This document shows, one piece after another, positions 1-20,000 of a DNA stretch of 20,000 nucleotides. The stretch is taken from assembly GCA_008632985.1 (NCBI GenBank), contig QPGO01000244.1, forward strand, positions 77,701 through 97,700, in the 5' to 3' direction. Source of the DNA: Psammoneis japonica. Its lineage: Eukaryota. Below the pieces are notes generated by a model that searched no databases, was not told the origin of the DNA, and worked only from the letters and a program-made list of their open reading frames with translations. Both the position numbers and the translations under genes were made by a program. How positions within the stretch are numbered: the stretch's first letter is position 1; every line of letters starts with the position of its first letter.

Positions 1-2322
1 TTGGATTCACACATTGAGGTGTTTTCTAAATGCTGCAGAGCATGTTGATTGTGATTTTTAGATTGATTCAATGTTGCATTCACACATTGATGCGCTTGAT
101 TCACTGTGAGATAAATCTTTCTTCGCTGTTGTTAAATCGCAGCAATGCACGTGAATATGAAATTGACACGCAGCTGGGTCCAAAGCCCAGTTCTGTGTTT
201 GCGTGCAACCGTGGCGACCGGAAGTCGGGGTGGTGCATTGTCAACTTCTTAAATTGTGGGTGTCAGTCAATTCGGGGATCACCATGGCTCAGGTCAAAAG
301 TGTCATGGGCCCTAAAAAGTTTCTCCTGACCAAAAGCAGTTGAGCAGCATCGTCGTCCATGCATCTGCCGTGTCACAGCTTGAGCCTTGCTTCGATGACA
401 ACGTTGTGTCCAATGAACTGACAACATTGACGCAATGATGTGAGAAAAGTCGATGAACTGTCCACGCAACGATTCCTAAATGCCCTGAGTTGAGCAAAAA
501 TTTTTTCATGTTTTTTTTTAAGTCATGATCTGTCAATGGGAGTTGGCATCGAGGGCACATCAGGGTGCCCAGTTCATGCAAATTTCCAAGTTGAAGTCGC
601 TGAATGTCCTGAGTTGAGCAAAAAAATTTTCATGTTTTTTTGGAAGTCGTGATTTGTCAATGGGAGTTGGCATCGAGGGCATGTCTGCATGTGCCCAGTT
701 CACGCAAATTTGCAAGTTGAAGAAACCCCCCAGTCAAGTTCCAAGTCCAATGATGCCACTGGCAGCGCCTCAGAAGCTCCCAAGAAAGGCAACATCACCA
801 GGCTGAGCAATGCCCAGAGCATGATGACACCTCGGCTGTCAAGAGATCAACCACCAGATCCCCACCACCCGAGCGATCACGCCACATTGGCCTCTGAGAA
901 AAAAACAACATGAAAACAACTTGTGGGCCAAGAGTGCTGCACCCAAGCTCTCAAATGAAAGCAGTGCCCTGTCCACCGCCGTTGCCACCTTCGGCGCAAG
1001 GCCAAAAGAAAAAAAGATGAAAAGGCTGTGTGGAAAAGAAGAGCCAGAGACATGGGGTGCAAAAAGTTGAGCCCTGCTGTCGGACCACCTCATCATCTCG
1101 GATGCCCGCCTCCACCCCCCACCCTTGCTTGCACCCCAGACAGATGCGAAGCTTGCCCTCAGGGAAATCAATGATGTGAAAGCAGCCCACAATGGAAAAG
1201 GAGCTCACTCAGCATGTGCGCATCGAAGTCAGTCCATCGCAGCTGCTCATGTCAAGCAGGCACATTTGCAAGTTGAGCGACAGACATGGCATCAATGAAA
1301 GAAAGTTCCTCCACAGGTTTCATTGCAACAACAACGCGGTTGCCAGGTGCCCCCACAATCGCCGCCAAGCTCCGATCTGCAGGAGCTGCAAGCACACACT
1401 TTTGCAGACCAAGCTCGCAAACAACACGCTGCCGCGGCACAAAAGCAGTGGCCTCAAAGAAGTGGCGCTGCATGTGTGTGCTTGTCTCTGGGCTTTTGGG
1501 GCGGCCCTTCCTGGTTCCTGTTTTTTTCTTTCATGTCGGCACTTCCCCCTGAACAAGCCAAGAAGACAACAATGGTGGAGCAGCGCAACAACTGTCGGGC
1601 ATTTGTGCGGGGGCTGAGGGTCACCCAACAAAGAGATTCTTGGGTTTGATTTGGAGCTCCTCTTTCAGATGTTTTGCATCCCGAGTTGGAGCCCCTTGCC
1701 TGGGCCAGGGCTGGGGTTCGCAAGGCACTGTTGATGCGCTGCTGCTGTGCGCTTGATGCACAAGCTTTGTTTTTTGGCACTTGCACAGACTCTGTGACTC
1801 ATTGTCGATGAGTGCTGCTGACACACTGCCAAACAGAAGAGCGTTGGTGATCGAGTGTGGAGATGAGAACATTCGCCCCACAGCGGAAGGGCAGTTTTCA
1901 ATTTTTGCAGCTGCGCGAGTGTTTGGAGCGTCGCGGCAAAGGCGGCAATTTGTGGGTGTGTGCCAGATGATGCTGATCCCACTGGAGTTGGAACAGCAGA
2001 CTGTTGCGAGCAGCCACTTGACAAATGGAAAACACCGGGTGCAAGTGAGTGTCTGTGCAGGTGGCGGTGGTGATGCAAGGCACACCAGAGCTGTCTGCCA
2101 GAGCTGAGCTCATGCCACCAGCAGGGCACACGAGGCCACATGAGCAAATTCGCCGGGTGTTTCGGCAGGGTCAGCTGACAGCAGTCGTGTGTCATCTGCG
2201 TTGACAGTGACCGCAAATCAAGAATTTCTGCTCACAAGCTGCTCAAATCTTGCCTGATGTTCACAGCTGGCCCCAACCCTCTGACCCTGACCCAATGACC
2301 CATGCAAGACGCGTTCCAGGTC
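1..2322. other. TpA-depleted domain of decayed repeat/pseudogene sequence
   Basis: About 9 TA in 1-520 and none seen in 521-2322. ORFs in all frames are rich in Cys/His/Trp and almost lack Tyr. No recognisable intact protein. Confidence 0.8.
437..722 (+). repeat. Dispersed repeat family: 28-bp block (437-464) plus two tandem ~120-bp units (478-596, 602-722)
   Basis: The units share gagttgagcaaaaa...gtcaatgggagttggcatcgagggca...caagttgaag. The same block order recurs at 5327-5499. Confidence 0.85.
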
Positions 2323-2829
2323 TAGGTGGGACCTCGCACTACTGAACTGTGACATCGATAGTTTTTTGAATCGCGTCGTATGTCGCGCACGTACATTTCT
2401 ACGTGATTTTGGCGAAATTTTGTATGATTTTATAGTACAATTATCAGGCTATCCCTTGAACAACTTTTTATATTTTTTTCTTCTACGCCATTCTCGAGTG
2501 TCTTAAGAATGGCGTAGGGCAGGCGTATTATCCAAAACTTCGAGTACGAACAGGGACGGATAGATGTACTACAAACTTGGCCGTTTTTTTTATGTCGAAG
2601 ATAAATATATGCATTAACCACAGTACGAACTACAGAGCTCGCACGTAGAATTCTACGGGGCAAATGTCACAAACCAGGCCTGCGGGGAGCATTGACCACT
2701 TGTCTTTCTTTGTGGGTGTGGGTGTATGTGTGCCGTTGCATGCTGTATTGCCTGTACGTACGTAGGGCCCTACCGCCGGGGCCGGTATTGTGGCGGCTGA
2801 GTGGCGTGGCCACCGCACCGGTGACGCGG

Positions 2830-4666
2830 ATGACCGTTATATTTGATGTCTCATGCCATTTTTGGGGCTGTAGCGAGCACAGCGGTTTCAACGGTTTCAA
2901 CGCGCATTTCAGGGCGAACGGTGAAATGTGCTCATTACCCATTTCTCCTTCCCTCGCCGATTCATTTCATTGCACGTCGCACGTCTTCAAGTCTATTACG
3001 ATGGCACTCTTTGTCAATTGAAGATGTAACTCTACAGCATTATTGACACCCCTTTGTAACATACCATTTAGAGAAGACAGGTAAGTCAAAATTTGCCAAC
3101 TGTGTTAGTCAGCAGTTCCTTCTTCCCCGCCAACATCCCCACCCGACTCCTCAACATTGTTCTACAGTACAGTCTCTGTCTCGACAGCGAGGTTTGCCCT
3201 TTGCCGCCTTTTTGGCTTCCTTCCTCTCCATCGTCTCGCCTGAAAAATTCGTCTATCGATTATCTTTTATCTTGTCCCGAACGGAAGCTGATTCTGTCAC
3301 GACATTCCGGAAGAGCTCGGGGAGGAATTGGAGAATTCCAAGACGATTGCCATATTGCGTCGGCTCAGGAAATCAGCAGCTAGGCCTATTATCAGGAACG
3401 ATCGCACCGCGATCATCAAGCCAAGTTTGACGCTGAGATTGATGGACTTGGTGCATGATGTAGACCATTTAAGTGGCAAGAATAACGATTGGTTTCTCGA
3501 CAGGCTGAGCTGGAAGCCGAGCTGCACGATAATGACATGGAAGTTGCCCCGTTCAAGACGATTTGATGTTGACAGTCATGCGAGTGTTTTTCCGTGGCAG
3601 GACTGCACACGATAAAAAGCGATCATGGCATCATGTCTCTTTCAGCAGATGCTGCTGTACTTTGGTGGACCGTCTGCTTGCAAAGCAACGCTTGGCTGAG
3701 ACCCTCGCTCTCAGCCGTCAGCGACCACTGTTTGCTCTAGGAAATGTGCTTGGGAGCACTGCATGGCTACTTTAGGCACACAACTTGTTACTCTGGGCAT
3801 TGTGTAAGATTCAACTATAGCACTTGAGATGATTACCCACTACTGCACGTCGGTTGGTTCATGGCCTGCGTCGAATGGTAGGATTTGACCTAGTTTAGAA
3901 ATGATGGACCTTCCTAGCAAGAAATTTCCATTGCATCAACCTGTTAGAAATGCCCACACTATCAACATCTTAAATGTATAAGGCCAATCAAGTGAACTTA
4001 CCTGGATCATCGACCTGCTGTACAGTATCAGCCCGACGGTGCATTTCTCATCGACTAACAGAGAACAGCGGCTTGAGCTGATTTGAGCTCGGATGATCCC
4101 GACAGAATGCTTCCAATGCCATCACACCAAGTCTTTTAATAAGAATACTAAGACTGCGCTGCATTGTAGAGTCCATACTGGACTTTTCATCCACCCCTAC
4201 AGTCAAGCTCATTCGTCCCGTCATCGTGGCATGAATCTCGTCGTCAGGAGTGGCACGAATGATCGTGTGTTTTTCTCTCTAGGCTTCTACAGATGGAACA
4301 ATTTTGCACAGCATGATAGTAAGATACAATAGAGAGCTGAAACATGGGAGATACTGGGAGAGGCAAGTCAAAATACCATCAACAAGGCCACCGTCAGATC
4401 CATGACAACAAATCGACGAAAACTCGTTCCGACAATCCAGTACAAACCCCACGTAGAAATCTACGATGATTTCCACGAAAAAAGGCGCAACCGAGATTCC
4501 GTCCGCCATTGTCAACCATATCGATAACGACGACATCAAAACATCTTACACTAAGGGAAAAACGACATATGACCTCAATAATACCATGAACGACAACATA
4601 TCTCATTTTTTCCTCAGTGTCGGCAGTTTACATGAAGTAGAACCGGCTGTTGTCGATTCATGGTGA
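2830..4666 (+). pseudogene. Possible fragmented or multi-exon gene of unknown function
   Basis: Normal TA content. ATG at 2830 lies ~60 bp after a TAGGGCCCTAC motif. Candidate introns at 2921-2990 (GT..AG) and from 3081 (AG|GTAAGT). Several short protein-like + frames (e.g. RQAELEAELHDNDME), but no continuous ORF or family recognised. Confidence 0.2.
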
Positions 4667-5326
4667 CTGCGGCTCTGAGCAACAAATTTTTTTTGTGCGG
4701 TGACAGTGTGCTTTTTTCAAAACTTTGAAGATTAAAAAGTTCCTAATTCCAGTTTGATTTGGCACACCCGAACATTTTTTTCACAGACAAACACGCTCAC
4801 CGTTCTCGCGCGGAAACCGCTGTGGCGAGGTGCACGGACACTCTTTTTTTTCCAATTTATCGCCATAATAGCGCATCGCACAAACTCACTTATTGTTCGA
4901 CATGTTTTCCCCAATATGACTTTTTCGTGTAGAATTCACGATAAATTATCTTTGTATATAACTGAATACATTTTTGAACATGCCACGCCGGCAATCCCAA
5001 TTTTTCAGAACTTTCGAGCTCTCCTGAAAAACCGTGCCACGTGCCCGTCGTAGGGAATTTATCGATTTTTTAGGATGTCCCCACAACCTCTCATGTCCTC
5101 AATGACAATTCCAAGAATCCGAAGAATTCATCTGCACTGAACAACCCACACCCTTTCAAAATCCAAGGGACACACTTTCAAATTCAGACGGACAACCCGA
5201 CTGCCCGACTGCCCCACTGCCGGACCGACACGAAAAAGTCTGCAATCACCAACCACTGAGTGGTCAATGAAAGTCCCACCCAGGACTGGAACCCGTCGCA
5301 AGAAAAGTCGATGAGCTGTCTCCAAC

Positions 5327-5499
5327 GATGTGAGAAAAGTCGATGAACTGTCCAAGCAAGGACCCCAAATTTTTTTTTGCTTCAAATGCCAAATGTCCCA
5401 AGTTGAGCAAAATTTTTCCATGGGTTTTGTTGCAAGTCGTGGTTTGTCAATGGGATTTGGCATTGAGGGCATGTCTGCACGTTCGCGCAAACTTCCAAG
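5327..5499 (+). repeat. Third copy of the 437-722 repeat family (possible transposon subterminal sequence)
   Basis: gatgtgagaaaagtcgatgaactgtcca is identical to 437-464, and 5391-5499 aligns with 478-596 and 602-722. Confidence 0.8.
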
Positions 5500-5739
5500 G
5501 TGTCAGTCAACATTGCTGACCTCTGCATGTGTGCTCTTTTTTCCTCATGTGCAAACCTGTGTGAGCCAATTGCCAGAAAGAACAACACATCTTGGTGCAC
5601 CCAGCCCAAAGCCTGTCTCAAGCTGCACCTTGTTTTGTCTCTCAGCTCTTCATTGTCTGGGTGGATCTCTCACACGCGGCATCACCTTGTGCCAAATCTT
5701 TGACCTCGCTGGCTTCAGAGACCCTTGCACACACTGCCC

Positions 5740-6223
5740 CAGCTTGGCAATGGCATCCTGACATTCTGCCAGCTCGGCAATGGCATCTGGCAATCCGACA
5801 TGGTGTTCTCGAGAGTCCGAACATGGTCTGCCAGTTTGGCGATGGCATCCTGACATTCTGCCAGCTTGGCAATGGCATCCTGATGATCCAACATGGTGTT
5901 CTTGAGAGTCCAAACTTGGTCTGCCAGCTTGGCAATGGCACCCTGACAATCCGACACGGTGTTCTCAAGAGTCTGAAAGTGGTGTGCCAGCTCAGCAACA
6001 GCATCCTGATGTTCCACCAGCTCGGCAATGGCATCCTGACGTTCTGCCATGGTGTTCTTGAGAGTCTGAAAGCAGTTTGCTGGCTCAGCAATGGCATCCT
6101 GACATTCCACCAGCTTGGCAATGGCACCCTGACATTCTGCCATGGTGTTCTTGAGAGTTCAAATGTGGTTTGCCAGCTTGGCAATGGCATCCTGACATTT
6201 CACCAGCCCGGCAACAGCACCCT
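5740..6223 (-). repeat. Coding-type minisatellite of mixed 30-bp and 63-bp units; relic of a coiled-coil protein
   Basis: Units start at 5740, 5770, 5832, 5862, 5925, 5988, 6018, 6081, 6111, 6174 and 6204 with core cagcttggcaatggcatcctga. The minus strand reads (AExQDAIAEL / ADxVRTLENTM)n. One 1-bp deletion near 5788. Confidence 0.85.
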
Positions 6224-6654
6224 CAACAGTTTCGTTGGATTTCTTGAGTTCGCCAGTGGATGCCGCCAAGCAGCGCTGCCTCCTTTCCCTTGCACGCTGA
6301 TTTTCTGATGAATTGCAAGGGGAGTGCTGGTGTGCTTGATGATGCCAATGCGATGCCTGCTGCCACGTTGTTGCTTTCCCCAGTGAGCGAAAGGCAACAA
6401 CAACACACAGTCATCACAACGGCTGCAACGCGGTCAGTGGCAAGGTGGCGCTCATGCTCAAATCTTGCCTGGTGTTGTTTGTGGCCGGCCTGTGATTGTT
6501 CCAGTGGCTGAGCCTCCTCCATGTGGCACCGCAACAACCAAGCACTGCACACGACTGCTCAAGCATGACTGTGCAGCATGAGCCGTGTTTTCAGTCTGTC
6601 ATGGTTGCCTGTGTTGGCTTGCCTCCATCACATCACATGATGACAGCCGAGTGC

Positions 6655-7276
6655 TGCACGTCTTGTGCTCTCATTTTGTTGTTGCTGCCAGACCTGCATG
6701 CTGCTTGCAAGCAGCCATGGCTGCAAACAACAACAGTGGCTGCAGGATGCACAGGTGGAATGAAGGTGATGATGCCGGGGAACTTTTGGGCCATGTGCAC
6801 AACCCTCGCAGCCCTGACATGATGTTCGCTCATGGAAATTGTCTCGCCAGAACACGTGGACAGAGCCCAGAATCTGAGCGGAAACTGGAGGTTGGTGTGC
6901 ACCACCATGTTCCACAAACACTGCAAGAGCATTGTGAAGCCAATCTTCCAGGCCGCGCCTCCTCCTGTGCCCACCGCCCACCCTCCCTCCTCTTGCAAAC
7001 CCACCTCGCAACACCACTGGGGTCATCCTCCACCTGGGCATCACTGTCCTCAATGCTCAAGGTGGTCAAGTTGAGCAATGCCAGCATTTTGCTTCATCAG
7101 CTCCACACAGGTTCTGACCCTCTTTTGTTGTTTTCTCTTGGGCCCAGATTTGGCTGGCATTGTCACAGCCACAGCACAAGGCCAGGTGACAGCCAGCTGG
7201 CAGCATCCTCTGAGATTTTTTGTTGTGGGACAATGCACGTCTTGTGCTCTCATTTTGCCATTGCTTCCAGACCTGC
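6655..7276 (+). repeat. 43-bp direct repeat pair (6655-6697 and 7234-7276)
   Basis: tgcacgtcttgtgctctcattttg...ccagacctgc occurs twice with about 4 mismatches. Confidence 0.75.
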
Positions 7277-8067
7277 TGAGAAACGTGCCTGATGCTGCCA
7301 CCCTTTCTAAGAAATGCAATTTGGCTGCTGCAGCCCACTCAGTGAACAGACACATGTGTGCGCGGCTGGCTGTTTCAATGTTGGATGCCCTGCCACTGCT
7401 CCATGTTGAAGCACATTGCTGGACACTTCCATGGCAACAAGCACTGGGGCATCACCTGCAAGAAACCTGGCCAAGACAACCCCAAGTTGCCCGCCTTCCC
7501 CAAAATGATGATCCCTTCCAGCTTTGCCAGCTGTTTTGGTTGGGTTGGCCAGTCGTGTGTCGTCTGCATCAACCATGATGTAAAATCAAGAGTTCAGACC
7601 AAAGTTGTTGCAGTGGCCTTGAGTGTGTTGGAAAGCACCTCAGATTTCTTTGAGAAGCAAGCCAGTGCCAATGATGCTGACCACACCAAAGTCCAGAGAC
7701 TTGGTGCAGAGCCAAAGCAATCTGGTGCAGCATCACATTCTCCAGCTGCACCCGCATGGAGAGGTTCTGATCCACCAAAGCACACAAGGGACACACCATT
7801 GTTGCTGGAAGCATTGATGGATGGATTGCCCAGCCCAAGTCAGAGAAAATGGTGGCTTTTCCTCCTCCAAGCCAGAGTGAGAATGGACTCTCCCAAGAAT
7901 GGAAAGCCTGATCTGCCAAAGCATGCAAGGATCATGCCATTGAAACCATCACTGCATGGATCACTCAAGTTGGAGATCCTTCCAGCCAGAGTGAGCATGG
8001 GCTCTCTGGTCCTGATGATTCTGAGAATGGCAGTGGCAAGATGCCAGCCAAAGATCCGGGTCAGAAA

Positions 8068-8212
8068 CCCAAGGTGAATGTCCAATTTTCCAAGCGGTGT
8101 TTTTGCAGCAGTGTTGTCAAATGCATGATGAAGAACACAGAAACTGGATCACCCATGTTTGGCATTGAATGTGAAGATGGCAACACTGAAGACATCAATC
8201 AAGAGGAGTGTG
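8068..8212 (+). pseudogene. Relic of a Tudor-like domain
   Basis: KVNVQFSKRCFCSSVVKC...PMFGIECEDGNTEDINQEE resembles the G-x-V-x-x-Y...(Y/F)-x-I-x-YEDGDxED pattern once C->Y and N->D are restored. Recognised by eye only. Confidence 0.45.
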
Positions 8213-9554
8213 CATCTAAACACTCAACAAGGAGCTTCCTTCAAAAGCTCATTTCACTCAAAATGTCAACATCCACAACTTGCCATTGGCCACTGAAAAT
8301 GTTGCTGAGACACAAACCACAGATTCTGTGACTGGCAAACCACCCACAAAACAATTGGAAGAGCCACGCGGCAATGAGATCTTTTGACACTTCAGAAGCA
8401 GCTTCGCTGTCTGAATTCTAAAAAAACATCCAAATTCCAAACCCCTCCCCACTGATTTCATTCACATCCATTTGCCATGACATGGCTGGCCACACATGGC
8501 ACAAATTTTAAGTTCATCATCCCCATTTTCACTGGAACAAAGCGCACACTGCCAGCCTTGCCACTTGGGGCAATGTGCTGACAATGGGGCTCACCACAAG
8601 TGTCCTGCAGAGATCTTCCTTGAAGTCACGCTGGGGGTGAGCCTGGGGTGAGCAGTCATTGGCTCCCCTGGCTGCAGCAACTGCTGTGAGAGTCTCACAG
8701 CTCCAGCTGAATGTTGCAGCATGGGTGATGCTTGGGTGTGGTGAAGGGTTTGAAGAAATGGGCACCACTTCAGCAACAGAGACTGCACCTCCATCCACAT
8801 GCAATTGAGGTGTCTCACTTTATGGCATGACATCTCAATGGCACTTTCACCAACTTTCACCCATTTTCCCATTTCTTGCTTTGTTCTTCTTGGTGACAAT
8901 TTTGCAATGCACACGCTGTTTTCTTCAAAGTCAGCACACGTTCAAGCTGAGATTGCAAATTTCACATTCAACACACACAACACCCAGTTGCCATTTCGGA
9001 AACTCTGGATCAACAGGAATGTTGCTGTTGTTTGGCAATGGCTCTGACAGCACACCAAACATCACATGCTTTGTAATGGGTTTGCATTGTTGCCACCCAG
9101 CAGTGCAGGATGCTTGGCTTCAGCACTGTGTCACACTCACAGTGGCTGTCTCAATCTGGCCTGTGCTTCTGAGAGGCAAGAAGAAAAGCAAAATGAGTGA
9201 GTGAGCAAGATTTCACTCTTTGGATGTGACCACAAACAATGCCAGAAGGTTGGACAGATGATGGGCAAACAAGAGCACCAAGTCAGCCTGAGTGAGAAGG
9301 CCCCATTTGTGGTCACCAGAGAGGATCTTCTTGCAGACCTCGCTGTTGTTTTTTGGCACTTGAAAGTTGGGCACTCTGTGGCCTGCAATGACGGGCACTC
9401 AAGAGATGCCCACAGCTCTGCAAAATGGAAGCACAGCAATGGAGGCAGAGCTCAGAGAAATGTGCAGGTCAGCCATGTGAAGTTGCCAACATGCAGACAC
9501 ACATGGGACCCTTTTCCTTTGCCCTTTGAACCAGGAGCTGCTTTTCAGTGCCTT

Positions 9555-10690
9555 TCACACATCACTTGGGTGAGAGTCAGAAAGAGCTGCCAGGTTCTGC
9601 AGCTTCTTGGACACCCAGATGATGGGACATCTGACATGACAAATGACATGTCCGATGCATGGCTTGATGGACGTTGGGTCCTGCCTGTCTTCAGCACAGA
9701 AGAGTCCCACAAAATCAGCACCAACACAGCTGTCCAGATGACGGTCAGTGGTGGGTGCAAGGATGAGCCCCTTGTTGGTGGCACCCTTCAAGTGACAAAG
9801 AGTGTGTTTGATGGCAACAGTGTGCAAGGCTTTGGGAGCACAGGAGAACTGCACAATTTGATGGACAGTGGACAGGCAGTGTTTGGGTGGCTGTCAGATG
9901 CTGGGTGCATCAGCGTGCCGACCACGGGGCAACAGTTGCAGGGTTCATCCAATGGCAGGCCTTCAGCAAAGTTGCCACCAACAGGTGTGGGAAGTGCAGG
10001 AGCAGGAGCTCCATTGCAGTTTTCCACATCTTGGTGGCACGCAGAACTTTCTCAGTTGGGCCAGGCCAGGTCAAGAAGGAAGAGCCAGCCACTCTTGAGC
10101 TTCTGGATCTTGATGCCCAAAAAGTCACCAACTTTGTGCCTTCACCACACAGGTCAAAGACATGGCATTGCTCGCCATCAGAGATGCCCAATTTGGCAAT
10201 GTGTCTCTGTTTGCTTCAAGTTCTTGAGCAGGTGCACCGGCAAACACGGCATCATCAACGTGCACCACACATGGCACACCCTTCTTTTGAAATGAAGACA
10301 AGAGTCAACAGCAGACTGGGACCAATCTCTTTCGAGTGATCCATCATGCAGCTTTCCACAGAAACACTTGGGAGGCTGATCATGAAGGCCACACAGGCCT
10401 TTCAACAGTTTCAGCACCAAATCGGCGACCGATCTTCTTGGCTGAGAACCCTTGGAAAGCTCCACACAGACTTTGTCCTTGGTGTCAGCTTGGTGCTGGG
10501 GATGCAACCATTTGCACAGATGACACAAAAGGAGGGGGGTGCCTCTCTCGAGGTTGTGCAACGCAGTGCAGAGGGTGACAACCGCACAGCAGGGGACAAT
10601 GAGACATGCCAAAAATGCAAATTGTGAGATGCTCTCTCACTTGTGCAAGAGTGACAATTTCGACCAACGGTCGCCAACGTCACTCCGACC
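9555..10690 (-). mobile_element. Degenerate Ty1/copia LTR-retrotransposon pol fragment (RT plus N-terminal RNase H), CoDi-like
   Basis: Motifs occur in copia order across frameshifts: LKLLKGLCGL (=LxKSLYGL), QSAVDSCLH, VHVDD at 10251-10265 (=YVDD), NCCPVVGTLMHPASDSHPNTAC (=YRSVVGMLMYLAxNSRPDIAY), KHTLCHLKG (=KRIxRYLKG), CVGADFVGL (=YVDADFAGL), GHVI..CPIIWVSK.LQ..AALS. No LTRs found. Confidence 0.9.
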
Positions 10691-10849
10691 ACTGTGCTGT
10701 TGCCGCAAGACTCGACGGACGTTTTTGCGGAAGCAAATCTGTCGTGACAACATGTCGATGACCCAAGGAGTCCACCGCCATCCGTGAACCAGCAGACTGG
10801 TGACTAGTGGCAGCTTGGCTCTTGTGGCTTGGGGCCGGCGCCGGCATCT

Positions 10850-10884
10850 CTCTACTCTCTGCTGCTCAGTGGTAGAGAGTAGAG
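10850..10884. repeat. Inverted repeat (hairpin) at the edge of the TA-depleted domain
   Basis: ctctactctct-gctgct-c-agtggt-agagagtagag has 11-bp perfect arms, extending to 17 bp if three TG are read as TA. Confidence 0.7.
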
Positions 10885-11480
10885 GTAGGCTAAATGATGC
10901 AGTGCGGGGTTGCGGGGGCTCCTCAGTTTATTTTGCTTGGAGCACATGGGTTATGAGCTCCTACCACTAAACGTATGTGCCACGTGCCACATGTAGGATG
11001 TACTGTAGGACGACGTACGTACCATGTACTGCAGTTCTACATACAGCACTCAACTGCGTAAAACTGGGCCCCCGCTTATTTTCAATTTGTCGGGGGGATG
11101 CGCGGAAACATAAGCAGGGTTATATCGAAAAATTCTCCCCCCCTGCTGTATCGTCAAGCCTAGGGCCCTACCGGTAGAGAGCACCGAGACGACAAAACAA
11201 GATGTGAATCCATGAACGTCGTTCATTTGTCAATCACAAACATTTATCTTGTAGCCGTACCAAAATGGCGTGATTCTTCACGCATGGACCCCCGTCTCAT
11301 GGTGTTGTTGCGAATGAAAGGTAAAACGTTCTCGTATTCAACGTAGAATTCTACTGTAGTCGGAAGGCGCTCCCTAACCGACGTGCAAGCTAGAGTTGTC
11401 ATTTGTGTCAAATGTTGATTTTAGCTCTTTTAAAAATCATTATAGCCAATGTTTTCAAAAATGGCACGTGCATCTTATTC

Positions 11481-12350
11481 CTATTCATCAGCCACAGAAC
11501 GAGGAGATACCTTCCACGACCCTGCTCGTTCGACCAATCTTCTTGAGGATTTCGAGCTTGAAGCTGTGTGTGCCGCATGGCAATTGGATCCAGGTTGCCC
11601 GGGTCTAGCAGTCTGTAACCGCTTTTGGACAAACAGGAATTCTGGAGAAGCTAATTGAATGCCGGAAGCATCCGATGCCACGCCCAGAAAGTATCCTTTG
11701 ACAGAATTGGACAGTTTATCGCTTGACTCAAGCGCATTCGATACGCACGCCAAAGCAACAATGGAGGAACTGATGGCAACGAGATGTTTGTCACTCAATG
11801 CCAATTCTATCTGATCCTCTGAGCACTTGAAGATGCTCTCACGCACTTGCTCTGTCATGGAGGATGACACCATCATGGTCAAATAGTTTCGGACAAATGC
11901 TGCTGGTGTTGGTGGATTCAATCGAAAACCCAGAGCTGAAATGATGACAACTTCCATATCAGTAATTTGCTTCTCGGTGTATGCACCTCTTGAGAGTCCA
12001 GCGACAGTCTTTGGGTCAATGGCCATGGGCTCGTGCATTTTGATGGCAGTGTAGAAACACGTCATGGCAGCAAGCTGATAAGTCACTCGCTGTTTGCACA
12101 TTTCTTGACCAGAAGGCGTAAGAAGAAAACGATCGAGATAAGATGTCGCTATTGACACGGTTTCTCGGTTGAACTTGCAAAAATCAGCGATTTGGTAAAA
12201 CCACTTGATAAGTTTCGCCCTGGAGCTAGCGTCGACTTGAGCAAATCGTGATGGCGGGTTCTCTGGAAGATCACAATGGCATCGATATGCCGTTTGCTCT
12301 TGAGTCCGCATGGCTCGGACTGTAAAGACAATGTCGTCGATATCCATCAT
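11481..12350 (-). CDS. Cyclin, diatom-specific type (Cyclin_N + Cyclin_C), ~289 aa
   Basis: Cyclin box RAKLIKWFYQIADFCKFNRETVSIATSYLDRF...YQLAAMTCFYTAIKMHE...MEVVIISALGFRLNPPT, with C-terminal SPRSV. Start placed at MMDIDD (12350) because the upstream 61 codons look non-coding. Confidence 0.93.
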   Translation of the reverse strand: MMDIDDIVFTVRAMRTQEQTAYRCHCDLPENPPSRFAQVDASSRAKLIKWFYQIADFCKFNRETVSIATSYLDRFLLTPSGQEMCKQRVTYQLAAMTCFYTAIKMHEPMAIDPKTVAGLSRGAYTEKQITDMEVVIISALGFRLNPPTPAAFVRNYLTMMVSSSMTEQVRESIFKCSEDQIELALSDKHLVAISSSIVALACVSNALESSDKLSNSVKGYFLGVASDASGIQLASPEFLFVQKRLQTARPGQPGSNCHAAHTASSSKSSRRLVERAGSWKVSPRSVADE

Positions 12351-13031
12351 ATTGAAAAGAAAGTGAACGATTGTGATTGAAAGTGGCTGTGTCGTAATTT
12401 GGGCAAAGGAAGTTTTTATGAGGTTGTGTCGTCGTTTGGTGCAAGCATTTCTCGAAGTCGCGGTTCTGTGGCGCAAGCAGTTTTCTACCCGCGACTCAAT
12501 ATCAAAATCGCGACTCGACTCGATCCGCGCCATCTAGTACATGATCCATGTAGAATGTACAGTACGTACGACCCCTACATGCTGTAGGTTGACATCTTCG
12601 CTCAGAGTACATACAGTGCTGAGACTGTGAACACTTGGGCATGTCTACCGGTAGAAGGTACCGCAGTACCGTATTATGTACGAAGTACCTTACTTCTTGT
12701 ACTAAAGCCTAACCAACCTTACTGCGTACGGTACATAGGGCCCTACAGCTTTCGGTGTCGTTTGCTCTTGTTTTTGGTCGCGGCGTGACATGCCTTCCCG
12801 CGCGACTGCGTGCGCCCTGCATGCATTCTCGCCGCAAGGCGAAGAAGGATGCCACACATTTTTTCTGAAAATCCAAATTCCAAATTCTGTTGAAGCTTGG
12901 CCAACGTACGGATGACGTCGGGGGTCTGAGGTCGGTGCGGTGTCAACTCTAGGGCCCTACGGTACTGTAGCGCAGCGCACACAAAAAGTCAGTGACACTA
13001 ACTGACAACTGACAACTGTGACGATTTGACG
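12351..13031. promoter_or_regulatory. Divergent intergenic/promoter region between cyclin and ACS
   Basis: The two genes are head-to-head. The region contains 12 GTAC in 12537-12734 and TAGGGCCCTAC at 12736 and 12950. Confidence 0.6.
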
Positions 13032-15144
13032 ATGAAGTTTTCGTCGAGTGCGCTGCTGTTGCTCTTGTGCAAGTCAGCAGTGATCCAGTCCTTTGCTCCG
13101 CCTCAGCCAACGTTTGGTCGTGGTAGACTTGTTCTTCATGCCGCCACAAACGGTGAAACTGCGGTCAAGCAAGAAGCATCAAAAACAGAGGAAGAAGAGC
13201 CTCACTTTGCCGAGAAGCAGTACGATGCTGTAACCAATTCGGCCTTTGAAAAATACAAGAAAGAATATGAGGAATCGATCAAGGATCCCTCTAAGTTTTG
13301 GTCTCAGCAAGCTGAAGATATGTTGGACTGGCAACAGCCTTTTCACGCAGCTTTGCAGGGATCACTTGAAGACGGATCTGTCACGTGGTTTGCTGGAGGA
13401 AAGCTCAATGTCTGTTACAATGCCATTGATCGTCACGTGGAAACTGGAAATGACGTTGCTCTGGTTTGGGAAGGGGATGAGCCAAGCGACACCAAGTCGT
13501 ACACTTATAAGGAACTCTTGGCAAAGACGTCTCAAATTGCCAACGCACTAAAATCGCAAGGTGTCAGGCGAGGAGATGTGGTCACGATTTACATGCCAAT
13601 GATACCTGAGTTAGCCATGACGATGCTAGCATGTGCAAGAATCGGTGCTGTTCACTCTGTTGTGTTTGCAGGATTCTCGTCCGAAGCCTTGGCGCAGCGC
13701 ATTGCCGCGGCACAGTCAAAATTCGTGGTGACAGCGGATGTCGGAAAACGTGGGGGTAAGACTATCGCGCTGAAAGATATTGTGAATGACAGTTTAGATC
13801 TCCAAGACTGCGACGCTGTTGTGGAAAAGGTGTTTGTCTTCGAACGCTTTCATGATCCAGAATCGACAGAGGCGACTTTTGAAATGAAAGACAAGGATGT
13901 CCGAATGGATCCACTCGTCAGAAGACAACGGCCGTACTGCGTTCCAGAAACAATGGACGCCGAAGACGACTTGTTTATTCTTTACACTTCCGGCAGTACG
14001 GGCATGCCAAAGGGCTTGGTCCACACGACCGGTGGGTATGCTCTCTATGCTGCATTTACCACAAAGAATACCTTTAACTTGGCGAAAGATGATCTGTTTG
14101 CATGTGTGGCCGATTGTGGTTGGATTACAGGACACACCTACGTTGTCTATGGTGCGCTTTTGAACGGCGGCACTACCTTTATGTTTGAGTCAACACCTGT
14201 CTATCCGATCCTGGCAGGTATTGGGACATGGTGGAGCGACACGGGATCACATTATCTACACCGCACCTACAGCGATTCGTCTTTTGATGCGGTATGAGAT
14301 GAATATCCGAAAAAATATGATTTATCGAGTCTCAAGGTTTTAGGAAGTGTCGGAGAGCCTATCAACCCAGAAGCATGGCGCTGGTACTTTGAGACAATTG
14401 GTCGCTCTCAATGTAGCGTGGTTGATACCTATTGGCAAACGGAGACTGGCGGCCATATAATTACAAACTTTCCCGGAGTAACGCCCATGAAACCGGGAAG
14501 TTGTACATTGCCGTCATATGGAATCGATGCGGTAGTGTTGGACCCTCTTGATGGACACGTGTTGGAGGGCAGTCCGCAGGAGGGTGTCTTGGCAATTCGT
14601 CAGCCATGGCCGGGTATGGCCCGAACGTGTCTAGGCGATCACGAGCGGTACATGCAGGTGTACACAAAGCCTTATCCAGGCTTCTACTTTACAGGCGACT
14701 CCGTGATTCGAGATCAAGATGGATACCATTTTATTACCGGGCGTGTCGATGATGTATGAACGTGAGCGGTCATCGGATTGGCACCGCCGAAGTAGAAAGC
14801 GCCTCGTCGGTCACTCAGGAGTGGCGCAAGCAGCTGTCGTTGGACAGCCCCATCCTATCAAGGGGCAATCGATTGTTGCCTTTGTCATGTTGGATGTTAA
14901 ACATGAGGAGAGTGACTCTCTTGTGAAGGAACTGCGCAATCAAGTACGGACCGACATTGGGCCGTTCGCATCTCCTGACGTCATTTGTGTTGCTCCTTCA
15001 CTCCCAATGACCCGTAGTGGAAAAATTATGAGACGTATCCTTCGCAAAATTGTTGCCGGGGAAACGGATACATTAGGTGATACGAGTACTCTTGCGGATC
15101 CATCAATTGTCGACGTTCTCATTGACAAAGTTGAAAGCTGGTAG
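13032..15144 (+). CDS. ACS: Acetyl-CoA synthetase (AMP-forming), predicted plastid-targeted; five 1-bp frameshifts in this sequence
   Basis: Motifs [92 protein letters not shown] and [11 protein letters not shown]. The N-terminus is a signal peptide followed by S-FAP. Frame breaks at about 14206, 14255, 14296, 14755 and 14803. Confidence 0.93.
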
Positions 15145-15650
15145 TTTGTGTACGTACTTAGATTGTTCCTCGTGTTTTGGTAGCCGAGCGGTGGCGGGTT
15201 TGAAAGGTGAAGAACGTGTGAAATAATGTCTGTCCTTTCCATGTCACATTCAGCATGTGGCGCGGCCGGGAGGGGTCGTAGCTGCTGTAGCCGACTTCTT
15301 TAAACAGCACTGTGTTCCTGGAATTCTTGGAGTCTTCGTGTGCTTTCGTGCTGATTTCCCCCCAGAAGAATCCCAATCAGACGCCATAAAACTGATAATG
15401 GCTGCAGATTATTGTGAGAGGCGCAACGCCTAAATCCACATGTTGTGAATCATTATTTTACGCTCGTTCATTCATCATAATTTGCAGAAGTAAAATAAAC
15501 TCTATGGATAGTTCACATCAGTAGATTGTACCCTCATTCTTCGTTTGCGCCTTGAAGGCAACAACCGTCAATACCCGTAAATCCTATTTGCATGCCCAAT
15601 CAGTTCGTGATGCACAGTGTGTGAATCTACTCCGCCATGCACCAAATATA

Positions 15651-16153
15651 CTATCCATTCATGGCTTCAGCTTTCTGGTGCTTGACACCCTCCTGCTCGC
15701 ACGGATCTCCAGCATTTTACCTTGCATGGCTGCTGCGATGCTAGTCACATTCTGCTTGGTCATTTGAATCGCCTTTGTGACGTTTTCGCTGTTGGCATTC
15801 ACCAGCTTGAGCTTTCGATCCAGAAACGCTAGGGTTTCCTTGTTGTTTTTCTCGCAATAGTATCCGGTACCCAGTTCCACAAAGAGCTTGTCGGCGTCGC
15901 GGATATTTGCCGGAACATAGAGACTCTCCGTTAATGGAATCATGACTTGCTTGTTTTCGGATGCAGGTGACAGTTCCGATACGGCGAGCTTGGACGCGGT
16001 TAGTCGCGCTGCGGCAGCACGGAGATGCGCATAGCGATTCGTGAAGGACTCCAATTGCTCTTCCTCTTGTTGTTTCATCTGATTCAATTGATCCAGACTC
16101 ATCGAATCCAGATCAATCACTCTGGACTTGTCCTCGTTAGATTCACTACTCAT
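15651..16153 (-). CDS. PFDN5: Prefoldin subunit 5 (alpha-type)
   Basis: LDSMSLDQL...VMIPLTESLYVPA...KLFVELGTGYYCEK...FLDRK. The raw ORF stops at 15659. A probable 1-bp deletion near 15699 would give EIRAxQEGVKHQKAEAMNG* ending at 15651. Confidence 0.92.
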
Positions 16154-16944
16154 GATATAGAAGTTGCGTTGGTTAGCGGCGCCTTTAGCCTTTGCTAGTT
16201 AGTATAAAAATGGGTCGAGTGTGGTGTAGTGTGGTGTTTGCGGTTGTGTGGCTTTTGAGCTTGGCGGTGAAATGCAAGAAGGGTGAAGCGGTCAAAACTT
16301 GAAAAGATTTGACTGAATTCGTTTTTCGCTTTTCTATTTTTTGGAGTCGTTTCCAGCCATATCTGTTGAAAATTACCGAAAATTCCAAAACATGTCACTG
16401 CACGAGTGTTTTCTTCGCCCTTTCGCTCAGAAGCAAGTCGAAAATAAGAAAATACTTTCGATTTAGTCACGCGTTTCTGGCGCATAAAAGCACTGCGGCT
16501 CAGCCCGATGTCGGAGGTCGGCGGTCGCTCTTGTTTGTTGCATCGTTGCTGTTGTTGATCTTCGTCGTCGAAACGGGCCCTCAGAGACAGGATGGGTGGA
16601 GGCATCCAGGCTTGGCCTCTGCGCAGAGCAATGGCGCAATTCCTGCACATCTTTGTCCGTTTCAAGGGTTTCAAAAGGCAAGACGGCGGAGGCCACACAC
16701 ACTTTTCGTTGTTGGGTGCACGTCCAGTCTACATCCATGGGTCATTCGACAGTGATGCGGTTGACCAAATTGTGTGTTGCGCAGAACGACAAAAGAGCAT
16801 GGGAAGGGGTTCCAGCTTGTTGAAATGGTTTTAGTGGCTCTCCACGCTTTGTGAAAAAGGTCTCATCCAGTTCAGTGGCGTGCTTTGCTCTCTGCTGCGG
16901 TGCACTTTTTTTCGCAAAGTGCCGTCTCCATCGCGACAAATAAT

Positions 16945-17290
16945 GTAGCTCGCTCTACTAGTAGGCTCGGCTACTCTAGAGAGCTAGAGTGGCTATGGCT
17001 CTACAGCAGCTACTCTAGAGTCTACCGTTGGCTACCGTAGCTGCTTAGAGAGCTGGCCACAAGAGCTGGCTCTGCTCTAGAGCCAAGCCACTGGAGCTAG
17101 CTCTGCTCTAGAGCTAAGCTGCTAGAGCCAGCTCTGCTCTGGAGCTAAGCTGCTAGAGCTGGCTCTGCTCTAGAGCTAAGCCACTAGAGCTAGCTCTACT
17201 CTCTAGCTAGAGAGCACCGGTAGAGTAGAGCATAGCTACTCTCTCTAGAGCTGAGAGTTAGAGAGAGGGCCCTAAGCTAGCTAGCTCGAG
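16945..17290. repeat. CTAG/AGAG-rich low-complexity tract containing a 31-bp tandem array (17062-17202, 4.5 units)
   Basis: Units at 17062, 17093, 17124, 17155 and 17186. Inferred consensus agagctagctctactctagagctaagctact, with internal palindromes agagctagctct and ctctagag. Confidence 0.9.
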
Positions 17291-17593
17291 GGCAAGCTCA
17301 ATAAAGCACAGATCATCATTCAAGATAAGTTTTTGTGTTGGCCTCGTACAAAGTTTACGTAGAGCAACGTCTCATGCAGTTCTCGTAGCGCTCCCATACA
17401 GTTTTACGTCGAGCCGTTATTTTTGAAAAAACAAAAAAGCTTCCGTTGCTCCAGGAGAGATCAACACAAATGGCTCCACACACAAAATCTTCATTCACAA
17501 CGTTGTCAACAGCAACGGGCAACATCTCAGAGCAACACACTGTTGGACAACAAACCCTTTCGCATCGTAACAATCGCTAGGCGCCAAAAGACG

Positions 17594-19477
17594 ATGGCAT
17601 CGGGAGGAACGCATCGCAAAGCGCGAAAAGCGGGTGGAGTGAACGTTGAGGCGGTACATCCTTTCGAACCGAAGCCGTCCAATCCTTCGTCTCTCCCAAG
17701 GAAAATGATGTCTTGTGTGGAAGAGGCGTGCATGCCAGCCAGCATGGCGGCAATGTCTACATTTGGCAGCTGGTGAAGCAACGACAAGAGGAATACACAT
17801 TGCACGCACCCAAAGCTCGCAAACAAGAGATTTCTCGTGAAATCGTACAGCAGATACACAGTCTCTCTCCTCCAGGAAGATTCATGAGAAAGAATGAGAG
17901 GCTAAATGTTTGGATGGAGGTGTCTGACGAGGAGGCGCGAAAGAAAGTCAGTCAATGCCTTCGTGAGAAGAAAGGGAGCGAGCCGCCCAATTTTTCGTAT
18001 CTCCCAAGGAAGAATGATGTCTTGAGTGGAAGAGGCTCGGGTCCCAACCAGCATGACGGCAATGTCTACCTTCGGCAGCTGGTGAAGCAGCGACAAGAGG
18101 AATACACATTCCACGCATCCAAAGCCCGCAAACAAGAGATTTCTCGTGAAATCGTACAGCAGATACACAGTCTCTCTCCTCCAGGAAGATTCATGAGAAA
18201 GAATGAGAGGCTGAATCTTTGGATGGAGGTGTCTCATGAGGAGGCGCGAAAGAAAGTCAGTCAATGCCTTCGTGAGAAGAAAGAGGGCAAAAGCAAATGT
18301 TCGCAGGATCTTTCTTTTAACGACTCGGCAGAATTACTCCAGTTTCAACCGAGCACACAAGCTGTTCGCTCGCTCATTGACCATCGTCCGTCGCAATCGC
18401 CCCTATGCTGGAGCTACAACGCAAGCTCGACCATCTCTTCGGCAAGAGAACCGACGCAGCAAGAAACACGCACAAGCTGAAGAGGTACCGACCCTGGCAA
18501 ATGAAGTAGAAGACCGTAAAACTCTTCCTGTCAAGAAAAGGAGGCCTACGCTACAAATGCCGGAAAATTGTGACATTATTGATGTTGACGCTGAGCCGGA
18601 AGCACCATGGCACGCTCACCTTTCACAATACCCTTGGTTGACAAAAACTGGCTCAGTCAATACCAACTAGAAGATGATAAAGAGGTTGGCGCCGACGAAC
18701 CGCATGCGCCATGGGACGCTCACCTTTCACAATACCCCATGGTTGACAAATATCGGGTTAGTCAATACCAATTAGGTGATGAAGAGGTTGACGCCGAGGA
18801 GCCGAAAGCACCATGGGACGCTCACCTTTCACAATACCCCATGGTTGACGAGAATTGGATCAGTAGATACAAACTGGGTGACAAAGAGGAGCTTGGTGCC
18901 AGGGAATGCTCCCGGTAAGTGCATCAATCATCCTTTGAATTTCAGCACATGTGGTTTTTCTTATTCGCTCATCATCCGCCCTCCTGGTGCAACGGTGAAC
19001 AGAACGATACTCGAAGAAGTCGAGCCCTTCATACCACGCCCGGAGTCTACCGCGTCAAAAACCCCGACCAGCATACTGAAACACTCGAGTAAACCTTGCC
19101 GTGAAGGCTTTAGCAAGACCGCTCCTAGCTCCTTCGAAAGCTTTGCATCTTCTGCAATGAATACTCCACCTAAATCCTTAGAGGAAGATCATCACGTAGG
19201 TCAGATCAAGACTGCGCCTTGGTCCGCCGAATCGTCGGTGCCCGATTCATCAGAAGATGCTACTCTAGCTGTAATGAGGAACACGAAGCACGATCGCGGT
19301 GAGAATCAGCTCAAGCCTGCTCCAAAACCTTTGGAAAGATTAGCATCTGATACATCATATACTTCGCTCGTCGTACTGACACACTCCAAGCAAGATCGTG
19401 CTGCTAATGAACGCAAGCTCGCTCCTAGTCCATTGGAAAGGTTGGCGTCCATTGCATCAATTACTCACGAGCCGTAG
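17594..19477 (+). CDS. Protein with two tandem DUF6824-type domains, three ~35-aa repeats and an S/P-rich tail; frameshifted in this sequence
   Basis: NDVL(C/S)GRG...HxGN...LV...Y...KQEISREIVQQI...PPGRF...W.EV..EEARKKVSQCLRE occurs twice. Frame breaks at about 17703, 18465 and 18633. Frame-restoring GT-AG intron at 18915-18992. The true 3' end may extend to ~19700 through another frameshift. Confidence 0.75.
17693..18281 (+). repeat. Intragenic near-identical tandem duplication, period ~309 bp
   Basis: 17693-17972 and 18001-18281 align with long identical stretches, each encoding one DUF6824-type domain. Confidence 0.92.
18583..18890 (+). repeat. Three ~102-105-bp coding repeats (EPxAPWDAHLSQYPMVDxxxxSQYQLGD)
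   Basis: ccatgg(g/c)acgctcacctttcacaataccc occurs three times (~18605, 18709, 18811). Confidence 0.9.
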
Positions 19478-20000
19478 GGAGAAAGTCGCAAAAGATAGTC
19501 TGGAGACACAACAGGAGTGCATCTACTTCTCCGGAAAAGTAGGGTCTACTGCATCCTATTTTGCAACATCCAAGTCCCGTGAAGAATTTCGTCATCAATC
19601 CGGCGAAAAACTAGTCCGGAGTCTTCAGAAACAGTGGCGTCCGCTACTGCTTCCGATTCTCGGGACGACGCAGCTACAAGCAGTCTCAATGTAATGACTC
19701 GTTGACAAAGATTCTAACATGGACGCCAATAGGTTAGCATATGGAAATGGGAATCTCAGGATGAGTCCAATCAGGAGCAATTGGGGTACCGGGATGGGAC
19801 GGACCGGGGCGCGCCGTACGTCTTTCAGTTTTATGAAGAAGACGAACAGGACGGCCGTGAGTAGCAAGTTTTTCAAGAATGTATGCAGCGACGGATCCTC
19901 TAGAGGCTACTTACATACTTACACATAATGGGGAACAAGGTCTTTGAATTAATGAAGGGGGAAGGTAGGAAGTAGAAAGACAAATGGGCAAAAAGGGTGT

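Follow-up and report, generated by a model that had tools for sequence, protein, structure and literature searches.

Organization of the locus

The window analysed here, a stretch of 20,000 nucleotides from the genome of the diatom Psammoneis japonica, contains two domains (together, the void) in which the dinucleotide 5'-TA-3' is absent or nearly so. Domain 2 (5072..10804), delimited by flanking TAs at 5071 on the left and 10805 on the right, retains 7 TAs where 342 are expected from base composition (observed/expected ratio, o/e, 0.02), in agreement with an earlier note that had counted about 7 in 5.7 kb (5073-10804). The survivors lie at 7308, 7581, 8217, 8419, 8509, 8821 and 9074; the sub-block 7308-9074 has 6-7 TAs and a CG o/e of 0.16, and the sub-blocks 5072-7307 (CG o/e 0.39) and 9075-10804 (CG o/e 0.29) have none. 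A second void, domain 1 (520..2322; 0 TA in 1803 bp, CG o/e 0.50), was absent from the earlier note, and a Pfam search of its open reading frames found no family. At a density of 43 TA per kb, that of the TA-normal parts of the window, the Poisson probabilities of TA-free runs of 1803, 2236 and 1730 bp are 2e-34, 2e-42 and 5e-33, respectively.

Three of the four domain edges are abrupt, as had been claimed for those of domain 2. The number of TAs per 250 bp on either side is 0 versus 23 at 2323, 15 versus 1 at 5072, and 0 versus 19 at 10805, where a TA-normal flank with a cyclin gene on the minus strand (10805..12533; Cyclin_N, E = 1.7e-18) forms the right boundary. The edge at 519 is gradual, unlike the other three, and is preceded by a partly TA-depleted zone (1..519; TA o/e 0.20, CG o/e 0.80) in which 8 of the 9 TAs are of the TAA/TTA type.

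Between the two domains lies a high-copy element with terminal inverted repeats (TIRs; 2308..5297, plus strand), most of which makes up a TA-normal block (2323..5071; 134 TA, o/e 0.66; CG o/e 1.05). As read by eye, its TIRs extend over about 2308-2332 and 5273-5297 (20-nt match, 3 mismatches, 0 expected) and are flanked by GCAA at 2304-2307 and 5298-5301, which may be a 4-bp target duplication. In a k-mer assembly built from public reads (run X1), which may share its sample with the genome assembly, summed depth reaches 59010 at 2002-2668 and 8931 at 4670-5336, compared with about 55 over genes, and joints of 2672 to 5270 and of 2866 to 4819 correspond to shorter copies of the element elsewhere. 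The right arm of the element (5072..5297) is devoid of TA over 225 bp (P = 6e-5 for a run of that length at normal density), and the right TIR reads CA at a step where the left TIR reads TA. The element is thus spared over 2323-5071 though its last 225 bp are TA-free, a pattern that fits neither a whole-domain rule nor an every-repeat rule.

A dispersed repeat of about 150 bp, also reported in the earlier note, is present as tandem copies A and B astride the left edge (433..719, plus strand) and as copy C within domain 2 (5323..5502, plus strand). Copy A retains TA at 477 and 519; at the step at 477, copies B and C read TG and CA, respectively. Base identity of copy C with A and B is 65-79%, and rises to about 92% when the sequences are coded as purines and pyrimidines, so that the differences between copies are nearly all transitions. 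Further to the right is a minisatellite (5739..6223; periods of 30, 63 and 93 bp) whose units vary as CG, TG or CA at identical steps. The coiled-coil character once ascribed to it has only sub-threshold Pfam matches behind it, and a proposed Tudor-like fragment is not supported (15 bits, below the cut-off of 27; E = 0.018). TA loss therefore reaches beyond retroelements, since the TIR end, the minisatellite and the dispersed repeat are TA-free too.

A Ty1/copia reverse transcriptase and RNase H relic (9558..10480, minus strand), already suspected within the void, was identified by BLASTP, by tblastn and with a profile of seven references. BLASTP aligns it with residues 1090-1176 of a complete copia polyprotein (L069; E = 2e-7), directly after the RVT_2 domain of that protein (804-1047). 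In tblastn, all seven copia references match the minus strand at 9444-9887, and the profile matches are colinear and in minus frames only. The 5' side of the relic is truncated near 10805, its frame changes three times, and several stops (TGA) interrupt it. Pfam found nothing in its pieces, and the window as a whole gave no match to gag or integrase; the relic is not an intact polyprotein with gag, protease, integrase and two LTRs.

Direction and extent of TA loss

Over 5073-10804, the o/e is 0.29 for CG, 1.77 for CA and 1.82 for TG. Relative to the TA-normal parts of the window, the TA-free parts have a deficit of 272 TA and 312 CG and a surplus of 270 CA and 280 TG, with each of the 12 remaining dinucleotides shifted within ±65 and AA, AT and TT unchanged. 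The dinucleotide books thus balance as TA + CG to CA + TG. CA and TG are themselves balanced (869:787), with no strand-block structure (chi2 = 46.3, df 37, p = 0.14). Among the surviving TAs, 15 of 16 are of the TAA/TTA type (Fisher p = 2e-6 against TA-normal DNA, where 180 of 514 are).

The copia relic gives the direction of the change within a single element. At its seven consensus Tyr columns, which include the Tyr of the column of the reverse transcriptase catalytic motif, the relic reads CAC, CAT, CAC, TGT, TGT, TGT and CTT, that is, three His, three Cys and one Leu. His or Cys occurs in 6 of these 7 columns compared with 16 of 155 others (Fisher p = 2e-5), a test on seven columns in which the intact copia references come from other organisms and not from the relic's own family. 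Those intact elements have Tyr (TAY) at the six columns where the relic has His or Cys. The occurrence of His and Cys at Tyr columns on the same strand of the same element indicates that CA and TG both arose from ancestral TA, and that both DNA strands were hit. A similar direction is hinted at elsewhere in the genome when the TA-normal repeat 3091-4557 is compared with its paralogues in X1: of five A>G or T>C changes among the best-supported 40 of 793 difference rows, four lie in a TA step (15.5% by chance, P = 0.0025).

Cytosine decay accompanies this loss. The CG o/e is 0.16-0.50 across the TA-free domains, and CpG depletion with a gain of TpG and CpA is the pattern left by decay of methylated CpG; judged from composition, the DNA of the void, having lost much of its CpG, is probably methylated and silent. 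The loss of TA is more complete than that of CpG, and is full even where CpG is only mildly reduced; the last 250 bp to the left of 10805 have 16 CG and 0 TA. CpG decay was also considered as the cause of the void. It runs in the same domains, yet is incapable of removing TA.

The X1 assembly reproduces the void. Its contigs there (0.9-1.1 kb long, at a depth of about 50) are also TA-free, with about 1% of sites differing from the window. They span 3961 bp of void with 38 differences. None of the 18 differences listed for the void involves TA, and 11 of the 18 are exchanges between CpG and TpG or CpA; in one contig (record 2, over 1212-2303), none of 9 differences creates a TA. Another contig starts at 10800, near the right edge. 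To the extent that the accuracy of the X1 reads can be judged from contig depth and length, accurate reads thus show no TA at the sites of the void. The description of this DNA as repetitive holds for pockets with a depth of 208-290, but most of the void, at 50-100 compared with 55-60 over genes, is about single-copy in X1, in which copies diverged by more than 15% would escape. Duplication as a trigger is a candidate only.

In summary, TA has become CA and TG on both strands, within the confines of domains, to saturation and in dependence on flanking bases. A regional conversion of A:T to G:C at TpA, as the earlier note had proposed, is supported by the dinucleotide balance, by the Tyr columns and by repeat copies in which one step reads TA, TG or CA. 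It withstands the refuting conditions set in that note, to the extent that these could be applied.

Proposed mechanism and alternatives

We consider it probable, with some reserve, that a real, active and domain-limited conversion of TA to CA or TG operates on genomic DNA in this diatom. The evidence comes from one locus in one genome, and a literature search found no described precedent for TA-erasing hypermutation. The void would be the footprint of DNA-level hypermutation at a single dinucleotide in old transposon-derived DNA, in which nearly every 5'-TA-3' step was converted to CA or TG via one transition. As to mechanism, we tentatively put forward, at well below even chances, an enzyme that would deaminate adenine to hypoxanthine at TpA in silenced chromatin or repeats. 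Since TA is self-complementary, the site is lost from both strands once the A of one has changed, which leads to CA and TG in a 1:1 ratio and makes no CG. Such conversion would saturate, outrun CpG decay and reach TAA/TTA last, and would halt within a few bases of the gene junction and of the younger repeat insertion. That repeats or heterochromatin are the target is suggested by the co-located CpG decay and the transposon origin of the DNA. To our knowledge, no natural enzyme deaminates adenine in double-stranded genomic DNA.

The next candidate after an adenine deaminase, though an unlikely one, is a modified thymine at TpA (the product of a TET/JBP dioxygenase, of the 5-hydroxymethyluracil, 5hmU, or base-J type) in silenced transposons, which would mispair with G or be misrepaired, giving T to C. 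Mutation would then be the by-product of an epigenetic mark rather than the work of a dedicated mutator. Like a deaminase, such a base would leave CA on one strand and TG on the other, with an identical mutual exclusion, and it is consistent with the co-located CpG decay; we know of no such base in diatoms, however, and the loss of 98-100% of sites at a pace beyond that of CpG decay is much for a side effect. Dinoflagellate genomes show enrichment of 5hmU on repeats, and the base silences transposons there (PMC11572971); older work cited in the same source describes TA and TC as its preferred contexts in Crypthecodinium. Against this, a strong sequence preference was not recovered in Breviolum (PMC11071213), and TC is not comparably depleted here (o/e 0.97 in the void compared with 1.10 in TA-normal DNA). 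The dinoflagellate base resembles the present case in being directed at thymine and placed on repeats, with the TA/TC preference of older reports, but it is an epigenetic mark in another lineage, and a mutational footprint is not among the features described in the pertinent sections of PMC11572971 and PMC11071213; moreover, TC is unaffected here.

Other explanations are much less probable. A-to-I editing enzymes typically prefer a 5' U, and ADAR- or ADAT-like editing beside U in retrotransposon RNA, followed by reverse transcription into the genome, would suit a void whose right edge coincides with the truncation of a copia relic. Such editing predicts changes in the sense strand only, whereas the sense strand of the relic has three TAY to CAY and three TAY to TGY changes, the balance of CA and TG holds throughout without blocks, and the TIR of a DNA transposon, the minisatellite and the dispersed repeat are TA-free as well; we regard this explanation as highly improbable. 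We give equally little credence to an artefact, in which a modified base at TpA is misread and TAs present in the cell are missing from the assembly. Long-read base callers do err systematically at modified motifs, and X1 may be the very sample behind the assembly. Yet the void recurs in X1, whose contigs depart from the window at about 1% of sites, as expected of a separate consensus, which makes a base-calling artefact unlikely; misreading at a palindromic step, affecting both strands, would yield mixed calls and some CG, which is instead depleted; and the frameshifts and stops of the relic fit an old, mutated copy. Error-prone repair synthesis of the Pol-eta type (WA to WG), repeated in heterochromatin and raised as a candidate in the earlier note, has a spectrum that includes A to G at TA. 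It is disfavoured, to the point of being scarcely credible, because AA, the other WA step, is untouched (o/e 1.16 in the void compared with 1.11 in TA-normal DNA), and sharp edges and near-total conversion are unlike stochastic repair error. Least probable of all is a native or selected TA poverty, for example through avoidance of insertion by a TA-targeting transposon or of nuclease cutting: the losses are destructive, with conserved Tyr, that of the catalytic motif among them, changed to His or Cys and the reading frame broken, unrelated sequences are alike TA-free up to abrupt edges, and sister copies keep TA.

Relation to known hypermutation systems

APOBEC3 enzymes convert C to U on cDNA (PMC4866542). 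ADAR enzymes convert A to I on RNA. Hypermutation by APOBEC3 or ADAR shares with the present case clustered transitions, a neighbour-base preference and the inactivation of mobile elements, but acts on a single strand of a replication intermediate, whereas here both strands are affected equally and non-retroelement sequences are included. TadA and ADAT2-3, together with the adenine base editors derived from them, deaminate adenine after U or T with A to G as the outcome; their natural substrates are RNA loops, and we know of no natural activity on chromosomal double-stranded DNA.

The closest parallels are with RIP of Neurospora and other Pezizomycotina, which likewise acts on genomic DNA, at one dinucleotide, by transitions only and on both strands, and which can saturate, has sharp borders, and affects transposon-derived DNA with signatures of cytosine methylation alongside. 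In diatoms, LTR retrotransposons of Phaeodactylum are CpG-methylated (PMC2806351). RIP converts CpA to TpA and thereby enriches TA (PMC2621366), the opposite direction to that seen here, where TA is destroyed and CA and TG are made. RIP is, moreover, fungal, whereas the present host is a diatom. RIP is confined to duplicated sequence and relies on a cytosine methyltransferase of the RID/DIM-2 type in the premeiotic phase; X1 puts most of the void here at about single-copy depth, old copies more than 15% diverged escaping the count. An enzymatic process with its own choice of target may serve in genome defence in this diatom, and it looks like a functional mirror image of fungal RIP.

TA loss and its borders

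Positions 5073 to 10804 contain 7 TA dinucleotides where 342 are predicted from base composition, and the void described in the earlier note is thus borne out, with abrupt edges on both sides (flanking TAs at 5071 on the left and 10805 on the right). Other steps in this stretch have observed/expected ratios (o/e) of 0.29 for CG, 1.77 for CA and 1.82 for TG. A further void at 520-2322 has zero TA, and positions 1-519 are half depleted. Elsewhere in the window TA occurs at 43 per kb, in agreement with the ordinary TA content claimed for the neighbouring DNA, and at this density each of the three longest TA-free runs has P<=1e-33. Only the edge at 519 is gradual; the other three are abrupt, with TA counts over the 250 bp on either side of 0 vs 23, 15 vs 1 and 0 vs 19. 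A TA-less stretch of 245 bp (16485-16730), inside otherwise TA-normal DNA with normal CpG, may be accidental, a result of coding bias, or a small patch that was converted.

Relative to the TA-normal parts of the same window, the TA-free parts show a deficit of 272 TA and 312 CG and a surplus of 270 CA and 280 TG, while the remaining twelve dinucleotides are at most 65 off expectation and the four pyrimidine-purine steps sum to 1836 (1870 expected). The composition is thus what single transitions of TA and of CG to CA or TG would leave. AA, AT and TT are unaltered, which makes the loss a property of the TA step and not of A or T generally. CA and TG are present in similar numbers over all TA-free DNA (869 vs 787), with no strand-biased blocks (chi2 46.3, 37 df, p 0.14).

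These features are unlikely to be produced by base-calling errors. Of the sampled words of the TA-free domain, 65% are present in X1, a public sequencing run whose contig depth and length suggest accurate reads, and which may be the assembly's own sample. Four X1 contigs of 0.9-1.1 kb and word depth of about 50 lie on the voids (1212-2303, 6314-7342, 8111-9055 and 9125-10019), and they show the void too, so that this second dataset, with read accuracy judged from these contigs, also lacks TA at the sites concerned. They differ from the window by 38 letters in 3961 bp (about 1%), compared to 7 differences in about 5.1 kb of neighbouring genes (three contigs). The X1 consensus is therefore distinct from that of the window, and the void is nonetheless common to both, which argues against an artefact, as does the depletion of CG, since miscalls of a palindromic step should yield some CG. 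None of the 18 void differences listed creates a TA, and 11 are exchanges between CpG and TpG or CpA; the unlisted differences on the four pieces number at most 27, where normal density would give about 170 TAs. No RNA run is listed among those with the sequence; two further runs, X2 and X3, which are from the same sample and whose kind of data is a guess, hardly cover the TA-free parts and carry no weight here.

The void is poor in CpG as well (o/e 0.16-0.50), and its polymorphism consists mainly of CpG transitions; both features fit the cytosine methylation of transposons reported for another diatom (PMC2806351). Throughout the void, CpG has been lost less completely than TA: 0 TA accompany a CG o/e of 0.50 at 520-2322 and of 0.29 at 9075-10804, and the final 250 bp to the left of the 10805 edge retain 16 CpG and 0 TA. 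No spontaneous mutation is known to be faster than the decay of methylated CpG, and TA loss that outruns it suggests an active process and not a passive bias. CpG loss without TA loss is possible in this DNA, as in a stretch of high TA (o/e 1.2) and low CpG (o/e 0.44) with five copies of a 31-bp tandem repeat (17049-17209). Of the 16 TAs that remain, 9 belong to the half-depleted zone and 7 to 7308-9074. TAA or TTA accounts for 15 of them, a context found for 180 of the 514 TAs of normal DNA (Fisher p 2e-6); the process hence reads one flanking base pair or more, and TAA is the last to go.

Contents of the voids and the copia relic

The contents of the void are unrelated to each other, and comprise a copia relic, a minisatellite of 30/63/93 bp, a dispersed repeat, the right end of a DNA-type element with terminal inverted repeats (TIR), and several kb without any recognised feature. 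The earlier note had described such a mixture of relics, and its copia, minisatellite and dispersed repeat stand; its Tudor-like fragment was rejected, as the Pfam match (E 0.018) is below the cut-off. Pfam searches with 20 ORFs, 82 ORFs and 13 stop-free pieces of the minus strand gave no transposon domain for the void, and no Rfam family was found anywhere in the window. In a self-comparison in purine/pyrimidine coding, the two TA-free domains share small repeats, without larger-scale homology. Destruction of TAA and TAG stops leads to long false ORFs that fill the mutated DNA, and 40 stop-to-stop ORFs of at least 100 aa are found in 312-10803, a stretch comprising the two voids and the TA-normal element between them.

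The right edge at 10805 is the truncation point of the copia relic, whose integrase and gag are missing; here the flank of a cyclin gene (11481-12533, minus strand) begins, and an X1 contig starts at 10800. The right half of the window further encodes an acetyl-CoA synthetase (13002-14759), a prefoldin subunit and a DUF6824 protein. Closest relatives of the acetyl-CoA synthetase are diatom proteins of 64-71% identity, e.g. from Grammatophora, with none near-identical, and the eukaryotic source is accordingly treated as a diatom. A single in-frame stop (14295-14297) separates the synthetase into two ORFs that share a frame and leave about 39 profile positions uncovered, and probably marks a short intron. 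In the DUF6824 gene region (17650-18889), an internal 309-bp tandem duplication with 92% identity occupies 17673-18283, and 2.9 copies of a 102-bp repeat come after it (18593-18889).

On the minus strand at about 10480-9558, the sequence looks by eye like a frameshifted copia reverse transcriptase and RNase H. References were obtained from a collection of prokaryote genomes, in which a short RNase H motif in back-translation matched 38 loci, 7 of them with long copia ORFs (L043, L050, L051, L053, L060, L067 and L069). Pfam assigned RVT_2, at E 1e-71 to 1e-83, to the six of these seven put to it; one reference, L069, comprises a complete gag-integrase-RT polyprotein. The contigs concerned are filed as bacterial isolates or MAGs, and the copia ORFs presumably represent eukaryotic contamination of those assemblies. 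A 112-residue ORF of the relic (9558-9893, minus) matches residues 1090-1176 of L069, directly after RVT_2 (E 2e-7), and in tblastn 9444-9887 is matched by all seven references at E 1e-3 or better. A profile of the seven matches minus-strand frames only and in colinear order, at profile positions 461-524 (10477-10283), 531-555 (about 10271-10197) and 652-740 (9869-9576, 34 bits).

At the seven columns with consensus Tyr, the relic has CAC, CAT and CAC (His), TGT three times (Cys) and CTT (Leu). His or Cys thus stands in 6 of 7 Tyr columns, but in only 16 of the other 155 (Fisher p 2e-5, with references from other organisms), and the Tyr of the RT catalytic motif is among those altered. Judged from these codons, the relic shows that its ancestor had TA and lost it through transitions, and the presence of both CA and TG outcomes on one strand of a single element indicates that both DNA strands were targeted.

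Other searches with the relic gave little. Two word-based protein searches with the RNase H piece returned 29 and 3 candidates, none of which scored, and a PDB sequence search gave a single chance match (E 0.53). In the protein Atlas, one query led to unnamed clusters at 0.94, of which one includes a diatom record, while RVT_2 came up at just 0.84, for 12% of members; this is no more than a lead, and a second query returned nothing. The single locus from a metagenome scan, L001, was rejected as a chance match on a GC-rich bacterial contig. Motif scans of IMG/VR gave 1, 29 and 0 loci, none with copia; these loci have 16 ORFs of at least 150 aa, and the 8 put to Pfam were phage portal proteins, Pol III, chaperonin and RVT_1. 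A plus-strand ORF of 364 aa (9201-10292), longer than 99% of shuffles, was rejected as a gene because it is antisense to the relic; its one match among 1.84 billion representatives (E 6.6e-4) resembles another antisense ORF.

Repeat copies and the TIR element

Three copies of a dispersed repeat of about 150 bp, A and B (433-719) and C (5323-5502), share a step that reads TA in A, at the void edge, TG in B and CA in C. Base identity among the copies is 65-79%, compared to about 92% in purine/pyrimidine coding, so that nearly all differences are transitions. Conversion of TA to TG or CA, which the earlier note proposed, is indicated alike by the dinucleotide balance, the Tyr codons of the relic and the repeat copies.

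Between the two voids lies the TIR element (2308-5297), with a possible 4-bp target duplication, GCAA, noted by eye; at one step its left TIR has TA and its right TIR CA. Its family is very abundant in X1, with summed depths of 59010 over 2002-2668 and 8931 over 4670-5336 compared to about 55 over genes, and joints in X1 from 2672 to 5270 and from 2866 to 4819 correspond to shorter or deletion-derivative copies elsewhere. Pfam detected no transposase domain in the element. TA and CpG are both normal over 2323-5071, and the element looks like a younger insertion into previously mutated DNA. Its final 225 bp (5072-5297) are TA-free (P 6e-5), which places the void edge within one element; possible explanations are that TA loss spread in from the flank, that an old and a young copy underwent conversion over this tract, or that the arm is natively TA-poor. 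Comparison with X1 paralogues, covering the best-supported 40 of 793 difference rows, lists 19 differences for the TA-normal repeat at 3091-4557, five of them A>G or T>C, and four of these five fall in a TA step (15.5% by chance, P 0.0025). A 31-letter replacement reported in X1 at 2754-2818, examined by eye, likewise looks like a copy whose two TAs changed to CA and TG. These paralogues hint at TA conversion elsewhere in the genome.

Mechanism, known systems and implications

At this one locus, a saturating, TA-specific transition with a flanking-base preference has affected both strands of genomic DNA, and conversion is confined to transposon-derived, CpG-decayed blocks. We infer that an enzyme carries it out and that silenced chromatin or repeats are its target. 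In chemical terms the simplest route, to which we give appreciable but minority credence, would be deamination of the adenine at TpA to hypoxanthine, which pairs with C and give TG on the struck strand and CA on the opposite one. As the first hit abolishes the palindromic site, CA and TG would arise 1:1 and new CG would be absent. Our proposal for diatoms, or at least this lineage, is a chromatin- or repeat-guided adenine deaminase acting on TpA in double-stranded DNA, clearing silenced transposons of every TA and taking TAB before TAA; as a whole it is tentative and rather doubtful.

Next in rank is a TpA-directed modification of thymine that mispairs. In dinoflagellates, 5hmU marks and silences transposons, and older work describes its preference for TA and TC, according to the accessible portions of PMC11572971 and PMC11071213; TC, however, shows no comparable loss in the void. 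Editing of RNA followed by retrotransposition is contradicted by the hits on both strands of the copia relic and by the TA-free state of non-retro sequences. Pol-eta-type mutagenesis, whose WA to WG preference had made it a candidate in the earlier note, fails on the intact AA of the void, and a natively TA-poor composition is contradicted by the destructive codon changes in the relic.

The closest known system is fungal RIP, which has in common with the diatom void a dinucleotide-specific point hypermutation of genomic mobile DNA, on both strands and with sharp borders. The chemistry is opposite, as RIP creates TA and the diatom process removes it; the hosts are fungi and a diatom, respectively, and a duplication trigger, a feature of RIP, is no more than a possibility for the diatom process. 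To our knowledge, only fungi (RIP) direct point hypermutation at transposons in genomic DNA, and solely as cytosine-to-thymine change. In the main texts of the literature searched, which included subscription journals in part, we found neither TA erasure nor A-to-G genome defence in diatoms or elsewhere, nor RIP-like mutation in diatoms. The accessible portions of PMC2806351 and PMC12718438 do not mention hypermutation, dinucleotides or TpA.

If true, the finding points to adenine deamination in chromosomal DNA or to mutagenic, TpA-directed base modification, and we know of neither activity in nature; a DNA adenine deaminase, if proven, would be categorically new. For annotation, gene callers would be misled by ORF inflation in TA-free DNA, and the loss of TA conceals transposon relics from Pfam; TA o/e near 0 is also a simple mark that could map silenced DNA in diatom genomes. 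As a mirror image of RIP, the process would be the first case in nature of A-to-G hypermutation of DNA for eukaryotic genome defence, with engineered adenine base editors as its artificial counterpart, and would represent a second solution, chemically opposite to RIP, in unrelated and ecologically dominant algae.

Follow-up and report, generated by a model that had tools for sequence, protein, structure and literature searches.

In ascomycete fungi, repeat-induced point mutation (RIP) converts C to T at CpA/TpG, which makes TA, and depends on RID/DNMT4 and on homologous pairing before meiosis. Deaminases of the TadA/ADAT2 type are marked by an HxE/PCxxC motif and by a deoxyinosine intermediate.

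In Bigelowiella natans, de novo TpA>TpG/CpA hypermutation has been measured in integrated NCLDV and virophage DNA, at a rate about 1000-fold above background and in certain lineages only; the parts of the preprint that were available propose an ADAT2-like deaminase, a proposal untested there (Mettrop et al., 10.64898/2026.01.13.699255). The available main text holds no match to ‘flanking’, ‘context’, ‘trinucleotide’ or ‘diatom’ and no flank analysis. This preprint was the only report returned by a literature search for TpA erasure in diatoms, and a further search yielded no usable 3-mer data on base editors. The natural substrate of TadA is U33-A34-C35-G36 of tRNA (from a partial view of PMC10586758). 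In TadA-derived editors the preference for a preceding pyrimidine persists (10.64898/2026.07.20.739671), and engineered editors also accept CA and other contexts, according to the available parts of both sources (10.64898/2026.07.20.739671, PMC10586758). Many diatoms carry DNMT4, and DNMT5 places CG methylation on diatom CoDi retrotransposons, as stated in the available text of PMC9998398.

Layout of the TA-erased locus

The window, the whole stretch of 20,000 nucleotides analysed here, is from Psammoneis japonica and contains genes for a cyclin, an acetyl-CoA synthetase, a prefoldin and a DUF6824 protein; the named relatives of the prefoldin are diatoms (identity 50-66%). These host genes retain TA, whereas a copia relic and repeats sit inside two blocks from which it has been erased. 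The features are as follows.

1-2320, no strand: TA-erased block 1, continuing past the left end of the window
1-520, no strand: partly erased part of block 1 (9 TA, rho TA 0.22, rho CG 0.79)
521-2320, no strand: fully erased part of block 1 (0 TA, rho CG 0.50)
433-722, plus strand: 124-bp tandem repeat, with a third copy at 5323-5502
2308-5297, no strand: multi-copy composite element, TA largely intact, separating blocks 1 and 2
5075-10800, no strand: TA-erased block 2 (7 TA in 5.7 kb; rho CA/TG about 1.8, rho CG 0.15-0.38)
7300-9080, no strand: stretch with all seven block 2 survivors, the most CG-poor part (rho 0.15)
9558-10612, minus strand: dead Ty1/copia (CoDi-type) RT-RNase H relic, frameshifted

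Over the 8046 bases of the two blocks (1-2320 and 5075-10800) there are 16 TA steps, where about 300 would be expected at the ordinary rho of the window, a loss of about 95%. Their rho values are 0.03 for TA, 1.75 for CA/TG and 0.37 for CG, against 0.64, 1.17 and 0.96 in the rest of the window. The nearest TA steps flanking block 2 lie at 5071 on the left and 10805 on the right. Within the window the loss is restricted to TpA and the remaining A/T contexts are spared: AA steps are undepleted in the blocks (rho 1.21 against 1.12 in undepleted DNA), AT (0.88), AC (0.91) and GA (0.97) are near the values of undepleted DNA, and TC/GA has changed little (rho GA 1.09 in undepleted DNA). The erasure is confined to repeated DNA, yet TA is also retained in the multi-copy element (2308-5070) and in a tandem repeat rich in CTAG (17031-17260). 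The latter, with a 31-bp unit, abundant TA (rho 1.2) and low CG (0.44), is a repeat that escapes TA erasure.

The composite element is bounded by 25-bp terminal inverted repeats (2308-2332 and 5273-5297, 21/25 alike), with TA in the left arm matched by TG in the right. Its last 200 bp are free of TA, as if erasure had come in from the right. At its left end contig depth reaches about 59,700 (bin 2002-2668), compared with 55-70 over genes. An inner element (2690-5269) has 11-bp inverted ends, and one contig joins 2672 directly to 5270. At 3269, 3353, 3484 and 4582 the window reads TA where other copies of the element read TG or CA, differences that are unpolarised. A Pfam search of the composite element (2308-5297) gave no match.

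Two further repeats were noted. One, within the erased block at 5709-6290, is a nested 30/63/93-bp tandem repeat whose minus strand is coiled-coil-like, with Pfam matches below cutoff only. The other, at 17673-18283 and 18593-18889, comprises two tandem DUF6824 domains (92% alike, with a unit of 309 bp) and, after them, a triple repeat of 102 bp. A six-frame Pfam scan of 1-10803 (18 frames) gave below-cutoff coiled-coil matches only, searches of Rfam and PDB gave no match, and no deaminase was found among the open reading frames of the window.

Flanks of the surviving TA steps

The 16 surviving steps are distributed as follows.

Block 2: 7308 CTAA, 7581 GTAA, 8217 CTAA, 8419 CTAA, 8509 TTAA, 8821 TTAT, 9074 GTAA
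1-520: 27, 59, 112, 133, 156, 250, 313, 477 and 519, eight of the nine being TAAA/TTTA

The original prediction had named seven survivors in the large block, all in TAA/TTA context, and eight of nine in 1-520 with an exception near 156. A listing of all TA steps returned exactly these sites, with 156 reading ATAT. The prediction had also put the chance expectation at roughly half, and base composition gives 43% and the controls 35-45%. In total 15/16 window survivors are TAA/TTA, compared with 179/512 TA steps in the undepleted part (35%; Fisher p 2e-6) and 786/1756 TG/CA steps of the blocks (45%; p 6e-5); the 7/7 of block 2 alone gives p 0.004. The narrower class TAAA/TTTA, one of seven motif classes tried and chosen post hoc on 16 survivors of one window, takes in 13/16 (5/7 in block 2) against 67/512 and 220/1756 (13% each; p 4e-9 and 1e-9). 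A second A follows TAA in 13/15 survivors and in 220/786 controls (p 5e-6), and 15/16 survivors begin an A/T tract of at least 3, compared with 34% of controls.

Among single-feature models TAAA fits best (AIC 147.7, compared with 168.8 for TAA, 173.3 for YTAR and 184.5 for the null), and among 12 models local AT content adds to TAAA. If ordinary TA is taken as the ancestor, about one-third of ancestral TAAA steps have survived (13 of about 40) against 1% of the others (3 of about 267). The survivors sit in AT-richer patches (mean GC 0.44). The bias nevertheless persists against TA steps in AT-rich undepleted DNA (13/59, p 2e-5) and surviving CG steps have no such bias (22/193 against 92/664), so that a general shelter of AT-rich DNA is not the explanation. 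CTAG is absent from the survivors, though in undepleted DNA it is about as common as CTAA (42 against 49). TACG is likewise seen in 0/16, which is uninformative on a TACG preference. YTAR was considered as the main rule and set aside, as it covers 11/16 survivors and fits worse here than TAAA.

In the tandem repeat the homologous step reads TA (477), TG (601) and CA (about 5391, where the alignment adjoins an insertion) in the three copies. At 519 the TA closes a T-run, and the other two copies read GG or GC.

Direction and strand of the change

For the copia relic, 922 relatives reach an E of 0.001 or better (best 2.8e-18); those with names are from the diatoms Seminavis robusta and Cylindrotheca closterium. 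RVT_2 is present in four of the six relatives tested, the four long ones; the relic itself, searched in three pieces, no longer matches Pfam. Its conserved Tyr codons read TGT/TGC or CAC/CAT, and all five consensus Tyr columns are TGT (2) or CAY (3), which shows that TA has changed to both TG and CA, on both strands. All four consensus Arg columns read CAC, CAG, TGT or TGC, and CG has therefore decayed to the same products. At the DNA level, Tyr columns have become TG 4 and CA 3 times in the window and TG 10 and CA 5 times in L006, the second erased assembly described below, and A:T>G:C transitions at TpA that yield both TG and CA are thus found in both.

The erasure of TA removes stops, so dead elements retain long frames. 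Of 249 copia proteins scored, a set enriched by the query, 12 show Cys or His in 40% or more of their Tyr columns. One protein, P0191, is a full-length copia frame of 2061 residues with a single Tyr. A preceding Asn or Leu was tried as a mark of surviving Tyr and rejected: it was seen at 7/7 in four eroded copia proteins, and the column-matched comparison gave 7/27 against 6/54 (p 0.11).

At Tyr codons the choice of strand appears to depend on the flanks. At the DNA level Y-TA-Y became TG 10 times and CA once, and the symmetric R-TA-Y became TG 4 and CA 7 times (p 0.024); for overlapping sites the strand choice is 10:4 against 2:10. By this count the A before a pyrimidine appears to be preferred to its partner A before a purine, nearly all partners being TAG. 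A protein-level test, from which P0271 and P0272 were dropped as members of the same cluster as P0191, points the opposite way (17:3 against 6:6, p 0.049), with codon ends inferred and few independent columns. The bulk TG:CA asymmetry of the window is 0.20 (95% -0.12 to 0.48), with 0.12 and 0.23 on two other baselines and 0.52 when the intact copia L002 is used; split by 4-mer class it is not significant. The satellite site G-TA-AAA of L006 gives TG 28 and CA 11, which speaks against the sparing of the half in which A precedes another A. Among the partner halves of the 13 TAAA survivors a purine stands at +1 in 10/13, compared with 26/67 controls. Some of these partner halves have contexts in which erasure is fast in L006, and this points to a shielding of the TA step as a whole by the A-run.

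A second TA-erased assembly

A pattern scan of prokaryote genome bins gave 12 loci, namely one erased (L006), ten un-erased copia loci that serve as controls, and one chance match. The GC-matched control set comprises eight of 11 un-erased copia loci, including L002. L006 is a TA-erased eukaryotic contig with no nucleotide match to the window among the matches listed, and may be of the same species. The contig (L006/L019; G001:C4, 25,579 bases), which lies in a bacterial bin, carries two copia elements and 183-bp and 28-bp satellites nearly without CG; copia contigs also occur in ten other bins. The same scan gave no erased locus in metagenomes (three loci, of which two are chance matches and one an un-erased copia), and for viral contigs both the pattern scan and the protein scans gave 0. 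TA erasure was also absent from 19 further contig starts and from 13 stretches of a large G001 contig. At L021 1-3000 (G001:C2) CG is strongly reduced (rho 0.07) and TA is ordinary; this is probably another eukaryotic contaminant, with CG decay only.

The first element of L006 is a young copia whose LTRs (1-307 and 6473-6779) are 98% alike, with rho TA 0.24 and rho CG 0.96. Beyond it lie an old, fully erased copia and then the satellites. That the young element is TA-poor with its CG intact shows that TA loss runs well ahead of CG decay, and this combination with the near-identical LTRs suggests a high rate. The LTRs differ at six letters, four of which make up two TG/CA swaps. At the 59 columns where the intact relative L002 has TA, L006 reads CA 18, TG 17 and TA 7 times, and changes of the reverse kind number 7. 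At 6370-6372 a Tyr column of the young element reads CGC, a state reached in two changes, first from TA to CA or TG and from there to CG; a second hit at CA is possible.

The L006 survivors are TAA/TTA in 53/94 cases (56%) against 308/873 (35%) in the eight intact copia loci (p 1e-4), and TAAA/TTTA in 22% against 11% (p 0.002). Compared with the TG/CA steps of L006 itself (47% and 16%) neither excess is significant (p 0.086 and 0.15). The predicted avoidance by the mutator of TA beside A/T runs is therefore borne out in the window and, more weakly, in L006. TACG is found in only 2/94 L006 survivors, as opposed to 135/873, 145/1147 and 65/511 in three controls (13-15%; p 7e-5, 8e-4 and 1e-3), and G at +2 is halved against all three (p at most 4e-4). 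A T-A-C-G preference, as expected of TadA, is thus found in L006 only. Recruitment by nearby CpG as the cause of TACG loss was unsupported, since the depletion of CG at +2 to +5 falls short of significance (p 0.10-0.87). When trained on L006, a flank model recognises the window survivors with an AUC of 0.71 (p 0.002) under the intact-copia control and of 0.51-0.53 under the internal control.

The fully erased part of L006 has 18 distinct survivor contexts, ten of them TAA/TTA and only five TAAA/TTTA; in the old copia two TA are left, both TTA. The main remaining site of the 183-bp satellite (G-TA-AAA) reads TA in 14, TG in 28 and CA in 11 of 53 copies. All three states occur in both sub-lineages, the copies not being independent.

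Reliability of the sequence

The window was compared with short-read contigs, which may stem from its own sample. These contigs span 14/16 survivors, five of them without any gap. Over 1-749 the contig differs by two letters, which leave every TA in place, and by four gap letters; over 6314-7342 and 8111-9055 there are no gaps and 11 and 7 other differing letters, which are partly listed. Among the 24 listed differences between block and contig, 15 are CG against TG/CA and one makes a TA, in TTAT context, the contig having at 6821 a TA that is absent from the window. Divergence between window and contigs is about 0.3-1.2% in the erased blocks and 0-0.2% over genes. The contig carries CG in 11/15 of the listed CG polymorphisms, which could include weak CA>CG editing and are unpolarised. 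The CG/TG polymorphism of the blocks fits DNMT5 CG methylation of diatom copia elements. The acetyl-CoA synthetase gene (13026-15144) is split across several frames, and these splits are probably assembly errors, since a 2344-base contig differs there by five gap letters.

Proposed mechanism and alternatives

TA is lost to TG and to CA, on both strands, with a flank bias and a lead over CpG decay. A flank bias alone is no proof of an enzyme, as spontaneous mutation is context-dependent too. A dedicated process is indicated instead by the loss of about 95% of TA with AA spared, the directional change of Tyr to Cys or His, and the TA-poor young element with 98% identical LTRs and intact CG; on these grounds the original prediction of an enzyme rather than neutral drift is supported.

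We consider it probable that the blocks are the work of a putative DNA adenine deaminase that is targeted to repeats, prefers T-A-Y-G and acts more slowly next to A-runs. A host process aimed at silenced repeats would change T:A to C:G solely at TpA, on both strands. Its most likely agent would be a TadA/ADAT2-like DNA adenine deaminase, converting A to inosine, which would be copied as G at replication; each TA step would offer two target adenines, one on each strand, and end as TG or CA. The rate would be set by the next two bases on the 3′ side of the A, with T-A-C-G and other T-A-N-G the fastest and T-A-A-A/T the slowest. An adjoining A-run would shield the step, plausibly as A-tract DNA opens poorly, and survivors would thus gather beside A/T runs. 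The available text of PMC5393899 reports AT pairs in A-tracts to stay closed for up to 100 ms, against 1-5 ms, a delay that would hold back any enzyme needing access to the base. Protection beside A-runs may accordingly come from DNA shape instead of base reading. The CpG loss in the blocks would be a separate, slower process, the deamination of methylated CG. We infer the adenine rather than thymine chemistry, the enzyme family, the targeting to silent chromatin and the role of DNA shape. In sequence, A>G and T>C chemistry would look alike.

An identical sequence outcome would arise if, in silenced repeats, a TET/JBP-type enzyme oxidised the T of TpA to 5hmU and then to 5-formyl-U, fixing T>C, with the flank rule applying to the other strand; 5-formyl-U is mutagenic through mispairing with G. 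A dinoflagellate TET/JBP makes 5hmU on transposons and reportedly prefers TA and TC (PMC11572971), in a source whose available part contains no mention of diatoms. This thymine route is unlikely, given that TC/GA steps are little changed in the blocks (rho GA 0.97 against 1.09) and that the TACG preference matches TadA instead. It is also conceivable that erasure was nearly flank-blind and that most window survivors were born later at the edges of A/T runs, by slippage, dislocation mutagenesis or ordinary C>T. All seven block 2 survivors do come from the part of it with the least CG (rho CG 0.15), which is probably the oldest, the TA at 519 closes a T-run where the other copies have GG or GC, and the contig-only TA at 6821 stands in TTAT context, so that some survivors may be TAs born after erasure. 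As an account of most of them, however, later birth is improbable: the young L006 element had little time, yet leans to TAA and has lost nearly all TACG, the strand choice at Tyr codons appears flank-dependent, and the three states of the satellite site (14/28/11 of 53) and of 477 derive most simply from an ancestral TA.

Pol eta makes A>G changes at WA, with TA above AA, and an error-prone polymerase of this kind acting in repair patches of silent chromatin could bring its own flank rule. AA steps are wholly undepleted, however, the LTRs of the young element differ almost solely at TG/CA steps, and in the hypermutable regions of B. natans all GC-ward changes fall on TpA in the available text (10.64898/2026.01.13.699255), which makes such a polymerase quite improbable. 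Very little credence can be given to neutral drift or composition, to selection that disfavours TA, or to an error of assembly. The window assembly does contain some indel errors (the five gap letters in acetyl-CoA synthetase) and the survivors do lie in AT-richer patches (mean GC 0.44), but the bias persists against AT-rich controls, the short-read contigs cover 14/16 survivors (five gap-free) and the second assembly shows the same pattern. Selection would moreover have to explain the destruction of catalytic and conserved Tyr codons, the opposite of what it should do. The adenine deaminase thus remains the preferred reading.

Comparison with known systems

Only one alga has been described in print as defending its genome by natural DNA adenine editing, and no enzyme has been demonstrated there. 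To this the present analysis adds the extension of the rule to TAAA and A-runs, evidence at the DNA level from another assembly, and the preference for TACG and for G at +2. Candidate deaminases could be assayed directly for the flank fingerprint (T-A-C-G fast, T-A-A-A slow), which can also be compared at once with the 231 de novo B. natans mutations; diatoms are genetically tractable, so knock-outs could reveal the enzyme. If a natural DNA adenine deaminase with strict TpA specificity is real, it would be of interest to base-editor work. For annotation it matters that TA-erased relics lose TAA/TAG stops and Tyr codons, yield long false ORFs and escape Pfam.

Judged by analogy, the process is like that of B. 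natans and mirror-like to RIP. With B. natans it shares TA to TG and TA to CA changes on both strands, limited to foreign or repeated DNA, and a long-term loss of TpA with gain of CpA and TpG; among the TpA-poor sequences described in the available part of that work are reverse transcriptase and transposase genes. B. natans is a chlorarachniophyte, whereas the present host is a diatom (stramenopile) and the targets are kb-sized blocks of transposon relics between genes. Erasure is also nearly complete here (rho TA 0.03), compared with 0.45 in the B. natans NCLDV region as given in the available text, and is accompanied here by CpG loss. DNMT5 methylation of CoDi elements explains the loss of CG and the CG/TG polymorphism (15/24 listed differences), but it leaves TA alone, and in L006 the loss of TA is far ahead of that of CG.

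The likeness to TadA/ADAT2 lies in the proposed A>G chemistry, the pyrimidine before A, and the match of UACG to the most depleted TACG; natural TadA, however, acts on tRNA, and the editors take CA, which is an end product here. As a tentative generalisation, somewhat less likely than otherwise, diatoms, like the unrelated B. natans, could defend their genomes with a double-strand adenine editor of the TadA/ADAT family that keeps the U-A-C-G preference, hits new transposons before CG decay, is blocked by A-tracts and has spread over several protists, an A-to-G mirror of RIP. RIP and the present process have in common irreversible, repeat-targeted and dinucleotide-specific transitions that kill transposons. 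The C>T change with accumulation of TpA that defines RIP is not what is seen in the blocks, where TpA is lost and CpA/TpG gained: RIP creates TA from CA/TG, whereas here TA is destroyed and CA/TG created.

Follow-up and report, generated by a model that had tools for sequence, protein, structure and literature searches.

Probable footprint of targeted TpA hypermutation on a block of diatom nuclear DNA that contains a copia retrotransposon fragment

A sharply bounded block of DNA from which the dinucleotide TpA has almost disappeared, and which contains a degenerate fragment of a copia retrotransposon, was found in a 20,000-nucleotide window of the genome of Psammoneis japonica (the window being the whole stretch of DNA analysed here, positions 77,701 to 97,700 of the forward strand of contig QPGO01000244.1). 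We consider this block likely to be the footprint of targeted TpA hypermutation in a diatom nuclear genome. TA has been changed to CA or TG, the change is restricted to TA, falls equally on both strands, is nearly complete and stops at sharp borders, and it recurs in independent copia copies. The kind of process is already known from one 2026 preprint on one species, the chlorarachniophyte Bigelowiella natans, in which integrated viral DNA undergoes TpA-specific hypermutation (Mettrop et al., bioRxiv 10.64898/2026.01.13.699255); what is new here is that the lineage is a diatom, that the target which can be recognised is a retrotransposon and that saturation is complete. No report of TpA hypermutation in diatoms was found in the literature, and the parts of PMC2806351, PMC8147415 and 10.1101/2025.10.24.684338 used here do not mention hypermutation, deamination or any bias in dinucleotides.

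The gene content of the window identifies its host as a diatom or a close relative and the DNA as nuclear. Normal host genes for a cyclin and an acetyl-CoA synthetase lie to the right of the large block (Table 1), and Pfam further matched a gene for prefoldin and a DUF6824 gene in duplicate. Only diatoms occur among the best named relatives of the acetyl-CoA synthetase (Grammatophora, Cylindrotheca, Nitzschia and Bacillariaceae, 60-71% identity). TA content and tyrosine usage are ordinary in the cyclin and acetyl-CoA synthetase genes (11481..15144), and TA outside Tyr codons is also under-used in the host genes of the window (O/E 0.29-0.9). An Rfam search of the window gave no match.

Table 1. 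Coordinates of the blocks, genes and relic features in the window (O/E, observed over expected).
Feature	Coordinates	Strand	Observations
Second TpA-free block	520..2322		0 TA in 1803 bases; CG O/E 0.51
Spacer between both blocks	2323..5071		normal composition (TA O/E 0.66, CG O/E 1.02); no family match
Large TpA-free block	5072..10804		7 TA in 5733 bases; TG and CA O/E 1.7-1.9
CpG-poor sub-block	7001..10500		CG O/E 0.16
Ty1/copia reverse transcriptase-RNase H relic	9576..10492	minus	profile positions 173-462 of 578
Catalytic-box codon	10260..10262	minus	CAC (His) replaces Tyr of YVDD, giving HVDD; column 247, Tyr in 29/34 relatives
Edge piece	10501..10804		0 TA; CG O/E 0.82 (CpG-normal); outside recognisable reverse transcriptase homology
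Cyclin gene	11481-12533	minus	Pfam match; normal host gene beside the large block
Acetyl-CoA synthetase gene	13002-15144	plus	Pfam match; in pieces, with introns; normal host gene

Across the two blocks the O/E of TA is 0.00-0.03, while CA and TG stand at 1.6-1.9. In the flanking background TA has a frequency of 0.043 per dinucleotide, or one per 23 bases on average, and the longest runs without it measure 2237, 1804 and 1731 bases, so that chance is excluded. The borders are sharp to tens of bases: on the left of the large block TA occurs at 5051, 5060 and 5071 and next only at 7308, and on the right it is absent from 9074 to 10805 and thereafter appears once every 5-50 bases. All seven TA of the large block, whether surviving or regained, fall within 7308-9074, and in six of the seven the next base is A. 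The dinucleotide books balance, with a TA deficit of 239 and a CG deficit of 210 (449 together) against a TG+CA excess of 446 at 5072-10804, and TA+CG deficits of 114 against an excess of 107 at 520-2322. TA has thus been converted rather than avoided. Both strands are affected alike, as the large block contains 609 TG and 676 CA.

Decay of CpG is a real and separate second process in part of this domain, and it accounts for about half of the TG+CA excess. It is strongest in the CpG-poor sub-block of Table 1; elsewhere in the blocks CG O/E is 0.43-0.51, rising to the normal value of the edge piece. Logan contigs of sequencing run X1 carry the block at approximately 98.6% identity (68 other letters in 4861 bases, in seven pieces), at single-copy depth except for short stretches. 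As X1 is possibly the source sample of the assembly, this excludes an assembler quirk and no more than that. Runs X2 and X3 contain next to nothing of the stretch, and no RNA run is listed as containing it. The 40 listed of the 188 differences between the window and X1 resolve into 34 events: 18 singles of CG versus TG or CA, six adjacent CA/TG doubles, two events that involve TA and eight other changes. The polymorphism of CG versus TG/CA between haplotypes indicates that CpG decay is still going on. The doubles were considered as independent hits on TA, and this reading was dropped, most of the singles being of CpG type; the six doubles are equally readable as an ancestral CpG hit twice, and polarisation is impossible. 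With two of the 34 listed events involving TA, the comparison does not demonstrate TA loss since the haplotypes split.

The large block contains a fragment of a copia element, which the initial annotation had recognised and placed at 9555-10690. The relic is real, but its recognisable homology is somewhat shorter (Table 1) and consists of four in-frame segments over two reading frames. It is truncated at both ends, frameshifted, interrupted by in-frame TGA stops and devoid of Tyr codons. By its predicted translation it is a Ty1/copia sequence, since an RVT_2-type reverse transcriptase with a YVDD box (reading HVDD) is followed by RNase H. A phmmer search with one read-through frame against 1.84 billion representatives yielded 755 copia polyproteins with E<=0.001, and the best E was 4e-17. 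A custom HMM was built from 34 of the 42 matches that cover most of the reverse transcriptase-RNase H region, leaving out the Tyr-less P0078 and P0151 and the partial P0010, P0017, P0018, P0035, P0127 and P0146; with these 34 intact relatives E is 5e-15 for the reverse transcriptase part and 8.5e-31 for the RNase H part. Pfam gave no match at E<=0.01, RVT_2 included, on the three relic frames. Matches of 40 long relatives in tblastn were confined to 9400-10500. A whole-polyprotein HMM of 45 sequences detected no gag, protease or integrase in the six frames of the window, and neither it nor tblastn gave any match beyond 9585-10480; no long direct repeats flank the relic, so that LTRs were not found. 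Hence, it is a fragment and not a whole element.

The altered motifs that had been reported are present in translations of the minus strand: VVHVDDAVF, LKGLCGLH, LCHLKGAT, DSCVGADF, GHVICHVRCPIIW, NCC, TLMHPA and SHPNTAC. Eight tyrosine losses had been read from them. Seven, with codons starting at 10393, 10262, 9934, 9907, 9794, 9728 and 9650, occupy columns in which 68-97% of the 34 relatives have Tyr; the eighth, DIAY to NTAC, cannot safely be counted as Tyr because its column (365) is Phe in 26/34 and Tyr in 5/34. That list lacked one more column with conserved Tyr, at 10468, where the relic reads TGT. Among 266 aligned positions, 131 fall in columns in which one residue occurs in at least 60% of the relatives. 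None of the eight conserved Tyr columns is kept, four reading Cys (all TGT) and four His (CAC or CAT), as the proposed change of TAY to CAY or TGY requires, whereas 74 of the 123 other conserved columns are kept (Fisher p 0.00096). Tyrosine is therefore lost faster than the other conserved residues taken together; lysine, for example, is kept at 8/8 columns, glycine at 10/12 and phenylalanine at 4/5. That protein conservation gives the direction of change is borne out, conserved Tyr having been lost at every column in favour of His or Cys only, and the catalytic motif has indeed been destroyed at its tyrosine.

Changes at other codons divide between the two processes. The CTA to CCA change that had been reported is observed at 9904, and a TTA to TCA change occurs at 10339. 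An ATA to ACA change was also claimed, but is unconfirmed: where conserved Ile has given way to Thr, at two columns, the codon is ACT and the TA context is missing. Attribution of the arginine losses to CpG decay agrees with the alignment, in which 0/5 conserved Arg are kept and all changes (to His twice, Cys twice and Gln once) are of CpG type. The same attribution for Asp to Asn suits one of three such changes and not the other two. The 57 mismatches at conserved columns comprise seven single TA>TG, six single TA>CA, 11 CpG-type changes, 13 other transitions, 10 transversions and 10 that need more than one step. A runs test detects no clustering by strand in the succession of TG and CA outcomes within the relic (z 0.31).

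Reversal of the changes, which the initial annotation had suggested as a check, was carried out on a fixed alignment of 270 codons by asking how many bits of the custom profile score are regainable under each strand-symmetric dinucleotide rule. Returning CA/TG to TA gains 74.6 bits, against 48.0 +/- 7.0 with shuffled positions, and returning TG/CA to CG gains 54.0 bits, against 45.8 +/- 6.8; all six control contexts gain less than their own shuffle. As far as the aligned codons can tell, TA is thus supported as the ancestral state of CA and TG in the relic.

The feature extends well beyond the transposon. The TpA-free DNA amounts to 7.5 kb, of which about 0.9 kb is identifiable as transposon and the remainder matched nothing, so that the description 'TE-targeted' holds for a fraction of it. 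No recognisable protein homology and no Pfam match were found in the block at 520-2322. Pfam searches of 45 other stop-to-stop ORFs, 37 of them in the TpA-free blocks or the spacer, left the rest of the blocks unmatched, with weak coiled-coil matches as the only ones in blocks or spacer, for a repeat at 5715-6158. The interpretation of the relic as an inactivated transposable element has a concrete precedent in B. natans; the feature as a whole occupies blocks of 5.7 kb and 1.8 kb. Repetition by itself is insufficient as a trigger, since a repeat of very high copy number at 4800-5441 retains TA up to 5071. Because the change of TA to CA or TG makes no stop codon and erases TAA and TAG, the blocks are full of long false ORFs closed by TGA only. 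An example is the 364-codon frame at 9201-10295 on the plus strand, which runs antisense to the relic.

The same signature is present in copia proteins from metagenomes. Five of the 150 listed homologues, all from metagenome contigs, contain 0-0.9% Tyr (P0013, P0015, P0039, P0084 and P0078). P0078 is an open gag-to-RNase H polyprotein of 2061 residues with one Tyr. It is 53% identical over 1732 residues to the intact P0077, and none of the 55 Tyr of P0077 is kept in it (21 read Cys, 19 His and 6 Phe), while conservation reaches 89% for Trp and 81% for Pro. Its Cys and His follow one another in random order (runs z -0.63). The only named relatives of P0078 are from diatoms (Mayamaea, Cylindrotheca and Fragilaria), and the listed relatives of its group bear PF07727 and PF13976. 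Over 11 conserved Tyr columns, His or Cys occupies 30/44 positions in the five Tyr-less proteins; 112 other proteins that had not been used in training read Tyr at 540/660 and His or Cys at 31/660. Another 118 relatives include a single one, P0303 (0.9% Tyr), that seems to be affected in part.

Comparison with a near-identical copy gives an indication of timing. P0151, a mate of P0078 in its 90% cluster, differs from it at 27 of 2061 residues, and 13 of the 27 are His/Cys swaps, each of which requires two base changes; eight of these 13 are Tyr in P0077. Most of the other differences are Glu/Lys, Ile/Val, Leu/Pro, Leu/Ser, Ala/Val and Ala/Thr pairs, which can be read as alternative outcomes of one ancestral TA. 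At the polarised Tyr sites the two proteins share the same outcome at 32/40 and are discordant at 8/40. This indicates that part of the conversion took place after the split of P0078 and P0151, and that little else has changed since.

As DNA, none of 79 metagenome copia loci is TpA-free; they retain Tyr at 55-100% of the conserved columns and in no locus do more than two columns, of the up to 11 compared, read His or Cys. It should be noted that these loci were chosen by likeness to intact proteins together with a pattern from alignment A2 that needs Tyr or Trp, so that the set is biased against hypermutated copies. Alignment A3, in which Tyr-less sequences were included, was too variable to yield a pattern. 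Viral contigs scanned with alignment A2 gave 25 pattern matches and no relative among them. A purging of non-Tyr TA from intact copia lineages under this pressure was also considered, and rejected: O/E is 0.24-0.30 in several of them, and 0.29-0.9 in host genes. One locus (L039) stands out alone, with a non-Tyr TA O/E of 0.07.

The sequence of events that we propose is as follows. The relic is part of a domain with sharp borders, made up of DNA that is silent and non-genic. In this domain TpA-specific transitions have converted essentially all 5'-TA-3' to TG or CA, with both strands hit equally. Tyr codons have thereby become Cys or His codons, the YVDD box included, and codons of the TTA, CTA and GTA type have been altered as well. 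Deamination of methylated CpG has independently stripped most CG from part of the domain. The data demand a process that is specific for 5'-TA-3', makes transitions only, is independent of strand and runs to completion within sharp limits. By analogy with B. natans, we suggest that it acts in situ on integrated DNA, by which the host would defend itself against DNA that is foreign or repeated, and that silent or foreign DNA is marked for it. The adenine of 5'-TA on either strand may then be deaminated to hypoxanthine by an ADAT2/TadA-like deaminase. The following round of replication would turn hypoxanthine into a fixed G, and the cycle would be repeated over generations until the targets were exhausted. 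We take the block to represent the saturated end state of a process of the B. natans type, for which an ADAT2-like deaminase is the proposed candidate; the Discussion of the same preprint states that ADAR prefers U before the edited A (bioRxiv 10.64898/2026.01.13.699255). The adenine deaminase step is put forward tentatively and we would not be surprised if it were replaced, as A>G on one strand and T>C on its complement leave the same sequence behind.

The same footprint and the same targeting could be combined with a different chemistry, namely oxidation of the thymine of TpA by a TET/JBP-type enzyme to 5-hydroxymethyl- or 5-formyl-uracil, leading to T>C on either strand with no part played by adenine deamination. 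Oxidised thymine mispairs with G, and because TA is its own reverse complement the T>C and A>G routes give an identical pattern. A dinoflagellate TET/JBP enzyme makes 5hmU, which silences transposable elements, and older work cited in the part of that paper used here had thymine replaced preferentially in TA and TC (PMC11572971). However, TC is not depleted in our blocks (O/E about 0.94-0.97), and a later genome-wide map, in the part used here, has 5hmU without a TA preference in Breviolum (PMC11071213). We regard thymine oxidation as unlikely, though it is the most credible of the rivals.

A retrotransposition intermediate, either RNA or minus-strand cDNA, might instead have been edited in the style of ADAR, ADAT or APOBEC and have integrated already mutated. 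The recognisable target is after all a retrotransposon, and P0078 is open over its full length, as expected if mutation outpaced decay. This scenario predicts a bias toward one strand, and none is seen in the relic (7 TA>TG versus 6 TA>CA) or in P0078 (21 Cys versus 19 His), nor are there strand runs in either (z 0.31 and -0.63). Approximately 6.5 kb of the TpA-free domain, the separate 1.8 kb block included, is without copia homology. The combination of 32/40 shared and eight differing sites in P0078 and P0151 fits stepwise mutation of resident copies, and the B. natans process, as described in the parts of the preprint used here, strikes integrated single-copy DNA (bioRxiv 10.64898/2026.01.13.699255). 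With no strand bias and most of the block not copia, editing of an intermediate fits poorly and is very improbable. An origin through no targeted process at all, whether by neutral decay with CpG deamination, by a composition poor in TA from the outset (through foreign origin or through selection against TpA) or by a sequencing or assembly artefact, could draw on the real CpG decay behind about half of the TG+CA excess and on host genes that are TA-poor outside Tyr codons (O/E 0.29-0.9), but it is scarcely credible against runs of 1.7-2.2 kb without TA beside a flank of 0.043, beyond drift or CpG decay, conserved Tyr replaced solely by the two transition products, borders sharp to tens of bases, the same sequence in independently assembled X1 contigs, Tyr-less copia proteins in unrelated metagenome assemblies, and 79 loci and 112 proteins that mostly keep Tyr at conserved columns.

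Targeted TpA hypermutation, our preferred reading, can be extended to a broader proposal, on which our judgement is evenly divided. Diatoms may possess an active defence that resembles RIP and works in the opposite direction. Probably through deamination of adenine, it would convert every TpA to TpG or CpA in transposon or foreign DNA that has been marked. This would be the same system as in the rhizarian Bigelowiella, old in the SAR lineages, and the mutator would be active now in natural populations. If so, since no stops are made, full-length 'ghost' polyproteins without tyrosine are to be expected, and near-identical ghost copies that differ almost only at former TpA would mean that the mutator is working now. 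A saturated case in a diatom, together with Tyr-less polyproteins whose only named relatives are from diatoms, suggests that the system is widespread in marine algae and acts on retrotransposons too. Several diatoms are transformable, and knock-outs in them would allow tests both of the targeting signal and of the candidate enzyme, whether deaminase or thymine oxidase. There are also consequences for annotation: TpA-free DNA with TGA as its only stop yields long false ORFs, tyrosine-free 'proteins' are already present in public protein collections, and standard Pfam models miss the mutated domains, as they did for the relic at E<=0.01.

The closest known system is that of B. natans, with which the window shares, according to the parts of the preprint used here, transitions only, at TpA only, to TpG or CpA depending on strand, in local regions that adjoin normally evolving DNA, and a long-term depletion of TpA with gain of CpA+TpG. 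Mutation accumulation lines of B. natans gained 231 new mutations in two regions of integrated viral DNA, of which 230 were A>G or T>C and lay without exception on TpA; the rate was ~6e-7 per site per generation, in some lines only, and low-TpA coding sequences were enriched in reverse-transcriptase and DDE domains (bioRxiv 10.64898/2026.01.13.699255). The two cases differ in host, a diatom (stramenopile) here and a rhizarian there, and in the identifiable target, an LTR retrotransposon relic as opposed to a giant-virus or virophage insert. The targets of B. natans are foreign or selfish DNA, whereas about 0.9 kb of 7.5 kb is identifiably selfish here. Our blocks are saturated (TA O/E 0.00-0.03), whereas the NCLDV region of B. 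natans is partly converted (Rho 0.45, 3.3% TpA left), and we observe a fossil footprint over CpG decay where B. natans offers de novo mutations.

Animal APOBEC/ADAR hypermutation is similar as a deaminase-type inactivation of retroelements with a neighbour-base preference, but it acts on RNA or on one cDNA strand and leaves a strand bias, whereas both strands are equal here and DNA other than retroelements is included. The methylation and deamination of CpG in silenced transposons corresponds to the second layer of the domain (CG O/E 0.16 in 7001-10500); it cannot remove TA, and its limits differ, as demonstrated by the edge piece with normal CpG and no TA. Fungal RIP likewise acts at the DNA level through strand-symmetric, dinucleotide-specific transitions in selfish DNA, with sharp borders and intact neighbouring genes. 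No dependence on duplication is evident here: the depth of X1 over the block is mostly that of a single copy, and the high-copy neighbour is not fully affected. The RIP signature of TpA excess with CpA/TpG depletion is the reverse of the values found here (TA 0, CA and TG 1.6-1.9). RIP turns CpA into TpA, so that TpA increases and stop codons appear; in the diatom block TpA vanishes, GC rises, and TAA and TAG are erased.

Both outcomes of TA loss are exemplified at the DNA level in a repeated unit of about 120 bases whose three copies straddle the edges of the TpA-free blocks. One site of alignment A1 has TA in copy 1, TG in copy 2 and CA in copy 3. At the left edge of the large block, the summed depth of contigs from run X1, the sequencing run whose assembled contigs carry this block, is ~8,000-10,000 over positions 4800-5441 vs ~55 in the neighbouring sequence. 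Hundreds of diverged contigs from this run map on these positions, and many of them terminate at 5270-5272. This stretch is a very high-copy dispersed repeat; TA is present in its left part as far as 5071 and absent from its right part.

The large block retains only seven TA (7308, 7581, 8217, 8419, 8509, 8821 and 9074), all confined to 7308-9074, and the next base is A at six of the seven. These sites could have been regained through later mutation, or could offer a poorer context for the mutator. For the tandem array within the block, the minus-strand frame 5715-6158 gives weak Pfam matches, of coiled-coil type only. Among the repeats at 17-19 kb, the 31-base array holds 26 TA in 250 bases.

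Features of the window, with positions and structure
Feature	Position	Strand	Description
~120-base unit, copy 1	476-596		Copies straddle block edges
~120-base unit, copy 2	600-722
~120-base unit, copy 3	5392-5502
Tandem array	5709-6290		Spacing 30, 63 and 93 bases; within TpA-free block
364-codon ORF	9201-10295	+	Antisense to copia relic; example of meaningless long ORF
31-base tandem array	17005-17240		AGCT-rich, self-complementary
308-base internal duplication	17673-18288		In DUF6824 gene; copies 92% identical
~102-base tandem repeats	18581-18900		Downstream

Since TAA and TAG are impossible in TpA-free DNA, TGA is its sole stop codon. Long meaningless ORFs are seen in all frames of 520-2322 and 5072-10804. 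Once run through gene callers, such DNA yields 'proteins' without Tyr.

The metagenome copia RT-RNase H locus L039 (positions 1-1776 of its contig) has a TA O/E of 0.18 and a CG O/E of 0.10. Tyr codons account for 6/9 TA in its longest ORF, where the non-Tyr TA O/E is 0.07, and Tyr is retained at 7/11 conserved columns. This pattern could reflect TA loss under selection; however, the window's host genes show low non-Tyr TA to be common. In P0303 (1352 aa, ENA contig), a relative of the Tyr-poor metagenome polyprotein P0078, Tyr makes up 0.9% of residues (family median 2.7%), His 4.2% (3.3%) and Cys 2.9% (1.5%), and this protein may be a partly hypermutated copy.

Follow-up and report, generated by a model that had tools for sequence, protein, structure and literature searches.

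To our knowledge, a preprint of 2026 was the first account of a cellular process by which A:T pairs in chosen regions of a genome mutate to G:C specifically at TpA. According to the available text of that preprint (Mettrop et al., bioRxiv 10.64898/2026.01.13.699255), in mutation-accumulation lines of Bigelowiella natans two integrated viral regions mutated at ~6e-7 per site per generation, with TpA changing to TpG or CpA at about 1000-fold the normal rate; 230 of the 231 mutations there were A to G or T to C, all of those on TpA, and the activity was limited to some lines. The genome of this alga also holds 124 clusters of windows that are poor in TpA and rich in CpA and TpG, reverse transcriptase and DDE domains are over-represented among its TpA-poor coding sequences, and the mechanism proposed is deamination of adenine by an ADAT2-like enzyme (Mettrop et al.). 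The preprint text, in the part available, makes no mention of diatoms, stramenopiles or tandem repeats. Our literature search for TpA hypermutation in diatoms found no report, returning only papers on fungal RIP and the Bigelowiella preprint. What is new here is the diatom host, together with retrotransposon and repeat targets, for a signature described only in that preprint.

Several other systems share some of these features. RIP in Neurospora and other fungi is dinucleotide-specific, acts on both strands, wrecks repeated or mobile DNA, can leak into flanks and affects single alleles, but it converts C to T at CpA and makes TpA, whereas the DNA described below loses TpA and gains G:C pairs. 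TG and CA also accumulate when methylated transposons lose their CpG by decay. ADAR or APOBEC editing of retroelements gives deaminase-driven clustered transitions on repeats or foreign nucleic acid, and ADAR prefers a 5' U; however, the substrate there is RNA or single-stranded cDNA and one strand is marked, in contrast to the present locus, where both strands are hit within a few bases. Dinoflagellates, another SAR lineage, carry 5-hydroxymethyluracil at TA and TC in repeat elements (PMC11572971). This TpA-preferring modification that marks repeats offers a possible chemical route, but it is an epigenetic mark for which the available part of the source reports no link to T-to-C mutation, and no such modification has been shown in diatoms. 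For diatoms themselves, the parts of the sources available describe a general bias from GC to AT with TG as a mutable context in mutation-accumulation lines of P. tricornutum, and DNMT4 enzymes related to RID, of unknown function, in 31 of the 60 species surveyed.

The window analysed here, a stretch of 20,000 nucleotides from the diatom (stramenopile) Psammoneis japonica, encodes a cyclin, a prefoldin subunit, an acetyl-CoA synthetase and a DUF6824 protein of the host. For the synthetase, every named best match comes from a diatom (Grammatophora at 70%, then Cylindrotheca, Nitzschia and others) and the named matches of the cyclin are diatom-specific cyclins, so that no closely related diatom seems to have been sequenced. 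These host genes contain 4–16 tyrosine codons and 14–39 TA dinucleotides each, while the frames within the blocks described next contain no tyrosine at all. Dinucleotide odds calculated per 500 bp, together with a listing of TA positions across the window, revealed contiguous kilobase blocks at 520–2322 and 5072–10804 in which loss of TpA is coupled to gain of CpA and TpG (Table 1). In the assembled sequence the 7,536 bp of blocks 1 and 2 together contain 7 TA, whereas 11,129 bp of ordinary DNA contain 471. The loss is restricted to TpA: TA odds in the two large blocks are 0.02 against 0.62 in ordinary DNA, while AA is not depleted (1.20 against 1.13), AT stands at 0.87 against 0.96 in the remainder, and CA/TG is raised to 1.76 from 1.18. 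All 16 N-TA-N contexts are depleted across the window outside the TA-rich island, and the edges of the blocks are sharp, with TA reappearing abruptly at 2323, 5071 and 10805. Polymerase-eta-type errors from WA to WG were ruled out as a source, AA being undepleted in the blocks.

Table 1. Position of the array, the island, the blocks and the associated elements in the window
Feature	Position	Strand	Description
TA-free block 1	520..2322	.	0 TA in 1,804 bp; right edge sharp
124-bp repeat units	433..722	+	Left edge of block 1; second occurrence at 5323-5479, within block 2
TA-free block 2	5072..10804	.	7 TA in 5.7 kb; both edges sharp
Ty1/Copia retrotransposon remnant (RT end and RNase H region)	9483..10636	-	Frameshifted, without a Tyr codon
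Short hairpin motif, arms CTCTACTCT and AGAGTAGAG	10849..10888		Opposite-strand copy at ~17190-17230 in the island; alignment-based
TA-poor block adjoining the island	16485..16940	.	2 TA (16730, 16832) in 456 bp; CpG retained
TA-rich low-complexity island	16941..17295	.	355 bp; CTAG/AGCT-rich; contains the array
31-bp tandem array	17049..17209	.	Tandem Repeats Finder: 5.2 copies, period 31, 83% matches, no indels
Diverged partial array unit	starts 17050		With a 1-base shift
Full array units (n=4)	starts 17081, 17112, 17143, 17174 (span 17081-17204)		Register begun at 17081

A second, ordinary process is separate from the TpA loss. CpG is also low in the two large blocks (odds 0.34 against 1.00 in ordinary DNA) and varies along block 2 from 0.07 to 0.80 per 500 bp; CpG decay as in methylated transposons is visible there. 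This decay coincides with the two large blocks and not with the block at 16485–16940, where the stretch 16520–16939 has kept 25 CG while losing its TA, and the TpA process is therefore not CpG decay. The seven TA that remain in block 2 all lie within 7308–9074, and the bins containing that segment (7001–10000) have the lowest CpG odds in the window (0.07–0.20); TA may have begun to re-arise here, the segment then being a nested element of greater age. On the left side of block 1 TA thins over ~500 bp (27, 59, 112, 133, 156, 250, 313, 477 and 519), so that positions 1–519 form a second fringe-like gradient.

The blocks also hold repeats. The 124-bp repeat contains a three-state site: TA just beyond the edge of block 1, TG within that block, and CA in the copy that lies in block 2. 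The units of a 93-bp repeat (5739–6223, block 2) differ mostly by whole-dinucleotide swaps between CA and TG and contain sites with the three states CG, TG and CA; on the minus strand this repeat reads as a coiled-coil-like repeat with weak, sub-threshold Pfam matches. A Pfam scan of 24 frames inside the blocks found no family, giving coiled-coil noise at 5715–6158 on the minus strand and two weak chance matches. Over 5128–10803 both strands carry long, overlapping open frames in large number, since DNA free of TA has neither TAA nor TAG, and gene-calling programs will probably report these frames as proteins. A foreign origin could be recognised for one fragment of block 2, the Copia RT/RNase H remnant, while block 1, 16485–16940 and the array have no annotation.

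The Copia remnant allowed us to read the direction of change. Its frame at 9555–9893 on the minus strand has 922 matches in the protein library, the long ones carrying RVT_2 and gag_pre-integrs domains, and tblastn placed the end of the reverse transcriptase and the RNase H region at 10432–9483; for the RNase H frame, close relatives of similar length were not found. In alignments of 150 homologues for RNase H and 42 for reverse transcriptase, none of the seven conserved tyrosine columns is kept in the remnant, whereas 59 of the 95 remaining conserved columns are (Fisher p 0.0017). Five of the seven lost tyrosines are now CAC, CAT or TGT, that is His or Cys, one step from TA to CA or TG (in the RNase H frame, His stands at columns 34 and 82, Cys at column 56), and the other two are TGG and GGC. 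Conserved arginine columns of the remnant have changed to Cys, His or Gln, which is CpG decay, a separate ordinary process.

Among the 150 library homologues five are nearly free of tyrosine, and the longest of these, P0156, is an uninterrupted Copia polyprotein of 2,061 residues from a public metagenome assembly. It contains one tyrosine in total, its His and Cys are raised, and it keeps none of 13 conserved tyrosine columns (replaced by C in six, H in four, F in two and W in one), while other conserved columns are kept at 13/13 for W, 29/31 for D and 19/28 for R. TA loss in this protein is therefore complete while the rest, CpG-bearing Arg codons included, is largely intact. In contrast to CpG decay, the stretch 16520–16939 has lost TA and kept CG, and P0156 has lost Tyr and kept Arg. 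P0156 shows that TA-erased retrotransposons exist in other public assemblies as well.

The array itself lies in the island, between the prefoldin side and the DUF6824 gene, where TA odds rise to 2.0 against 0.62 in ordinary window DNA. It is a minisatellite, with head-to-tail copies of one unit. Nine positions differ among the four full units (register from 17081). Eight of the nine lie inside the six Y-R steps of the unit, which cover 12 positions, and all eight are transitions; the ninth difference, AG to CT at positions 30–31 of the last unit, is the end of the array, and the 19 non-Y-R positions are invariant across the four full units. The probability that eight variable positions all fall within 12 of 31 is 6.3e-5 when the kinship of the units is ignored. 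Over the 24 site-by-unit cells the states are TA in 11, TG in 8, CA in 4 and TC in one (at the array's end), with CG in none; since the units have a common ancestry, these counts do not equal independent events. Transitions compatible with A to G or T to C are found alike in the array (8/8, between TA, TG and CA), in the Tyr columns (5/7 to His or Cys) and between contigs (12 changes at TA, below).

An earlier note on this DNA had described the variable sites of the array as restricted to TA, TG and CA with CG absent, which agrees with our count (8/8 transitions in Y-R steps, 0/24 CG), and its lists of states for sites 6–7, 12–13, 17–18, 23–24 and 28–29 match our list of Y-R steps. Its first junction state, given as CA, is actually AA at 17061–62, a T-to-A transversion, and its statement that no other position differs is right for the four full units and wrong for the partial unit at 17050 with its 1-base shift. 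The note also took TA as the ancestor by parsimony. Here site 28–29 in its register has CA and TG only and no TA, so that a CG ancestor fits equally well, and in general a CG ancestor, or a CA/TG ancestor with C-to-T change, would need about as many steps. The direction has to be read elsewhere in the window, and TA as the ancestral state is supported outside the array by the Copia tyrosine columns, the three-state site and the 12:0 difference between contigs described below. The direction from TA to TG or CA is accordingly a result for the Copia remnant and the block edges, and not for the array's own sites.

Searching metagenomes with the 31-bp unit pattern (N at six sites) gave 46 single matches and no array among them; 43 of the 46 lie in G+C-rich loci (0.54–0.78) and three carry one identical match, and all look like chance matches. 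Rfam returned mir-3170 alone, with E 0.44 and 20.7 bits, which we treat as chance, as it is far under the gathering score of 98. Left of the island, the open frame at 16195–16698 has no family match and looks like low-complexity noise. To the right, a 309-bp tandem duplication (92% identical, 17673–18283) doubles the DUF6824 domain of the neighbouring gene and is followed by a 102-bp repeat in 2.9 copies (18593–18889); a restriction to TA, TG and CA was not seen among the differences of these two repeats, which lie outside the blocks.

The hairpin motif at 10849–10888 and its copy in the island align locally with a score of 38, against a null maximum of 24, and each copy lies directly to the right of a TA-free or TA-poor block. 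Read depth peaks at ~354 over 17196–17226, where several contigs stop with similar TAG-rich sequence, which suggests that copies of the motif are scattered through the genome, where it may act as a boundary element or mark the end of a transposon.

Comparison with other contigs and reads of one sample, over the span 16700–17600, gave an independent view of the flank. Among the sequencing runs one sample contains the stretch; X2 (share 0.10) and X3 (0.00) contribute nothing at the locus, their thinly covered bins do not count as evidence, and no RNA run with the stretch was listed. Two contigs both start at 16912, one at a depth of 34 (record 4) and the other at 29.5 (record 5). Between record 4 and the window there are 16 differences, confined to 16942–17038, with no substitution across the array itself. 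In 16912–17039, 12 of the 15 TA sites of the window read TG or CA on record 4, while none of its ten TG or CA sites reads TA there and none of the eight CG sites carries a transition. The remaining four differences comprise two transversions and one double change from TG to CA. The polymorphism that the earlier note had proposed to look for is thus present between contigs of a single sample, and its separation of the process from CpG deamination holds (0/8 flank CG sites with a transition, 25 CG kept in 16520–16939). So one-sided a result, 12:0 (binomial 4.9e-4), is incompatible with a steady clock running equally in the two lineages. TG and CA outcomes lie 2–5 bases apart on record 4 (16942/16946 and 16957/16959). 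Record 5 differs from the window at 10 places, and since the depth of 63.5 is the sum of 34 and 29.5, we infer that it agrees with the window at the 16 places where record 4 differs; the window sequence looks like a mosaic of the two forms.

With the substitutions of record 4 applied, the share of TA among TA, TG and CA per 60 bp from 16880 runs 0, 0, 0.29, 0.36, 0.42, 0.75 and 0.62. The claim that conversion fades rightwards away from the TA-poor block therefore best describes the record 4 version, which rises smoothly from 0 to 0.75 and 0.62; in the window's own version the left flank is still TA-rich (0.75, 0.54). The sample also contains a second copy of the stretch 16701–16876. A more distant copy, ~85% identical (record 1), still carries TA at 16743, 16766, 16774 and 16782, four places at which CA or TG stands in the window; no site shows the opposite. 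A contig of 3,420 nt from the same sample, at a depth of 55, matches with ~85% identity on both sides and has 445 other letters in place of 357 (16877–17233), and so represents a paralogous locus with its own, unalignable island.

Taking these data together, we consider it likely that a region-targeted hypermutation of DNA has been converting TpA to TpG or CpA here, and that the array lies in its fringe, where conversion is partial. An A:T to G:C transition would occur on either strand of the self-complementary TA, and CG never appears because a site once hit is no longer TA and hence is immune. The process would be complete in blocks of mobile or repeated origin, and would reach with falling probability ~250–300 bp into the TA-rich island that holds the array, conversion being further advanced on one haplotype than on the other. 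Its target would be silenced mobile or repeated DNA, with the array in a spill-over zone; it may be tied to a silenced or foreign-DNA state, CpG decay coinciding with the two large blocks though not with the third. As TG and CA are interleaved within a few bases, the substrate is probably double-stranded DNA, attacked on either strand, and not an RNA intermediate. By analogy the chemistry may be adenine deamination at TpA by an ADAT2/TadA-like deaminase, with enzymatic oxidation of thymine at TpA as a conceivable alternative. Three related candidates were set aside. RNA A-to-I hyper-editing carried through reverse transcription should mark one strand, and here A>G and T>C alternate within 2–5 bases; an ADAR-like preference for a 3' G is not seen at the 12 changed sites, where the 3' neighbour is C in six and G in four; and decay of methylated CpG at the array is contradicted by CG states in 0/24 cells and CG transitions at 0/8 flank sites.

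The same patterns could in principle be read in the opposite direction, as a RIP-like process converting C to T at CpA, mostly within CAG, in repeats, with TG and CA ancestral and the TA-rich island as its product. There is something to be said for this: the non-TA form is CAG or CTG at 10 of the 12 changed sites (counted on record 4), fungal RIP hits CpA in bursts and on single alleles, which would suit the 12:0 asymmetry, RID-related DNMT4 enzymes are recorded in those 31 of 60 diatom species in the available survey data, and P. tricornutum, as far as its source shows, has the GC-to-AT bias and the mutability at TG. However, wherever the direction can be read it is the opposite one, from Tyr to His or Cys in the Copia remnant and in P0156 and also at the three-state site. 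RIP would turn CpA into TpA and enrich its targets in TpA, while the repeated and mobile blocks here are poorer in TpA, not richer, and their Tyr codons have become His or Cys. The gradient, moreover, goes from the TA-free block into the island, and an additional CG ancestor would have to be assumed for sites that show CA as well as TG. We therefore regard a RIP-like origin as very improbable.

The mutation that we propose would be mimicked by an error of sequencing or assembly, if silenced DNA carried a base modification at TpA that is called as G or C. Modified bases do give systematic miscalls on some platforms, and the block sequences come from the assembly, the read comparison covering 16700–17600. 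A modification of suitable preference exists in the dinoflagellate 5hmU, which, according to the part of the source available, takes the place of T with a preference for TA and TC and is a mark of repeats (PMC11572971). Yet the alternative states sit on two contigs with depths of 34 and 29.5, alternation of TG and CA 2–5 bases apart is not producible by strand-of-origin misreading within 31-letter words, and mixed consensus calls would be expected to yield CG, which is absent. Tyr-free Copia proteins also occur in unrelated public assemblies, and the Bigelowiella preprint, in its available text, confirmed the mutations as heritable in Illumina-sequenced lines (Mettrop et al.). Such an error is in our opinion very improbable as the cause.

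We find it just as hard to credit selection in place of mutation, whether the elements avoid TA (for example because of a TA- or UpA-directed nuclease) or the array is a bound or folded motif in which the Y-R steps are free to vary. Avoidance of TA and UpA is common in genomes, the 19 non-Y-R positions of the unit do not vary in the four units, and the island folds as a single strand far above shuffled sequences (z -3.9 and -2.6). When the TA/TG/CA states were permuted, however, the fold was not significantly weakened (RNA plus strand z -1.3, 32/400; RNA minus strand +0.7; DNA +0.7 and +0.2), so that hairpin compensation at the variable sites is also unsupported. In the remnant, moreover, conserved tyrosines of reverse transcriptase and RNase H are replaced and the frame is shifted, so that its product cannot be under selection. 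TA loss also spans non-coding repeats and ends at sharp edges, and selection leaves the 12 one-directional contig differences unexplained.

Ordinary transition-biased divergence of the repeat, with the restriction to TA, TG and CA arising by chance, might be entertained for four non-independent units with eight variable positions, but is extremely improbable given the placement probability above, a probability of 0.039 for eight transitions out of eight at a 2:1 bias, the recurrence of the restriction in the flank (12 of 16 contig differences) and in kilobase blocks, and its absence from the 309-bp and 102-bp repeats outside the blocks.

With hypermutation at TpA as the preferred reading, the locus can be set beside B. 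natans. As far as the preprint text is available, the two share A to G and T to C changes at TpA only, giving TpG or CpA by strand, as well as confinement to regions, unevenness between lineages, a TpA-poor trace rich in CpA and TpG, and association with reverse transcriptase. They differ in several respects. B. natans is a chlorarachniophyte and the present host a diatom, and the targets described there are insertions of giant viruses and virophages, in contrast to a Copia remnant, repeats and, at the fringe, a tandem array. TA loss is near complete in the blocks of the window (odds 0.02) and partial in the NCLDV region of B. natans (Rho 0.45). The rate was measured directly in B. natans, whereas the signature in the window is known from sequence alone. 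Finally, the gradient at the fringe and the difference between haplotypes are seen in the window and absent from the available text of Mettrop et al. On the strength of this analogy, our data suggest that the TA-targeted process of B. natans may also act on mobile DNA in diatoms.

This would put the process in a second, ecologically dominant SAR lineage and extend its targets to retrotransposons. It would also provide a comparative handle on the enzyme, which should be sought among genes common to both hosts and absent from algae without TA-free blocks. For annotators of diatom genomes, runs without TA and Tyr codons would serve as a marker of silenced foreign DNA, and the long open frames within TA-free runs would be recognised as by-products of lost TAA and TAG stops, not genes; a filter for Tyr-free RVT_2 proteins could map TA erasure across databases. 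It is possible, and we put this forward tentatively, that TpA-directed DNA editing is a widespread genome defence of SAR lineages, diatoms and chlorarachniophytes among them, which tracks a domain of silenced chromatin and not sequence identity, erases the TAs of that domain and creeps into neighbouring DNA, with a boundary that differs between haplotypes here. If so, TA density would record the past boundary of the domain and this locus would be a live front, and since every Tyr codon disappears along with TAA and TAG, two of the three stops, the long open frames that the process leaves would be raw material for new genes.
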